Shown in pieces: positions 1 through 64,000 of a DNA stretch of 64,000 nucleotides. Source of the DNA: a bacterium (GTDB lineage Bacteria > Patescibacteriota > Minisyncoccia > Moranbacterales > UBA1568). The stretch spans positions 4,934 to 68,933 of the forward strand of contig JAKACP010000001.1 in assembly GCA_021821305.1 (NCBI GenBank), written 5' to 3'. How positions within the stretch are numbered: the first letter of the stretch is position 1; the number at the start of each line of letters is the position of its first letter. A program made the translations under genes and the position numbers. Under the pieces are notes generated by a model. It did not search any database. It was not told the origin of the DNA and saw nothing but the letters and a program-made list of their open reading frames with translations.

Positions 1-1177
1 CGGTGCCGCCCCGTGATTCATCGAGATACTGTTCCGAACCGAGGGACGATGTCCCGCTCCAGTAGGTGACATAACCGGCCGTTCCCGTCCCGGAAAGTCC
101 GGAGGCGAAGCTTGCGCATCCCCACGTACCCGCGGTGTCATCCCACGCGAGACTCTGTCCGTTGGCACATCCTTGGAGAAGTGAGAGCTGATCCGAGGAT
201 GCGCCCGCGAATTCAAGACCGGAATTCGACGAGGTCGAACCGGTGCCGTCGGCGGAGTCGAGCAGATCGATCGACAGGGTCGGTGTCGATCCTTCACCCG
301 AAGCCGAGCCGGAAATACCGTTCCCCGCGGTGATCGTCTCGACATAGTCGCCGGTGGTGTCGGTACCGAGCGTCACATTCGAAGCCCCGCCCGAAATCTG
401 GCTGAAGCTCGACCCGTCGTTCGAGACCTGCCATACGCCGAGAGCGCCGTTGTAGCGGAGCTGCGGTTTCGTGCTCGCGCTCGAGACCGAGAGCGAGAAA
501 TTTTCCGAGACGGCGGAACCGGATCCGATGTTGAATTCCGTCGCGTCGGTTCCCGTGTCCGTGTTCTGATCGTGGAGGCGATCATCGTTCCCGAGCACGA
601 GCTGTTTGGTTCCGGTCCCGGTGGGCAGCAGTTTGATATCCACCTTGCCTCCCTTGCCGAGGACGGGGATGTTTCCGGACTTGGTGCCGATAGCGGAACC
701 GCCAAGCGTCTGCGCGTTCCCCGCGTTGAAAGCATACGGAACCGCGGCGAGTTTCTTACGCGGCACGATTTCCGAGTCGTCACCTATACGGATGCCGAGG
801 AAATACTCATCCGCTCCCTCGGAGAATATGCCCTGCGGAAGTGCCGTATCGGATCCGAGGTACGCACGGAGGATACCGTTCCGGACTTCGACCTCCTGCG
901 TCTCCTCCCAGATCCGCGAGGCGGCATCGGCGTTCGAGGGAAACGGGTTCGGCTCCGTTCGGTCCGTGGTGTAAATCGCGAACCGGACCTGATAGCTGCC
1001 GTTGATCGGCTCATTTTTCACGTCAAACAGCGAAAGTGTGACGTTTATCTGCTCGAACGACTGCGCAAAAACCGGTGCCGGGCCTCCCTGCCACCATATG
1101 TGCATCCCCGCTATCGTTATCGCGGCGAGGATGAGTATGAAATTTTTATGAAATTTTTGTTTTACATACTCCTTCAT
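1..1177 (-). CDS. Large secreted Gly/Thr/Ser-rich repeat surface protein. Only the N-terminal part is in the window; the gene runs off the left edge.
   Basis: The minus-strand frame from the ATG at 1177 stays open to position 1. The translation begins MKEYVKQKFHKNFILILAAITIAGMHIWW, a signal-peptide-like start, and continues with G/T/S-rich repeats. It is absent from the ORF track only because no stop falls inside the window. Confidence 0.5.
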   Translation of the reverse strand, partial: MKEYVKQKFHKNFILILAAITIAGMHIWWQGGPAPVFAQSFEQINVTLSLFDVKNEPINGSYQVRFAIYTTDRTEPNPFPSNADAASRIWEETQEVEVRNGILRAYLGSDTALPQGIFSEGADEYFLGIRIGDDSEIVPRKKLAAVPYAFNAGNAQTLGGSAIGTKSGNIPVLGKGGKVDIKLLPTGTGTKQLVLGNDDRLHDQNTDTGTDATEFNIGSGSAVSENFSLSVSSASTKPQLRYNGALGVWQVSNDGSSFSQISGGASNVTLGTDTTGDYVETITAGNGISGSASGEGSTPTLSIDLLDSADGTGSTSSNSGLEFAGASSDQLSLLQGCANGQSLAWDDTAGTWGCASFASGLSGTGTAGYVTYWSGTSSLGSEQYLDESRGGT

Positions 1178-1259
1178 GAGGCTTCAAAAATCGAGAAATC
1201 GCTGGAGCTATGTCTTTCGGAATTGTAGCATAAAAATGGCATTTTCGAAAGTAAGCGAA

Positions 1260-1973
1260 TCACTTGTTCACGGCCCATCCGAACACGTCGCCGACCGCAC
1301 CCGCTATGAGCTCGAAAAGGGATATCTCACGGGCTCCGGTATACACGGCATACGGATCGCTCGTCGCGGTATTCCCCGATCGGTCGCGGCCGGAAATGAC
1401 ATACACGTACGTCGATGCCTGCGCGAGCTCCGGAATAGTGACGCTGTGGTTCGTCTCATACCCGCTCCCGCGTATGACACCCTCGGCCTGACCGATACCC
1501 TTTCCATACGAGATCTCCGAAATGGCCGGCTTGTTCGTTTCCCAGGTGATGAGCAGTTTCGATCCGTTCTTTCCCTTTTCGGTGAAGGACTCCCCTCGAA
1601 CGGACAGTATCTCGAGCGGCGCCACATCCGCCTCCGGAACGACAAGCGGGGCCTCACCGCCGATGGCTATCTCCCCGACCCGGAAATTTTCGCTTCGATA
1701 GAGGGCGTCCGAAGGAACGACCGGATCGTCCGCAGGCAGAGTGGCCGTCGACTCCGGAACGTCCGGAGTGGAAATGACCACCGGAGCGGATTGCGTCGGT
1801 CCTTCGGGTTCCGCGCGAAAAAACCGATTCCAGAAGAAAAAGGCCATACTCGCCACGATAAGGGTGAGCAACGCGGAAAGGAAAAATTTTTTGGCCAAGC
1901 TCCTGCCGGGTTTCACGATTCCGGAGTTCCCGGAGAAGCCGCCACCGTCACTGACATCCGACATATGAGACAA
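1260..1973 (-). CDS. Hypothetical membrane-anchored protein.
   Basis: 237 aa ORF with an N-terminal hydrophobic segment (LSALLTLIVASMAFFFW). No recognisable family. Confidence 0.4.
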   Translation of the reverse strand: MSHMSDVSDGGGFSGNSGIVKPGRSLAKKFFLSALLTLIVASMAFFFWNRFFRAEPEGPTQSAPVVISTPDVPESTATLPADDPVVPSDALYRSENFRVGEIAIGGEAPLVVPEADVAPLEILSVRGESFTEKGKNGSKLLITWETNKPAISEISYGKGIGQAEGVIRGSGYETNHSVTIPELAQASTYVYVISGRDRSGNTATSDPYAVYTGAREISLFELIAGAVGDVFGWAVNK

Positions 1974-2108
1974 CGGAGAAATCGTCCGTATTCGAAAGAA
2001 TGATGTTCGTATTGTAGCATGGATCGGGCAAATGTCCCAGCTATTCTTGTCTCAGGATACTTTTTCCCGTATGCTTTTCACGTGTGGAATCCTTTCAGTC
2101 AAACACCT

Positions 2109-3212
2109 ATGCGCGACACGGAAAAACGGCAGGTCATCGTCATCATGGCGGGCGGGTCAGGGACGCGGCTCTGGCCGCTCTCCCGGAAAGGGACTCCGAA
2201 ACAGTTCCAAGCGTTTCTTTCGGAGAAAACCCTGCTCGAGGAGACGTTCGACCGGGCCAAGCTCGTCGTCCCGGAGCAGGATATCTACATCTCCACCGGC
2301 GAGCGATATCGTACAAGCATACAAGCCATTCTTCCGGATTTTCCCGAAGAACGGCTCATCATGGAGCCTGAAGCCAGGGGAACCGCGTCGGCTATCGGCC
2401 TTATTTCCGCATTTTTCGAGGCGACCGCGCCGAAAACGGTCATCGCGACCATCGCTTCCGACCACGCTATCGAAAATGACGACGCATTCGTCGCCGCCCT
2501 TCGTTTCGGCCTCGATACCATAGCCGGGAATCCGGACAAGCTCGCGGTCATCGGTATCAACCCGACCTCGGCCGATACGGGTCTCGGATACATCAGGATG
2601 GGCGACGCCTTCGTGGGTGACGACCAAAAGGAAGTCTTTTTCGTGGACGAGTTCAAGGAAAAACCGGACCGGAAGACCGCCGAAGCCTATCTCGCGGATT
2701 GGAAGTATCTCTGGAACGCCGGCTATTTCATCTTCGCATCGGATACTATGGAATCATGGATGCGGGAATACGCTCCGGAGCTCTCCCGGGTCATGGACGG
2801 TATCAAGAGCTCCATCGTCCAAGGCGACACCGACGCGGTCACGAAGCTCTACCGGGAATCGCCGAATGAGGCGATCGAACCGATCCTCATCGAAAAGCTC
2901 CCGGTCAAAGCGCGCATCGTCATCCCGGCGGCGATCAGGTGGAGCGACATCGGGACATGGGGGTCTCTCTTCGATTTTCTCACCCGCAAGCACGGCGGAA
3001 AAAACATCTTTCCCGAAAATTCCATCGACCTCGACAGTACCGGCACGATCGTCCATGGCAAGACGGATCGTGTCATCGCGACGTTCGGCACGAAAGATCT
3101 CGTCATCGTCGATATGGACGATGCGCTCCTCATCGTCGATCGGCATCGATCGAGCGACATGAAACGCCTCATCGAGGAACTGAAGCGGCGCGGACACGAC
3201 GGTCTCTTGTAA
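2109..3212 (+). CDS. manC: Mannose-1-phosphate guanylyltransferase (GDP-mannose pyrophosphorylase).
   Basis: N-terminal nucleotidyltransferase motif VIVIMAGGSGTRLWPLSR and overall family resemblance. The internal Met at 2109 is preferred over the ORF-track start at 2019. Confidence 0.75.
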   Translation: MRDTEKRQVIVIMAGGSGTRLWPLSRKGTPKQFQAFLSEKTLLEETFDRAKLVVPEQDIYISTGERYRTSIQAILPDFPEERLIMEPEARGTASAIGLISAFFEATAPKTVIATIASDHAIENDDAFVAALRFGLDTIAGNPDKLAVIGINPTSADTGLGYIRMGDAFVGDDQKEVFFVDEFKEKPDRKTAEAYLADWKYLWNAGYFIFASDTMESWMREYAPELSRVMDGIKSSIVQGDTDAVTKLYRESPNEAIEPILIEKLPVKARIVIPAAIRWSDIGTWGSLFDFLTRKHGGKNIFPENSIDLDSTGTIVHGKTDRVIATFGTKDLVIVDMDDALLIVDRHRSSDMKRLIEELKRRGHDGLL

Positions 3213-3215
3213 GCG

Positions 3216-3237
3216 AAAAAAGACCGGCAATCCGGTC
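3216..3237 (-). terminator. Rho-independent terminator downstream of ruvX.
   Basis: Hairpin gaccgg-caat-ccggtc preceded on the plus strand by an A6 run, which is a U-run on the minus transcript. It lies about 27 nt past the ruvX stop. Confidence 0.5.
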
Positions 3238-3263
3238 GATACTTCTTTCAGAAACAGGCTTTT

Positions 3264-3698
3264 TTACCGCCTTATTTCCCTGTCACCGCCACGATCCAGC
3301 CACTCCTGGAGGATTATTTTCGCCGACTCCGCGTCATCGAAACGGGCTATGCGACGCAGGCCCCGCTCCTTGAGATTCGCCTCGGCCATCCTGGTCGTGA
3401 ACATCTCGTTCTGAAACGCCACGCGGACGGGAAACGATTTTTTCACGGTCTCGCCGAAACGCCTTGCCTCATCGGAACTGTCCGGGCGATTCACATGCGA
3501 AGGGATACCGATGACGACGGTGCCGATCTCCTTCTCTTCGATGAGAGTGCCGAGCCGGTCGAGCAATGTCTCGTCGTTCTTCAGGGTCGCGAGTGCGAAG
3601 GCGATCCGTGTCTCCGCATCGGAGAACGAGACGCCCACGGAGGATGCGCCCCAATCGATACCAAGGAAATTCTCATATTTTGAAATGACCTCTTCCAT
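3264..3698 (-). CDS. ruvX: Holliday junction resolvase-like protein RuvX/YqgF.
   Basis: Starts MEEVISKYENFLGIDWG, the usual YqgF N-terminus carrying the catalytic Asp. About 145 aa. Confidence 0.75.
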   Translation of the reverse strand: MEEVISKYENFLGIDWGASSVGVSFSDAETRIAFALATLKNDETLLDRLGTLIEEKEIGTVVIGIPSHVNRPDSSDEARRFGETVKKSFPVRVAFQNEMFTTRMAEANLKERGLRRIARFDDAESAKIILQEWLDRGGDREIRR

Positions 3699-3732
3699 AA
3701 GAATCTGATACTTTTCAAAAAAATACCGTTTT

Positions 3733-3856
3733 AAAACACAAAACCCAGTGCACAAAAGACCAAAAAAAGAAGTGGGGGAATTTCAGCGGTGTGACGTTCG
3801 TATTCCGTGCCTTGTGCTTTGTTTGGATTTTCGTGTTTTGATGACTGTGTTTTACT
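3733..3856. repeat. Copy A of an imperfect-palindromic intergenic repeat family. It has an A/C-rich arm containing CAGTGCACAAAA and a complementary G/T-rich arm.
   Basis: aaaacacaaaacccagtgcacaaaagaccaaa...ccttgtgctttgtttggattttcgtgttttg. The arms are reverse complements of each other. The element fills the whole map-ruvX spacer and touches the map stop codon. Confidence 0.7.
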
Positions 3857-4625
3857 GAAACCGTGTGACGATTTCCGTTCCCCGTTCGGTCACGATGACC
3901 GTATCCTCGAAGTGGGCCGACAGGCTTCCGTCCTTGGTCACGTACGTCCAGCCGTCATCGGCGACGCGCACGGCGAAATGCCCCATGTTCACCATAGGCT
4001 CGAGCGCGACCGCCATGCCCTTGCGGAACGAGAAGTTCTCCATGCCTTTGAAGAAATAGTTCGGTATCTGCGGATCCTCGTGCAACTCCCGTCCGACCCC
4101 ATGGCCGACGAGATCGCGCACGACGCTGAACCCGTCCCGCCTGACGCGCGACTCCACCGCGGAGGCGAAATCGGACAGCCTCGCGCCGGATCGGATCTTC
4201 GATATGCCACGGTCGAGACTGTCTTTTGCGGCTTCGATAAGCCGCGTCGCGTCCGCCGAGACCGTTCCGATCGGCAGGGTGCGCGCCATATCCGTGACCA
4301 TGCCCTGGAACCGCATCCCGATGTCTATCTTGAGGAGATCGCCCTCGCGCAACACGCGATCGGGCGATGGGATACCATGCACGACCTCCTCGTTCACCGA
4401 TACGCAGACCGCCGCCGGGAACGGCGTACCCCATTCGGCACCATACCCCTTGAACACGGGTATGCCGCCCTTGCCGCGGATGAGTTCCTCCGCCCTGATG
4501 CCGATCTCTCCCGTCGTCACACCCGGTTTCGCCATGAGACACAGCTCGTCGGTGACCGCCGCGAGGCGCTTCCCCGACTCACGCAGTCCGTCGAGCTCGG
4601 TCTCGGTTTTTATCCATTCGTTCAT
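3852..4625 (-). CDS. map: Methionine aminopeptidase type I.
   Basis: MNEWIKTE... with the conserved metal-binding residues of the MetAP fold. It sits after adk in the spc cluster. Confidence 0.85.
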   Translation of the reverse strand: MNEWIKTETELDGLRESGKRLAAVTDELCLMAKPGVTTGEIGIRAEELIRGKGGIPVFKGYGAEWGTPFPAAVCVSVNEEVVHGIPSPDRVLREGDLLKIDIGMRFQGMVTDMARTLPIGTVSADATRLIEAAKDSLDRGISKIRSGARLSDFASAVESRVRRDGFSVVRDLVGHGVGRELHEDPQIPNYFFKGMENFSFRKGMAVALEPMVNMGHFAVRVADDGWTYVTKDGSLSAHFEDTVIVTERGTEIVTRFQ

Positions 4626-4638
4626 AGCGGACAGACTC

Positions 4639-5319
4639 TTAGGCGGACTCTTCCGAAATCCCCGATCTGATATCTTTGAAAATCGTCTCCGGATCGCTCG
4701 CTCCCGAAACCCGGAGCAGCTGTCCTTGTTCCTCGAAATACTTGAGAACGGGAAGCGTCTCATCGTGGAACACCTGCCATCGCTTCCGCACTCCTTCCGC
4801 GGTGTCGTCGGCGCGCTGGCTCACCCTGCCGCCGCACTGCGGGCATCGGTCGCCGACGCTGTCGAAATTCTTCCCGAGGATGAGCTTGGCTCCGCAGTCC
4901 GCGCAGGAAAAGCGCCGTGAGATGCGGTCGACCGAATCCTCCTCCGAAAGCTCGACGAAAATGGCTTTGTTGAAATCTTTTCCGTGTCGATTGAGCACGG
5001 AGAGCACCTCGTGTATCTGACTCTCCCGACGGGGCGCACCGTCGACGATGACCGGTCGGTCGGGCGCTATTTTCCGTATCTCCTGTTCGAGCACCGCCTG
5101 CATGATCTCATCCGCGACGAGTCCGCCCTCCTCGTTCATGATACGGCTCAAATTCTCCCCGAACGGTGTCGGCTCCTGCGCCGCCCTTCGGAGCGCGGAC
5201 CCCATATCGACATGCTCGCATCCGAATTCACGCTTGAAGATATCCGCCTGCGTACTTTTCCCGCTCCCGGGAGGCCCGAGCAGGATATACGCCTTCGGTT
5301 GTTCCTGTTTCTGAGACAT
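4639..5319 (-). CDS. adk: Adenylate kinase with a zinc-binding LID domain.
   Basis: P-loop GPPGSGKSTQ. The LID carries CADCG...CPQCGG, four Cys. It lies downstream of secY. Confidence 0.85.
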   Translation of the reverse strand: MSQKQEQPKAYILLGPPGSGKSTQADIFKREFGCEHVDMGSALRRAAQEPTPFGENLSRIMNEEGGLVADEIMQAVLEQEIRKIAPDRPVIVDGAPRRESQIHEVLSVLNRHGKDFNKAIFVELSEEDSVDRISRRFSCADCGAKLILGKNFDSVGDRCPQCGGRVSQRADDTAEGVRKRWQVFHDETLPVLKYFEEQGQLLRVSGASDPETIFKDIRSGISEESA

Positions 5320-5363
5320 TGATGGATTTCTATTTATGAGCATGCTTGATTCTGGCTTCAGAT

Positions 5364-5497
5364 AAAAAACACAAAGCCCAGTGCACAAAATTCCAAACAA
5401 AGCACAGGGTTCAAATAAACTCAAAGCACAGACGGATACTTCGTATGGATTTCGTAGTTTGTTTGGTTTTTTGTGTTTTGGATATTTGTGTTTTCAC
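5364..5497. repeat. Copy B of the imperfect-palindromic intergenic repeat family.
   Basis: aaaaaacacaaagcccagtgcacaaaattccaaacaaagcaca...gtttgtttggttttttgtgttttggatatttgtgttttc. It fills the whole secY-adk spacer. Confidence 0.7.
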
Positions 5498-5498
5498 C

Positions 5499-6776
5499 TC
5501 AAAATCCCTCGTAATTACGCATGGAAAGCTGGCCCTGCATCTGCTTGATGATCTCGAGTACGACCGAGACGACGATGAGCACGGAGACGCCGCCGAGCTG
5601 CAGCGCCTGGATATTGGTCACGTTCTGGACGATGAACGGCAGTACCGCGATGGAACCGAGGAATATCGCTCCGGCGAGGGTTATCCGGTTGATGATGCGT
5701 CCGAGGTATTCCGCGGTAGCGGTCCCCGGCCGGATGCCCGGTATGAAACCGCCCTGTTTCTGGAGGTTCTCGGATATCTTGTACGGATCGAAGATGACCG
5801 CCGTGTAGAAATACGTGAACACGGCCACGAGGACGAAGTACATGCCGGAATATATCCACGGGTTCTGGAGAAACGCGTTGACGGCGATGGCGATATCGGC
5901 GACCGTCCCGCCGCCTTGCTGGGCGAAATAGCTCGCTATCATGCTCGGGATGAGGATGATCGAGACCGCGAAGATGATCGGGATGACGCCGGCCTGGTTC
6001 ACCTTGAGCGGAAGGTGCGTGGCGGCTCCGCCGTACACCCGGCTCCCCCGCAGACGCTTCGCGTAGGATATCGGGATGATACGCTGGCCGTCGTTGACGA
6101 GCACCACCCCGGCGATCGTCACGAGCGCGATGAGGAAAAACAGGATGTAGGTGAACGCCTGCGACGCGTCCCACGTCGAGAACAGCCGGGCGAACGCCGT
6201 CGGGACGCCGGCGATGATACCGGCGAAGATCATGATGGATACGCCGTTTCCGAGACCCTTTTCGGTTATGAGCTCGCCGAGCCACATGAGGAAGACCGTT
6301 CCGGCGACGGCCGTCACGACCATGACCGCCATCATGAACGGCGACAGGTCCCCGAGCACGTTCTGCGACCGCAGAAGCGAGATCATGGCGAACGACTGGA
6401 CGGTGGCGAGCGGCACGGTCAGCCACCGCGTCCACATATTGAATTTCTGACGGCCGGCTTCACCCTCTTCCTTGTGCAGTTTCTCGAGCTGCGGGGAGAT
6501 CATCGTCATGAGCTGCATGATGATGGAAGCCGTGATGTACGGCGCCACGCCGAGAAGCACGATGGAGATGTTGGAGAGACCTCCGCCGGAGAAGATGTTG
6601 AGGAGGCCGAGCAGCTGGTTTTCCTCGAACAGGCTCCGCAACGCCAAAACATCCACGCCGGGGAGCGGGATGTTGGCGGCGAATCGGTATACCACCAAGA
6701 CACCGAGGATGAAGAGGATTTTCTCCCGTAGTTCAGAAACGCCCCAGATTTGCCGAAGTGCACCGATCATGAGCAT
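5499..6776 (-). CDS. secY: Preprotein translocase subunit SecY.
   Basis: 425 aa polytopic membrane protein with SecY hallmarks (GVAPYITASIIMQL, plug and TM pattern). Located between rplO and adk. Confidence 0.9.
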   Translation of the reverse strand: MLMIGALRQIWGVSELREKILFILGVLVVYRFAANIPLPGVDVLALRSLFEENQLLGLLNIFSGGGLSNISIVLLGVAPYITASIIMQLMTMISPQLEKLHKEEGEAGRQKFNMWTRWLTVPLATVQSFAMISLLRSQNVLGDLSPFMMAVMVVTAVAGTVFLMWLGELITEKGLGNGVSIMIFAGIIAGVPTAFARLFSTWDASQAFTYILFFLIALVTIAGVVLVNDGQRIIPISYAKRLRGSRVYGGAATHLPLKVNQAGVIPIIFAVSIILIPSMIASYFAQQGGGTVADIAIAVNAFLQNPWIYSGMYFVLVAVFTYFYTAVIFDPYKISENLQKQGGFIPGIRPGTATAEYLGRIINRITLAGAIFLGSIAVLPFIVQNVTNIQALQLGGVSVLIVVSVVLEIIKQMQGQLSMRNYEGF

Positions 6777-6811
6777 GTACAAATGGTTTCGGTTTCGGTT
6801 CGGAAAAGCGA

Positions 6812-7252
6812 CTACGCTTCGCGGACCGTGCCACCCGCCTTCTTCACCGCCTCGAGCGCGGCATCGGAAAACCGTATACGGGAATCGAACGTGAGCGCCT
6901 TGGAAAGCGTCCCGCTCGCCACGACCTTGAATCCTCCGGTCATACGCTTCGGGGAAAACAACTTCTTCTTGAGCATGGTCGCGCGGCTCACCTCATCGCC
7001 AGCCTTGAAATTCCGGTCGAGAAACGCGAGCGTGACCGCCACGCGCTTCGCCCGGGGCGACTTGAATCCTTTCAATTTTTTCATCCGCTCGACGAGCGAC
7101 GAGCGTCCACCCTCGAACAAGGGATCGACGGACGAACCCGAGCGGGACTTCTGTCCTTTGGTGCCGCGGCCGGACGTGGTGCCGCGCCGACCGCCGCGGG
7201 CTATCCGCTTGCGGCTCTTTTTCTTCTCGACGGAGAGGGTATGGATCTGCAT
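6812..7252 (-). CDS. rplO: 50S ribosomal protein L15.
   Basis: Gly/Arg/Lys-rich N-terminus typical of L15 (RGGRRGTTSGRGTKGQKSRSG). Sits directly after rpsE. Confidence 0.9.
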   Translation of the reverse strand: MQIHTLSVEKKKSRKRIARGGRRGTTSGRGTKGQKSRSGSSVDPLFEGGRSSLVERMKKLKGFKSPRAKRVAVTLAFLDRNFKAGDEVSRATMLKKKLFSPKRMTGGFKVVASGTLSKALTFDSRIRFSDAALEAVKKAGGTVREA

Positions 7253-7264
7253 AGTGGTGGACGT

Positions 7265-7795
7265 TTATTGCTTCAATGCCTCTTTGGCGGGAGCGGCTTC
7301 CTTCTTCTCGGGTTCCGCCTCGGGCGTCGCGACGTTCCTCAGGTCTTCGAGCGCGAGCATGGTCGCGCGCGCGAGGTTGAGCGAGTTCGACGATCCGAGC
7401 GACTTCGAAACGACATCCTTGACGCCGAGGAGATCCATGACGGCACGAACCGCACCGCCCGCGATCAGCCCGCGGCCTTCCTTTCCCGGCTTCAGCATGA
7501 CTTTGGCGCTCCCGTACTTGGCCCGCACGTCGTGCGCGATCGTCCCGTTCACGAGGGCGACGGTGATGAAATTCTTCTTCGCGTCATTGAACGCCTTCTG
7601 GATCGCGTCGGAGACATCGCTTCCCTTGGCGATTCCCACGCCGACCTTGCCCTTCCGGTTGCCGATGACGATCGTCGCGCGGAATCGGAAACGGCGGCCG
7701 CCCTTGACCACGCGGGTAACGCGCGCCAAATCGAGGAGTTTCTGATCGTACTCCGGTTTCTCCCTTCGGCCCATTCTTTTCATCTGCTTTGCCAT
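7265..7795 (-). CDS. rpsE: 30S ribosomal protein S5.
   Basis: S5 dsRBD and C-terminal domain motifs (VTRVVKGGRRFRFRA, GIAKG). Confidence 0.9.
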   Translation of the reverse strand: MAKQMKRMGRREKPEYDQKLLDLARVTRVVKGGRRFRFRATIVIGNRKGKVGVGIAKGSDVSDAIQKAFNDAKKNFITVALVNGTIAHDVRAKYGSAKVMLKPGKEGRGLIAGGAVRAVMDLLGVKDVVSKSLGSSNSLNLARATMLALEDLRNVATPEAEPEKKEAAPAKEALKQ

Positions 7796-7823
7796 AGCGT
7801 TTTTCCGATGACTTTAGGAAATA

Positions 7824-8177
7824 TTAGAACACGAGTCCCGACTCCCGAGCTCCGTCCGCGACCGCCTTCACCTTTCCATGATAGCGGTATCCGGCCCGAT
7901 CGAACACGACCGTCTTGATACCGGCGGCCATGCACTTCTCCCCGACCAGCTTGCCGAGCGCGAGTGCGCCTTCGACGGTATTCTTCGTCTTCTTCATCTC
8001 GCGGAGATCGGCGGAGACGAGGGTCACGCCCTTGGTATCGTCGATGGCCTGGACGGAAATGTTCCGGAGACTGCGGAATACCGCCAGTCTCGGCCGTTCG
8101 GCCGTCCCGGAGATTTTCGCCCGTACCCTGCGCGCGCGTGCGAGTCGATCCTGTTTTCGTGCTGTTTGCTTCAACAT
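7824..8177 (-). CDS. rplR: 50S ribosomal protein L18.
   Basis: [18 protein letters not shown], typical of L18. Confidence 0.9.
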
Positions 8178-8194
8178 AGGACTGAAAATATTCT

Positions 8195-8731
8195 TTACGC
8201 GGAGGCTTTCTTCCCTTCTTTCCGCCGCACGATCTCACCGACATAGCGGAATCCTTTGCCCTTGTACGGTTCGACCGGCTTCAACCGACGGACTTCGGCG
8301 GCGAACTGGCCGACTTTCTGCTTGTCGATACCGGAGATGGTGAGCACGTTGCCCTCGACCTTCGCCTCGATGCCATCGACGATTTCCACCTCGACCGGAT
8401 GCGAGAACCCGAGCGCGAGGTTGAGCTTCTTCCCCTGGACGGCCATGCGGAACCCGACACCGTTCAGTTCGAGCTGCTTCTGGAATCCCTTGGCCACGCC
8501 CTCGATCATGTTGTCGATCATCCTCACGGTCGTGCCCCAGATCGCGCGCGCCTTCTTCGATTCACCGACTTTCGCGACCGTGAACACGCCGTCCGCAAAC
8601 GCCACGGAGACGGCCGTATGGTGCGCGAAGGACAGCGCTCCCTTGGATCCCTTGATGGAGATCACGTTCGCCTTGATCGAGGCCTCGATGCCCGACGGGA
8701 CGACTACCGGTTTTTTTCCGATCCTACTCAT
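8195..8731 (-). CDS. rplF: 50S ribosomal protein L6.
   Basis: [19 protein letters not shown], the two-domain L6. Confidence 0.9.
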
Positions 8732-8740
8732 AAGTTTCGA

Positions 8741-9145
8741 TTACCAGACTTCACAGATGTATTCCCCGCCCAACCCCTGCCGATAGGCGTCCTCGCCGCT
8801 CATCACGCCCTTCGAGGTCGAGATGATGGCCGCGCCGTATCCGTTCTTGACCTTCCTGATCTCCCCCTTCTTCGCATACACGCGGCAGCCTTCCTTGCTG
8901 ATCCGACGGATCTCGCGGATGATCGGCTCGCGCTTGAGCGGAGAGACTTCGGAGTACTTGAGCGCGATGACGATGGACTCGTGAGCCCCGTCGGCCTGTT
9001 TCGACACGCCTCCGATGAATCCGCGCGCTTCAAGCACGCCCGCGATGGCGAGTTTGAGTTTGGACGCCGGGATCGAGACGGTCTTGTGGCCGGCCCGCTG
9101 GGCATTCCGGATTCTGGTCAGCATGTCTGCGATTGGATCAAGCAT
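8741..9145 (-). CDS. rpsH: 30S ribosomal protein S8.
   Basis: MLDPIADMLTRIRNA, the S8 signature. Confidence 0.9.
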   Translation of the reverse strand: MLDPIADMLTRIRNAQRAGHKTVSIPASKLKLAIAGVLEARGFIGGVSKQADGAHESIVIALKYSEVSPLKREPIIREIRRISKEGCRVYAKKGEIRKVKNGYGAAIISTSKGVMSGEDAYRQGLGGEYICEVW

Positions 9146-9177
9146 ACGAATGTGTTCTTACCTTCAAAAAGATGTTC

Positions 9178-9363
9178 TTACCACGAGGCCTTCCGCACTC
9201 CGGGGATCTCGCCTTTGGAGGCAAGCTCGCGGAAGCAGATGCGACAGAGATCATACCGGCGGAGATACCCGTGTTTCCGACCGCACTTCCAACACCGATT
9301 CACGACACGGGTGGAAAATTTCGGGTGTTTCTCTGCTCTCGCTTGTACTGAAGTCTTCGCCAT
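9178..9363 (-). CDS. rpsZ: 30S ribosomal protein S14, type Z (zinc-binding).
   Basis: 61 aa with [23 protein letters not shown], a four-Cys arrangement. Confidence 0.85.
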
Positions 9364-9393
9364 AAGAAATTCTTTCGTGTGAAATAAGTCGGG

Positions 9394-9957
9394 TTATTCT
9401 TCGACCCGGAACGGGAAGCCGAGCCGTCGGAACAGGGCCACGCCCTGCTCGCCGTTCTCAGCCGTCGTCGTCACGGTCACCTGCATGCTGAACACCGTCT
9501 GAACTTTTTCCGGGATGATTTCTGGGAATATCATGTGCTCCTTGAGCCCCACGTTGCAGTTGCCGCTCTTGTCGACGGAAGTCACCGGGATACCCTGGAA
9601 ATCGCGTACGCGCGGAAGCGTCGCATAGAAGAACCGATCGAGGAACTCCCACATGCGCTTGCCACGGAGCGTCACCTTGACGCCGACATCGAGCCCTTCG
9701 CGGATCTTGAATCCGGCGATGGCCTTCCTCGCCTTGGTGAGGACCGGCTTCTGCCCGGTGATGGCCTCGAGCGACTGCACGATCTCGTCGACGCGCTGCT
9801 GCTCCTTGAGGAACTTACCCAGGCCGACATTGACCGTCACCTTCGCGATGCGGGGAAGCGCCAGGATATTCTTCCGCCCGAGATCTTTCTTGAGCTCCGG
9901 AAGGATTTCCTGATATTTCGTTTTCATGAGTGCCTGTTTCATAGTTCGATTCTCCAA
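9394..9957 (-). CDS. rplE: 50S ribosomal protein L5.
   Basis: L5 family motifs (NVGLGKFLKE...GIPVTSVDKSGNCNVGLKEHMIFPEI). Confidence 0.9.
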   Translation of the reverse strand: MENRTMKQALMKTKYQEILPELKKDLGRKNILALPRIAKVTVNVGLGKFLKEQQRVDEIVQSLEAITGQKPVLTKARKAIAGFKIREGLDVGVKVTLRGKRMWEFLDRFFYATLPRVRDFQGIPVTSVDKSGNCNVGLKEHMIFPEIIPEKVQTVFSMQVTVTTTAENGEQGVALFRRLGFPFRVEE

Positions 9958-9965
9958 GAATTCAG

Positions 9966-10274
9966 CTACTGTATCGCCTTCCCCGACTTCCGGCTCACCC
10001 GAACCTTCTCACCGCCCTCGATCGAATATCCGATGCGGGTCGGCTTGCCCGTGTGCGGGCAGACGAGCATCGCGTTCGAAGCGTGTATCGGGAACGGGAG
10101 CTCGATACGCTCCCCCTTCGCTCCGTCACGACGCGCCTTGCGGTGCTTCTTCATGACATTCACGCCCTCGACGACGATCCGCTCCTCCTTGAGAAGCAGC
10201 CGGACGATCTTACCGCGCTTTCCGCGGTCCTTTCCGGTGATCACCTCGATTTCGTCTCCTTTCTTGAATTTCAT
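9966..10274 (-). CDS. rplX: 50S ribosomal protein L24.
   Basis: KOW motif MKFKKGDEIEVITGKDRGKRGKIV. The internal Met was chosen as start; the longer ORF would overlap rplN. Confidence 0.85.
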   Translation of the reverse strand: MKFKKGDEIEVITGKDRGKRGKIVRLLLKEERIVVEGVNVMKKHRKARRDGAKGERIELPFPIHASNAMLVCPHTGKPTRIGYSIEGGEKVRVSRKSGKAIQ

Positions 10275-10287
10275 AGGATTCTCCCGT

Positions 10288-10659
10288 TTACAAAACTTCC
10301 TGAGCGAGCGAAACGATCTTGGCGAACCCTTTCTCGCGAAGCTCGCGGGCGACGGGGCCGAAGATACGCGTCCCTTTCGGATCGACATTGTTCGCGTCGA
10401 CGATGACCGCGGCGTTCTCATCGAACCGGATATAGGAATTGTCCTTGCGGCGATGGGTCTTGGACTGCCGAACGATGACCGCCTTGACCTTGTCGCCTTT
10501 CTTCACCATTCCGCGCGGTTCCGCCGATTTCACGGATGCGACGACGATATCGCCCAGACCGGCATATCGGCGACGGGTTCCCCCGAGCACCTTGAAACAC
10601 TCGATCACTTTCGCGCCGGAGTTATCCGCTACCTTCAATCTGGTTTCCGCTTGAATCAT
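10288..10659 (-). CDS. rplN: 50S ribosomal protein L14.
   Basis: [17 protein letters not shown], the L14 signature. Confidence 0.9.
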
Positions 10660-10696
10660 ACCGCTCTCTTATGCTGATCTTATGACGTATTCCCGA

Positions 10697-10966
10697 TCAC
10701 TTCGCGGCCGGGATGACGATGTGTCGCTTCCGCTTGCTCATGGGCCGACATTCCTGGAACATGACCGAATCCCCTGTCTTGTACGAGCCTTCCGGGATAT
10801 GCACGAGGTACTTCTTCGAAACGAGGTACTTCTTGCCGTATTTCGGATGCGTCTTGAGGGTGTCGACTTTCACCGTGATCGTCTTGTCCATCGCGACGCT
10901 CGTCACCGTACCGCGGAGCTTCGGGGCTCGGGAGGCGTTTTCAGTCGTTGTATTCTGGGTTTCCAT
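10697..10966 (-). CDS. rpsQ: 30S ribosomal protein S17.
   Basis: RKLRGTVTSVAMDKTITVKV, the S17 OB-fold. Confidence 0.9.
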   Translation of the reverse strand: METQNTTTENASRAPKLRGTVTSVAMDKTITVKVDTLKTHPKYGKKYLVSKKYLVHIPEGSYKTGDSVMFQECRPMSKRKRHIVIPAAK

Positions 10967-10977
10967 AATCGGTTCTC

Positions 10978-11178
10978 CTATGCCGTTAATGCTTCTTCGC
11001 GCTCGATCGTCAGGATACGCGCGATGTCCTTCTTCACGGCGCGATATTCGCGGTGATTCTTCGTCTCGCGCCCGGCGATGGAGAAACGGAGTTCCCGTCC
11101 TTTCGTCCGGAGCTCGAGCAGGAGCTTCTCCCGTTCGGCCTGATTTTTCTCACGCAGTTCCTTGATCTTCATATGCAT
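10978..11178 (-). CDS. rpmC: 50S ribosomal protein L29.
   Basis: MKIKELREK...L...LRF, a short helical protein in the L29 position. Confidence 0.85.
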   Translation of the reverse strand: MHMKIKELREKNQAEREKLLLELRTKGRELRFSIAGRETKNHREYRAVKKDIARILTIEREEALTA

Positions 11179-11250
11179 TTCTTAGAACCTGTCCAACATC
11201 TCACCGCGTCGAATGAAATTAAATGCTTTCCGCTTGTCGGATAAAAGTCC

Positions 11251-11334
11251 CTGATTTCGGCTGCAAATCATTTATCGCTCGTCGGCGTATCCCGATATGC
11301 CTCCTCACGATGCATGATTTTCGCTCGAAATCAG
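11251..11334 (-). other. About 84 nt hairpin (arms ctgatttcg/cgaaatcag) inside an unusual ~190 bp lower-GC spacer between rplP and rpmC. Function unknown.
   Basis: Seen directly in the sequence. rplP stops at 11371 and rpmC starts at 11172-11178. Confidence 0.45.
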
Positions 11335-11370
11335 AAACTTTTCTCTCGACATGATCTCTTGTACAGGTTC

Positions 11371-11793
11371 TTATTCGGTTCCATGCCGGTCGACGAATTT
11401 CGTCTTGATGGCCAGTTTGTGCGAGGCGAGCCGCATCGCTTCCATCGCCAGTTCTCTCGGGATACCGTCGAGCTCGAAGAGCATCCTTCCGGCGGTCACC
11501 TTGGCGACATAGTGGTCGACGCTTCCCTTTCCCTTTCCCATCGGAGTCTGTTCCCCCTTCTTCGTCATCGGCTTGTCGGGAAACACCCGGATCCACACCT
11601 TGCCGCCGCGATGGATGGAACGGGTCATCGCCCGACGGGCGGACTCGATCTGGCGGGCCGAAATAAGTCCGGTTTCGAGGGCCTTGAGACCGAAGCTCCC
11701 GAAGCTCACCCGAGCGCCGGCAGTCGTCGTTCCCTTCGGCCATCCGCCACGATGGACCTTCCGATGTTTCACTTTTCGCGGCATGAGCAACAT
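11371..11793 (-). CDS. rplP: 50S ribosomal protein L16.
   Basis: MPRKVKHRKVHRG...GMGKGKGSVDHYVAKV, the L16 signature. Confidence 0.9.
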   Translation of the reverse strand: MLLMPRKVKHRKVHRGGWPKGTTTAGARVSFGSFGLKALETGLISARQIESARRAMTRSIHRGGKVWIRVFPDKPMTKKGEQTPMGKGKGSVDHYVAKVTAGRMLFELDGIPRELAMEAMRLASHKLAIKTKFVDRHGTE

Positions 11794-11826
11794 ATCGTTG
11801 TCCTGTTCCTACTTATTGAAAGCTTC

Positions 11827-12495
11827 CTACTTCTCCTCGGTCTTCGGTTCGCGTTCCTCGAATTTCTCTCCCTTGAAGATCCATACCTTCACCCCGATGG
11901 TCCCGTATGTGGTCCTGGCGACCGTCTGGGCGAAATCGATATCGGCCCGGAGGGTGTGGAGCGGGATCTTCCCCCGCGAGACCCATTCCCTGCGCGACAT
12001 CTCGGCTCCTCCGAGACGACCCGATATCTCTATCTTCGCGCCCTCGACGCTGCGGCTCGTCATCACCTTCTCGATCGTCCCCTTGAGGATCCTCCGAAAC
12101 GGCATACGCCGTTCGATCTGCTCGGCGACCTGCTGTCCCACGAGCATCGCGTTCTCATCCGGTGACTTGATCTCCTGCACGTCCACCTTGAGGTCCATCT
12201 TCTTTCCGGGGAAGAATCGCGCCTTCATGACGCGGGTCAGGTCCTCGATTCCGGTTCCGCCGCGACCGATGAGGACGCCGGGACGGGAGGTCGAGATGAT
12301 GACACGGATCGTGTTGGCGGATCGTTCGATATGCACGTCCGCGATAGCGGCGGCCTTCCACTTCTTCTCCACGAACCCGCGGATTTCCACGTCCTCACGG
12401 AGCTTCTGCTGGAAGTTTTTCTCGTCGAACCAGCGGGATTTCCATCCCGCGGTCACACCGAGCCGAAATCCGATTGGATGAACCTTCTGTCCCAT
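11827..12495 (-). CDS. rpsC: 30S ribosomal protein S3.
   Basis: MGQKVHPIGFRLGVT, S3 KH domain. Confidence 0.9.
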   Translation of the reverse strand: MGQKVHPIGFRLGVTAGWKSRWFDEKNFQQKLREDVEIRGFVEKKWKAAAIADVHIERSANTIRVIISTSRPGVLIGRGGTGIEDLTRVMKARFFPGKKMDLKVDVQEIKSPDENAMLVGQQVAEQIERRMPFRRILKGTIEKVMTSRSVEGAKIEISGRLGGAEMSRREWVSRGKIPLHTLRADIDFAQTVARTTYGTIGVKVWIFKGEKFEEREPKTEEK

Positions 12496-12499
12496 AACG

Positions 12500-13039
12500 T
12501 TAGAATGATTTTCTCTGATAGACCCGCTTCACGACATTTTTCCGTTCCTTCATTTCCTGCTTCACGGCGACGTCTTTCTTCGCCTCTTTCTTCTCTTCCG
12601 CCGCCAGGAGGGTGTTCCCTTCGGATTTCTTCTCCTCGCCCTCCTTCGGCGCCACCGATTCCGTCACCGGTAGGGGTCGCTTCCGCTCCTTGCGGTTGAG
12701 CCCCTCGACCGTCTCCTCGAGCACCAAGGTCACCTTGGAGAGCCTCCGCATGATCGGATTCGCCCGACCGAAGGCGCGCGGCATCCATCGCTTGAGGCGC
12801 TGGCCCTCGCCCACGACCGCGGAGAGGACATAGAGGTTCCCGGGATCGAGGCCGAAGTTGTGCTCGGCGTTGGCGATCGCGCTCCGGAGGAGCTTCTCGA
12901 CCGGCTCCGAAGACCGCTTCACCTGCTTTCCGAGCTCGATCAGGGCGTCGTTGACCGGCATGCCCGAGATCACGTTCGAAACCAGCCGGACTTTCCGGGG
13001 AGCGATCTTGAGGTTGTTGAGCTTGGCGACTACTTGCAT
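12500..13039 (-). CDS. rplV: 50S ribosomal protein L22 with a Lys/Glu-rich C-terminal extension.
   Basis: An L22 core is followed by an extension (...KKSEGNTLLAAEEKKEAKKDVAVKQEMKERK). Confidence 0.85.
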   Translation of the reverse strand: MQVVAKLNNLKIAPRKVRLVSNVISGMPVNDALIELGKQVKRSSEPVEKLLRSAIANAEHNFGLDPGNLYVLSAVVGEGQRLKRWMPRAFGRANPIMRRLSKVTLVLEETVEGLNRKERKRPLPVTESVAPKEGEEKKSEGNTLLAAEEKKEAKKDVAVKQEMKERKNVVKRVYQRKSF

Positions 13040-13069
13040 AACCGTGTTTTGATCGTTGGGATCGTATTA

Positions 13070-13408
13070 TTACTTGGCCGGGGTCGCGGCCTTGGCGGCC
13101 TTGGCGGCGTCGAGTTCGCGCTGTTTGGCGGCGATCTCTATCTCTTTCTGCATCTTGCCTCCGTGTCGGACGAACTTGCGGGTCGGGGAGAATTCACCGA
13201 GCTTGTGTCCGACCATCTCTTCCGTCACGTACACCGGCGTATGCTCCCGCCCGTTGTGCACGCCGAAGGTGAATCCGACCATTTCCGGGGAGATCGTCGA
13301 GGCGCGCGCCCACGTCTTGATGACGGACTTGTCGCCGATTTTCTTCCCTTCGAGCTTCTTGAGAACTCTCGGGTCTACGTATGGTCCTTTCTTGAGACTT
13401 CGTGACAT
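13070..13408 (-). CDS. rpsS: 30S ribosomal protein S19.
   Basis: [12 protein letters not shown]...[27 protein letters not shown]. Confidence 0.9.
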
Positions 13409-13432
13409 AGCTTGGTCGCTTTCAAAAATTCC

Positions 13433-14260
13433 TTATTTCTTGACTCTGCGCTTGACGATGTACTTGTTGCTCGCTTTCTGGCGCGGGCGCGTCTTCTTGC
13501 CGAGTGCCGGCTTGCCCCACGGGGTCTTCGGGTGCATACCGATCGGCTGTCGTCCCTCGCCTCCGCCGTGCGGGTGGTCCACCGGGTTCATGGCCGAGCC
13601 ACGGACCGTCGGGCGCTTCCCCTTCCAGCGATTGCGTCCGGCCTTGCCGATCCGCTCGGAGCTGTGCTCAAAATTGCTTACCTGGCCGATTGTCGCATAG
13701 CACTCCTTGGAAATCAAGCGAACCTCGCCGGAGGAGAGCTTGACCTGCGCCATTTCACCTTCAAGCGCCATGAGGGTCGCGCTCGAACCGGCGCTCCGGA
13801 CGATCTGTCCTCCGCGGCCGATCTTCATCTCTATGTTGGAAATGACCGTGCCCGTGGGGATGTTCCGTACCTTCAGGCGGTTGCCTTCGGCGATGGGAGC
13901 CTCGGGTCCCGAGACGATCTCCTGGCCGACCTTCATCCCGGCGGTCGCCACGATGTAGCGTTTCTCACCGTCGCGGTACGAGAGGAGGGCGATGAGCGCG
14001 GAACGGTTCGGATCCCGCTCGATCTGGAGGATCTTCGCCGGAATATCCAGCTTGTCCTGGCGGAAGTCGATGAGGCGGTACATGCGCTTGTGGCCTCCGC
14101 CCTTGTGACGGACGGAGATCTTCCCGTTGCTGCGGCCGCCGGTCTTCTTGATCGGGCGAAGCAGGGATTTCTCCGGGGTCCCACCCGAAACCTGGTCCGG
14201 TTTCACGATGGACATGAAACGGCGTCCGGCATTGTTCTTCTTGTATATCTTGATTGCCAT
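13433..14260 (-). CDS. rplB: 50S ribosomal protein L2.
   Basis: L2 motifs ([29 protein letters not shown]). Confidence 0.9.
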
Positions 14261-14271
14261 ATTCGTTCAAT

Positions 14272-14631
14272 CTAGGATCCGGTGGTTTGGGTCAACGTCT
14301 CTCCCTTCGCGACCGTGACGATCGCCTTCTTCATGCCGGAGGTGAAAATCTCGTTGCGGCCCGACAGTTTCCGCTTGCGGGGAACGTTCACGATATGGAC
14401 CTTTTCCGGGCGGACGCCGTACACCGTCTCGATCGCGAGCTTCACCGACGCCTTGGTCGCCTCCTTGGAAACGCGGAACACGTACTGGTTCAGCTCATTG
14501 AGGAGGTAGGACTTCTCGGTCACGCGCGTCGAAAGGAGCACGTTGTTCGCGAGCGTCTGCATCGGAAGGGACTCCTTCATTTTCGGGGAGACCGCCGCCT
14601 TCTTCTCATCTTTTTTCTCGAAGAGTGCCAT
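14272..14631 (-). CDS. rplW: 50S ribosomal protein L23.
   Basis: Position between rplD and rplB, with L23-like content (YVFRVSKEATKASVKLAIETVYGV). Confidence 0.85.
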   Translation of the reverse strand: MALFEKKDEKKAAVSPKMKESLPMQTLANNVLLSTRVTEKSYLLNELNQYVFRVSKEATKASVKLAIETVYGVRPEKVHIVNVPRKRKLSGRNEIFTSGMKKAIVTVAKGETLTQTTGS

Positions 14632-14637
14632 AGTCGT

Positions 14638-15297
14638 CTATTTGGATGATTCCTGCTTCTCGAACCTCGCCGCGAGGAGATCGATCGACTGCTTGGTCAC
14701 GAGCAGATACTCGTGGTTCAGGAGATCGAAGACGCTCATGTTGTCGGAAAGGACGTTCGTGGTCTTCTCGATATTCCGGCTCATCGCCTCGGTCTCCCGC
14801 TCGGTCTTGGAAAAACCGACGAGGACTTTCCCCGGGCGGACGCCGAGGGTCTCGAGCAGTCCCGCGAACGCTCTGGTCTTCTTCGTCTCGAACGCGAACT
14901 CGTCCACGATACGGATCTTCTCGGCGCGGAGCTTCTCGGAGAGCGCTATGCACAGCGCCTTCTGGCGCATCTTCCGGTTGGTGTCCTTCGAGAAATTTCG
15001 ATCCTTGGTCGGGCCGAAGGTGACGCCACCCTTCCTCCAGAGCGGGCTCCTGACGGACCCGACACGGGCACGGCCGGTTCCCTTCTGCTTCCAGGGCTTC
15101 TTGCCGGAACCCGCGCGCTCGCCGCGGCCCTTCGTGTGGGCGATCGGACTGCGGAGGTTCGCGGAGATGGCGACGTATACCTGGTGGACCAAGGTGTCGT
15201 TGGACGCCACGGCGAACACCGCTTCCGGAAGATCGATCTTCCCGGTCTGTTCACCTTTCACGTTGTAGAGCGGAGCCTGTATCATATGTTCGTTCAA
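14638..15297 (-). CDS. rplD: 50S ribosomal protein L4.
   Basis: L4 family (KGRGERAGSGKKPWKQKGTGRAR). Confidence 0.9.
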   Translation of the reverse strand: MNEHMIQAPLYNVKGEQTGKIDLPEAVFAVASNDTLVHQVYVAISANLRSPIAHTKGRGERAGSGKKPWKQKGTGRARVGSVRSPLWRKGGVTFGPTKDRNFSKDTNRKMRQKALCIALSEKLRAEKIRIVDEFAFETKKTRAFAGLLETLGVRPGKVLVGFSKTERETEAMSRNIEKTTNVLSDNMSVFDLLNHEYLLVTKQSIDLLAARFEKQESSK

Positions 15298-15306
15298 AAA
15301 TGCGCG

Positions 15307-15927
15307 CTACTTTCCACCGACCTTCTTGCCCATGCCGCGTACCCCGACGATACCGCCGTTGATTCCCGGGACGGCCCCACGGACGGCGATCAGATTCTTC
15401 TCGGCGTCGACGAGCACGACGCGGAGGTTCTCGATCGTGAAATGCTCGCCTCCCATGCGGCCGGCCATGCGGCGACCCTTCACGACGTGCTCGGGAAACG
15501 TCGCACCGATCGATCCGGGCTTGCGCATATCGTGCTTGCGTCCATGGCTGGCGGGAGCACCCGCGAACCCGTGACGCTTCACTACGCCCTGGAATCCCTT
15601 GGCCTTGGTCACCCCGAAGATGTCGACGATGTCGCCTGCCTCGAACACCGAGACGTTCACGACGTCGCCTTCCTTCACGCCCTCGATGGCGACGGTGCCG
15701 GCGGATTCGTCCTTGCCCTTCGCGGTGAACGGACGGCGGAACTCCTTCTTCACGGTCTTCCGGGCGGTTTTCGGAGCTTCGACCTGTACGGCCGCATATC
15801 CGTCACGTTCCACCGTGCGGACGAGCGACACCTTGTTTTCGGCGCAGGAAATCAGCGTCACGTTTTCCGAGACGGGTCCGTCGTGGAGCGTCGTCATGCC
15901 GAGTTTTTTTCCGATGAGAAACTTCAT
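15307..15927 (-). CDS. rplC: 50S ribosomal protein L3.
   Basis: MKFLIGKKLGMT...TKAKGFQGVVKRHGF. Confidence 0.9.
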   Translation of the reverse strand: MKFLIGKKLGMTTLHDGPVSENVTLISCAENKVSLVRTVERDGYAAVQVEAPKTARKTVKKEFRRPFTAKGKDESAGTVAIEGVKEGDVVNVSVFEAGDIVDIFGVTKAKGFQGVVKRHGFAGAPASHGRKHDMRKPGSIGATFPEHVVKGRRMAGRMGGEHFTIENLRVVLVDAEKNLIAVRGAVPGINGGIVGVRGMGKKVGGK

Positions 15928-15979
15928 ACGTTCGATATCTTGGGTAAACTTCCTGACGTTCCGCGTATTCCTTTCGAGT

Positions 15980-16007
15980 AAAACAAAAAGCTGGTTCCTC
16001 CCCAGCC
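15980..16007 (-). terminator. Terminator-like hairpin plus U-run inside the rpsJ-rplC spacer (minus strand reads ggctggggaggaaccagctttttgtttt). Candidate attenuator.
   Basis: Seen in the sequence. The stem is only 5-6 bp, so this is a weak call. Confidence 0.3.
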
Positions 16008-16080
16008 AAACCGCTTTCGCGCCTGGCTCGTTCAGTATCCCCTTCCGGGGACTTTAACGAGTTTCTTTTTGTATTCCCTG

Positions 16081-16410
16081 CTACATCTTGATCTCGATAT
16101 CCACTCCCGTCGGCAGATCAAGGTTCGTGAGGAGCTCTATCGTCTTCGGATTCGGATTCATGATGTCTATCAGCCGCTTGTGGACCCGCATCTCATACTG
16201 GTCACGGGCGTTCTTGTGCACGAAGGTGGATCGGTTCACCGTCACCTTGTGTATCTCCGTCGGAAGCGGTACCGGTCCGGTGATGGCGGCGCCGCTGCGC
16301 TCCGCCGTCTCGACGATCTTCCTCGCGGACTGGTCGATCACCTTGTGATCGTACGCCTTGATCTTCACGCGCATCCGCGTCTCGACTTCGGTTGTTGCTT
16401 TTTTGGCCAT
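16081..16410 (-). CDS. rpsJ: 30S ribosomal protein S10.
   Basis: [23 protein letters not shown], the S10 signature. Confidence 0.9.
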
Positions 16411-16497
16411 TGCCGTTTTCTCGGTTATTACTTTCGACGCCCATTCGGAGAAGGAGCGGGCGGAACCGTTTTCCGCCCGCGGTTTCCCAGAACGGGA

Positions 16498-17688
16498 TTA
16501 TTTCATGATCTTCGTCGCGACACCGGCACCGACCGTGCGTCCGCCCTCGCGGATCGCGAATCGCATGCCTTCTTCCATGGCGACCGGGGCGATGAGTTTC
16601 ACCTTGAGGGTGACCGTGTCGCCCGGCATGACCATCTCCGATCCTTCCGGAAGTTCCACTTCGCCGGTCACATCCGTGGTGCGGATGTAGAACTGCGGCT
16701 TGTAGCCCTTGAAGAACGGGGTGTGGCGTCCGCCTTCCTCCTTGGAGAGGATATAGACCTCGCCTTCGAATTCGGTGTGAGGGGTGATGGAACCCGGCTT
16801 GGCGAGCACCTGGCCGCGCTCCACGTCTTCCTTCTTGATACCGCGGATGAGGAGTCCGGCGTTGTCACCGGCCTGTCCCTTGTCGAGCTGCTTGTTGAAC
16901 ATCTCGACACCCGTGACGACCGTCTTGGCCGTCGGCTTGAGACCGACGATCTCGACTTCCTCGTTGATGTTCACGATACCGCGTTCGATGCGGCCCGTGA
17001 CCACGGTTCCGCGTCCTTCGATGGAGAAGATGTCCTCGATCGGCATGAGGAACGGCTTTTCCGTATCACGGACCGGTTCGGGGATCTTGGCATCGAGAGC
17101 AGCCATGAGCTCGAGAATCGGCTTGGCGCCTTCGTCGTCGATCGACTTCGCCTCGAGCGCCTTGAGCGCCGATCCGCGGATGACCGCGGCGTTGTCGCCG
17201 TCGAATTCGTACTTGGTGAGGAGCTCGCGGACTTCGGCCTCGACGAGGTCGATCAGCTCCGGATCATCCACCATGTCGACCTTGTTGAGGAAGACGACGA
17301 TCTCCGGCACGCCGACTTGGCGGGCGAGAAGGATGTGCTCGCGGGTCTGCGGCATCGGGCCGTCGGTCGCGGCGACCACGAGGATGGCACCGTCCATCTG
17401 AGCGGCACCCGTGATCATGTTCTTGATATAGTCGGCGTGTCCCGGGCAGTCGACGTGCGCGTAGTGACGGGCGTCCGACTCGTATTCGCAGTGAGCGGTC
17501 GCGATCGTTATACCGCGGGCCTTCTCTTCCGGGGCCTTGTCGATCTCATCGACGCCGCGCGCCTTCGCGAATCCCTTCATCGAAAGCACGTTCAAGATAC
17601 CGGCCGTGAGGGTCGTCTTTCCGTGGTCGACGTGACCGATTGTGCCGACGTTGACGTGCGGCTTGGTCCGCTGAAACTGCTCTGCCAT
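16498..17688 (-). CDS. tuf: Elongation factor Tu.
   Basis: [26 protein letters not shown]; full-length EF-Tu. Confidence 0.95.
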
Positions 17689-17894
17689 ACGATAGTGGAC
17701 TGCCCGAAGGGAGTGTCTGACACCCCGCTCCCGCAATCAATAATATAACGGATTATTTTTTTAGCGAAAACAAATATCTCCTCCTCGTTCCACCTCCTAA
17801 AAAGACGGAACGGCGGGAGAAAACGTCAGTTGCAATCCTACCAACAGCGCTTTCTTTTGTCAAGAGCGGCCGGATAGGAAGTCCATGGCTTTCC

Positions 17895-20006
<2,112 letters not shown>

Positions 20007-20118
20007 AGACTTATATGTTTAACGTGTAAAAATCGATATGAAAAACGTATATTCCCGAAAAAACCTTCCGCGATAGGGAAGGTTCCGCTCCCCTCCGGGA
20101 TATGCTGGAGAAGGGAGA

Positions 20119-20586
20119 CTAGGCGAAGTGAGCGAACGCCTTGTTCGCATCCGCCATACGGTGGACTTCTTCGCGCTTCTTCATGGCCGACCCTGCCTTG
20201 TTCGATGCTTCCATGAGTTCGTGCGCGAGCTTCTCGGCCATGGCCTTGCCCTTCTGCTTGCGGCAGGCGTCGCGGATCCAGCGCATCGCGAGCGTCTGGC
20301 GGCGATCGCCGGACACCGGGACCGGAACCTGGTAGTTCGCTCCGCCGACGCGGCGGGACTTCAGCTCAAGGAGCGGGGAGATATTCTTGATAGCCTGTTC
20401 GAACACGTTCAAGCCGCCCTTCTTGGTCTTGTCGTGGATGATGTCGAACGAATCGTAGATGATCTGCTCGGCCACGCTCCGCTTGCCGTTCCACATGATG
20501 AGTCCGATGAAATGACCCACGAGCGGGCTCCCGTACTTCGCGTCGGGCTCCCAGGGCTTCTTGTACTGTCGTTTCCTTCTCGGCAT
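20119..20586 (-). CDS. rpsG: 30S ribosomal protein S7.
   Basis: MPRRKRQYKKP..., S7 family. Confidence 0.9.
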   Translation of the reverse strand: MPRRKRQYKKPWEPDAKYGSPLVGHFIGLIMWNGKRSVAEQIIYDSFDIIHDKTKKGGLNVFEQAIKNISPLLELKSRRVGGANYQVPVPVSGDRRQTLAMRWIRDACRKQKGKAMAEKLAHELMEASNKAGSAMKKREEVHRMADANKAFAHFA

Positions 20587-20607
20587 AGTGATTGTTGATC
20601 GGGTATC

Positions 20608-21027
20608 TTATGCGGCCTTCTTCTCGCGCTTGCAGCCGTACTTCGAGCGGCCCTGCTTGCGACCGGCGACTCCAGCGGAGTCGAGCACGCCGCGGACGAC
20701 GTGATAGCGCACACCCGGGAGGTCCTTCACGCGTCCTCCGCGGATCATGACGATCGAGTGTTCCTGGAGGTTGTGCCCTTCGCCGCCGATGTAGGCCGTG
20801 ACTTCCATACCGTTCGTGATGCGGACACGGGCGATTTTCCGGAGCGCCGAGTTCGGCTTCTTCGGGGTGATGGTGGTCACCTTGATGCAGACTCCGCGCT
20901 TGAACGGGCTGTCCGTGTAGGTCTTGCGGTTCTTGATCGTGTTCGAGACGTACGTCATCGCCGGAGACTTGGACTTCCTCGCCGCGGTCTTCCTCGGGCG
21001 CTTCACGAGCTGGTTGATCGTTGCCAT
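20608..21027 (-). CDS. rpsL: 30S ribosomal protein S12.
   Basis: [13 protein letters not shown]...[10 protein letters not shown]. The internal Met was chosen; the upstream Ser-rich N-terminus in the ORF track is not credible. Confidence 0.9.
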
Positions 21028-21148
21028 TCCTTTGAAAACAATGAAAACAAAATGAAAAAGCGCTACACGCTTGTGAGAGCCATGGTAGAGGAAAGCGGAA
21101 AACTTGTCAACAAGCCTCCCCTCGCGTCCTGCCTCGGATACTTTCCAC

Positions 21149-21871
21149 TCAGAAGAGGAGCCCGAAAAAGAACTCGAGCGCGGGGGAAATGATGGCCGAG
21201 AGCAGGCCCGGCAGGAGGAAGATGATGCCGAGGAGGATGAAGAATCCCCACTGCTCAAGGAAGCGGACCGTCTCCTCCCGGAGGCCGAAAAGCGGGTAAA
21301 GGAGCTTCGATCCGTCCAGAGGCGGAATCGGGATGAGGTTGAAGAACGCGAGGAGCACGTTCCAGAACACGATGAAGAGACAGAGACCGAAGAAGATGCC
21401 GGCGAACGATCCCGACAGCGCGTCGGCGAACAGTCCCCACCGGTCGAAGAAATCCCCTCCTCCGGAAATCACGCCGATGAAGCGTGAGAAGATATCCTCC
21501 TTGGCGAGCGCGCCGAGCGGGAGCAGGTTGGCCGCGAGAACGGCGGAGAGCGCGAGCAGGATGTTCGAGAGCGGTCCGGCGAACGCGACCAATACCGGCC
21601 CCCACTTCTGATCGCGGAGGTTGTACGGGTTGTACGGAACCGGCTTGGCCCATCCGAACGCGAATCCGGCCATGAGGAAGAGCCCGATCGGCACGATGAT
21701 CGACCCGAACGGGTCGACGTGCTTCACCGGGTTGAGATTGAGCCGCCCGGCGTATTTCGCGGTCATATCGCCGAGCCAGAGCGCCACGACACCGTGCGAC
21801 ACCTCATGGATGACGATGGAATAGACGAGGGTGACGAGATAGAAACCGACAAGTACGAGTTCGTTGGCCAT
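21149..21871 (-). CDS. Site-2-protease-like M50 family zinc metalloprotease (membrane).
   Basis: HEVSHG (HExxH) inside a TM helix and a polytopic hydrophobic profile. The start is uncertain; candidates are 21871, 21943 and 21994. Confidence 0.6.
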
Positions 21872-22006
21872 AAGGGGAAAGATGAGGGATATGCGACGGA
21901 GGATGCGGAAGAGCGGCCTTTCGGCATGCTCCGCATATGGCATGACTTGCCAACTCCGCGAATGCATGGTACATTCTTTCAGGTAATATTTCAACCGCTA
22001 CGAACT

Positions 22007-22186
22007 ATGAGCCGAGTGTGCCAGGTCACCGGTCGCGGAACCAAAACAGGGAATTCCCGAAGCCATTCCAATATCGCCACGAGGCGGAAATTCGCCATCA
22101 ATCTTCAGACGAAGAAGATAGACGGCGTGCGCGTCCGGCTGTCCACGAGGGCCATCCGTACCCTCGCCAAGAACGCCGCCAAGTAG
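22007..22186 (+). CDS. rpmB: 50S ribosomal protein L28.
   Basis: MSRVCQVTGRGTKTGNSRSHSNIATRRKFAINLQ, the L28 signature; 59 aa. Confidence 0.8.
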   Translation: MSRVCQVTGRGTKTGNSRSHSNIATRRKFAINLQTKKIDGVRVRLSTRAIRTLAKNAAK

Positions 22187-22206
22187 GTAGCGATCCAGGA
22201 AATCAG

Positions 22207-22235
22207 AAAACTCCCTTTACGGGAGTTTTTTTGTT
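22207..22235 (+). terminator. Rho-independent terminator of rpmB.
   Basis: aaaactccc-tttac-gggagttttttt. Confidence 0.6.
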
Positions 22236-22279
22236 TGTACTTTCAGTTGGCTTCCTCATCCTTCCTTCGTTTCTCTCAG

Positions 22280-22350
22280 TCGGGCTGCCGGGAATCGAAC
22301 CCGGCCTACGTGCACCCCATGCACGCGTACTGCCGATATACTACAGCCCG
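22280..22350 (-). tRNA. tRNA-Pro, anticodon GGG.
   Basis: Hand-folded cloverleaf. Acceptor CGGGCTG/CAGCCCG, U8, D-arm, anticodon stem CGTGC/GCACG with loop ATGGGGT, T-arm CCGGG-TTCGATT-CCCGG, discriminator A. 71 nt, no encoded CCA. Confidence 0.75.
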
Positions 22351-22430
22351 TCTCGCGCGACATCATCCTTGGTACCATGGAACAGGCAAAAAGAAAAGGA
22401 GGCGGTCATTCGACAGCCTCCATTCATGCC

Positions 22431-23031
22431 TCAAGGGCGGGGATACAACATGATCCGCTTTCCTTCGAGGATGGGGATATGTGTCCCCTCGAAACAGGTC
22501 TTCACCCATCCGCGGAGTTTTCCCTCCAGACGGTGCAGGCGGATCAACTGTTCCTGACGATTCTTCTTCTCCCACAGGTGGTACCATCGTTCGGTACCGT
22601 ATTCGACTCCTGCGAGATTCTGCAACAGATTGTTGTAGTCCGTGATGTGTTGCCCGAGAAGAGCGTTGGCTTCTCCTCTCGCCACCTTGTCACCGAAAGC
22701 GTCTCCTTGCATGTCAGCCCCTCCAGGAAGAATGATGCTTTTTGAACTTTTTCATGGCGTGACCACCCACCTTGCCGGAATTGTTTTGTCGATGCATGTT
22801 GTGATTCTCGACGAATTCCAGCGGAAAGGTATCCACGCCCCGCAGACAGCTTCCACTCTGGAATATCGCATGCGCGCACATGCGCCCCAATTCCACGAAT
22901 GCACAACTCGGTTTGAAAGAACAACCTGGCTCTTTTTTTGCCATTATTTCACCTCTTTCTGTAAAACGACACGGAAGCCCTGAGAAAACAAGGCGGAAAT
23001 GTGCGGAAACTTTCCGGCAACATTTCCACAA
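22431..23031 (-). pseudogene. Two abutting ORFs, 22714..23031 and 22431..22712, in different frames inside a lower-GC segment. Possible frameshifted remnant of a foreign gene; family not recognised.
   Basis: The ORFs are separated by one nucleotide and a frame change. Composition differs from the surrounding DNA, and the segment lies next to a tRNA gene. Confidence 0.25.
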
Positions 23032-23069
23032 TTATACCGCAATTTCCCCATAAAGTCAATCGTACCATA

Positions 23070-23099
23070 GAAAAATCCGCTTTCGGAAGCGGATTTTTC
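23070..23099 (-). terminator. Bidirectional Rho-independent terminator downstream of ndk.
   Basis: aaaaatccgctt-tcgg-aagcggattttt, flanked by an A-run and a T-run. Confidence 0.6.
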
Positions 23100-23124
23100 G
23101 CAAGTATCGGAAGAGGGGCGCGGA

Positions 23125-23733
23125 CTATTCCAGGATACCGTCGAGGTTCACATCGTAGAGTATCTGCTCGCCGACGAGACGATATCCGATGAGCTCTTTT
23201 TCCGAGAACCAGATCTTCATCTCGCGCTCGGCTTCCTCGGGGCTGTCGGAACAGTGGACGAGGTTGCGCACGGCGCGACCGTCGATCGAGGAGAGCGCGT
23301 ACGAGTCCACGGTGAGATCGCCACGGATGGTTCCGACATCGGAGGTCGTCGGTTCCGTCCCGCCGACGAGCTTCTTCACGATCGCGACGGACTGGTTGCC
23401 TTCGACCACCATCGCGAGCACCGGGCCCGAGGTGAAGAAGTTCACGTTCGCGCGGATGATGTCCTTGCCGTATTCGATCGGCTCCTTGTCGACCGGGAGC
23501 CCCTGCTCCTTCCGATCGTTCGTGATGCGGTTCCCCTTCGAAAGGAACCATTCGTCGTCCTTGTGATAATGCTCCCAGCACTGATCCTCGGTCGGGACGA
23601 GCAGTTTCATGGCGATGAACTTGAGCCCCGTCCGTTCGACACGGCGGAGTATCTCGCCCATGAGTCCGCGCTGGACGCCGTCCGGCTTGATGATGACGAA
23701 CGATCGCTCTCGCTTCGGGCGCACCTTTTCCAT
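23125..23733 (-). CDS. ndk: Nucleoside diphosphate kinase, long form of about 203 aa.
   Basis: FVIIKPDGVQRGLMGEIL...NLVHCSD, the catalytic His motif. There is an insertion of roughly 50 aa relative to the usual ~140 aa NDK. Confidence 0.8.
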   Translation of the reverse strand: MEKVRPKRERSFVIIKPDGVQRGLMGEILRRVERTGLKFIAMKLLVPTEDQCWEHYHKDDEWFLSKGNRITNDRKEQGLPVDKEPIEYGKDIIRANVNFFTSGPVLAMVVEGNQSVAIVKKLVGGTEPTTSDVGTIRGDLTVDSYALSSIDGRAVRNLVHCSDSPEEAEREMKIWFSEKELIGYRLVGEQILYDVNLDGILE

Positions 23734-24209
23734 AGTATTCAAAACAAAAATTACCCCTCCCAAGCGCAACGTACCATGGTAGAGGGAAAAAGTCAACGAT
23801 AGACGGTTCCTCCCTGACTGCTTCCACGTCTCGGCACTTCTTTCCTCCGGCACATGATTTTCCCCTGCGAGGAAAATCACTCTTTGTCGTCGTCGCTCTC
23901 CGCCTCCGGCGGAACCATGCCCGCTTCCGACGACAAACGGCCGGAAGAAAGAAGCGCCGGTCGGGAAGCATCCGCCGCGGTGCCAAGGTATCACCAACCC
24001 GGTGTCTCCCGTTCACCGGGAACCGCACATTGTTTGAGCAAGCCCGTCTTTTCTCGGAAAACTTCCTTCGGGTGCCGTCGAGTGAGGGAAGTTTTTCGAA
24101 GGAAAAGACCGGGCGGTGAGGGTGCGGTCGGAAACGGGAGACATCGGGTAGGGTGATGTGTCGATCGAAATGAACGTTTGGTCCGAGACCAAGACACATT
24201 CCATTCCTG

Positions 24210-25061
24210 CTAGTGACCAACGAACACGCACCGATCCGTTTCGGTGAGACACCGATAGACGATATCCCCCGATTCGTCCGTACGCCGGATAGCCGCGCCC
24301 GCCTTCCTCGCCCGACCGAGCGCCTCGGGTGCCGGATGTCCGTAGGAATTCTCCCCGACGGAGACCACCGCCTCCTCAGGCCGCACGCGGGCGAGAAACG
24401 CTTCGCTCGAGGAGTACTTCGATCCGTGATGGGAGAGCTTGAGTATCTCGGACGCCGGTACGTCGGGAATGAAGGATTCCTCCCGCGGCAGGTCGCCGGC
24501 GAGCAGGAAGTCCGTCCCGCCGAACGAGAAGCGCGTCACGATGCTCGTCTCATTGGACTCACCCGCCACATGCTCCCCGTCTTCCGGGAACAGGGTCTCG
24601 AGCCGACCGCCGCCCGGGAACGAGAACGCCATTCCCCTTCGCGACGTCAGTCTTCGTGCCGGCGGATATTCTCCGATCGACTGCTGGAGATACCGATACG
24701 TCTCGGATTCCGACGCCACGGCGGTCGAGACGAAGGTCCCGACGCGATAGTTGCGGATGAGCGCCGGAAGGCCGCCGATATGGTCCGCGTCCGGGTGCGT
24801 GGCGATGACCACCTCGATCGTCCGGTCCCAGAACGGGATATGCCTCGAAACGGCCGTGAGGAGGGTCTTGCCGCTCCGGCCGCCGTCGATGAGGATCTGG
24901 TTTCTCCCCTGCCTGATGAGGATCGCGTCACCCTGACCGACATCGAGGAATATGACCTCGGTTCCCCGCTCGCTCGTCCGCGCGCCATGAAGGAACATCC
25001 CTCCGACGATGGCGGTGACGAACAACGAAAGGAAGATGGTCCGGATCAACATCGATTTCAT
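24210..25061 (-). CDS. comEC: ComEC C-terminal metallo-beta-lactamase domain, encoded as a separate ORF.
   Basis: N-terminal TM anchor, then MBL motifs (HPDADHIGG...SHHGS). Its ATG overlaps the TGA of the upstream ORF as ATGA. Confidence 0.75.
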   Translation of the reverse strand: MKSMLIRTIFLSLFVTAIVGGMFLHGARTSERGTEVIFLDVGQGDAILIRQGRNQILIDGGRSGKTLLTAVSRHIPFWDRTIEVVIATHPDADHIGGLPALIRNYRVGTFVSTAVASESETYRYLQQSIGEYPPARRLTSRRGMAFSFPGGGRLETLFPEDGEHVAGESNETSIVTRFSFGGTDFLLAGDLPREESFIPDVPASEILKLSHHGSKYSSSEAFLARVRPEEAVVSVGENSYGHPAPEALGRARKAGAAIRRTDESGDIVYRCLTETDRCVFVGH

Positions 25062-26524
25062 AGGCGCGACAGTTCGGCTTTTGCTTGGAAAACGGCACGG
25101 CGGGAATGACGGACTGCGAAGAGGCCCACGGCGAGGAGCGCGTACCAGAGGAGTGTGTGCATCCACCCGAAACCGTCCCAGACGACCGTCGCCTCTTCGA
25201 ACGAGGCGGCATACGAGGCGCCGGCGATGATGGTATGGAGGACGGCATATGCCGGAAACGCGGCGATGGTGCCGAGTGCCGGGAATATCATACCGAATGC
25301 TCCTGTGAGGAACGAGAGCAACATCGCGACCGGCACGAGCGGAAGCAAAGCCGCGTTCGCCGGAAACGTCATGAAGGAGAACATGCCGAAATTCATGAAG
25401 ATGACGGGGAGGATGAACAGTTCCGCGGCGATCGTGAGGAGCAGCGCTTCGGCGAAAAATTTCCCGTACCGGAGCGAAGAAATCATACGCTGGAACACCG
25501 GCGATAGGAAGGCGATACCGATCGTCGCGAAAAACGAGAGGATGAATCCGAGGTCGTGCCGCAGGAGGAGCGGATTCCACAGGAGCATGAGCGACGCCGC
25601 GAAGAGTATGGCCCACACCGAAGTATACCGGCGCCCGAGCCACCACGACAGCATGAGCGCCCCCGCCATACCGACGGCACGGATCGCCGACGGCGGCGCG
25701 CCGGACACGAAGACGAAGGCGAGCGTCCCCGCGAGCGCAAAGAGCACCGCTTTCTGCCGCGGGAGAAAGGCCGCTATACCGAGGAGCAGAAAATATCCCG
25801 CGATGATGGAGATATTGTATCCGGAAACGGCGACGATATGCGCGAGCCCGGCCGCGCGGAAATCATCCTTCACCTCCGCGGGCAGTCGGCCGTCGCCGCC
25901 GAGGAGGAGTCCGGTCGCGAGACTCGACTCCGGTTCCGGAAGCGAACGCGTCAGCGATTCCTCGAAACGGCCGGCGATCGCTATGAGACGGCCGGCGACG
26001 GATCCGTTTCCGGAGAGCTTCTCCCACGAACCGCTCCGACAGGTGAGACCGATGCCCTCCTTCGCGTAGTACATGCGCCACTCCTCTTCCGGAACCGACA
26101 CCGCACAGGAGAGCCGGACAGAATCGCCATAGGCGACATCTTCCGAAAGCGGCATTCTCACCGAGACGAGATCGCGCGGGCAGGGATCCGTCTCACACGA
26201 CGAAAACCGGACGACGACGTTCCGGAAGAGATCCTTCTCCTCGGGCTTCCGGACGACTTCCGCGATTCCCGTGACGTTCCCCTCGGCACGGTCCTCCGAC
26301 CAGTACCGCTCCGCATCACCCACCCACGCGAAGCCGAACGCGAACGAACCGCACAGTATGAGGAGAGCAGCTCCCCGACGATCCGGCCACGCGCCGAAAA
26401 AAGCCGCTCCGAGAGCGGCGACCAACAGAGGAATCATGGGTGAAAGGGAGGCGAGGAAGGATCCGGCGAGTATCCCGAGGACGAACGAAAGGAGCGAAAA
26501 CCGGAATATATGGGCCGGACGCAT
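25058..26524 (-). CDS. comEC: ComEC N-terminal membrane portion (DUF4131-like plus competence domain), encoded as a separate ORF.
   Basis: Polytopic membrane protein of the ComEC/Rec2 kind. It lies immediately upstream of the MBL ORF with a 4-nt overlap. Confidence 0.7.
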   Translation of the reverse strand: MRPAHIFRFSLLSFVLGILAGSFLASLSPMIPLLVAALGAAFFGAWPDRRGAALLILCGSFAFGFAWVGDAERYWSEDRAEGNVTGIAEVVRKPEEKDLFRNVVVRFSSCETDPCPRDLVSVRMPLSEDVAYGDSVRLSCAVSVPEEEWRMYYAKEGIGLTCRSGSWEKLSGNGSVAGRLIAIAGRFEESLTRSLPEPESSLATGLLLGGDGRLPAEVKDDFRAAGLAHIVAVSGYNISIIAGYFLLLGIAAFLPRQKAVLFALAGTLAFVFVSGAPPSAIRAVGMAGALMLSWWLGRRYTSVWAILFAASLMLLWNPLLLRHDLGFILSFFATIGIAFLSPVFQRMISSLRYGKFFAEALLLTIAAELFILPVIFMNFGMFSFMTFPANAALLPLVPVAMLLSFLTGAFGMIFPALGTIAAFPAYAVLHTIIAGASYAASFEEATVVWDGFGWMHTLLWYALLAVGLFAVRHSRRAVFQAKAELSRL

Positions 26525-26529
26525 ATCAC

Positions 26530-26722
26530 TCAGTAACTATCTCAAATCTCATGTCTCAAGAAAACGTCCGGATTTCGAGGGGAAAACATTGAAGAAGCGA
26601 GGAGGCCTATCGGGATAAGCCGACGAGCTTTGAGAGGTTTTCCACCGAAATCCGGACGTTTTATGAGACAAGCATGGTTTTTTCTTTATATAAGAGGCGG
26701 TGAGATTTGAGAGAGTTACTCA
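26530..26722. repeat. Nested palindromic element filling the nrdR-comEC spacer. It has 17-bp perfect inner inverted repeats (AAAACGTCCGGATTTCG / CGAAATCCGGACGTTTT) and ~22-bp outer inverted repeats (TCAGTAACTATCTCAAATCTCA / TGAGATTTGAGAGAGTTACTCA).
   Basis: Seen directly. The outer arm overlaps the nrdR stop codon and the other end abuts the comEC start. Confidence 0.6.
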
Positions 26723-27162
26723 AGGTTCTCGATCGCCTTCTTGAAACTCTTGGCACTGCCGAACGACTTGTAGACGCTCGCGAACCGGATATAGGCGACC
26801 TCGTCCGCGGCGCGCAGTTTCTCCATCACGAGATCCCCGATCTCGCGGCTGGTGATTTCCGGGACATGTCGGGCATGGAGCTCGTATTCCACCTCGCCGA
26901 GTATCCTCTCGACCTTCTCCTCCCCTCCGGGACGTTTCTCGAGCGCGCGGGCAAGTCCCTCCTCGATCTTCTTGCGGTCGTATTCCTCGCGGCGACCGTC
27001 TTTTTTCACGACGGACAGCTTGAACATTTCCGCCTCCTCATACGTGCTGAACCGGGAAGCGCATTTCTCGCACTCTCGGCGGCGACGGATCGCCCAGCCG
27101 TCCTTCGTCTCGCGCGAATCGACGACCTTGGTCTCATCATGACTGCAGTACGGGCATTTCAT
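26716..27162 (-). CDS. nrdR: Transcriptional repressor NrdR.
   Basis: MKCPYCSHDETKVVDSRE...CEKC zinc ribbon plus an ATP-cone. Confidence 0.85.
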   Translation of the reverse strand: MKCPYCSHDETKVVDSRETKDGWAIRRRRECEKCASRFSTYEEAEMFKLSVVKKDGRREEYDRKKIEEGLARALEKRPGGEEKVERILGEVEYELHARHVPEITSREIGDLVMEKLRAADEVAYIRFASVYKSFGSAKSFKKAIENLE

Positions 27163-27259
27163 AGGAAGCGAATAATATGTCCACTGTAACAAACCCCCGG
27201 AAAAAGGGAAAGAGGGCTCACGCCCTCTTCTCATCGTCGGAAAAATTCCACGGACGGTT

Positions 27260-28504
27260 TTATTTCTTCATCTTGCGACGGATGAAGGCCGGGATCTCGA
27301 GATCATCCGATTCCTCCACGAGCTCCTTCGATTCGGTGCGGAGCGGGACGGCACGCGGCTGGATCTTCTCGTCGATGATCATCGTCGGCTGTTCCACCAT
27401 GCGGCGGGTGCTCTCGAAGGCGGCGCGGGAGAATTCCTCCTCGTCCGGTTCGGCTTCGGTTTCCTGCGGTTCGCGCGATGCGATCGCCTTGCCGACGGTC
27501 ATGCTCCCCGCGCGGGAGACGAAGCCGGCACGGGTCTCGTTGATGCGCTCCTCGTCGAATCCGGTCGCGACCACGGTGATCTGGATCTCGCCCTTGCGGA
27601 TCTGGTCGTCGACGGAGGCGCCGAAGATGACCTTGGCGTTCGGATCGATGCTCTCGGTGACGATGTTCGCGGCCTCGTTGATCTCGAGCATGCCGAGATC
27701 GCTCGAGCCGGTGATGTTGATGAGGACGCCCTTGGCGCCGTCGATGGAAAGCTCGAGAAGCGGGCTGTTGATGGCCGCCTTGGCCGCCTCGGAGGCCCGG
27801 TTCTCGCCGGACGCGATACCGATACCCATAAGGGCGCTGCCGCTGTCCTCCATGATGGTGCGGACGTCGGCGAAGTCGACGTTGACGATGCCGGTCTTGG
27901 TGATGAGGTCGGAAATACCCTGCACGCCCTGCCGGAGCACGTCATCGACGATCCGGAACGCGCTGATGAGGGTGGTCTTCTTGTCGATGATGGAGAGGAG
28001 TTTGTCGTTCGGGACGGTGATGAGCGAGTCGACCCGGTCGCGGAGATTGGCGAGTCCTTCCTCGGCGATCGCGCGGCGCTGTGCGCCTTCGAACGAGAAC
28101 GGCCGCGTGACGACGCCGATCGTGAGCGCTCCGAGTTCCTTGGCGGTTTCCGCCACGATGGGAGCCGCACCGGTTCCCGTACCGCCGCCGAGCCCGCAGG
28201 TCACGAAGACCATGTCGGCACCCTTGAGCACTTCCTGTATCTCGTCGCGGTTCTCTTCCGCCGCCTGACGGCCGATCTCCGGATTCATGCCGGCGCCGAG
28301 ACCCTTCGTGAGATTCTTGCCGATATGTACTTTCTCGTTCGCCTTCGAGTGGTGGAGCGCCTGCGCGTCCGTGTTGATGACGACGAAGTCGACGCCTCTG
28401 ATTTTCGAATCGATCATCCGCGATACCGCGTTGCAACCGGAACCACCGACACCGACGACCAAGATCTTCGCTGACATTTCTATATCGGGCTTTATTTCCG
28501 CCAT
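27260..28504 (-). CDS. ftsZ: Cell division GTPase FtsZ.
   Basis: GGGTGTG tubulin signature, [14 protein letters not shown]. Confidence 0.95.
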
Positions 28505-28646
28505 ACGAGTGGAACGCTAAAAAGGATAACGAAACAGACCGGAGAAATGTTTTTGTTTTCGATGTATCACTTTAGCACGCGGAAAAAATCCATGTCAAGG
28601 GTATCCCCTTGAACCGCTCCGGAGGAAAAGGGCTGTTCCGCGCGGT

Positions 28647-29912
28647 TTATGGAAGGAATTTCCCCATCCAGGACTGTGCCTTCTTACCCAGGGAGCCGGC
28701 CCATTCGGGCATATCCCATTTCCGGCTCTCTCCGAGGAGTCCTGACTTCCCTCCCATCCGGGACCGGTCCCGTGCCAAAAGCACGATGCCGACCGCCGAG
28801 GAAAAGTCGGGGCTGTCGACCTGGTCGACGATGCCGCCCTGCGGTTTCGGGTATCCGATATGGGACGGCAGACGGAGCACGTCCTTGGCGAGATCGACGA
28901 TGCCGGGGAGGAGCGCACCGCCGCCGGTGAGCACCGCTCCGGCCGGCAGCAATCCCTCCCGACCGACCTTCTTGAGCTCTTCGTTGACGAGGCGGAAGAT
29001 CTCCTCCGCTCTCGCTTCGATGATCTCCGCGACATGATGACGCGAGACGAATTCCGTCTCGTGCGAGTCGATCTCGGCGAGATTGATCTCTTCTTTCTTG
29101 CCGACCTCGCGGGAGAGCGCGCTCCCGTAGAGCGTCTTCACGGTTTCGGCCGTATCGACCGACGTACGCAGTCCGATGGCGATATCGTTCGTGATATGCG
29201 CGCCGCCGACCGGCAGGACCGCGACATGGACCAATTCCCCGTCCTCGAATACGATGACCGACGTCGTGCTCCCGCCGATGTCGATGAGGACGACACCCAA
29301 TTCCTTCTGTTTCGGGAGGAGCGTTCCCTCGGCGGCCGCGATCGGCTCCACCGCGTAGAAATCGGGGTTCGTACCGACCGTCTCGAAGATACGGGCCACG
29401 CCTTTCATCTGCGCGGTGCTCGTGCCGACGACGTACGATTCGACTTCGAGGCGGACGCCGCGCATCCCGACCGGATCCTTGATGTCCTTCTGGTCGTCGA
29501 GGCGATAGTTCTTGGGGATGACATGGAGCACCTCGCGGTTCGCGGGCAGCATGACCCGCGCCTCCACCTCGCCCATCGCGCGGTCCACGTCCTCCTCGGT
29601 CACTTCCCCGTCGGCCCGCCCCACCGCGATCACTCCGATGGATTTCTGACAGAATATGTCGGTTCCGGAAATGCCGACGCCGATGACATCCGGGGACACG
29701 CCGGACATGCGTTCCGCATGGGAGAGCGCCTTCTGCAGCGTCTTGGCCACCCCGTCGGCATCGACGACCGCTCCGCGGCGCATGCCTTCGGCGGGAAGCG
29801 CTATCGCGCCTAACACGCGCAGCGTCTCCTCACCGGGGACCTCCTGTGCCATGACCGCCCGGACCGAGGACGATCCGATGTCGATTCCGAGATAATTTTC
29901 CATTTTCGGCAT
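28647..29912 (-). CDS. ftsA: Cell division protein FtsA.
   Basis: Actin-like ATPase (LGIDIGSSSVRAV...DIGGSTTSV). The start is ambiguous between 29903, 29912 and 29927. Confidence 0.85.
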   Translation of the reverse strand: MPKMENYLGIDIGSSSVRAVMAQEVPGEETLRVLGAIALPAEGMRRGAVVDADGVAKTLQKALSHAERMSGVSPDVIGVGISGTDIFCQKSIGVIAVGRADGEVTEEDVDRAMGEVEARVMLPANREVLHVIPKNYRLDDQKDIKDPVGMRGVRLEVESYVVGTSTAQMKGVARIFETVGTNPDFYAVEPIAAAEGTLLPKQKELGVVLIDIGGSTTSVIVFEDGELVHVAVLPVGGAHITNDIAIGLRTSVDTAETVKTLYGSALSREVGKKEEINLAEIDSHETEFVSRHHVAEIIEARAEEIFRLVNEELKKVGREGLLPAGAVLTGGGALLPGIVDLAKDVLRLPSHIGYPKPQGGIVDQVDSPDFSSAVGIVLLARDRSRMGGKSGLLGESRKWDMPEWAGSLGKKAQSWMGKFLP

Positions 29913-30041
29913 ACCGGCAATATCCAAGGTCGTCCCCCGGAACGCTTGTTCTTATAGCCGTCATTATACCGTGGAATGGACGAAGGCGCAAAAAACCGCC
30001 CATGGGAGAGCGGTCGTTTCATCGGTGCGTCCATTTTTCCC

Positions 30042-30431
30042 TCATTTCGCGAAGAGGACTTCGGCGACATACGGGAGGAATATGGAGATACCGATGATTC
30101 CGGCGAGAAGTGACGCGATGAGTACCGCGGCGGCGGTGAGATCCTTCACCATCTTGGCGTACGGATGCAGTCCCGGCTTGAGCATGTCCACGATCCGCTC
30201 GCAGGCCGTATTGAAGAGCTCCATCGGGAGGACGACGGCGATGAGGAGGAGTATGAGCGCGCGTTCCCCCTGGGTGAGGGGCAATGCGAACGCGAGCGCG
30301 ATGGAAAGTATCGCGAGTCCGAGCTCGATCTGGAAGTTCCGTTCCCGGAGGAACGCGTGGCGCAGTCCGCGGAACGCGTGGCGCATGCTTCTGGCGAAAG
30401 CTCTCATACCGTTTTCATATTCATATATCAT
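30042..30431 (-). CDS. dgkA: Diacylglycerol kinase / undecaprenol kinase family membrane protein.
   Basis: Small three-TM protein with DgkA-like motifs (ERNFQIELGLA...PMELFNTA..E). Sits after ybeY, as in the phoH-ybeY-dgkA arrangement. Confidence 0.65.
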   Translation of the reverse strand: MIYEYENGMRAFARSMRHAFRGLRHAFLRERNFQIELGLAILSIALAFALPLTQGERALILLLIAVVLPMELFNTACERIVDMLKPGLHPYAKMVKDLTAAAVLIASLLAGIIGISIFLPYVAEVLFAK

Positions 30432-30871
30432 TTTCCATACGTCGCGGCTATCTCGTCTTGGAGCCGGAACATTCTCGGAGAATGGCGGAAGCCCAGGAGG
30501 TGGAATATGCCGTGCGAGAAGATGAACGCCATCTCGGTCTCGAACGAAACCCCGTCTTCCTTCGCCGCGTCCCTGATGAACGAGGGGGACAGGACGAGAT
30601 CACCGAGATCGATCCGTCCGTCGGTCGCATGGACATCCGCCTTCCTCCGAAACTCACCGAAGGAAAGGACGTCAGTCGGCCTGTTCTTCCCACGATATGT
30701 CCGATTCAATTCGCGGATCTCATCGTCGGAAACGAACGCCACGCCGACCGCGACCGTCGTATCCTCTTCCAGTATAGCAGAAAGACGGAGCGCCGCTCCC
30801 GCCACGTCCGTAAAGAACCGTTTCGGAAGTCCGCACTCCGCCTTCCTTGATATCGAAAGTTCGACTCGCAT
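30428..30871 (-). CDS. ybeY: rRNA maturation endoribonuclease YbeY.
   Basis: HGIFHLLGFRH, the H..H...H zinc motif. Confidence 0.8.
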   Translation of the reverse strand: MRVELSISRKAECGLPKRFFTDVAGAALRLSAILEEDTTVAVGVAFVSDDEIRELNRTYRGKNRPTDVLSFGEFRRKADVHATDGRIDLGDLVLSPSFIRDAAKEDGVSFETEMAFIFSHGIFHLLGFRHSPRMFRLQDEIAATYGK

Positions 30872-30872
30872 A

Positions 30873-31328
30873 CTACGAGAGAGCTTCCTCGACGAACGGT
30901 TTGATGGCCGCTCCGTCGGCGCGTCCGGCAACCTTCTTCATCGCGGCGCCCATGAGCTTGCCGAAATCGGCCTTGGTCGACGCGCCGGTCTCGGCCTTCG
31001 CCTCGGCGACGAGCGCGCGCAACTCGGCCTCCGGCAACGCGGCCGGAAGATATTCCTCGATGATCGCGAGTTCGGCCTCCTCCTTTTCGGCGAGGTCAGG
31101 ACGGGCGCCGGCGCGATAGCTCTCGGCGCTCTCGCGGCGCTGCTTGGTCAGGCGGCGCAGGATCGCGACGACTTCCTCGTCCGACAGTTCGGAAACCGGC
31201 CGGCGGAGTTCTATGGCCTCGTTCTTGAGCGCGCTCTCGATGAAACGGATCGTATCCCGACGATCCGCCTCACCCGCTTTCATCGCGGCCTTCAGCGCCT
31301 CATGGATGGTTTCGTAGAGCGTCATCAC
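30873..31328 (-). CDS. GatB/YqeY domain protein.
   Basis: 151 aa helical protein carrying the YqeY-type motif (...AILRRLTKQRRESAESY...). Confidence 0.65.
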   Translation of the reverse strand: MMTLYETIHEALKAAMKAGEADRRDTIRFIESALKNEAIELRRPVSELSDEEVVAILRRLTKQRRESAESYRAGARPDLAEKEEAELAIIEEYLPAALPEAELRALVAEAKAETGASTKADFGKLMGAAMKKVAGRADGAAIKPFVEEALS

Positions 31329-31585
31329 TATTGGCGGTTAAGTTTCTTCTTGATGTCCTTGAGCGACTCGTCGTCGAATTTCCCGAATTTCTTGAGACGG
31401 GTTATTTCCTTGCGGATCTTGGTCTTGTAGAGAGCTTCGTCGCGGCGCTTTCCTTTGCTCTGCTCTGCCTGACGGAAACGGAGCTTGCGGGCCTTCTTGA
31501 GCACGCCGCTCTGTTGGACGCGCCTTGAAAAACGGCGGATCATACCTTCTGCCGTCTCCTTTTCCTTTCGTTTGACCTGTATCAT
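31328..31585 (-). CDS. rpsU: 30S ribosomal protein S21.
   Basis: MIQVKRKEKETAEGMIRRFSRRVQQSG..., the S21 signature. Confidence 0.85.
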   Translation of the reverse strand: MIQVKRKEKETAEGMIRRFSRRVQQSGVLKKARKLRFRQAEQSKGKRRDEALYKTKIRKEITRLKKFGKFDDESLKDIKKKLNRQ

Positions 31586-31633
31586 GATACCGACCTCCTT
31601 TCTTATGGTTGGGGCTCCGTGATCGGAACCCGT

Positions 31634-31981
31634 TCAGACGGGACGTATCCCCTCGGTGAGCCTCGCTCCGCCGATGAGGTGAAGATGGATATGGGGTATT
31701 TCCTGCCCTCCATCGCGCCCCACCCGGAAGAGAAGCTTATACCCTTTTTCGGAAATATTCAAGTCTCTCGCGATATTCCGCGCTACGAGCACCATTTCCC
31801 CGATGAGGGGGCCACCCGTGGCCTCAAGATCGTCGATGCTCGCTATGCGCTTCTTCGGAATGATGAGGACGTGCACCGGCGCGAGCGGATGGATGTCGTG
31901 GAACGCGAGGATGGCATCGTTCTCGAAGACAATGTCCGCGGGAATCTCCCTCCTGATGATCTTGTCGAACACCGTTTCCAT
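31634..31981 (-). CDS. HIT (histidine triad) family hydrolase.
   Basis: IFDKIIRREIPA...HIHLHLIGG, the histidine triad. Confidence 0.8.
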   Translation of the reverse strand: METVFDKIIRREIPADIVFENDAILAFHDIHPLAPVHVLIIPKKRIASIDDLEATGGPLIGEMVLVARNIARDLNISEKGYKLLFRVGRDGGQEIPHIHLHLIGGARLTEGIRPV

Positions 31982-32006
31982 AGCCGTGATCTCTCGATGA
32001 GGTCTT

Positions 32007-33428
32007 CTAGTTTTTCGGGGACGAATGCGAGAGCTGGACGTTCGACTTGAGGATCTTCTTGACCGCGTCGGTGAGCTTGTCCTGCCGTACTGTCTCCTGG
32101 GTTCCGGAAATCATATCCTTGACGATCGCGGTCTCGTCGAGCGCCTCCTTCTGCCCGAGGATAATGGTCACCTCGACGCCGAGGCGGCTCGCGACGCGCA
32201 GCTGCGCCTTGAGGCTCCCGCGGCCGAAACTCTCCGCCACCAAAATACCATTTTTTTCGAGATCGGAAAACAAGCGGAGGCTTTTTTTCTTGGCCAGATC
32301 GCCGAGCTGTGCGAGGAAGACCCGCGGACGGACCGGCTCATGCGGTTTCGCGTGCACCCGCTTCATCTCGAGCACGATCCGGTCGAGTCCGAGGCCGAAC
32401 CCGATGGCCGGCGTCGGCTCGCCGCCGAGCTCCTGGATGAGGTTGTCGTAGCGTCCCCCTCCGCCGAGCGCGTACTTCTTGCCCTCGCGGTCGGACGACC
32501 AGATCTCGAAGACGGTGCGGGTATAGTAGTCGAGCCCGCGGACGAGGCGCGGATTGATCGAGTACGGCAGTTCGAGCTCGTCGAGATATTCGAGGAGCGA
32601 CTTGAAGTGCGCCCGGGACTCGTCGTCGAGGAAGTCGAGCGCCTGCGGCGCCTGCGAGGTCAGCTGGATGCATTTGTCCTCCTTGCAGTCGAGGATACGC
32701 ATCGGATTGGTGGAGAGGCGCTCGCGGCAGTTCTGACAGAGTTTGTGCTTCTGCGATTCGAGGTACCGGACGAGCGCCTTCTCATAGCGTTTCCGGGATT
32801 CCGGGACGCCGATCGAGTTCACCTGGAACTCGATGTCCTTCAGACCGAGTTCGCGGACGACACGATAGGCGAGCTGGATGACCTGCGCGTCGAGGATCGG
32901 ATCGTCCTCGCCGAACACGTCGAAGTTTCCCTGCCAGAGCTCGCGGTACCGTCCTTCCTGCGGACGATCGTAACGGAACACCGGCCCCATGGAGAAGAGC
33001 TTGATCGGCTTCGGCAGGACGGACATGCCGTGCTGGATATAGGCGCGGGCGATACCGGCGGTGAACTCGGGACGGAGCGCGACACGGTCGCCGCCGCGGG
33101 TCGTGAACGAGTAGAGTTCCTTGTCGATGATATCTGTCCCTTCCTTGATCGAGCGGACGAACAGATGGAGATACTCGACCATCGGCACTTCTATGCGGCT
33201 GTACCCGTACTCCTGCGCGGCGTTCGAGATGCTCCGGCGCACGCGCTCCCAATACGGCTGCTCATCGGGAAGGATATCCCGCATGCCGCGGAGCGACTGG
33301 AGCAGAAGCTCGCTTTCCGAAACGGACGGCTTCGACTCCGTTTTCGGCTGGGTCTTCCTCTCTGTCTTCTGAACGGCCGCCTTCTTCGTCGCTATCGGCT
33401 TCTTCGCCGCCTGTTTCTTCTGCGCCAT
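32007..33428 (-). CDS. hisS: Histidyl-tRNA synthetase with a Lys-rich N-terminal extension.
   Basis: Class II aaRS motifs (GMRDILP, ...FRYDRPQEGRYREL..., GGGRYD). About 40 N-terminal residues are K/A/T-rich. Confidence 0.9.
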   Translation of the reverse strand: MAQKKQAAKKPIATKKAAVQKTERKTQPKTESKPSVSESELLLQSLRGMRDILPDEQPYWERVRRSISNAAQEYGYSRIEVPMVEYLHLFVRSIKEGTDIIDKELYSFTTRGGDRVALRPEFTAGIARAYIQHGMSVLPKPIKLFSMGPVFRYDRPQEGRYRELWQGNFDVFGEDDPILDAQVIQLAYRVVRELGLKDIEFQVNSIGVPESRKRYEKALVRYLESQKHKLCQNCRERLSTNPMRILDCKEDKCIQLTSQAPQALDFLDDESRAHFKSLLEYLDELELPYSINPRLVRGLDYYTRTVFEIWSSDREGKKYALGGGGRYDNLIQELGGEPTPAIGFGLGLDRIVLEMKRVHAKPHEPVRPRVFLAQLGDLAKKKSLRLFSDLEKNGILVAESFGRGSLKAQLRVASRLGVEVTIILGQKEALDETAIVKDMISGTQETVRQDKLTDAVKKILKSNVQLSHSSPKN

Positions 33429-33502
33429 ACGATCTTCGTAGCTTCGTAGTTGTCCCGACTGTAAGACCCCTAAAAGCTATAACCTAAAAGCTAAAATCTG
33501 TA

Positions 33503-34150
33503 TCAATACCACTCGATATCGGAAAACGGCCATGCCCGGAAGAGCACCCGTCCGATGATCATATCCTTCCTGACCGGACCGAAAAACCGGGAGTCATGGC
33601 TCGCACCCCGATTGTCGCCGAGCACGAAATACTCGTCGGGGCCGAGTGTCAGCGCCTTCATATCCGTCGTCACGACCGTATCGGCGAGGTATTCGGATTC
33701 GTCCAGCACGAACCCTTCCGGATGGACATCGTTCGCGATCATGATCTTCGATCGTTCGATCTTGACCGTCTCGCCCGGAAGCCCGATGACACGCTTGATG
33801 AGATACTGGCCGTCATTCTGCGGGGAGCGGAGCACGACCGGCTCCTGCCGGACGAGCTCGCGGAACGGATCCACCGTGAAGAAGTCGTACCCGGCGGCAC
33901 CGACGTCGGTCTTCTTGTATCCGAATTCGTTCACGATGAGGTACTCCCCGTCATGGAAATTGGGAACCATGCTCGAACCCTGGACAAAGAACGGCTGGAA
34001 GAGAAAGACGCGAATCGGTATAATGATGACAGCGGCAAGCAGGAACACCTTGACCATCTCGGAAAAAAATTGTCCGGCGGAAAGGGATTCCTCCTCCTCG
34101 GACGGTTCATGTCCCCGATCCTGTCCGGCGGATTGTTCCGGTGGAAGCAT
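33503..34150 (-). CDS. lepB: Signal peptidase I.
   Basis: Catalytic Ser box (VQGSSMVPNF) and GDNRGASHDSR box. Confidence 0.8.
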   Translation of the reverse strand: MLPPEQSAGQDRGHEPSEEEESLSAGQFFSEMVKVFLLAAVIIIPIRVFLFQPFFVQGSSMVPNFHDGEYLIVNEFGYKKTDVGAAGYDFFTVDPFRELVRQEPVVLRSPQNDGQYLIKRVIGLPGETVKIERSKIMIANDVHPEGFVLDESEYLADTVVTTDMKALTLGPDEYFVLGDNRGASHDSRFFGPVRKDMIIGRVLFRAWPFSDIEWY

Positions 34151-34261
34151 AGCGGAAAGGCTTTGAATACGGGCGAATAAGACGAAACAAGACGATTATA
34201 ACACTGATTTCGGTCGAAATCAAGACCGCGATTCCGGTAACCGTCCGATAAGAATATCATC

Positions 34262-35716
34262 ATGAGCGGAAGCTCGGCGAAAAAATCAGCGATCATCATC
34301 GGCATGCTCCTCTCCGCCGGAATCGTGTTCCTCGGATGGAAGTTTTTCGCCGTATCGGAACGGATCCACATCGAAAACCCCTCGGCTCGGGGAACCTATG
34401 AGAATCTCTCGTCGATACTCCCCGGCGGCGAGCGCGAGAAACTCCACGGCGAAGACGAGGGCCGGATCAATATCCTGCTCCTCGGCCGCGCCGGAGAGAA
34501 GTATCCCGGCAAACACCTGACCGACACCGTCATGCTCGCCTCGATCGACACGAAGGAGCATCGGGCGGGATTTCTCTCGCTGCCCCGCGATCTCTACGCG
34601 CCGATTCCGGGAACGAACCTCTACACGAAACTCAACTCGCTCTATCAGTACGGGCTCTCCTCGGGCGACGATGCGGATATCGTCCGCCGCGCCGTCGAAC
34701 ACATGACTGGCGTCGACGTCCCTTACTTCATCAGTCTCGATTTCGACGGCTTCGAGCGCATCATCGACGACCTCGGCGGGGTGAAGATCTACTCGGAGCG
34801 CGATATCCGCGACACCCGCTACCCCGGCAAGAACTACAGCTACGAGACGTTCGAGCTCTCCGCGGGCTGGCACGAGCTCGACGGCAAGACGGCGCTCAAG
34901 TACGCCCGCGAACGGCATTCCGATCCGGAGGGCGATTTCGGACGCGCCAAGCGCCAACAGCAGATCATCAAGGCGGCGCAGGAAAAGGCGTTCTCGGCGA
35001 AAACCTATCTCAACGCCTTCACGATCACCCGTCTCTTCGAGACGCTCGGCGACAGCGTCCGCACCAATCTCTCGATCGCCGAGATCGCGTCGCTCGCCGA
35101 ACTCGGCAAGACGACCGACCTCCGCAACGCCTCGACCGTCGTCGTCGACGCGTGGCGAAAAGAGAGCCTCCTGCGTGTCTCGCACGTGGAGGTCTCGGGT
35201 GTCCGCGCGTTCATCCTCGTCCCCCGTACCGGAAACTGGAGCGAGATCCGGGAAGTCTCCGCGCATATCTTCGATCAGGAAGACATCCGAAAACGCACCG
35301 AGCAGGTAGCGCTCGAAGCGCCGAGCATACTCGTCATATCGCGTCCGGAAGACGCCTCCAAGGCGGCGGCGTTCGCGCGGACGGTGAAAGGCGCTCTCGG
35401 GAGCGGGCTCGACGTAGACACCGCGATATCGCCGACGCTGGAAAAATCCGTGAAAAGCGCTATCATGGACAGGACATCCCTCGGCAAGCCCTATTCGTTC
35501 GACAGCCTGCTCCGCACCTTCGGCCTTGAGAAGTCAGCCGCCTCCGTTCCCACGGATGTCAGGAACACGGCAATCTCGAAAGCCGATTTCGTCATACTCT
35601 ACGGCGAGAGCCCGATCGATACTCCGGTATCGGAAACCACGCTCGATGAAACCGACGGAGACGGCGCAGGGATACAGGACGAATTCTCCGATTTTCTCGA
35701 ACCGCAGAAGAGATAG
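34262..35716 (+). CDS. LytR-CpsA-Psr (LCP) family cell-envelope phosphotransferase.
   Basis: N-terminal TM, then an LCP core (INILLLGRAGEKYPGKHLTDTVMLASI...LPRDLY...GGV). Confidence 0.75.
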   Translation: MSGSSAKKSAIIIGMLLSAGIVFLGWKFFAVSERIHIENPSARGTYENLSSILPGGEREKLHGEDEGRINILLLGRAGEKYPGKHLTDTVMLASIDTKEHRAGFLSLPRDLYAPIPGTNLYTKLNSLYQYGLSSGDDADIVRRAVEHMTGVDVPYFISLDFDGFERIIDDLGGVKIYSERDIRDTRYPGKNYSYETFELSAGWHELDGKTALKYARERHSDPEGDFGRAKRQQQIIKAAQEKAFSAKTYLNAFTITRLFETLGDSVRTNLSIAEIASLAELGKTTDLRNASTVVVDAWRKESLLRVSHVEVSGVRAFILVPRTGNWSEIREVSAHIFDQEDIRKRTEQVALEAPSILVISRPEDASKAAAFARTVKGALGSGLDVDTAISPTLEKSVKSAIMDRTSLGKPYSFDSLLRTFGLEKSAASVPTDVRNTAISKADFVILYGESPIDTPVSETTLDETDGDGAGIQDEFSDFLEPQKR

Positions 35717-35724
35717 GATCTCTT

Positions 35725-35866
35725 CAAAACACAAAACACAGTGCACAAAATACCAAACAAAACACAAAGAGACAAAGCACGAACGGGGGCAGGGTTTTGT
35801 TTGTGTTTTTGTGGTTTGTAATCTGTGTTTTGTTTGGATGTTTGTGTTTTGAAAGTTGTGTTTTCT
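35725..35866. repeat. Copy C of the imperfect-palindromic intergenic repeat family.
   Basis: caaaacacaaaacacagtgcacaaaataccaaacaaaacaca...ttttgtttgtgtttttgtggtttg...tgtgttttgtttggatgtttgtgtttt. It fills the LCP-pth spacer. Confidence 0.7.
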
Positions 35867-35891
35867 GGTCAAGATTCTAAAGGACATTTCT

Positions 35892-36407
35892 ATGAAAGTG
35901 ATAATAGGTCTCGGCAATCCGGGGACAGGATACGAATCGACGCGCCACAATGCCGGGTTCCTGTTTTCGGATTTCCTCCGGACGAAGTGGGAGTTCCCGG
36001 AATTCTCCGAGGAAAAGAAATTCTCGTCCCAGATATCCGGCGCGACGCGGGGCATCGAAAAGTGCCTGCTCGTGAAGCCGACGACCTTCATGAACCGCTC
36101 CGGCGATGCGGTCGCCGCCACGATGAGCTTCTACAAGCTCTCGCCCGATGATCTCCTCGTCGTCCACGACGACCTCGATATCCCGTTCGGATCGTGGAAG
36201 GCGTCGAAGGGATCCGGAGCGGCCGGCCACAACGGCATATCGGACATCATCGGAAAGATCGGCACCAAGGATTTCCGCCGCATCCGTATCGGTATCGGAC
36301 GCCCCGAAGACGGCCGAGACCCGGCCGACTACGTCCTCGACCGTTTCACGCCGGAAGAAGCGGCGCGACTTCCGGAAATATTCGAGGATATCTTCTCCTC
36401 GCTGTAG
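35892..36407 (+). CDS. pth: Peptidyl-tRNA hydrolase.
   Basis: MKVIIGLGNPG..YESTRHNAGF...HNGI motifs. Confidence 0.85.
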   Translation: MKVIIGLGNPGTGYESTRHNAGFLFSDFLRTKWEFPEFSEEKKFSSQISGATRGIEKCLLVKPTTFMNRSGDAVAATMSFYKLSPDDLLVVHDDLDIPFGSWKASKGSGAAGHNGISDIIGKIGTKDFRRIRIGIGRPEDGRDPADYVLDRFTPEEAARLPEIFEDIFSSL

Positions 36408-36420
36408 CCATTTCAAAAAA

Positions 36421-36499
36421 TCCGGAAAGCAAAATCCCGTCTTCCTGACCGCGGACGCTCGCGGTCGACGGAACTTTCTTTCCGGATTTTTCTTTTTTT
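36421..36499 (+). terminator. Nested hairpin followed by a T-run; terminator of pth.
   Basis: Outer stem tccggaaag/ctttccgga, inner stem gaccgcg/cgcggtc, then tttttcttttttt. Confidence 0.6.
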
Positions 36500-36534
36500 A
36501 AAAAAAGCGCCGCGATTCCGATCGCGGCGCTTTT
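36500..36534. terminator. Bidirectional Rho-independent terminator between the convergent pth and rplY genes.
   Basis: A7 run, perfect 10-bp stem gcgccgcgat/atcgcggcgc with loop tccg, then T4. Confidence 0.65.
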
Positions 36535-36697
36535 CGTCCCTGGAAAATGACAAGAGCCGGATTCCCGACTGGAATTCTTCGGCCGATGTAGGAGGGGTGA
36601 TCGGCTTCGGTTCTCCAGCCGGAAATCCGGCTCTCATCCTCGTAAACTTGGGATTCATCGTACCCCGGCGGGAATCACCCCGTCAAGGACGCGGCGG

Positions 36698-37366
36698 CTA
36701 CTTCTTGGCCTCCGCAGGCGCCTCTTCGGCGGCCTCCTTCTTCTCGACGCTCTCGACTTTGGTCACGTCCGCCTCGACCTTCTCGTTGAGCTCCTCGAGT
36801 TCGGCCTCGCTTCTCGGTTCCTCGACGAGGGCGATCACGGTCTCGAGATCGTCCTTGACGGTCACCTTCGCGGGGATGACGATGTCCTTGATCTTGATCA
36901 CGTCATCGAACGTCTTGAGCGAGGAGAGATCGACCGGGAGCGTATGCGGGAGATCGGCCGGAAGGGCGCTGACTCCGACGGCCTCGAGCGCGCGGACGAG
37001 CACGCCGCCGTGTTCGCGGACGGCCGGCGTCTCACCGATGAATTCGAGCGGAATATCGGCTTCGATGGCCTCGTTCATGCTCACTTCGAAAAAGTCCGCG
37101 TGCACGAACTTGCTCGTCATCGGGTGGAGCTGGATATCCTTGATGAGCACGTTCACCGGCTTTCCGGTCCCGACCGAAAGCGCGATGATCGTGTTTTCGC
37201 CGGCCGCCTTGTAGGCGCGGGAAAACGCGAGATGCTCGAGCGAGAGGTTCTTCGGTTCGGCGCCGTGTCCGTAGAGGACCGCGGGGACGAGACCCTGCTT
37301 GCGAAGCGTCTGGAGCGCTTTGCCGCTTTCGCGGGTCGCCGCGTTGAGGGTTATGGTATCGGACAT
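36698..37366 (-). CDS. rplY: 50S ribosomal protein L25 / general stress protein Ctc.
   Basis: L25 beta-barrel N-domain (NAATRESGKA...LRKQGLVPAVLYG) plus the Ctc C-terminal domain. Confidence 0.85.
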   Translation of the reverse strand: MSDTITLNAATRESGKALQTLRKQGLVPAVLYGHGAEPKNLSLEHLAFSRAYKAAGENTIIALSVGTGKPVNVLIKDIQLHPMTSKFVHADFFEVSMNEAIEADIPLEFIGETPAVREHGGVLVRALEAVGVSALPADLPHTLPVDLSSLKTFDDVIKIKDIVIPAKVTVKDDLETVIALVEEPRSEAELEELNEKVEADVTKVESVEKKEAAEEAPAEAKK

Positions 37367-37422
37367 AGGATGGGACGTATCAAATATTAGAGCCTATCTC
37401 GAAAATGACTTAAAAAAATACT

Positions 37423-37746
37423 TCAGGAGAGACATTCGCCGATGCCGCCTCGGAAATCCTTGAGGAACCGATGGACTTCCAACGCGTCGTCGGCCGAGAC
37501 CGCCTCGCTCCCGTAAAACTCCTTCACTTCCTCCCGCTCGAGATCGGTCAGCATCCCGAACGAAACCGCCCCCATCTTCCCGAGCGATACGAAGACGAGC
37601 GAGGATATCCCGCACGCTTCGCAGGTCAGATGAAGCGCCGTCTTGCGGTCATCCTCGGACAGGAGGACGACTTTTCCGGGCTCATACTTCTTCTGACACA
37701 CGGGGCATCGGATGAGCGGCTTGATATTTTCCAAGGAGTGTTCCAT
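37423..37746 (-). CDS. Hypothetical small zinc-ribbon protein.
   Basis: CPVCQ...CEAC four-Cys arrangement. No family recognised. Confidence 0.35.
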   Translation of the reverse strand: MEHSLENIKPLIRCPVCQKKYEPGKVVLLSEDDRKTALHLTCEACGISSLVFVSLGKMGAVSFGMLTDLEREEVKEFYGSEAVSADDALEVHRFLKDFRGGIGECLS

Positions 37747-37837
37747 GAGATTTCGACTTTCGACAGAAGGAACCCCGAATCGGAAGTCTTCCCAGCGTAT
37801 CACGTGAAAAGGGCGCGGTCAAGCCCGGGCAACCGAA

Positions 37838-39892
<2,055 letters not shown>

Positions 39893-39943
39893 TCAAAATT
39901 CAATTTCCGTACCGTGGATCGGATCTGCGACCGCTTCCCGCGA

Positions 39944-40324
39944 TCATTCTTCCCGGGTCATCCGCCTGGCGGAAAGCTCGACGAGAAGGATGCCCGCGAA
40001 ACACAAAAGCGCGTTCCACCACGCGAGGATTCCGGCCCGGGAAAGCACGAGCATCCCGACCACGAACAACGCGAGCAGGAATGCCTGCCGGAACGAGCCG
40101 CCGAACGCGTGCGCCGCGCTCTCGTCGCCGAGGAATTTCCTCGACAGTCCGACAAGGATGAGCGTCAGGAGTCCCGCGACGAAGGAAAAGAACGCTCCGA
40201 GAAAAATCATGATCCCCGGCGTCCCCGACGTCGTCGGATCGACGGAAAACAGCACGAACAGCCATGTTCCGAGAGAGAGAACGGTAAAAAAACGGACCCC
40301 GAAGAGGATCGCCTGAAATCTCAT
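39944..40324 (-). CDS. Hypothetical small integral membrane protein with three or four TM helices.
   Basis: Hydrophobic profile only. Confidence 0.35.
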   Translation of the reverse strand: MRFQAILFGVRFFTVLSLGTWLFVLFSVDPTTSGTPGIMIFLGAFFSFVAGLLTLILVGLSRKFLGDESAAHAFGGSFRQAFLLALFVVGMLVLSRAGILAWWNALLCFAGILLVELSARRMTREE

Positions 40325-40496
40325 AGGAAAGGGCTCTAAAGGCAGATTTTCCATATGAAGTGTACCGCATTTTCACGCTCCTGGCAAGCCGGCTTAAGAG
40401 CCTATCCCAATAGGGACATAAAGCCGTCGGAGCATGAATTTCGGAGAAAAAAACCGCCTCTCGACGGTTCTTCCTCCTCTTCTGCTTCAGAGATCC

Positions 40497-41072
40497 CTAA
40501 GCCCGGGATACGTAGTTCCCTTTTTCGGTATTCACGATGATCATGTCGCCTTGCTGTACGAACAAGGGAGTCGTCACCTGCAGTCCGTTCTCGAGCGTCA
40601 CGACCTTGTCGCCTCCCGACGCGGTGTCGCCCTTGATGTTCGGCGGAGCCTCGACGACCTTGAAGGTCATCTTGACCGGGATTTCCACGGTGAGCGCGCG
40701 GCCGTTCCAATGGAGCACGGTCACGTCGGTGCCCTCGATCAAGTATTTCGCGGCATCGCCCATCACCGTCTCGGAAATGCCGAACTGCTCGTAGCTCTCG
40801 GAATCCATGAATTGATACTCGTCACCCTCGCGGTAGAGATACTGCGCCTTGGACTTGGTCACCTCGGCCTCGTCGAACTTGTCCTTGTCCTGGAAGGTAT
40901 AGTCGATGATCGCCCCGGAGATGAGGTTCTGGAGCTTGGTGCGCATCACGGCGCCGCCGCGGCCCAAGAAGGAATGCTGATAATCGAGCACGACGTACGG
41001 CTCGTCATTCCAGAGTATCTTTTTTCCGGTCTTGATGTCGGTGAGGGTCAGCATACGAAATTTTTCAATCAA
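40497..41072 (-). CDS. efp: Elongation factor P.
   Basis: Three-domain EF-P (...WNDEPYVVLDYQHSFLGRGGAVMRTKL...). The start may be the internal Met at 41054. Confidence 0.85.
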   Translation of the reverse strand: MIEKFRMLTLTDIKTGKKILWNDEPYVVLDYQHSFLGRGGAVMRTKLQNLISGAIIDYTFQDKDKFDEAEVTKSKAQYLYREGDEYQFMDSESYEQFGISETVMGDAAKYLIEGTDVTVLHWNGRALTVEIPVKMTFKVVEAPPNIKGDTASGGDKVVTLENGLQVTTPLFVQQGDMIIVNTEKGNYVSRA

Positions 41073-41125
41073 AGAGTCGCGAATTCAGGAACTCGCTCTT
41101 CAATACGTTAATTCGGCGATCGGTC

Positions 41126-41320
41126 CTAGCGCACCACGTACGGGATGAGACCCATGTAGCGGGCCCGCTTCACCGCGAGCGCGAGCGCGCGCTGTTCCTT
41201 GGCCGAAAGACCGAATTTCTTCGGCGGGTAGAGTTTCCCCTGGGAATTCAGGAACCTCCGGAGAAAATAAGCGTCCTTGTAGTCGAGATTCTCGAGCTTC
41301 TTCCGCATCGCGTCGTCCAT
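41126..41320 (-). CDS. rpsR: 30S ribosomal protein S18.
   Basis: DYKDAYFLRRFLNSQGKL...RALALAVKRARYMGLIPY. Confidence 0.85.
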   Translation of the reverse strand: MDDAMRKKLENLDYKDAYFLRRFLNSQGKLYPPKKFGLSAKEQRALALAVKRARYMGLIPYVVR

Positions 41321-41416
41321 AGCTTTGATGATAAATGATAAAAGATAATCGATGAATGATACCCTGATAATCGACGGAGAGGGGTCCGTATCCTACATCT
41401 CTTATCCCGCATCTCC

Positions 41417-41923
41417 TTAAAACGGTACGTCTTCGATCTTGATGTCCTCACGCTCGTCGTCGAGGTTGATCGTCGGGATATCCTCTTCCTTGGGCATCTG
41501 CGCGGCGCCGGCGCCGGCAGCGGCCGACGAAGCGGCGGCCGGACGGGCCGAGCCCTCCTGGCGGGCAGCATAGCCTCCGGAGCCCTGCCCCTGCTGGGAC
41601 CGGGAACCGAGTTGCATCGACTCCCCGACGATTTCGGTCGTCTTCCGCTCGACACCGTCCTTACCGGTATAGGCCCTCGTCTGCAGGCGCCCCTCGACGA
41701 ACGCTTCCGCGCCCTTAGTGAGGTACTGACCGGCGATTTCCGCGAGCCGTCCCCAGAGGACGACCGTGTGAAACTCCGTCTTTTCCTGACGCTGTCCGCT
41801 CTTGTCGGTCCAATAGTTGTTCGTCGCCATGCCGAGGGTCGCGACGGTCTGTCCGGAACCGGTCGTACGGATTTCCGGGTCACGGGTGAGCCGGCCGACG
41901 ATGATCACTTTGTTCACGTTCAT
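41417..41923 (-). CDS. ssb: Single-stranded DNA-binding protein.
   Basis: OB-fold MNVNKVIIVGRLTRDPE..., a Gly/Gln-rich linker and an acidic tip EDVPF. Confidence 0.85.
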   Translation of the reverse strand: MNVNKVIIVGRLTRDPEIRTTGSGQTVATLGMATNNYWTDKSGQRQEKTEFHTVVLWGRLAEIAGQYLTKGAEAFVEGRLQTRAYTGKDGVERKTTEIVGESMQLGSRSQQGQGSGGYAARQEGSARPAAASSAAAGAGAAQMPKEEDIPTINLDDEREDIKIEDVPF

Positions 41924-41972
41924 ATGTTTGTCATGACGCGGCGGCGAGTCCCCGGACTCTTCCGCCTCTTGT

Positions 41973-42563
41973 TTAGATATCGAGCATTTCCTTGAGCTGC
42001 TTGTCGAGCTCTTCGGGACTCATCCGCTTTTCCTCCGGCTTCGGCTCGGCCTCCGCCACGGGTTTGGTTTCGGGCTCCGTGACGGGCTTCGCTTCCGGGG
42101 TCTCTGCGGCCTTTACCGTCGGTGCCGGCCTCGATACGGCCGGTTTCGACTCGAACGACCGGCGATCCGAAGACGACGGGCGACGGCGATCGTCGCGACG
42201 GGCCGGGCGTTCCTCGCGGGGAATCGCCTTCAGCTCGGGAAGCTTCTCCGCGCGGAGAATGAGGAACCGGAGCACCGGTGTATAGAGGAGCAACTTGCGA
42301 TTGATTCCCTCGATGGCTCCTTCCTTGGGTTCGGCTACCGCCACGAACGGCTCGTCGGTCGGAGCCGGCATCGTGAATCGGCGCGCGATGAACGTGCCAC
42401 GACGTTCCTTCTTGATGAGATACGCGAGATTGCGCTTCTCCTCGGTTTCCGCCGGAAGAAAGGTCCCGCCGAATTCGCGCACCGTCGCTTCCACATCCTC
42501 GCGGATTTTCGGAAGCTCCCCGTCCCTCGACTCTCCTACCAGATACAAAAGTTCGTACTCCAT
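41973..42563 (-). CDS. rpsF: 30S ribosomal protein S6 with a long Pro/Glu/Lys-rich C-terminal extension.
   Basis: MEYELLYLV...RNLAYLIKK S6 core. Gene order rpsF-ssb-rpsR. Confidence 0.85.
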   Translation of the reverse strand: MEYELLYLVGESRDGELPKIREDVEATVREFGGTFLPAETEEKRNLAYLIKKERRGTFIARRFTMPAPTDEPFVAVAEPKEGAIEGINRKLLLYTPVLRFLILRAEKLPELKAIPREERPARRDDRRRPSSSDRRSFESKPAVSRPAPTVKAAETPEAKPVTEPETKPVAEAEPKPEEKRMSPEELDKQLKEMLDI

Positions 42564-42735
42564 ACTGTGCCTGCTTATTTGATTACGTATATGAAAACCG
42601 CCAAACGAGAGTCCCCGAAAGCGGTTTCTGCCCACCCTGGTCTCCGGATCGAGGAGCGGGGTGGCGCGTCGGACTTGCTCATTTGTCTCCGAACTCTATC
42701 ATGGAAGCCATTTTTTGGCAACCCCTGAATGCGAG

Positions 42736-42790
42736 CTCCGACCGATATCGGTCGGAGGGCCTTCACATTTTCCTTTTTGGTGGTATACTC
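42736..42790 (+). promoter_or_regulatory. Perfect 22-bp palindrome CTCCGACCGATATCGGTCGGAG placed just upstream of a sigma70-like promoter (TTCACA, 17-nt spacer, TATACT) that drives the M15-like peptidase gene.
   Basis: Seen in the sequence. An AAGGAG Shine-Dalgarno lies 8 nt before the ATG at 42835. Confidence 0.5.
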
Positions 42791-42834
42791 CCGACAGAAG
42801 ATGTTCTTTGCAACCGACGCCAAAGGAGCTCATC

Positions 42835-43446
42835 ATGAGATCGGCCGCCTTGTTGTTGTGGGTACTGTTTCTCCCCCTCCCTCTTCTTGCTGGAGACATT
42901 CTCGCGGGATCACCCGAATCGCGCGCACTCGAAAACGCCAAGGTGGACGAGCTCGGCTTCGAGCGTATCGAAGACGAACGCTCGATGATGCGACTCGTGA
43001 AAGAGAGCTTGTTGGTTCCCGTCCCGAACGACGACTATGTCCGCTGGCATCGGAAGTCCCCTCGACAGTATGCGTTTTCTCTGCCGCATACCAACGATTT
43101 CCTTGTCACGCTCGGAAAGGATTTCCGGAAGGTCTTCAATAAACCGATAATCGTGACCTCGGCGATCCGTCCCAAATCCTACCAGAAGAAGCTCGCGCTC
43201 CGGAACCGGAATGCGGCCCCCGTAGACGGACCGCTCGCCTCGACGCATCCGACCGGAGCGACGATAGATATCGGGTACAAGAAACTCCGACGCCAGGAGA
43301 GGATATGGATCGAGGCCTACCTTTCGAAAAAAGAAGCTGAGGGCTTCGTTCAGGCGACGAAAGAGCGCCGTCAGGCCTGCTTCCATGTCATGGTCTATAC
43401 GCCCCAACAGCGTCTGGCTGCGCTTGAGACAAGCAAAACCCAGTGA
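42835..43446 (+). CDS. Secreted peptidase M15 (VanY / D,D-carboxypeptidase-like) family protein.
   Basis: Signal peptide MRSAALLLWVLFLPLPLLA. Motifs STHPTGATIDIGY (SxHxxG...D) and a later CFHVMVY His motif. Confidence 0.5.
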   Translation: MRSAALLLWVLFLPLPLLAGDILAGSPESRALENAKVDELGFERIEDERSMMRLVKESLLVPVPNDDYVRWHRKSPRQYAFSLPHTNDFLVTLGKDFRKVFNKPIIVTSAIRPKSYQKKLALRNRNAAPVDGPLASTHPTGATIDIGYKKLRRQERIWIEAYLSKKEAEGFVQATKERRQACFHVMVYTPQQRLAALETSKTQ

Positions 43447-43468
43447 GAAATCTCACTGGGCTTTTTTT
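43439..43468 (+). terminator. Rho-independent terminator of the M15-like gene.
   Basis: cccagtgaga-aa-tctcactggg followed by cttttttt. Confidence 0.6.
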
Positions 43469-43486
43469 CTCGCATAACCCGCACGA

Positions 43487-44746
43487 CTACAGGTCCTTGT
43501 AGTTCCCGGCGAGGCTCTGAATGGTCTTCGAATAGTTGTTGAGCGCATAGCAGGACCAACCGAGATACCGCATGGAAGCGTAGGTCTCCCACTTCACGCT
43601 CACCTTTTTCCCATTACACGGGCTGGTGATGGTCGTCTTGCCATCCTTCGCACCGCCGTCGTTCGCGAGCTTGGACGCCATCGCCATGACGCCGTCGGTC
43701 AGGTTCCACGGATCCGGCGGGTTGTGTCCGGTGCGCGAGGCGATCGTGCTCTTGTATCCCTTCCACGTATCGGACATGAACTGCGCGGCCCCCATGGCGC
43801 CGCCCGTCCCCTTGTAATTCTTCGGCGGACACGATACCTTCAGTTTCTTGTAGTCCTTGCCGATCTCCTTGGCGATTTCCTTGAAGATCCCGAGCCGGTA
43901 CGCACTCATCCTGCTCTCCTTGTAGTCACATCCGCCGACCGACGCACCGAGCCGTGATTCGACGGAAAGCATCCCGAAGAGGAATCCCTCACGGATGCCC
44001 GTCTTCGAGCTCGCATATTTGATCGCGTCCTTGATATCCTTCGCGTCATAGCTTCCGCCGAGGAGCTTGTTGAGGTCGCTATTGAGCTCCTTCAGTTTCT
44101 TCTGAAGCTGAGCGATGGTCGCGAGCTGATCCTCCAGGTCATCCTCGGTCTCGATCTTTTCCGATATAAGTCCCTGTTTTTCCCGCTCTTTCTGCGCGAG
44201 GAGCCGCGCCTTCTCGGCCTTGGCCGCCTCGAGGGACCCCTTCTCCGTCTCGATGCTCGCCTGTACGGCATGGATGCGGGCGAGCACGCCGTTCATCCGG
44301 TCGGCGACCGACATCATCTTTTCCGGATCGTTGAGCGCGCGGAACATGTCTTCTTCCTCGAGTATCTCCGGGAGCGCGGTTTCGGCCGCATCGTAGTACG
44401 CCTGGAGAACAAGTCCGCGGAGGACGCTCCGGTTCCTCACGGCGTCCCGCTCGAGCAGTTCGATCTCGCTCTCCTTTCGGCCGATCGTCTCCTCGGTCTC
44501 CTTGATGATGCTTTCCGTCGTACGGATCACGTTGACCGTCGTCGTGATGGACCCGTTGATGTTCTGAAGCTCGCCCTTGAGAGCGTTCGCTTCCTGCTCC
44601 GCCTTTTTCAGGTCTTTCTGCGTGTCGTTGATATTATCCTTGAGTTCGTCGGCGGAAGTCTCGGCGAAGACAGGCGAAACGAAAGCCGCCATCGCGAAGG
44701 CGGACACGAAAACACCGAGGAAAATCTTGGCTTGATTCGTTCTCAT
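43487..44746 (-). CDS. Secreted coiled-coil protein with a C-terminal lytic-transglycosylase (lysozyme-like) domain.
   Basis: Signal peptide, about 230 aa of heptad-rich coiled coil, then SLT-like motifs (GMLSVESRLGA, GAMGAAQFMSDTW, ALNNY). Confidence 0.5.
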   Translation of the reverse strand: MRTNQAKIFLGVFVSAFAMAAFVSPVFAETSADELKDNINDTQKDLKKAEQEANALKGELQNINGSITTTVNVIRTTESIIKETEETIGRKESEIELLERDAVRNRSVLRGLVLQAYYDAAETALPEILEEEDMFRALNDPEKMMSVADRMNGVLARIHAVQASIETEKGSLEAAKAEKARLLAQKEREKQGLISEKIETEDDLEDQLATIAQLQKKLKELNSDLNKLLGGSYDAKDIKDAIKYASSKTGIREGFLFGMLSVESRLGASVGGCDYKESRMSAYRLGIFKEIAKEIGKDYKKLKVSCPPKNYKGTGGAMGAAQFMSDTWKGYKSTIASRTGHNPPDPWNLTDGVMAMASKLANDGGAKDGKTTITSPCNGKKVSVKWETYASMRYLGWSCYALNNYSKTIQSLAGNYKDL

Positions 44747-44834
44747 TACCCCATTATACCATTTTTCGGCGCGAAGCGGAAGAGCGCCCCGGCACGCTAT
44801 GTCGAGACGCTCATGAAAACCCGGATCAGAGAGG

Positions 44835-45875
<1,041 letters not shown>

Positions 45876-45896
45876 AAAAAATTACCGGGCACCCGA

Positions 45897-46877
45897 TCAT
45901 TGTACCGTCAAACGCCCCTCTCTTCCAAATACCGCCTCGGCGGAGCCCTCGGATTCCGAAAGGAGCTCCTCCGCAAGCTCGCCCGGCCGGACCGCTACCG
46001 CATCACCCCGTTCCGACGCTATCGTGATACTCTCGCGGGCCGAGAACGATTTCTCTTCCCCCGCTCCAAGGACCCCGGAGAACACCGTCTCGCCGTCCGA
46101 GCGGACCGTGATCGTCGTCGTCGCGATCATACGGATGGATACCGAGACGGCTTCCGTCGGGACCGCGAGAGACGCGACTTCACCGGTCCGCTCTTCCGGA
46201 AGCGTCGCGTTCACGGAAAACGAACGCGAGCGCGTTTTCCCGAAACGGTTCGACGAGGAGACGGCGATCGTGTTGAGGCCGGAGGCAAGCTTGAGGTTTT
46301 CCGCGAAGATTCCCCGCTCGTCGACCATGACGCTCTCCCCGTTGATCGTCACGTCGGCCCTCGGATCGGTCTCACCGCGAACCGTTATCTCCGCGTCCGT
46401 CACGGTCGCGCCGTCTTGGGGTTCGAGGATGACCAGTCTCGGTTCCGAGACGAACGAATGGAACTCGAAGTAGAGATACCCGAAGAATCCCGCCGTGACG
46501 AGCGCGATGGCCGCGATGAACGCGTACCGCGACGAGAACGCGAACGAGAAGCTGACCGGGAGTTTCGGCTGGAACCGCGACTGATCCATGCGGCCGAGAT
46601 TGCGCTGTATGCTCCGCTCCCGATCGTACAATTTGAGTATCGCCTCTTCCGGGACGCCGAGAAATCCCGCGTAGCTCCGGAGGAACCCGCGCACATAGAC
46701 TTCCGGCGGAAGCTTTTCATACGAGCCTCCCTCGAGCGCCTCGAGATATTTCACCTGTATCCGGGTCGACCGGGATACCTCCGCGAGGCTGATCCGATGA
46801 TCGCTGCGTATCTTCCTCAATTTTTCACCGAGCGTGAGCGAACCGACCGCTTTTCTCGTAAAATCCATCAGTGCCAT
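45897..46877 (-). CDS. rodZ: RodZ-like cytoskeleton protein: HTH domain, TM segment and a C-terminal beta domain.
   Basis: N-terminal XRE-type HTH (LGEKLRKIRSDHRISLAEVSRSTRIQVKYLEALE), one TM and a C-terminal Ser/Thr/Val-rich domain. Confidence 0.55.
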   Translation of the reverse strand: MALMDFTRKAVGSLTLGEKLRKIRSDHRISLAEVSRSTRIQVKYLEALEGGSYEKLPPEVYVRGFLRSYAGFLGVPEEAILKLYDRERSIQRNLGRMDQSRFQPKLPVSFSFAFSSRYAFIAAIALVTAGFFGYLYFEFHSFVSEPRLVILEPQDGATVTDAEITVRGETDPRADVTINGESVMVDERGIFAENLKLASGLNTIAVSSSNRFGKTRSRSFSVNATLPEERTGEVASLAVPTEAVSVSIRMIATTTITVRSDGETVFSGVLGAGEEKSFSARESITIASERGDAVAVRPGELAEELLSESEGSAEAVFGREGRLTVQ

Positions 46878-47011
46878 ACCATCACCCTAGCACACTTTCG
46901 GAAAACGAAAAAGGCTTTATATAGGTAAAAATCCATAAAGTCCATAAAGAGAAATTCTCCCTTGCGAACCGTATGGACCTTGTGAACCTGACGGACTTTA
47001 TGGACATCCGA

Positions 47012-49459
47012 CTACATCTGCCATTTGTCCCGGGAGGCCTGATCGGCGATCGGGTCGTCATATTCCGCGCCGCCTGAGATGCCGGCTTTCGGACCGATGA
47101 GCACCTTGCGGCCCTTGTTCGCTCCCTCGGCCATGGTCACGATCCCGTCCTCCTCCATGCGGTCGAGGAATTTCGCGGCCTTGCCGTATCCGATGGAAAG
47201 TTTTCTCTGGAGAAACGTGGTGGCCGCGCGTCCCGTCTCGATGACGACGGCCTTGGCCGCCTCGTATTCCGGATCATCGCCGCCGAGCGCCTGGGAGAAA
47301 TCGTCACCGGACATGGCCAAAGCCGCGTCGTCCTTCTCCTTTTCGTCCGCGCCCGCGAAGTCCTCGCCGATCTCCTGTTTGCCGAGCCGGAGACCCTGCG
47401 CATGGAGGAAGTTCACGACATCCCTCACCTCGTGTTCCGAGATGAAGGCCCCCTGCACGCGGGACGGCTGGCCGACACCCGGCGGAGAGTAGAGCATGTC
47501 GCCCCTGCCGAGAAGCTTTTCCGCGCCGCTCGTGTCGAGGATGGTCCGCGAGTCTATCTGGTTCGTTACGAGGAACGCGACGCGGGCCGGGATGTTCGCC
47601 TTGATGAGGCCGGTGACGACCTCGACGCTCGGACGCTGCGTCGCGAGGACGAGATGGATGCCGACGGCGCGCGACATCTGCGCGAGCCTTACGATGACCG
47701 CCTCGACTTCCTTTCCGTGCGCGATCATGAGATCGGCCATCTCGTCGATGACGATGACGATGTACGGGAGCGGATCGAGATCCTCCTCGCGCGTCTTGCC
47801 GTCCTCGTCCGTCACGCGACGCCGTTCGCCCCGAGCGTACTTCTCGTGATACGAGGCGATATCGCGCGCGTGAACCGACTCGAGCATCTTGTACCGGCGG
47901 TCCATCTCGGCGGTGGCATACCGGAGCGCGTTCACGACATGCTTGTTCTCGGTGATGACTTTCCCGGACTTCAGGTGCGGGAGACCGTTATAGAGCGAGA
48001 GCTCCACGCGTTTCGGATCGACGAGGATGAGCTGCAGTTCGTCCGGGGAATTCTGATAGAGGAGCGAGAGCAGTATGGAATTGATGCAGACGCTCTTGCC
48101 GGAACCGGTCGCGCCGGCGACGAGGAGGTGCGGCATGGATCCGAGATCGCCGACGATATACTTTCCCGACACGTCCTCGCCCAAGACGACGGAAAGGTGC
48201 TTCGAAGAGCGGTTCTTCCAGGCATCGCTCATGAGGATATCCCGCATGCGGACCTTGGCCGGCGCATCGTTCGGGACCTCGATGCCGACGAGCGACGTCT
48301 TGGGAATCGGAGCCTCGATGCGGATCGGATGTTTGGCGAGCGCGAGCGCGAGATTGTCGGAGAGCGACGTGATCTTGGACAGGCGCGTCCCGAACGCGGG
48401 ACTGAAGGTATACTGCGTGACCGTCGGCCCGACCTGCGGCTCGCCCATTTCGCCGTCGATATTGAAATACTTGAAGGTGCTCTTGATGACGTTCTTGTTC
48501 CTCTCGACATCACCGGAATTCTCCTTTTCGGACTTGTTCTCGAGGAGACCGAGCGGCGGGAACTCCCAGTGCTCCTTCCGGGGCTTCCGCGGTCGGGGCG
48601 CATCAAGGACTTCCTCCTCATCGTCCCCGTCCTCTTCGTCATCTTCGCCTGGGAATTGGATGCCCTGCACATTCTCGGCAGCATCGATCTCCTCCGGCCG
48701 ATCGTCGGGAAATTCGATCCTGGATATGTTCGCTTCCTCGAGAACGTTCCTGACCGGAGGATGATCGGTCTCGACCGGTTCCGGCGTCTCGACCGTCGCC
48801 GGCATGGTGGTGTCCGCCACGATTTCGGCCGGCTCATCCGCTTCCGTGTCGACCGCTTCCTCATCCGGTTCCTCTCCCCGCTTCATGATGCGATCCGCCC
48901 GACCCTTCATGGTCGCGAGGAAATGCATGAGCGATACATTGAAAGCCGCGATCAACCCGGAAAAGAACAGCGCCGCCAGTATGACCGCTCCGGCGATTCG
49001 CCCGGTGAATTCGAGAAACACATACGAAAGCGCGAACCCGATGTATCCACCGCCGTCCCCTTTCTTGGCGGCGGTGAGGAGCTCCTTTACGGTATCACCC
49101 AAGAAGAGATGAAGGAACCCGAGCACCGACACGTACACCACGCCGAGACCGACGAATTTGACGACGTCGGAGAGCGTCGTCTCGCGTCGGCGGAGAAAAA
49201 ATATGCCGAAGATGAAGAGCATGACGGGAAGCAGCCATCTGCCCCAACCGAATGCCGACCCCAGGCCGGAATCGAGCGCGCCGCCCAATGCGCCGCCTGC
49301 CTCGAAAAAAGCGATGAGAAAGAGCACCCCGAACATGAACAGAAAAACGGCCGCGATGCTACGTTTCGCATCGCTTCCCAGAACTTCTTCCCATTCGAAT
49401 GCCGACTCCTCGTTTTGGCTTTCCTTGGTATTTTTCTCTTCCTTTTTCTTGCGTCCCAT
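47012..49459 (-). CDS. ftsK: DNA translocase FtsK/SpoIIIE.
   Basis: N-terminal TM domain, acidic linker, motor domain (PHLLVAGATGSGKS, Walker B) and a gamma winged-helix domain. Confidence 0.9.
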   Translation of the reverse strand: MGRKKKEEKNTKESQNEESAFEWEEVLGSDAKRSIAAVFLFMFGVLFLIAFFEAGGALGGALDSGLGSAFGWGRWLLPVMLFIFGIFFLRRRETTLSDVVKFVGLGVVYVSVLGFLHLFLGDTVKELLTAAKKGDGGGYIGFALSYVFLEFTGRIAGAVILAALFFSGLIAAFNVSLMHFLATMKGRADRIMKRGEEPDEEAVDTEADEPAEIVADTTMPATVETPEPVETDHPPVRNVLEEANISRIEFPDDRPEEIDAAENVQGIQFPGEDDEEDGDDEEEVLDAPRPRKPRKEHWEFPPLGLLENKSEKENSGDVERNKNVIKSTFKYFNIDGEMGEPQVGPTVTQYTFSPAFGTRLSKITSLSDNLALALAKHPIRIEAPIPKTSLVGIEVPNDAPAKVRMRDILMSDAWKNRSSKHLSVVLGEDVSGKYIVGDLGSMPHLLVAGATGSGKSVCINSILLSLLYQNSPDELQLILVDPKRVELSLYNGLPHLKSGKVITENKHVVNALRYATAEMDRRYKMLESVHARDIASYHEKYARGERRRVTDEDGKTREEDLDPLPYIVIVIDEMADLMIAHGKEVEAVIVRLAQMSRAVGIHLVLATQRPSVEVVTGLIKANIPARVAFLVTNQIDSRTILDTSGAEKLLGRGDMLYSPPGVGQPSRVQGAFISEHEVRDVVNFLHAQGLRLGKQEIGEDFAGADEKEKDDAALAMSGDDFSQALGGDDPEYEAAKAVVIETGRAATTFLQRKLSIGYGKAAKFLDRMEEDGIVTMAEGANKGRKVLIGPKAGISGGAEYDDPIADQASRDKWQM

Positions 49460-49647
49460 AAAATAAGACCGGATAATTCCAACCGTCCCAGAACAGATGA
49501 CCCGGGAAAACTATCGGATTCAGTATATCACAAGAACGAGCCATGAAGTACCCGACACCGACGGAAAAGGCCGCCCCGCTCCCCCGAGGACGACCTTTTC
49601 GATCATGCCATGCCCTATCACCAAAATATTCCCTCTATCGCTCTCTC

Positions 49648-52278
49648 TTAGTTCCCCGGAGTCGTTTCTTTCCAGTTGAAGTCGCAGTAGCGGGTACCGG
49701 TACAGTTGAGCGAGGAACCGCAGCCGTTGTCAGGGATGGTGAACGGTTGCCCTTCACAATAATCTCCCGATTGTCCGCCGCAGGTGGCCGTCGGACTACA
49801 AGGCACGCTCACGGTATACGAGAAGGTGATGGTGCTCGGTCCGCGGCTGACGGTGACCGTATCGGAGCCTCCGGAGACGGCGGTGATCGTCTGTGGGGAG
49901 GCGGTCGCTCCGGTGATGGTGACGGCCGGGGAGGCGGTGTCGGTCCAGAGACCGTCGGTTACGGGAGCGGTATCACCGCAGACATTCGGCGTGGCATCGT
50001 AGTAAGCGAAGAAGGATTCGGAGCCGGGAACGGCAAGCGATCGGGAATAGACGCCAGGGGTCGAAGCGATCGGGACACCTCCTGCGGTGCAGAGGGAGAA
50101 GACGGAAGGAGGCGGCGTGATGACGATCGTATGATTCTGCCAGCCTGATTGCGCTCCGCCGGAGTCCTCCGCGAAGGCGCGGAACGTGTACGTGCCGGGG
50201 GTGGTCCAAGTGCGGGAGGCGGACTGAGCGGTACCGGAATTCACATAACCGGCCCCCGGTACCCATTGGTCGAGGGAGCCGTTATTGTCCCAATCGACAC
50301 CGTAACGGAACGTATCGTTGTTTGGATCGGTGGAGAAAAAGGTGAAAGACTGGGGCTGGTTGATGAGCCCCGTGTTGGCGGGATCAGGGGTGATAGTGGG
50401 AACGGTCGGTCCGGTAGGAACCGGGATCACGTCATACCATATCGTCCCGGCATAGGAAGATCCCGAGGTGCGGTAGTCGTAGACTCCCGGGCCGATGGAC
50501 TCGATATACAATTTCCCCTTGAGAGCCGGCAACGCGCCCACGTTTGCCTGGGCGTTGGAAACGGTATATGGAAAATTGGAATATCTATAATATTTACTAC
50601 TGTAATACCTATAGACGTATTGGGAGGCCGTGGCGGCGTCGCTTCCTGTCAACGGCCCCGTATACAAGCCTGGGGGGAGGAACCCAAACCCCTTCCCCCC
50701 TCCTGCTTTCAGGTGCGAGGGAATGGAAGTGATGTACATCAGATTCTGCAGGGCGCCGTCGTTGTGACTCAGGTGGAACCTCGACCTCTCGGCGGAGTTG
50801 GCGCAAAGCCAGGTGTTGGTCGTCACGGACAGTCCTATGTTCTCGCCGGGAGCATATGCGGGCTTATCGAAATTTATGGTGGTGGTCCACTCGCCGGTCC
50901 ACCCGGCGATGGTGATGGCCCTGGCTTCCGTCGGCATCAGGGCGCCGAAGCCGAGCGGAACCAGAAACAGCAGGGATATGACGAGATGATTCCGCCGCTT
51001 GCGATAATAATGGACGGCGAGAATCAGGAATCCGATCAGACTGATCAGGACGACACCGAGGAAATAAGGGGAAGATCCGTTCGCTGACGCGGAAGCCTCG
51101 TCATTCGTCGCCGACGCGTTCTTGTCGATGAAAGCGATCGATTGGCTATCCAGCACTTTCCCATTCGCGTCCGAGACGGTTATGGCCGCCTCCGGATTCG
51201 GGCAATCGGCGGTGACGGGTATGGATAGGTCGACGATCAGATCGCCCACCCGATCCGAGGACGGCAGATCACGCCGAACGATGGAACTGCAGGCCCGGCC
51301 GCCGGAGGTCAGGGACACGGCGGCTACCGCCTTGTCATCGCGCAGATCCGTTCCGCCGAAACGCGATCCGGGGAACGAGTCAGCCGACGGACTCCAGAAA
51401 AGCTTCGCCAGGGCGGTTTCCCCGGCCTTGTAGCCGGTCTTGTCGAGCGTCAGATTCTGGATGGTGGCCGACTCACCCGTCATGACGTAGCGGAATCCGA
51501 TCTCACCGCTCACCGCTTCACCCCGATCGTTCTTGAACACGAGTCTCGCCTCATACGACTGAGGGACCCCGATCGTCGGGATATGCAGGCTGAACGCGGT
51601 CGGAGCGCTTCCGGACGATACGGAAATCGCATCAAGCGATTGTTCCCTGACCAGGTCCCCGAAAACGGTGCGCTTGTACGTCCGCAGGAAAGGAATCAGC
51701 CGGGTTTCGGCCCTGCCCTTGTTCACCAGGGAGCAGCTGAGGAACAGCTTTTCGGTCGGTCGGATATCGACGCCTTGGGTGAGCAGGAAGGGATCGTTCT
51801 GTCCTTCCACGCGCAGATTGCAGTCGCTTTCGTCTGACAAGACGAAGACACCATCCTTTCCGGCGAATTCGAACGTCCCCAGGCCGATCGTAGCCAACAG
51901 CAACCCGCGGCTGTTCTCACTCATCAGCGTGGCGGAAAACGCGCCTTTCATGTGCGGTGGCGCCGTATAACGGATGGTTTTCCGCACCGACTCGCCTTCC
52001 CGCAAGGTCAGGACCTCATCGGATACGTATGTCGACACGACACCTTCATTCGAAACCAGCTCAAGCCCGTATCGGATGTCGGATTGTACCCCCATCCTGT
52101 TTTTGATCGTGAAGGAGACATCATAACCGTCGTCGGTCCGAACCGAAGACACGTCATGGATGTTCACATCCGCCAAGATGACGATCCCCTGAGGGATGCC
52201 CGCTTCCTGCGCGGACACGGACAACGGCATCGCGAAAAAAATCGCGAGTCCCACGAATACCTTTGAAGCGAGAGACAT
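49648..52278 (-). CDS. Large secreted surface protein: signal peptide, N-terminal ectodomain, a two-helix hairpin membrane anchor, and a C-terminal ectodomain with a PKD-like domain and a Cys-rich tail.
   Basis: Signal peptide MSLASKVFVGLAIFFAMPLSVSAQEA. Hairpin anchor VVLISLIGFLILAVHYY-RKRRNH-LVISLLFLVPLGFGALM. PKD-like FRYGVDWDNNGSLDQW...GTYTFRAFAEDSGG. C-terminus has eight Cys. Confidence 0.55.
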   Translation of the reverse strand: MSLASKVFVGLAIFFAMPLSVSAQEAGIPQGIVILADVNIHDVSSVRTDDGYDVSFTIKNRMGVQSDIRYGLELVSNEGVVSTYVSDEVLTLREGESVRKTIRYTAPPHMKGAFSATLMSENSRGLLLATIGLGTFEFAGKDGVFVLSDESDCNLRVEGQNDPFLLTQGVDIRPTEKLFLSCSLVNKGRAETRLIPFLRTYKRTVFGDLVREQSLDAISVSSGSAPTAFSLHIPTIGVPQSYEARLVFKNDRGEAVSGEIGFRYVMTGESATIQNLTLDKTGYKAGETALAKLFWSPSADSFPGSRFGGTDLRDDKAVAAVSLTSGGRACSSIVRRDLPSSDRVGDLIVDLSIPVTADCPNPEAAITVSDANGKVLDSQSIAFIDKNASATNDEASASANGSSPYFLGVVLISLIGFLILAVHYYRKRRNHLVISLLFLVPLGFGALMPTEARAITIAGWTGEWTTTINFDKPAYAPGENIGLSVTTNTWLCANSAERSRFHLSHNDGALQNLMYITSIPSHLKAGGGKGFGFLPPGLYTGPLTGSDAATASQYVYRYYSSKYYRYSNFPYTVSNAQANVGALPALKGKLYIESIGPGVYDYRTSGSSYAGTIWYDVIPVPTGPTVPTITPDPANTGLINQPQSFTFFSTDPNNDTFRYGVDWDNNGSLDQWVPGAGYVNSGTAQSASRTWTTPGTYTFRAFAEDSGGAQSGWQNHTIVITPPPSVFSLCTAGGVPIASTPGVYSRSLAVPGSESFFAYYDATPNVCGDTAPVTDGLWTDTASPAVTITGATASPQTITAVSGGSDTVTVSRGPSTITFSYTVSVPCSPTATCGGQSGDYCEGQPFTIPDNGCGSSLNCTGTRYCDFNWKETTPGN

Positions 52279-52518
52279 AATTTTGTCTGATTGTTTATAT
52301 CGTCTCCACTCTACCAATAAATCGCCTCCATCGCAAGATGATAAGGCTCCGAAAAACATGGAGTGATCGCCGATCGATCATATACGGGCGATGTATCCGC
52401 GGGCGAGATCCGGAAAGGAAACGAAAAGGACCGCCCCTGATGCGAGGGACGGTCCTTTTTCGGATTCCCGCCGGATACGCGTCGACGGCGTGCGGACGGG
52501 AATGAAACGGCTGGAACG

Positions 52519-56088
<3,570 letters not shown>

Positions 56089-56118
56089 AGGTTTGACGTT
56101 AGGTCCGTTAGGCGATGA

Positions 56119-59100
56119 TTAGAGATCCCCGAAATTCTTTTCGGGCTCCGGTTCCGCCTCTTCCCCGTCGGAAGATTCGGTCTTCGCCCCCTTGAGCTCG
56201 ACGTTGAGGCACAGGCCCTTCAACTCGTTGACGAGCACGTGGAACGATGCCGGGATATTCGGGCTCTTGATCGGTTCGCCCTTGATGATGGACTCGTATG
56301 CTTTCGACCGTCCGAGCACGTCGTCCGATTTGATGGTGAGCATTTCCTGGAGCGTATACGCGGCGCCGTATCCTTCGAGCGCCCACACTTCCATTTCCCC
56401 GAAGCGCTGTCCTCCGAACTGCGCCTTGCCGCCGAGCGGCTGCTGGGTGATGAGCGAGTAGGGACCGATGGATCGCATGTGCAGCTTGTCCTCGACGAGG
56501 TGGTTGAGCTTCATGATATACATGACGCCGACCGTGGACTCGTTGTCGAACGCCTGTCCGCTCTTGCCGTCGATGAGACGGATCTTTCCGTTCTCGGGAA
56601 GGCCGGCCGCCCGGAGTTCCGTCTTGATGGTCGTTTCGGAGATGCCATCAAGCGCGGGGCTCGCTACCGTATAGCCGAGATTCCTCGCCGCCCATCCGAT
56701 GTGCGTCTCGAGTATCTGTCCGATGTTCATGCGGGATGCGACACCGAGCGGGTTGAGGATGATGTCGACCGGGGTACCGTCCGGGAGGTACGGCATGTCT
56801 TCCGCCGGCGCGATGTGCGAGATGACACCCTTGTTTCCGTGCCGTCCGGCGAGCTTGTCACCGACGGAGAGCTTGCGGATGCGCGCCACGGATACCTGGA
56901 TCTGTTCGAAGACACCCATCGGGAGCTTGTCCCCCTTGTTGCGGGAGAAGATCTTCACGTCGACGACCTTGCCGTGCTCCCCGTGCGGGAGATAGAGCGA
57001 GGAGTCCTTCACGTCGCGGGCCTTCTCGCCAAAGATGACGCGCAGGAGGCGTTCTTCCGCGGTGAGGTCGCCCTCTCCCTTCGGCGTGATCTTGCCGACG
57101 AGGATATCGCCGGACGAGACCTCGGCGCCGATGCGGACGATGCCGCCCTCGTCGAGGTTCTTCAGCCGATCCTCGCCGATGTTCGGGATGTCCCGGGTGA
57201 CCACCTCCGGCCCGAGCTTGGTGTCACGGACGTCGATGGAGAAATCCTCGATATGGATGGAACTATAGCGGTCCGCGTGGATGACTCGTTCCGAGACGAT
57301 GATCGCGTCCTCGTAGTTGAATCCCTCCCACGGGACGAACGCGACGAGCATGTTCTGGCCGAGCGCGAGTTCGCCGTGGTCCGTGGACGCACCGTCGGCG
57401 AGCACGTCGCCTTTCTTCACGGCCTGACCCTTGGTCACGCGGGGGACCTGGTTCATGCTCGTGAACGAGTTCGATTTGGCGAAGGTGAGCAGTTTGTATT
57501 CGCGGTCGAAATGTTCCTTCTTCGATCCGACGGGCGTCTTCTCCCGGACGACGACGTGTCCACCGTCGACGGAGATCACTTCGCCGTCGCGGACGGCGAC
57601 CGCGACCTGTCCGGAGTCCTTGGCGGCCTTGTCCTCGATGCCGGTGCCGACGATCGGCGCCTGCGGGACGACGCAGGACACGGCCTGCCGCTGCATGTTC
57701 GAGCCCATGAGCGCGCGGTTGGCGTCGTCATGCTCGAGGAACGGGATGAGCGACGTCGCGACCGAGATGCACTGCTTGGCGGAGACGTCGACATAGTCGA
57801 GTTCCGTGGCTTCGACCATTTCCGGATGCCCCTTCACGCGCGCCTCGACGAGCGCTTCGGTGATGTTGCGATGTTCGTCGAACGAGATGCCGGCATGGGC
57901 GATCGACTTGCGGTCCTCGACGATGGCGTTGATGTATTCGATATCGAGCGTCACGAACGGCTTGACGGAAACCGTCTTCCCCTTCCGCTCCTTCGCGATC
58001 TTCTCGGCGAGCTTCTCGTCGGAAATCTTCTCTCCGGACTTCGCTATGCCGGAAACATTCTCGCTCAGGATGCGGTTCATGAGCGCGTCCTTGTCCGCCG
58101 GGACTTCCTTGCTCACCTTGAGGTACGGCGTCTCGAGGAATCCGTATTCGTTCACGCGCGCATAGGTCGCGAGGTGTCCCACGAGTCCGATGTTCGGACC
58201 TTCCGGCGTCTGCACGGGGCAGATGCGACCGTAGTGGCTATGATGGACATCGCGAACCTCGAAGCCGGCGCGCTCCCGCGTGAGTCCTCCGGGACCCATG
58301 GCGGAGAGGCGGCGCTTGTGCTCGAGTTCCGCGAGCGGGTTCACCTGGTCCATGAACTGCGACAGCTGGGAGCTCGAGAAGAATTCCTTCACGGCGGCCG
58401 CGACGGGGCGCGGGTTCACGAGCTGGCCCGGGACGACGGTCGCGAGGTCGCAGGTGCTCATGCGGTCCTTGATGTTGCGGACCATGCGGTAGATGCCGAC
58501 GCGGAGCTTGTTCTGGATGAGCTCGCCGACCGCGCGGACGCGGCGGTTGCCGAGGTGGTCGATATCATCGGGGCGTCCGTCCGGATCGTTGGAAAGCCGA
58601 ATGACTTCCCGGATGATGAGGAGGAGGTCCTCCGTGTTGAGGATGCGGTTCGCCTCCGTGTTCTCGCGCTCGACGGAGAGGCGCTGGTTGAGGCGGTATC
58701 GTCCGACCGCGCCGAAATCGTAGCGTTCGAAGTTGAAGAACATGGAATCGATCATCTGCTTGGCATTCTCCTCGGTCGCGAGGTCGCCCGGGCGGATGCG
58801 CTTGTAGACTTCGCGGTAGGCCTCGCCGCGGTTCGGGATGGAGTCCTTGGCGAACGTCTCGTCGATATAGCGCTTCTCGGCCGTGTCGATATCGGCGAAC
58901 TCCTTGCGGATCGCCTTCTCGTCGTATCCGAACGCCTTGAGCAGGACCGTGATCGGGAGCTTGCGCTTGCGGTCGATCTTCACCGAGATGACGCCGTCGA
59001 GATCGGTCTCGATCTCGAGCCATGCGCCGCGGTTCGGGATGATCTTCGCGCCGAAGAGTTTCTTCCCCTTGTCGAACGTCATGGTGAAGAACACTCCGGG

Positions 59101-59550
59101 GCTGCGGATGAGCTGGGAGACCACGACGCGTTCCACGCCGTTTATGATGAAGGCGCCGCGCTCGGTCATGAGCGGGAATTCGCCGAGATAGATCTCCTGT
59201 TCCTTCACCTCGCCGGTCTTCTTCAGTACCAAGGTCGCCTTGGCGCGGAGCGGGGCCTCGTAGGAGATGTTCTTGGCCTTGGCCGTCTCCGGATCGTATT
59301 TCGGTTCGTCGAGATAGTAGTCGGAAAGCGAGAGTTCGAGGTCCTTCTCGGTGAAGTCGGTGATCGGGTTCACCTCGTCGAAGAGCTCCTTGAGTCCTTT
59401 CTCCCAGAACCATTCATAGGAGTCTGACTGTATCTCGATGAGGTTCGGCAGGGAGACCAACAGCTGGTCCTGGAAGAACCTCCGCTTCGAAAGCGAAGAG
59501 TGCGCGCTGAAATGCTCTTTGACACGGAGTGCCGGCTTCGCTTGGGACAT
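56119..59550 (-). CDS. rpoB: DNA-directed RNA polymerase subunit beta.
   Basis: Conserved beta-subunit regions (e.g. GRHGNKGVIS); 1143 aa. Directly upstream of rpoC. Confidence 0.95.
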   Translation of the reverse strand: MSQAKPALRVKEHFSAHSSLSKRRFFQDQLLVSLPNLIEIQSDSYEWFWEKGLKELFDEVNPITDFTEKDLELSLSDYYLDEPKYDPETAKAKNISYEAPLRAKATLVLKKTGEVKEQEIYLGEFPLMTERGAFIINGVERVVVSQLIRSPGVFFTMTFDKGKKLFGAKIIPNRGAWLEIETDLDGVISVKIDRKRKLPITVLLKAFGYDEKAIRKEFADIDTAEKRYIDETFAKDSIPNRGEAYREVYKRIRPGDLATEENAKQMIDSMFFNFERYDFGAVGRYRLNQRLSVERENTEANRILNTEDLLLIIREVIRLSNDPDGRPDDIDHLGNRRVRAVGELIQNKLRVGIYRMVRNIKDRMSTCDLATVVPGQLVNPRPVAAAVKEFFSSSQLSQFMDQVNPLAELEHKRRLSAMGPGGLTRERAGFEVRDVHHSHYGRICPVQTPEGPNIGLVGHLATYARVNEYGFLETPYLKVSKEVPADKDALMNRILSENVSGIAKSGEKISDEKLAEKIAKERKGKTVSVKPFVTLDIEYINAIVEDRKSIAHAGISFDEHRNITEALVEARVKGHPEMVEATELDYVDVSAKQCISVATSLIPFLEHDDANRALMGSNMQRQAVSCVVPQAPIVGTGIEDKAAKDSGQVAVAVRDGEVISVDGGHVVVREKTPVGSKKEHFDREYKLLTFAKSNSFTSMNQVPRVTKGQAVKKGDVLADGASTDHGELALGQNMLVAFVPWEGFNYEDAIIVSERVIHADRYSSIHIEDFSIDVRDTKLGPEVVTRDIPNIGEDRLKNLDEGGIVRIGAEVSSGDILVGKITPKGEGDLTAEERLLRVIFGEKARDVKDSSLYLPHGEHGKVVDVKIFSRNKGDKLPMGVFEQIQVSVARIRKLSVGDKLAGRHGNKGVISHIAPAEDMPYLPDGTPVDIILNPLGVASRMNIGQILETHIGWAARNLGYTVASPALDGISETTIKTELRAAGLPENGKIRLIDGKSGQAFDNESTVGVMYIMKLNHLVEDKLHMRSIGPYSLITQQPLGGKAQFGGQRFGEMEVWALEGYGAAYTLQEMLTIKSDDVLGRSKAYESIIKGEPIKSPNIPASFHVLVNELKGLCLNVELKGAKTESSDGEEAEPEPEKNFGDL

Positions 59551-59846
59551 ACGAAAATGGCCATCTCGTTCTTCTTGCTTCTTTCATCACCCGAAAAGAA
59601 ACAAGCAGGCTCGATGGTTAACAGCTTACTTATGAAATTGTGCTTCGCGTGCGGACGCTAAACATCTTCTTTGAAAAAGAAGGAACAAAAACGGCAACCC
59701 GCGTCATTCGAAAAGCGCGGTTCTTTTGTTTTGCCGAGCCGTCGCTCAGGCTACCCGGGGAAAGTCCAAGATCTTGATGTCGAGTAGGATGATGGTACCA
59801 AGAGGCCATTTTCCTGTCAAGACCGAAGATATGGCCCGGCGATCCG

Positions 59847-60134
59847 TCACTCACGAAAATGCTCCTTTCTTGCCGAAAAACGGTATGTTTCGGCCACGGT
59901 TTGCGCGATTTTCACGGATGTGAAATTGTCGGAGACTTCCGTCTCGACGGTGAAATCCGACACATCGGTCGGCCGAAGACCCTTTTCCTTGAGGATGGCA
60001 TCGATCGATTCGAAGAGCTGCCGCCCCATGTCGCGGCCTTCGGACCATTCTTTGGCGATCACCTCCGTACCGTCCTCAAGCAGGGCGAGGCGGGATTTCT
60101 CTTTTTCGACTTTCAGCGCGAACGTTCTCTCCAT
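59847..60134 (-). CDS. Hypothetical small protein, weakly TsaB/YeaZ-N-terminal-like but lacking the GPGSFTG motif.
   Basis: The pattern ...LALLEDGTEVIAKEW...DVSDFTVETEVSDNFTSVKIAQTVAETY loosely parallels TsaB. Low confidence. Confidence 0.25.
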   Translation of the reverse strand: MERTFALKVEKEKSRLALLEDGTEVIAKEWSEGRDMGRQLFESIDAILKEKGLRPTDVSDFTVETEVSDNFTSVKIAQTVAETYRFSARKEHFRE

Positions 60135-60139
60135 AATTC

Positions 60140-60892
60140 CTATTTCAGTTTCTTCCAATCGAAATTCCACGGATCGGTCTTGCGCCCCGGCGCGATATCG
60201 TCATGCCCGACGACATATTTCACCCCGTGCTTCTTCCCGAGGTACGCGACGAGCGCGTTCACGCTGTCGTACTGGGCGCCCGTATATCCGGCATCCTCGT
60301 CACCCAGGATCTCGATGCCGATCGAAAATCCGTTCACGTTCGTCCGTCCGTCGGGCATCTTGGAGTTCCCTGCATGGTACGCGATGTCCTCGTCCTCGAC
60401 CAGGCGATAGATCGTCCCCTTCCGATCGATCATGTAGTGCGGCGCGACATCGTATGATTTCCAGATATCGATCACCTTGTCGACCGAATACCGGTCCCCG
60501 CCTTGGTTGTTGTACGACGAGTGGAGCACGGCCGTGTCGATCGATCTCCCGGAGCTTTCGGCATATCCGAACGAGACAAGACGATTCCGTATGGAAGGAG
60601 CATCGTCAGACGCGGCCGGTTTTTTTGGCTCGTCGGCTTCGGCGGTCTTCGTCGGCTGTGAATTCTCAGCCGTCGGCTCTTTCACCTGCTCCATGGCTTC
60701 GGCAGTCTGTTCCTCGACCGTTTTCACGACTTCCTCCGCCGCCGCGGGCGCCGGTATCTCCGCGGAGAGATTTTCGACGGCCGGAGCGACAGCATTCTCC
60801 ACGACCAAACTCGCCTCGGGAGCGCTGAGGATGAAATACCCCGCCCCGAAGGCCAGGGCAAGCATCGTGATTAGGATTCCGATCATTCTCAT
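60140..60892 (-). CDS. Membrane-anchored N-acetylmuramoyl-L-alanine amidase (Amidase_2 / PGRP fold).
   Basis: N-terminal TM, Ala/Glu/Pro-rich linker, then an Amidase_2 core (AYHAGNS..., GIEILGD, HDDIAPGRKTDP). Confidence 0.7.
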   Translation of the reverse strand: MRMIGILITMLALAFGAGYFILSAPEASLVVENAVAPAVENLSAEIPAPAAAEEVVKTVEEQTAEAMEQVKEPTAENSQPTKTAEADEPKKPAASDDAPSIRNRLVSFGYAESSGRSIDTAVLHSSYNNQGGDRYSVDKVIDIWKSYDVAPHYMIDRKGTIYRLVEDEDIAYHAGNSKMPDGRTNVNGFSIGIEILGDEDAGYTGAQYDSVNALVAYLGKKHGVKYVVGHDDIAPGRKTDPWNFDWKKLK

Positions 60893-60927
60893 AGTGTCTT
60901 CATTGTACGCCGGAACGGAAGAACGTA

Positions 60928-60950
60928 AAGGCCCGCAGTGTGCGGGCCTT
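60928..60950 (-). terminator. Hairpin terminator between the DUF883-like gene and the amidase gene.
   Basis: aaggcccgcagtgtgcgggcctt. The U-run is weak. Confidence 0.4.
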
Positions 60951-61012
60951 ACTCTCTTGAAATGCACTCGTTGTTCGGGATCCCTCGACTACGCTCGGGA
61001 TGACCCTTCGGG

Positions 61013-61264
61013 TCACTTCTTCCCCTTCTTCTTGCCACCGGAGAGGAGGAGAGCCGCCGCCGCGCCGAGCGCCGCGCCGACACCCGCCGCGATCGCGGCC
61101 GCCTTTTCGGGGTTCTTCTTCATGAAATCCTCGGCCTTCTTCGCGACTCCCTCGACCGACTTCTTCATCTTGAGCGCTTCTTTCTCGACGAGCTTCTTGC
61201 TCTTGTCGAGCTCCTTCTCGACCTTCGCCTTCACATCCTCCATGTTGTCCTTGAGCTGAGCCAT
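61013..61264 (-). CDS. DUF883 (ElaB/YqjD-like) membrane-anchored coiled-coil protein.
   Basis: Helical N-terminus, then NPEKAAAIAAGVGAALGAAAALLLSGGKKK, which parallels the YqjD C-terminal anchor NPW..GIGAAIG..LG.LLSRR. Confidence 0.55.
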   Translation of the reverse strand: MAQLKDNMEDVKAKVEKELDKSKKLVEKEALKMKKSVEGVAKKAEDFMKKNPEKAAAIAAGVGAALGAAAALLLSGGKKKGKK

Positions 61265-61313
61265 ACGCTTTTTATAATTGTTACTTGGTTTATCAGTATA
61301 ATATAAAGTACGT

Positions 61314-61640
61314 TCACCGCTCCCGTTTCCATAAAGCGGAGAGTATGACCGCTGTCGAGAACACGAGCGTCCCGACGAGTACCTGACCGACTCCCGGCAC
61401 TCCATAGAGGAAATCGAGCAGTCTCGCGAAGCCGGAGAGCAGGAACCACATCCCGAATATCGCGAGGACGAGGACGAGCCCGCGCCGGGCGATGCGACTC
61501 AGTATGTCTTCCACGCCGACTGCGACACCGTCGAAGAGCTTGCCCACGAGCGATTGCACGCTCCCGAACACCGTCTCGAAAATCCACGAGAAGTCCAGGC
61601 CCTTGCCATCCTTCTTTTTCGACGTGTTCACATCCGACAT
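61314..61640 (-). CDS. Holin-X / DUF1469 (YqjE-like) small two-TM membrane protein.
   Basis: About 108 aa with an amphipathic N-terminus, two TM helices and a basic C-terminus (LWKRER). Paired with a DUF883 gene as in yqjD-yqjE. Confidence 0.45.
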   Translation of the reverse strand: MSDVNTSKKKDGKGLDFSWIFETVFGSVQSLVGKLFDGVAVGVEDILSRIARRGLVLVLAIFGMWFLLSGFARLLDFLYGVPGVGQVLVGTLVFSTAVILSALWKRER

Positions 61641-61904
61641 GATTCTTCTTTCAAAATTCATTACCCGACTCACCTATTATAGCACAAATAACCGACGTGG
61701 TCAAAGCGATTATCACGCGAAACGCATCTTCGCCGCAGGTATGTCGACACATGAGCGGGCCAGCCGATCAAAAAACTCCCCGCAAGGGGGAGTTTTCTTT
61801 TTGGAGCGGGTAAGGGGAATCCCCGCCCGCCTGACCGTAACAATTTTGAGCGAGATACGGGAATCCCTGCCTGCCGGCAGGCAGGGAACCCGTCATTGCT
61901 GATG

Positions 61905-61975
61905 AGCGGGATACGAGAATCGAACTCGCGTCCTTAGCTTGGGAAGCTAATGTACTGCCATTGTACTAATCCCGC
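61905..61975 (-). tRNA. tRNA-Gly, anticodon CCC.
   Basis: Hand-folded. Acceptor GCGGGAT/ATCCCGC, U8, D-stem GTAC/GTAC, anticodon stem TTAGC/GCTAA with loop TTCCCAA, T-arm GCGAG-TTCGATT-CTCGT, discriminator U. 71 nt. Confidence 0.75.
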
Positions 61976-62083
61976 TTCGACAGGGAACATTGTAGCATAC
62001 GCGCCGTGCCTGTCTACCAGGAACGTCTTTTCAAAGTATCTCCTTCATGATAGACTCCGCTGGTAAAAAACCTGGAAAAAATC

Positions 62084-63508
62084 ATGAAATTGACACTCAC
62101 CCGCGGCCGGATCATCGCGCTTTCGGCACTCCTTCTGGTCGCGATAGGAGGCATTATCCTGTTCTTCTATGCCAAGGAACACAAGGAGGAATTCGCGGCC
62201 GGCGGGTTCGCCCTGTTCGAAAGGGTCTCGAAACTGCTCCCCCTCGAACCGGACACGAAGAAGGAGATAGAGGTCATCGGATCGCTCGTCTCGAAGTTCA
62301 CCCAGACCGACGGGGAAACCCATACGTTCTTCCTCATGCTCCAGAACAACTACGAGCTCCGTCCGGGCGGAGGATTTCTCGGCCAGTACGCGATCCTGAA
62401 GGTGAAGGACGGGAAGATCGTCTCCTTCGTCTTCGAGGATGCCAACCTCCTCGACCAGCGGATCAAGGACGCCGGCATCAAGGTGACGCCTCCGTGGCCG
62501 CTCACGCGCTACGCCCAGATCAAGCGCTGGATGCTCCGGGATTCCAACTTCTCCCCCGATTTTCCCACGAACGCGGCCAAGGCCGAGTATTTCTACCGGC
62601 TCGGAGGCGGACGCGAACGGCTTGACGGCGTCATCGCCATCAACGCCGACGTGTTGAATCACGTCATCGGCGTCGTCGGCCCGATCACGATTCCCGGTTT
62701 CGGCACGTACACCGCGGAGAACGCCGCGATCGATCTCGAGGAAGACGTCGAGAAGGCCTATCTCGGGGACGACATCCCGGCCGAGCTCAAGCAGAACCGG
62801 AAAAACGTCATGAAACGGCTCGCGGCGGAAATCATCGGGCGCATCGACGGACTCGATGACGTACAGAAGCTCGCGAACCTCGGCCTCGAGGAGCTCCGCG
62901 ACAAGAATGTCCAGCTCTTCTTCAAGGATGCCGAACTCCAGAAAGAGGTCGAGAGCGTCCACTGGGACGGGGCGGTATCGAAAGACTGGAACAAGGACTA
63001 CCTCATGGTCGTCGATGCCAACCTCGGAGCCCTCAAGAGCGACTACTACGTCCGGCGATCGCTCGATTACACCGTCGACTTCACCGGAGAGAAACCCAAG
63101 GCGACCGTGCTTTACACCTACAACCATACGGCGACCCACGGAGACTGGCGCACGAGCGACTACCATACCTATACCCGCGTCCTCGCACCTTCCGGCTCCT
63201 CATATATCGACCAAAGCCGCGTAAAGACCGGTGGCGTCTCATCGCAGGAATCAGCGGAGTGGAACAAGATGGTCTTCGGCTACAAGGTCGATGCCCTTAT
63301 CGGGTCCACGCTTCCGACCTCGATCAGCTACGAGCTTCCCCCGACGATCACGGCCGACGGCTACGAGCTCCTCATCCAGAAGCAATCCGGCACCGGAACC
63401 ATCCCCGTCAAAGTGACCATAAAGACCCCGGGAAAGGAGTACGTGCAGACCGCCGAACTCAAGAAAGACCTCCACCTCTCGATACGGACCTCCGAGGAGG
63501 GGAAATAA
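62084..63508 (+). CDS. DUF4012-domain membrane-anchored protein.
   Basis: N-terminal TM plus the characteristic ELRPGGGFLGQY motif. Confidence 0.65.
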   Translation: MKLTLTRGRIIALSALLLVAIGGIILFFYAKEHKEEFAAGGFALFERVSKLLPLEPDTKKEIEVIGSLVSKFTQTDGETHTFFLMLQNNYELRPGGGFLGQYAILKVKDGKIVSFVFEDANLLDQRIKDAGIKVTPPWPLTRYAQIKRWMLRDSNFSPDFPTNAAKAEYFYRLGGGRERLDGVIAINADVLNHVIGVVGPITIPGFGTYTAENAAIDLEEDVEKAYLGDDIPAELKQNRKNVMKRLAAEIIGRIDGLDDVQKLANLGLEELRDKNVQLFFKDAELQKEVESVHWDGAVSKDWNKDYLMVVDANLGALKSDYYVRRSLDYTVDFTGEKPKATVLYTYNHTATHGDWRTSDYHTYTRVLAPSGSSYIDQSRVKTGGVSSQESAEWNKMVFGYKVDALIGSTLPTSISYELPPTITADGYELLIQKQSGTGTIPVKVTIKTPGKEYVQTAELKKDLHLSIRTSEEGK

Positions 63509-63535
63509 TCATCAACCGTTAACGATCACTCCCCT

Positions 63536-64000
63536 ATGGAACAGCGCCTCTCCGAAATCCGCCACTCGCTCGCGCACGTCCTCGCCATCGCGGTACTGAG
63601 GCGCGATCCGGGTGCGCAGCTCGCGACCGGGCCCGTGACCGACGACGGATTCTTCTACGATATCCGCTTCTCCGAGGGGAAGGCCGTCTCCGTCGACGAC
63701 TTCAAGGACCTGCAGAAGGAGATGCGCTCGATCATCCGGAAGAACCTGCCCTTCGTCCGGAAGGCGGTCACCGCGCAGGAGGCGCGGGAGCTGTTTCGGG
63801 ATAATCCGTTCAAGCTCGAGATCATCGGGGGGCTCGAGAAGGAAGGCAGCGAGATAACCCTCTACGAGACGGGCGATCCCGGATCGGAGTCCGGGACAAG
63901 TTTCACCGACCTGTGCGCCGGAGGGCACGTGGGAAACACGAGCGAGATCGACCCGGAATGCTTCGCCCTCAAAGGTGTCGCCGGCGCGTACTGGCACGGC
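63536..64000 (+). CDS. thrS: Threonyl-tRNA synthetase. Only the N-terminal part is in the window; the gene runs off the right edge.
   Basis: RHSLAHVLAIAV (ThrS second additional domain). No TGS domain was seen at the N-terminus. Confidence 0.75.
   Translation, partial: MEQRLSEIRHSLAHVLAIAVLRRDPGAQLATGPVTDDGFFYDIRFSEGKAVSVDDFKDLQKEMRSIIRKNLPFVRKAVTAQEARELFRDNPFKLEIIGGLEKEGSEITLYETGDPGSESGTSFTDLCAGGHVGNTSEIDPECFALKGVAGAYWHG

Follow-up and report, generated by a model that had tools for sequence, protein, structure and literature searches.

The stretch analysed here, a 64-kb window from a Candidatus Moranbacteria contig, carries three copies of a repeat (elements A, B and C; Table 1), which occupy the spacers between map and ruvX, between secY and adk, and between a gene of the LytR_cpsA_psr (LCP) type and pth, the second of these sites lying inside the spc ribosomal operon. 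An earlier, sequence-only reading had described a three-copy family in these spacers, and both the family and the naming of its neighbours were borne out, with SecY, ADK, Peptidase_M24 (map), RuvX, LytR_cpsA_psr and Pept_tRNA_hydro all matched. As delimited by a covariance model, the copies measure 128-146 bp with a G+C content of 32-42%, and the CAGTGCAC arm is on the + strand in all three. The core CAGTGCACAAAA, which had been noted as common to every copy, occurs three times against 0.06 expected, a count that none of 100 shuffles reached, and exact TGTGTTTT octamers, expected 0.44 times in the 64 kb, number 12 and are confined to the three elements. Neither an nhmmer profile built from the three copies nor the covariance model found a fourth copy in the window.

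Table 1. Repeat elements of the window, their parts and the features that adjoin them
Feature	Position	Strand	Description
Element A	3729..3856	+	gene-less heptamer hairpin, map-ruvX spacer; covariance-model score 103.5 bits
Element A, left (A/C) arm	~3732-3769
Element A, apical region	3770-3816
Element A, right (G/T) arm	~3817-3854
Element B	5362..5497	+	gene-less heptamer hairpin, secY-adk spacer; covariance-model score 112.6 bits
Element B, left arm	~5366-5401
Element B, apical region	5402-5457
Element B, right arm	~5458-5494
Element C	35722..35867	+	gene-less heptamer hairpin, LCP-pth spacer; covariance-model score 135 bits
Element C, left arm	~35726-35776
Element C, right arm	~35794-35864
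map (methionine aminopeptidase)	3852..4625	-	upstream of element A
secY	5499..6776	-	upstream of element B; stop codon 4 nt from element
LytR_cpsA_psr (LCP) gene	34262..35716	+	upstream of element C; stop codon 8 nt away
Tail, element A to ruvX	3699..3731	-	ruvX ATG at 3698, minus strand
Tail, element B to adk	5320..5361	-	adk ATG at 5319, minus strand
Tail, element C to pth	35868..35891	+	pth start codon 35892

The copies had been read as filling their spacers almost exactly from stop codon to start codon, of which only the first half holds: the elements, whose boundaries are uncertain by a few nt, begin -2 to +8 nt from the upstream stop, but on the start side 34, 44 and 27 nt of other sequence separate the hairpin from the next start codon. 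In element A, the terminal heptamer runs into the map stop codon (3852-3854, minus strand), whose last two bases are the first A's of that heptamer, and map ends one codon later in the window than in the related loci L070 and L072.

Heptamer arms and hairpin fold

Each copy is a long imperfect hairpin with an A/C-rich and a G/T-rich arm around an apical region of ~20-55 nt that contains no ORF; in element C, the right arm comprises two 33-nt sub-repeats. The two arms had already been described, although incompletely, as they consist of degenerate tandem heptamers (~ACACAAA / TTTGTGT) and not of perfect repeats. The strongest self-match is at a lag of 7 (mean z 1.8, with z > 2 in 16 of 36 arms), followed by lags of 14 and 21, and the conserved arm core reads ACACAGT-GCACAAA-ANNCCAA-ACAAA. 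Some copies read CACAGTG-C-ACAAAAACC, an arrangement reminiscent of V(D)J recombination signals; that identification was rejected, as the motif is subterminal with a spacer of 1 nt and no gene of the RAG/Transib type was seen, and the likeness is treated here as a coincidence of an A/C-rich heptamer array.

The expectation that every copy would fold was confirmed for B and C and only marginally for A. On both strands, B and C fold far beyond shuffles, with z between -4.0 and -5.9 (-5.0 and -4.9 for B, -5.9 and -4.0 for C; 0/200 shuffles), while A gives z of -1.1 and -1.4; on the mRNA strand of A and B, the GTG of the conserved core lies opposite AAA as C/A mismatches. The terminal inverted repeats pair into a long stem: in an alignment of 29 rows 90% of cells are paired, a share that drops to 38-48% once the partners are slid by 1-3 columns. 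Both sides change in only two of 28 pairs, a weak covariation signal because the arms are conserved in sequence, and shuffle controls for the alignment of 29 rows reach 88.7% paired, so compensatory change does not prove the structure and was set aside as evidence for it.

That these hairpins are ordinary bidirectional intrinsic terminators which resemble one another by chance is hardly credible. Each does end in TGTGTTTT on both strands and one terminator-like site was called within element C, but such calls are no commoner than in shuffles, and neither promoter nor terminator signals in the elements rise above them. The stems, moreover, are long, A/T-rich and mismatched rather than short and G+C-rich, copies lie inside the spc ribosomal operon, where relatives have a gap of 12 nt between the two genes, and the family, with its conserved core of ~30 nt, is common to several phyla.

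The repeat had not been recognised as a member of any known family, and no curated RNA family matches it: at the gathering threshold Rfam returned only tRNAs in the window, and relaxed searches gave only sub-threshold matches over the elements, mostly to generic microRNA-precursor hairpins. The other sub-threshold matches were to a few scattered sRNA, cis-regulatory and snoRNA families. TIGR-Tas guide arrays, in which tandem units with variable spacers adjoin a Tas (Nop-domain) gene, were considered and rejected, since the copies are alike over their full length, form single hairpins and lie between housekeeping genes. A literature search by sequence motif retrieved only unrelated human and plant primers.

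Distribution, gain and loss in operon spacers

Members of the family insert where co-transcribed housekeeping genes are separated by very short spacers. Two Moraniibacteriota, two Saccharibacteria and one Taylorbacteria genome contain full-length copies, as do metagenome contigs, in a sample that motif-based scans bias towards copies retaining the core, and their neighbours include gyrA, methyltransferase, solute-binding-protein, rplY, prfA-like, sufB and sortase genes. The copies examined always lie between housekeeping genes, directly after a stop codon within an operon, and the flanking genes share nothing in common; neither the window nor any of 16 related loci contains an rRNA gene. Copies consisting of the left arm only were also seen (L112 ~1449-1495, L089 and L082 920-1032). 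Blastn of phage and plasmid collections gave zero matches to the element, and a viral origin was rejected, the five motif matches on viral contigs being without any full element. One locus, L034, contains two gene-less copies beside genes for UDP-glucose dehydrogenase, GT2 and GT4. Its copies had been considered as occupants of the window's secY and map sites, which BLASTP rejected by showing the genes to be unrelated, and as sharing one junction with the gene-bearing cassette L118 (described below), where the flanking proteins are only 26-27% identical.

Relatives were searched for empty sites, and these were found at both secY-adk and map-ruvX. In the window and in L068/L069 (84% Adk identity), the secY-adk spacer contains the element and measures 177 nt, whereas in L070 (70%) and L072 (64%) it is empty and 12 nt long; the tail of element B is missing from the empty sites as well, and Adk starts in the window ~4 codons upstream of the start used by the empty-site relatives. 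In L072, map and ruvX are 6 nt apart, and in a 70% relative the map-ruvX site still holds a diverged hairpin. Because orthologous spacers are empty and copies stand in unrelated spacers of other genomes and phyla, the evidence supports a dispersed repeat subject to DNA-level gain and loss.

The sequence-only reading had gone further and favoured a MITE- or REP-like element, a classification that fails on several counts. The copies are too large for REP/BIME sequences, being single hairpins of 128-146 nt where those are clustered palindromes of 20-40 nt, and no RAYT gene was seen in the stretches of sequence searched. A classical MITE, that is, a non-autonomous DNA transposon bounded by terminal inverted repeats and dependent on a DDE or HUH transposase from another locus, would account for the multiple copies, inverted arms, intergenic position, occurrence in several phyla and presence/absence polymorphism at orthologous sites, yet we regard it as quite improbable. 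Neither the boundaries of A, B and C, uncertain by a few nt, nor comparisons of filled and empty sites show a target-site duplication or other direct repeat, and no transposase lies beside any copy. Among ~40 loci with family members, no transposase element shares the termini, and the gene-bearing ones encode PF05635 instead. Furthermore, the whole element is a heptamer hairpin rather than unique DNA within short terminal repeats, and it was not found in the phage and plasmid collections. Literature searches on CPR together with MITE found nothing relevant.

The mixed orientation of the copies had likewise been taken to favour a DNA-level element over an RNA. This is a weak argument, as mixed orientation does not exclude an RNA role because the element is near-palindromic: whichever way it is transcribed, the RNA has an A/C-rich 5' arm followed by a loop and a G/U-rich 3' arm. 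Nine of the copies with clear polarity are 'forward' and two, window A and B, 'reverse', a split that is not significant. A hairpin acting in RNA might serve the host by stabilising the upstream mRNA, uncoupling the translation of cistrons or setting the expression ratio of an operon, as has been proposed for REP sequences and cyanobacterial heptamer hairpins, those between hupS and hupL having been discussed in such terms (PMC2670836). Such a role would suit the position just past the stop codon within operons, the retention of a diverged hairpin at the map-ruvX site of the 70% relative, and the conservation of element and tail, which between the window and L068 are 96-100% identical (96-97% for element A with its tail, 98-100% for the element B tail) where neighbouring coding DNA is mostly 72-90%. 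We nevertheless consider it unlikely. In close relatives with the same operons the same spacers are 6-12 nt long, so the element is dispensable; the flanked genes have nothing in common, both orientations are found, and local identity of the window to L068 follows a mosaic pattern, so that the high identity of the element may stem from recent recombination and not from constraint. A host-serving role is compatible with a selfish origin.

Cassettes with a PF05635 gene in the loop

Eight CPR cassettes have the same arms bracketing, in the loop, a gene of ~120 aa assigned to PF05635/TIGR02436 ("23S rRNA intervening-sequence protein"). Three of them (L082, L098 and L112) were retrieved via the DNA motif alone and have the gene between the arms, and five (L115, L118, L120, L121 and L122) were retrieved via the protein alone and have an A/C arm that abuts the ATG and a G/T arm past the stop. 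With the ORF removed in silico, seven of these cassettes (L112, cut by a contig end, was left out) align with the gene-less profile over nearly its whole length, scoring 22.7-51.7 bits, whereas ten non-CPR cassettes without their ORF score at most 1.7 bits. A profile made from the window copies only aligns to L118 with model positions 2-72 upstream and 72-147 downstream of the gene, which therefore sits in the loop, and the gene-flanking arms are complementary, with z of -4.7 to -7.3 (L082, L098, L115 and L120). The cassette family is Patescibacteria-wide, its full form being an A/C heptamer array, a loop and a reverse-complement G/T array. Between L082 and L120, dN is 0.075 and dS 1.84, dS being saturated in other pairs; on these substitution rates the ORF is under strong purifying selection, with a protein predicted to be functional, and the arm core survives despite the saturated synonymous sites of the associated gene. 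PF05635 is the only gene found in the gene-bearing relatives, which points to the rRNA intervening-sequence (IVS) type of element and not to a transposon.

The association of this protein with inverted arrays extends beyond the CPR. For 15 PF05635 genes from CPR, cyanobacteria, Chloroflexota and Bacteroidota, the median z of flank complementarity is -4.5, against 0.1 for 26 other ORFs in the same loci (Mann-Whitney p = 1.6e-7). On cyanobacterial and Chloroflexota plasmids, PF05635 genes are bracketed by inverted heptamer arrays, and the cyanobacterial flanks are perfect heptamer arrays with their complements. A cassette-less Nostoc allele (C057) was rejected as a clean empty site because it has unrelated DNA there, the right boundary alone being sharp, at the end of the heptamer array. 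Our literature searches found no report linking PF05635 to heptamer arrays.

Conserved arrays of this kind could also be sites iterated for a DNA-binding protein, possibly a PF05635 pentamer, the RNA hairpin being incidental. The array would then work as DNA, in double-stranded or cruciform form, and might contribute, for instance, to nucleoid organisation, replication or recombination. The fixed 7-nt period of the units, the existence of left-arm-only copies and the conservation of the arms across phyla while synonymous sites of the associated gene are saturated fit this explanation, and for Nostoc the existence of a protein that binds heptamers has been postulated (bioRxiv 10.1101/2022.06.06.494920). 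We judge it unlikely, however, in that the arrays are nearly always inverted pairs able to pair with each other, which duplex sites would not need, and a period of 7 nt mismatches the DNA helical repeat.

Relation to known elements and proposed mechanism

The window copies are best explained as gene-less members of an IVS-like heptamer-hairpin cassette family residing in mRNA spacers, which we think probable. The 96-100% identity of element plus tail between the window and L068, above that of most neighbouring coding DNA, is taken as a sign of constraint on the element and counts in favour of this explanation as well. IVSs sit in 23S rRNA helices 9, 25 or 45, and in CPR also in 16S rRNA, whereas protein-coding genes flank every window copy and every relative examined, none of which lies in an rRNA helix. 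The window copies also differ in having no ORF, although many short IVSs have none either, and the CPR cassette ORF is under strong purifying selection where that of Coxiella is decaying. IVSs with an S23p / PF05635 ORF are described from the 23S rRNA of Coxiella, Leptospira and Xanthomonas, their stems are formed by terminal inverted repeats cut by RNase III, and GACAGAT heptamers precede the S23p ORF of the Coxiella IVS (PMC4990558), while CPR rRNA genes contain both PF05635-encoding and short ORF-less insertions (PMC11270868). The present family shares with them a long stem of terminal inverted repeats, a loop that holds a gene for the PF05635 four-helix bundle or is empty, heptamers adjoining the ORF (GACAGAT in Coxiella), a place in a transcribed region where removal of the hairpin is harmless, and a sporadic distribution that suggests horizontal spread with no known mechanism of mobility.

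A second group of relatives is formed by heptamer systems, namely the cyanobacterial STRR hairpins, for example in the hupS-hupL spacer (PMC2670836), the inverted GGGAATC heptamer pairs of Xanthomonas (PMC4692102) and the TAACTGA repeats of Beggiatoaceae (PMC4679880). These too consist of 7-nt units repeated in tandem, which occupy intergenic and often intra-operon spacers, frequently in convergent pairs capable of forming hairpins, with heptamers that are specific to a lineage and whose function and spread are unexplained; arrays of exactly this kind bracket PF05635 genes on cyanobacterial plasmids. By contrast, the window units are degenerate (~ACACAAA, with a fixed ACACAGT-GCACAAA core) where STRR-type units are perfect, whole copies of the window family can be aligned over ~130 nt and between phyla, and the hosts are Patescibacteria (for the window, Candidatus Moranbacteria) and not cyanobacteria.

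Intergenic hairpin repeats are also familiar from enterobacteria (ERIC/IRU), neisseriae (Correia/NEMIS) and pneumococci (RUP). Like the present family, these are imperfect palindromes of ~100-150 bp, co-transcribed with flanking genes in either orientation and polymorphic in insertion among strains, and Correia elements are substrates of RNase III. They have no sequence relation to the window family, which has no Rfam match; Correia and RUP elements, unlike it, come with target duplications and have plausible partners among transposases, and none of these repeats is known to be built of heptamers or linked to PF05635.

In the mechanism we propose, the window copies would have kept the arms, the gene having been lost or never present; descent could have run either from a cassette that lost its gene or from a hairpin that captured one. 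The element, seemingly without a promoter of its own, would be co-transcribed with the host operon, and its arms would pair into an imperfect stem of ~35-45 bp. By analogy with rRNA IVSs, the stems are probably cut by RNase III, which would split the polycistronic mRNA between cistrons with both reading frames undamaged and would also free the loop mRNA of full-size members; a tblastn search for rnc / RNase III gave no match in the sequence searched, a result that is uninformative. The element's effect on the host is probably that of a selfish or near-neutral insertion. Because the arms are more conserved in sequence than pairing alone would require, we infer sequence-specific recognition, most plausibly by a PF05635 protein supplied in trans, and, as no PF05635 gene was found anywhere in the 64-kb window, a trans-acting partner in this genome is assumed.

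More tentatively, PF05635 four-helix-bundle proteins and inverted heptamer arrays may together form one widespread and hitherto unrecognised class of selfish cassette, possible on present evidence though short of likely. Such a class would span Patescibacteria, cyanobacteria (STRR), Chloroflexota, the Xanthomonas-type heptamer pairs and the classical 23S rRNA IVSs. Its pentameric, Avd-like PF05635 protein would recognise its own heptamers and drive the spread or retention of the cassette, and orphan heptamer hairpins, the three of the window included, would be non-autonomous derivatives or landing pads.

On this interpretation, the window repeats would tie the rRNA 'intervening sequence' proteins and the heptamer repeats to one kind of element. 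How IVSs spread, and what purpose is served by the abundant intergenic heptamers of cyanobacteria, Xanthomonas and giant sulfur bacteria, are puzzles decades old, which the literature treats separately; we found no paper linking them. If the link is true, it would provide a concrete, testable candidate for the heptamer-binding factor, and IVS-type elements would colonise the spacers of mRNA operons besides rRNA. It would also define a class of repeat to be expected between the essential genes of the very compact genomes of Patescibacteria, those of ribosomal protein operons included.

Three heptamer-armed elements in operon spacers

The sequence-only reading had proposed a family of three repeats, and the three regions, here termed A, B and C, can indeed be aligned end to end; the core described as common to all of them, the 12-mer CAGTGCACAAAA, occurs three times in the window against an expectation of 0.06. 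All 12 exact TGTGTTTT octamers in the 64-kb window fall inside A, B and C (0.44 expected), and no fourth copy was found in the window by either an nhmmer profile of the three copies or R1, the covariance model of the element. The elements have a G+C content of 32-42%, compared with 55-62% for the window, and match no Rfam family. Their flanking genes are those originally named, map/ruvX for A, secY/adk for B and LCP/pth for C, while the claim that each copy fills its spacer from stop codon to start codon holds at the upstream end only, where the elements begin -2 to +8 nt from the stop codon; at the downstream end, gaps of 34, 44 and 27 nt (A, B and C) separate the hairpin from the next start.

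Elements of the window, with limits taken from the covariance model
Element	Position	Strand of CAGTGCAC-bearing arm
A	3729-3856	+
B	5362-5497	+
C	35722-35867	+

Read on either DNA strand, the element consists of a 5' A/C-rich arm, a variable apical region and a 3' G/T-rich arm. The arms are degenerate tandem heptamers (C begins ACACAAA ACACAGT GCACAAA ATACCAA ACAAAAC ACAAAGA), and across 36 arms from 18 copies the top self-match lag is 7 (mean z 1.8, z>2 in 16 arms), followed by lags 14 and 21, with z>2 in at most three arms at every other lag. The most conserved block, ACAAAAC-N-CAGTGCACAAAA-NN-CCAAACAAA, lies in one arm; in most Moranbacteria copies the opposite arm has CAAAACAC at the place where a perfect palindrome would have CAGTGCAC, giving an RNA stem with G·U pairs on one strand and C/A mismatches on the other, and some Saccharibacteria copies (locus L025) have the full motif on both arms. 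Some copies can be read as CACAGTG-C-ACAAAAACC (L025 2239-2365; L041 85-231), a heptamer plus nonamer like those of V(D)J recombination signals; we regard this likeness as a coincidence of an A/C-rich heptamer array. An array at ~190-1000 of locus L083, in which the 14-mer ACACAGTGCACAAA (the element's two core heptamers) is repeated over a long stretch, was likewise set aside as a coincidental microsatellite; given its 42% G+C and mariner/SETMAR-like ORF, this locus is probably eukaryotic.

Each copy had also been expected to fold into a long hairpin, which is borne out for B and C (z -4.0 to -5.9, both strands, against dinucleotide shuffles) but is only marginal for A (z -1.1 and -1.4 against the same kind of shuffle). 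Paired cells amount to 90%, compared with 38-48% in slid controls and 88.7% in shuffles; because sequence is conserved in both arms, covariation does not decide for or against the stem. The data give no support to an intrinsic terminator.

Gain, loss and distribution

The window elements are dispensable hairpins that have been inserted in operon spacers. Judged by adenylate kinase homologues, the window, whose contig originates from metagenome assemblies, belongs to Candidatus Moranbacteria/Moraniibacteriota, and we compared it with relatives whose Adk is 84% (L068, L069), 70% (L070) and 64% (L072) identical to its own. A and B are both present in L068 and L069, and the search for empty sites proposed at the outset was successful, the secY-adk spacer being 12 nt in L070 and L072 and the map-ruvX spacer 6 nt in L072. 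The map-ruvX spacer of L070 (GCA_018061645.1) holds at 11456-11592 a diverged 137-nt A/C...G/T hairpin with near-perfect arms, oriented to the genes as in A, which was missed by nhmmer, scores 38 bits with the covariance model (E ~2.5e-5) and folds with z -3.7 and -4.1. Either old orthology to A or the separate insertion of a different family member could account for it; together with the empty secY-adk site of L070, it suggests that the map-ruvX insertion is older and the secY-adk insertion younger. An mRNA hairpin serving the host is compatible with the data, although the same operons of relatives do without the element.

Relative to genomes with empty sites, the map stop codon is displaced one codon downstream and draws on the element's first bases, and the adk start codon lies ~4 codons upstream of theirs. 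A MITE had been considered, but the defining features of a transposase-driven one are absent here, and no target-site duplication is visible when filled and empty sites are compared. The elements and their tails show 96-100% identity between the window and L068, compared with mostly 72-90% for the secY, adk and map coding DNA next to them; this identity profile is a mosaic, making recent recombination an alternative to constraint as the source of the high element identity.

A second, unrelated insertion in the ribosomal operon occupies the rplP-rpmC spacer (window 11172-11371), which is ~190 nt as against 9-10 nt in L068 and L070 and contains a 97-nt hairpin (~11244-11340, minus strand, z -4.9 and -3.9) without A/C and G/T heptamers. 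A short rpsN missed by gene calling probably fills the called rplE-rpsH gap of 249 nt (window ~9150-9400; 1890-2139 of L001, a piece of the window), a place at which L070 encodes S14 (61 aa), and the region shows indels between the window and L068.

With one genome per species, matches to a 17-base pattern were about as many as expected by chance, and the genomes in which the profile then recognised a genuine copy of full length were all from Patescibacteria (two Moraniibacteriota, two Saccharibacteria and one Taylorbacteria). When metagenomes were scanned with another stretch of the core, copies appeared on 7 further contigs, with a maximum of three per 4.9 kb. With few exceptions, a copy is flanked by housekeeping genes that run in the same direction, among them gyrA, sufB/sufD and those for L25, a sortase, a release factor, glycosyltransferases, a methyltransferase and a solute-binding protein. 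Pattern-matching viral contigs held no full copy, and phage and plasmid collections no similar sequence.

PF05635 genes between heptamer arms

The arms that bracket the gene in PF05635 cassettes are homologous to the window elements. In three loci of Patescibacteria (CPR) found by the DNA motif alone (L082, L112, L098), an ORF of 120-122 aa stands between A/C-rich and G/T-rich arms of the element kind; it is assigned to PF05635, '23S rRNA-intervening sequence protein' (E 1e-12 to 4e-18), and to TIGR02436, 'four helix bundle protein', with 2rld as its closest solved relative. Homologues are annotated from Parcubacteria, Portnoybacteria, Liptonbacteria, Moraniibacteriota and Microgenomates, and no PF05635-type protein is encoded in the window. 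In each of five more cassettes, found by protein alone (L115-117, L118/119, L120, L121, L122), A/C-rich heptamers reach the ATG and the G/T-rich arm sets in at the stop. On L118, the profile of the three window copies matches upstream of the gene with model positions 2-72 and downstream with 72-147, so that the gene occupies the loop position of the window copies. When the 80 nt upstream of each gene were joined to the 80 nt downstream and scored with the gene-less profile, the seven scorable CPR cassettes matched almost end to end (22.7-51.7 bits), as against ≤1.7 bits for ten non-CPR cassettes. The arms are strongly complementary across the gene in L082, L098, L115 and L120 (z -4.7 to -7.3; 0/200 mononucleotide shuffles) and weakly so in L118. 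The protein is under purifying selection, with dN 0.075 and dS 1.84 between L082 and L120 and saturated dS in other pairs.

Among the surroundings, the Moraniibacteriota cassette of L115-L117 (4001-4381) lies within a type IV secretion-like cluster (PrgI, TraC-like and VirB4-like genes), and in L082 a Phd/YefM-like and RelE/ParE-like toxin-antitoxin pair (356-899), judged by eye from N-terminal sequences, directly follows a left-arm-only element copy.

Plasmid PF05635 genes found by tblastn in Nostoc, Dolichospermum, Planktothrix, Aulosira, Anabaena, Gloeocapsa, Candidatus Chlorohelix and Bernardetia also lie between co-directional genes, each preceded by a heptamer array and followed by the reverse complement of that array: (GTAATTC)n/(GAATTAC)n, (TTCAAAA)n/(TTTTGAA)n, (GGTCGGA)n/(TCCGACC)n and, in another example, (AATCCCC)n plus (AATCGTA)n with their complements. 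The classical STRR1 unit of cyanobacteria is CCCCAAT. The median flank-complementarity z is -4.5 for 15 PF05635 genes versus 0.1 for 26 other ORFs of the same loci (Mann-Whitney p = 1.6e-7). A Nostoc flagelliforme cassette recurs in Dolichospermum with 81% identity over arms and ORF only, in another gene context; its heptamer arrays occur at many other sites in those plasmids, and against the Nostoc C057 allele homology restarts exactly where the downstream array ends. In Coxiella, GACAGAT heptamers precede the S23p ORF of the 23S rRNA intervening sequence, or IVS (PMC4990558). As an alternative reading of the element, an array of binding sites acting at the DNA level is possible, but leaves the complementary pairing of the arrays unexplained.

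On cyanobacterial and Chloroflexota plasmids, the cassette often sits within defence operons (L126 Planktothrix p1, L123, L131, L132, L130); for example, it separates DISARM drmD from a BREX PglX methyltransferase, a helicase gene from a DNA methylase gene, or cas2 from cas1, or adjoins a HEPN gene.

Proposed working and relation to known elements

The terminal inverted repeats of rRNA IVSs form a stem with S23p in the loop, and RNase III cuts them out (PMC4990558); rRNA genes of CPR carry PF05635-encoding and many short ORF-less insertions (PMC11270868), and the DGR accessory protein Avd belongs to PF05635 (PMC10053308). The window elements would be transcribed together with their operon, and the stem is a putative RNase III substrate, whose cleavage would be tolerated because the cut falls between cistrons, the same logic as for IVSs in rRNA. 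That the arm sequence is conserved from phylum to phylum implies a partner recognising it specifically, and the cassette protein would be the obvious candidate for this role. Copies might reach new sites when similar arrays recombine, by template switching at palindromes, or through an RNA intermediate.

The heptamer-repeat papers found (PMC2670836, PMC4692102, PMC4679880, bioRxiv 10.1101/2022.06.06.494920) call the function of these repeats unknown and nowhere mention PF05635. The IVS/PF05635 papers found, including PMC4990558, PMC11270868 and PMC10053308, describe neither operon-spacer copies nor a general link to inverted heptamer arrays, prior notice of either elsewhere being possible. The window elements belong with known kinds, IVS-like and heptamer-hairpin; what would be new is the broader PF05635-heptamer cassette, which we put forward as a hypothesis.

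Follow-up and report, generated by a model that had tools for sequence, protein, structure and literature searches.

The C-tail-anchored proteins YqjD, ElaB and YgaM are ribosome-inactivating factors, and their activity requires dimerisation mediated by the transmembrane (TM) segment as well as a conserved proline (bioRxiv 10.1101/2024.08.16.608256). A helix-breaking proline before the TM segment has been described for the DUF883 family, and yqjE-like genes are syntenic with DUF883 genes family-wide; Patescibacteria have no occurrence in the main text of this published family survey (bioRxiv 10.1101/2024.08.16.608256). In Actinoplanes, Holin-X genes are paired with DUF3618 genes in the sigma-H stress regulon (PMC11205660), and an envelope-stress role has been proposed for the Pseudomonas PA3040-3042 operon (PMC11302039).

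Here we describe a gene pair in a window of 64,000 nucleotides (the whole stretch of DNA that was analysed) from a Moranbacteria genome of the Patescibacteria, or candidate phyla radiation (CPR). The first gene encodes a two-TM protein, here called P1, and the second a small helical protein, P2. An Amidase_2 gene follows, and a gene for a 95-residue protein, p95, comes after it. P1 and P2 are probably the YqjE/YqjD (PF07332 plus DUF883) membrane pair in a strongly diverged patescibacterial form.

Predicted transcription units at the locus

The open reading frames, the hairpin and the TM-anchored amidase that an earlier note on this DNA had reported are all present, and all lie on the minus strand (Table 1). 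The flanks of the locus hold tRNA-Gly, DUF4012, rpoB and rpoC.

Table 1 Features of the P1-P2 locus, in window coordinates
Feature	Position	Strand	Description
GC-rich hairpin	61772..61796		T/A runs on both sides
tRNA-Gly(CCC)	61904-61975	minus	
Promoter-like site 5′ of P1	61676..61704	minus	TTGACC, 17-nt spacer, TG-TATAAT; 11/12 matches; between the hairpin at 61772-61796 and the P1 start codon
P1	61314..61640	minus	108 aa, two-TM; alternative in-frame ATG at 61661 gives 115 aa
P2	61013..61264	minus	83 aa, C-tail-anchored (predicted), lysine-rich, helical
Second short stem	61000-61016		overlaps the P2 stop codon
Terminator-type hairpin 3′ of P2	60919..60958	minus	AAGGCCCGCA-CAC-UGCGGGCCUU, then UUACGUUCUU
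Weak promoter-like site 5′ of amidase	60902..60929	minus	TTTACG, 16-nt spacer, TACAAT; 9/12 matches
Amidase_2 gene	60140..60892	minus	250 aa, counted from the ATG past the hairpin
p95 gene	59847..60134	minus	95 aa; starts 5 nt past the amidase stop

P1 and P2 are separated by 49 nt. The GC-rich hairpin between tRNA-Gly(CCC) and the P1 promoter-like site forms the upstream boundary of their unit. On the other side, the spacer between P2 and the amidase contains no ORF, and its stem has a z-score of −2.78, with none of 200 shuffles folding equally well. The promoter-like site of the amidase shares bases with the 3′ arm of this hairpin. Promoter-like sites number 6 in the region against 1.1 expected, and an Rfam search over positions 59500-62300 returned nothing beyond the tRNA. 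With a promoter-like site and a terminator hairpin of its own, P1-P2 looks like an autonomous bicistronic operon.

Conservation of the pair and placement of the amidase

Because no stretch of P1 is conserved enough for its alignments to serve as a locus seed, related loci were collected through the P2 alignment, which gave 71 genomes. In 66 of the 71 loci, P2 is preceded on its own strand by a P1-family gene just upstream (median spacer, 44 nt). Apart from this, what surrounds the pair varies from locus to locus. P1-P2 is thus a near-obligate gene pair. Hairpins of the terminator type lie 3′ of P2 in 72% of 69 loci, compared with 16% of control windows. When neighbouring ORFs were clustered in search of a third conserved partner (yqjK-like), just shadow ORFs of known genes came up. 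The pair is present across Patescibacteria, and related pairs were also seen in DPANN archaea, one of them beside PolD in a single-cell genome of Nanoarchaeota.

The position of the amidase varies much more. It lies downstream of the pair, adjacent or near, in 32 of the 71 relatives (directly adjacent in 21 and set apart by inserted genes in 11), differs in order or strand in 7 (permuted in 5), and is absent from the examined flanks in 32. In some relatives, the amidase-p95 block has moved upstream of the pair. The protein p95 always travels with the amidase and weakly resembles the N-terminal portion of TsaB/YeaZ. The co-occurrence across relatives that the earlier note had proposed to check holds for P1 and P2, and is much less constant for the amidase.

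The domain order of the amidase is a hydrophobic N-terminus (residues 1-25), an 80-residue linker rich in Ala, Glu, Pro and Val, and the Amidase_2 domain (PF01510; E 5.8e-27, 95 bits against a cut-off of 26). Its closest solved relatives are AmpDh2 (E 5.6e-14), AmpD and AmiD. The motifs AVLH, GIE and GHDDIAPGRKTDP contain H124, E194, H230, K238 and D240, which we take to correspond to the Zn-binding and catalytic motif residues of AmpD. On the AmpD equivalog of NCBIfam, the protein scores 98 bits, below the cut-off of 143. It is predicted to be a membrane-anchored or exported N-acetylmuramoyl-L-alanine amidase of the AmpD/AmpDh2/AmiD type, and amidase-p95 is, from the features above, a unit separate from P1-P2 that encodes a predicted Sec-targeted enzyme.

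A small two-TM protein encoded less than 0.5 kb from an Amidase_2 enzyme could also be read as part of a holin-endolysin lysis or autolysis cassette, in which P1, as a holin or pinholin, would make the membrane permeable and free or activate the amidase, either as a prophage remnant or as a domesticated unit for cell separation or autolysis. The similarity of the amidase domain to phage endolysin/amidase PHROGs (E down to 7.5e-16) fits this reading, as does its position downstream of the pair in the 32 relatives mentioned above, to which the 5 with a permuted order can be added. In one distant relative, an M23 peptidase gene is found upstream of the pair, which would likewise suit a lysis cassette.

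However, phage genes are absent around the locus, in agreement with the earlier note, and P1 itself has no viral connection in any of the collections searched. It matches no PHROG, a BFVD viral fold search gave nothing better than E 0.74, the best tblastn hit of P1 and P2 against phages had an E of 0.5, and no relatives of either protein were found on 2.9 million viral contigs. The constant partner of P1 is P2, not the amidase. The gap from P2 to the amidase holds the terminator hairpin and a promoter-like site of the amidase's own. The amidase has its own N-terminal anchor for export and so would need no holin. Because the amidase is a separate unit, P1-P2 is not a phage-type lysis cassette.

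We therefore rejected the holin-endolysin cassette, given the lack of phage context and relatives, the intervening terminator and the variable amidase linkage, and we regard it as very improbable. The three-gene unit for regulated autolysis or cell separation, which the earlier note had still allowed for, is not supported either, given the same hairpin, the amidase's own promoter-like site and anchor, and its being inserted away, permuted or absent in most relatives. We read the adjacency of the amidase as synteny that one Moraniibacteriota sub-lineage has inherited upstream of rpoB, and not as a functional coupling for lysis.

Similarity of P1 and P2 to known families

P2 consists of a lysine-rich helix (21 Lys plus Arg in 83 residues), N51-P52, the segment AAAIAAGVGAALGAAAALLL and the ending GGKKKGKK. 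In the AF2 model, helices at residues 2-50 and 52-75 are separated by a break at residue 51, and hydropathy peaks over residues 55-75, a single C-terminal TM segment as in a tail anchor, with the helix-breaking P52 directly before it. Its characteristic features are a conserved KKNPEKA kink, a Gly/Ala zipper TM segment and a poly-Lys tail. Among 29 sequences, N51, P52 and G67 are invariant and G61 is nearly so (at least 90%). The Trp after the proline and the C-terminal Arg-Arg (or Arg-Lys) are missing from P2, which has NPEK rather than NPW. Incidentally, the five lysines of the tail would make translocation awkward if P2 is a true tail anchor.

On DUF883_C (PF19029; gathering cut-off, 27 bits), the window P2 scores 18.8 bits (E 0.0013) and the P2-family consensus 22.4 bits, both below the cut-off, compared with 57 bits for E. 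coli YqjD as a positive control. The same model is matched at sub-threshold level by 28 of the 29 P2 homologues (best E 2.3e-5), and three homologues carry a precomputed PF19029 call. The NCBIfam ElaB model also matches P2 sub-threshold (E 2.5e-4), and public sources name P2 homologues 'DUF883 family protein' or 'ElaB/YqjD/DUF883 family membrane-anchored ribosome-binding protein'. When the P2 profile was aligned with E. coli YqjD by hhalign, the probability was 95.7% (E 9e-9) over the kink and TM region, the alignment spanning residues 32-76 only. The N-terminal domain of DUF883 (PF05957), on which YqjD scores 49.5 bits, has no match in the window P2 at E ≤ 1, and is outside the 25 families most often matched by the 29 homologues. 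The N-terminal two thirds of P2 yield just generic coiled-coil matches such as Apolipoprotein and Mu Gam.

P1 has, according to hydropathy and AF2, a cytoplasmic N-terminal helix followed by a two-TM hairpin (helices 18-79 and 84-107; pLDDT 80.7). The N-terminus is basic, the cytoplasmic helix is amphipathic, and a conserved YG.PG.G loop joins the two TM segments. The P1 family is small, with 68 representatives or clusters at 50% identity among 1.84 billion proteins. The window P1 has no match at E ≤ 1 in Pfam, NCBIfam or PHROG, whereas E. coli YqjE, the positive control, scores 75.8 bits on PF07332 (Phage_holin_3_6/DUF1469/YqjE; Pfam cut-off, 28.4 bits).

At the family level, PF07332 is matched by 38 of 69 P1 representatives at E ≤ 1, all sub-threshold (best E 3.9e-5). 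It is by a wide margin the commonest Pfam match of the family, the next one being matched by 22. The P1-family consensus scores 18.8 bits, and the best individually shown member 21.2 bits. The alignments are collinear, placing protein residues from about 19 to 105 onto positions 3-90 of the 116-position profile, so that the N-terminal helix and both TM segments are covered. P1 has the architecture of PF07332, namely an N-terminal cytoplasmic helix plus two TM segments in about 110-135 aa.

Direct comparison with YqjE gave nothing of this kind. An hhalign run of the 69-sequence P1 profile against E. coli YqjE gave a probability below 1%, and so did one against 112 enterobacterial YqjE sequences, a weak test with a template Neff of 1.5, since these homologues are all more than 82% identical and the profile is too shallow for a fair comparison. 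Searches of the P1 family against YqjE by hmmsearch, in both directions, gave an E no better than 0.003. P1 is probably a distant YqjE/PF07332-like protein, with a sub-threshold link to PF07332 that could partly reflect shared two-TM composition.

Could the pair have become YqjE/YqjD-like by convergence? P1-P2 would then be a lineage-specific membrane-protein pair of ultrasmall cells, serving, for example, envelope or membrane stabilisation or surface-structure scaffolding, and having no ribosome connection. This would agree with the sub-threshold level of every database similarity of P1 and P2, with the lack of a detectable relation of P1 to enterobacterial YqjE, and with the generic coiled-coil character of most of P2. 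The poly-Lys tail and the reversed gene order are unlike YqjD too, and the homologous operon of Pseudomonas is tied to envelope stress, not growth control (PMC11302039).

On the other hand, the segment with the NP kink and glycine zipper matches YqjD at the hhalign probability given above, and the P1 family has PF07332 as its single dominant match, with collinear, full-length alignments. Chance is an unlikely source of two independent weak links that point to a pair of genes also adjacent in the model system. Convergence is accordingly the weaker reading, which we hold to be somewhat unlikely, and descent from a YqjE/YqjD-like pair the one that we favour.

The earlier note had called P1 holin-X-like (DUF1469) and P2 a DUF883 protein, and had preferred a yqjDE-type module over a holin-endolysin cassette. 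Its preference is borne out at the profile and family level only (28/29 for P2, 38/69 for P1 and 66/71 for the pairing), and is not matched by gene order, yqjK or the Pfam cut-offs. At curated thresholds, Pfam recognises the Amidase_2 domain and neither DUF883 nor DUF1469. The note had itself counted a lack of Pfam support, or of co-occurrence of the three genes, against its reading, and these objections formally apply in part.

Possible role and comparison with known systems

In the arrangement that we propose, P2 would be held in the membrane by its C-terminal tail, with the long basic helix projecting into the cytoplasm. The conserved Asn-Pro kink would connect this helix to the glycine/alanine-zipper TM helix, which probably drives dimerisation as in E. 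coli YqjD. P1, a predicted N-in/C-in two-TM hairpin with conserved glycines, may be the membrane partner on which P2 docks or assembles, or by which it is regulated. We infer a physical interaction between the two proteins, and likewise a module that would bind ribosomes and be regulated by stress.

By analogy with YqjD/ElaB, P1-P2 would most likely hold ribosomes, or some other polyanionic target, at the membrane or silence them there, in connection with stress or dormancy. Nearly as likely would be a role in envelope stress alone, such as has been put forward for Pseudomonas PA3040-3042. A more specific version is that P1-P2 is a minimal dormancy module, tethered to the membrane and peculiar to ultrasmall episymbiotic prokaryotes, that silences ribosomes. 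In it, P2, a tail-anchored, poly-lysine helical protein, would park the cell's few ribosomes at the membrane under the control of the YqjE-like P1. This version is speculative, and we consider it unlikely. If it were true, hibernation of the YqjD type would reach far outside Proteobacteria and span domains. Should P2 indeed tether or silence ribosomes, it would offer a way into the dormancy of organisms that contain very few ribosomes and have no representative in culture, and would broaden the range over which tail-anchored hibernation factors are known.

At present, the analysis refines an annotation and reveals no new kind of system. It defines a small, tightly paired two-gene membrane module that current Pfam models miss, and it removes a tempting false positive, as a holin beside an amidase in a CPR genome might pass for a cryptic lysis cassette.

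Four described systems bear comparison with the locus. First, it resembles phage cassettes of holin and Amidase_2 endolysin in the closeness of a two-TM protein to an amidase that matches endolysin PHROGs, but differs from them in the terminator between the genes, the membrane-targeted amidase, the unconserved linkage, and the phage context and relatives, which were not found. Second, the amidase shares its Amidase_2 domain and the three motifs, GHDDIAPGRKTDP among them, with AmpD, AmpDh2 and AmiD, but has an N-terminal TM or signal anchor and a linker in place of a lipoprotein signal or a cytoplasmic location.

Third, actinobacterial Holin-X (PF07332) with DUF3618 is similarly a PF07332-type two-TM protein paired with a small single-TM coiled-coil protein, a likeness drawn here by description rather than sequence comparison; its partner is DUF3618, not a DUF883-like protein.

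Fourth, against E. coli yqjD-yqjE(-yqjK), the order of the pair is reversed, with the E-like gene first, and a yqjK-like gene is absent. P2 has 83 aa and YqjD 101 aa, and P2 lacks PF05957, the ribosome-binding N-terminal domain of YqjD. After the proline, P2 has Glu where YqjD has Trp, and its tail is KKKGKK instead of RR. Nevertheless, both loci combine a small helical protein, the glycine-rich C-terminal TM segment of which follows a conserved proline, with an adjoining protein of about 110-130 aa that has an N-terminal helix and two TM segments, and in P1-P2 Patescibacteria appear to have their own equivalent of yqjE/yqjD.

Two gene blocks upstream of rpoB

The window ends in a chromosomal stretch of Candidatus Moranbacteria (Moraniibacteriota, Patescibacteria), and the nearest homologues of P1, a two-TM protein, and P2, a lysine-rich, C-tail-anchored protein, bear Moranbacteria names. 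The genes of interest all lie on the minus strand, and are listed in the order tRNA, P1, P2, amidase, p95 (a 95-aa gene), rpoB and rpoC.

Positions of features in the window and in loci of relatives (L numbers)
Feature	Position	Strand	Remark
tRNA-Gly(CCC)	61904-61975	-	
Hairpin	61772-61796		between tRNA and P1 promoter-like site
P1 promoter-like site	61704-61676		
P1	61314-61640	-	108 aa
P2	61013-61264	-	83 aa
Amidase	60140-60892	-	250 aa
p95	59847-60134	-	begins 5 nt past amidase stop codon
rpoB leader	59551-59846	-	promoter-like site at 59820-59792
rpoB	56119-59550	-	
rpoC	52519-56088	-	
DUF4012 gene	62084-63508		divergent to minus-strand genes
Antisense ORF	56239-59427	+	1062 aa
Inserted gene	L005:5481-6524		347 aa
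Inserted gene	L007:5393-5860		155 aa
Inserted gene	L008:5564-5950		128 aa
M23 gene	L072:4180-5466		directly upstream of P1-P2
Archaeal pair	L067:5527-6111		Nanoarchaeota SAG; adjoins PolD DP2 (6874-10311)
Archaeal pair	L069:5518-6201		Nanobdellota
Archaeal-labelled pair	L066:5893-6548		bin labelled Methanosarcinales
Archaeal-labelled pair	L076:~1930-2632		bin labelled Methanosarcinales

A pattern search with the P2 family alignment, with one genome taken per species, yielded 71 loci, mostly from Moraniibacteriota, with some other Patescibacteria, four archaeal bins and one Massilia. Partner genes were called by HMM searches of six-frame ORFs. A same-strand P1-family gene precedes P2 in 66 loci, directly adjoining it in 65 of them with a median spacer of 44 nt; of the remaining five, three come from archaeal bins and one from Massilia, and one lies at a contig edge.

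The amidase is much less constant. It lies directly downstream of P2 in just 21 loci, downstream but separated by inserted genes (0.5-2 kb) in 11, upstream on the same strand (amidase-p95-P1-P2-rpoB) in 5 and 3-4 kb upstream on the opposite strand in 2, and was not found in the flanks examined in 32. Hence, of the three-gene association in the earlier note, the P1-P2 pairing persists across relatives, but the amidase does not keep its place. Of the 38 loci with an amidase, 30 have a p95 homologue after it, the two shifting as a block. Because the amidase varies in position and moves with p95, the region divides into two independent two-gene blocks, P1-P2 and amidase-p95, which both happen to stand upstream of rpoB in one lineage.

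The inserted genes in some relatives make the P2-amidase junction a hot spot for gene gain; the three inserts scanned had no Pfam match. Amidase-free loci have varied neighbours (7TM-transglutaminase/ATP-grasp, MarR with HlyD, UvrB, Fe-ADH, DUF2238, M23 and TPR), and no third conserved partner for P1-P2 was found among neighbours in the 71 loci. One distant relative carries a gene for a Peptidase_M23/Csd3-like peptidoglycan hydrolase beside P1-P2; outside the amidase-linked clade, no other cell-wall enzyme was seen next to the pair.

Between the post-tRNA hairpin and P1, close to the gene, lies a strong promoter-like site (TTGACC, 17-nt spacer, TG-TATAAT). The hairpin is GC-rich with 10 bp and flanking A and T runs, and looks like a bidirectional intrinsic terminator. 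The P2-amidase spacer can form a stable stem (z = -2.78) that ends in a U-rich tail, and a second, weaker promoter-like site preceding the amidase overlaps the stem. Among 69 loci, 72% have a hairpin of -15 kcal/mol or lower within ~80 nt after P2, compared with 16% of control windows. In relatives a U-tract usually follows, and the pattern also holds where an amidase is adjacent. Thus, from these predicted signals, the best reading of P1-P2 is a self-contained bicistronic operon.

In the classical bacterial arrangement rplJ/rplL precede rpoB; in the window they are not upstream of it. The rpoB leader is ~300 nt of non-coding sequence with a promoter-like site (TTGACA, 17-nt spacer, TACCAT). 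The order amidase-p95-rpoB or P1-P2-rpoB is seen repeatedly across Moraniibacteriota. The long ORF antisense to rpoB lies in a region also rich in other long shadow ORFs, which are usual in GC-rich coding sequence and no evidence of genes.

Family assignment of P1 and P2

The ORFs, helices, anchor and Amidase_2 domain are as the earlier note described them, and its DUF1469 and DUF883 labels, which fail at database thresholds, fare better at family level. P2 is a lysine-rich helix (K+R in 21 of 83 residues) ending in KKNPEK-AAAIAAGVGAALGAAAALLL-SGGKKKGKK, with AF2-predicted helices at residues 2-50 and 52-75 and a break at residue 51 (pLDDT 69). Its score on DUF883_C is 18.8 bits, below the cut-off of 27, the NCBIfam ElaB model gives E 2.5e-4, and the DUF883 N-terminal domain was not found in Pfam and NCBIfam scans; as controls, E. 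coli YqjD scores 57 and 49.5 bits on DUF883_C and the N-terminal domain, respectively. In the family alignment (n = 29), N51, P52 and G67 are invariant and G61 nearly so, and 28 of the 29 members match DUF883_C. Across the kink and TM region, the family profile matches YqjD at 95.7% probability, and near homologues are publicly labelled 'DUF883 family protein' or 'ElaB/YqjD/DUF883 family'. With reasonable confidence, P2 can be classed as a divergent DUF883_C-type protein.

In P1, a basic N-terminus leads into a long helix, and a YGVPGVG loop links two hydrophobic helices (AF2-predicted helices 18-79 and 84-107, pLDDT 80.7). No match was found in Pfam, NCBIfam or PHROG at E<=1. An exhaustive HMMER profile search of 1.84 billion proteins gave only 68 representatives, about 84-144 aa long, mostly 100-120. 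When these and the window protein were scanned, 38 of the 69 matched PF07332 at E<=1 (best 3.9e-5; runner-up family, 22), collinearly across almost the entire protein; the E. coli YqjE control scores 75.8 bits. Comparison with enterobacterial YqjE, by profile and by HMM, was negative, a weak test because the template profile is shallow. P1 is classed as YqjE-like in architecture, and homology with YqjE is only suggestive.

The amidase and the lysis reading

In the amidase, a hydrophobic N-terminal anchor is followed by a linker of 80 residues rich in Ala, Glu, Pro and Val and by an Amidase_2 domain, a label confirmed at 95 bits. The motifs AVLH(124), GIE(194) and GH(230)DDIAPGRK(238)TD(240)P are all found, and the nearest solved relatives are AmpDh2, AmpD and AmiD. 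p95 has no Pfam match and weakly resembles the N-terminal half of TsaB/YeaZ (NCBIfam E 1.8e-5).

P1, P2 and the amidase could be taken for a holin-endolysin cassette, which the earlier note already held less likely than a yqjDE-type module. However, the amidase carries its own export anchor, so a holin is not needed. Besides lacking a PHROG match, the P1 model matches no viral fold (best E 0.74); tblastn against 50,697 phage genomes gave chance-level matches for P1 (E 0.5) and none for P2, and no P2 relative occurs on 2.9 million viral contigs. The cassette is therefore rejected as very improbable.

Archaeal relatives and known systems

Archaeal genomes, mostly DPANN-type, also contain tail-anchored DUF883-like genes that pair with a small two-TM gene, with related pairs in Nanoarchaeota and Nanobdellota. 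In these two, the two-TM gene comes first, the order seen in the window; the Nanobdellota partner matches the P1 HMM at 7e-14 and the Nanoarchaeota partner weakly (15.6 bits; hhalign 51%). In the bins labelled Methanosarcinales it is downstream, the E. coli order, with no detectable relation to P1. The archaeal pairs suggest that the module has spread across domains among ultrasmall organisms. It is a doubtful conjecture that P1-P2 may be a minimal membrane-tethered ribosome-silencing module common to ultrasmall CPR bacteria and DPANN archaea.

A published survey places DUF883 mainly in Pseudomonadota and a few other phyla, and its main text does not contain 'Patescibacteria' (bioRxiv 10.1101/2024.08.16.608256); our literature search found no paper combining the two. 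Thus, P1-P2 is a new, divergent version of a known module type, not categorically new.

E. coli YqjD, ElaB and YgaM are C-tail-anchored and RpoS-controlled, bind 50S near the tunnel exit and stop translation, which requires the N-terminus, TM dimerisation via glycine motifs and a TM-adjacent proline; family-wide, DUF883 genes are syntenic with yqjE- and yqjK-like genes (bioRxiv 10.1101/2024.08.16.608256). The Pseudomonas homologues PA3040-3042 are tied to envelope stress instead (PMC11302039), and the sigma-H regulon of Actinoplanes holds Holin-X genes paired with DUF3618 genes (PMC11205660).

Like YqjD, P2 has a kink and zipper anchor and a long charged cytoplasmic helix; it also has a constant two-TM neighbour. 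From this observed architecture and pairing we infer interaction, target and regulation: P2 would dimerise in the membrane and its basic helix would face a polyanionic target in the cytoplasm, ribosomes being the most plausible one, with P1 as its partner in docking or regulation. There are real differences from the E. coli model: P2 lacks the DUF883 N-terminal domain and carries a poly-Lys tail, and the two genes stand in reverse order.
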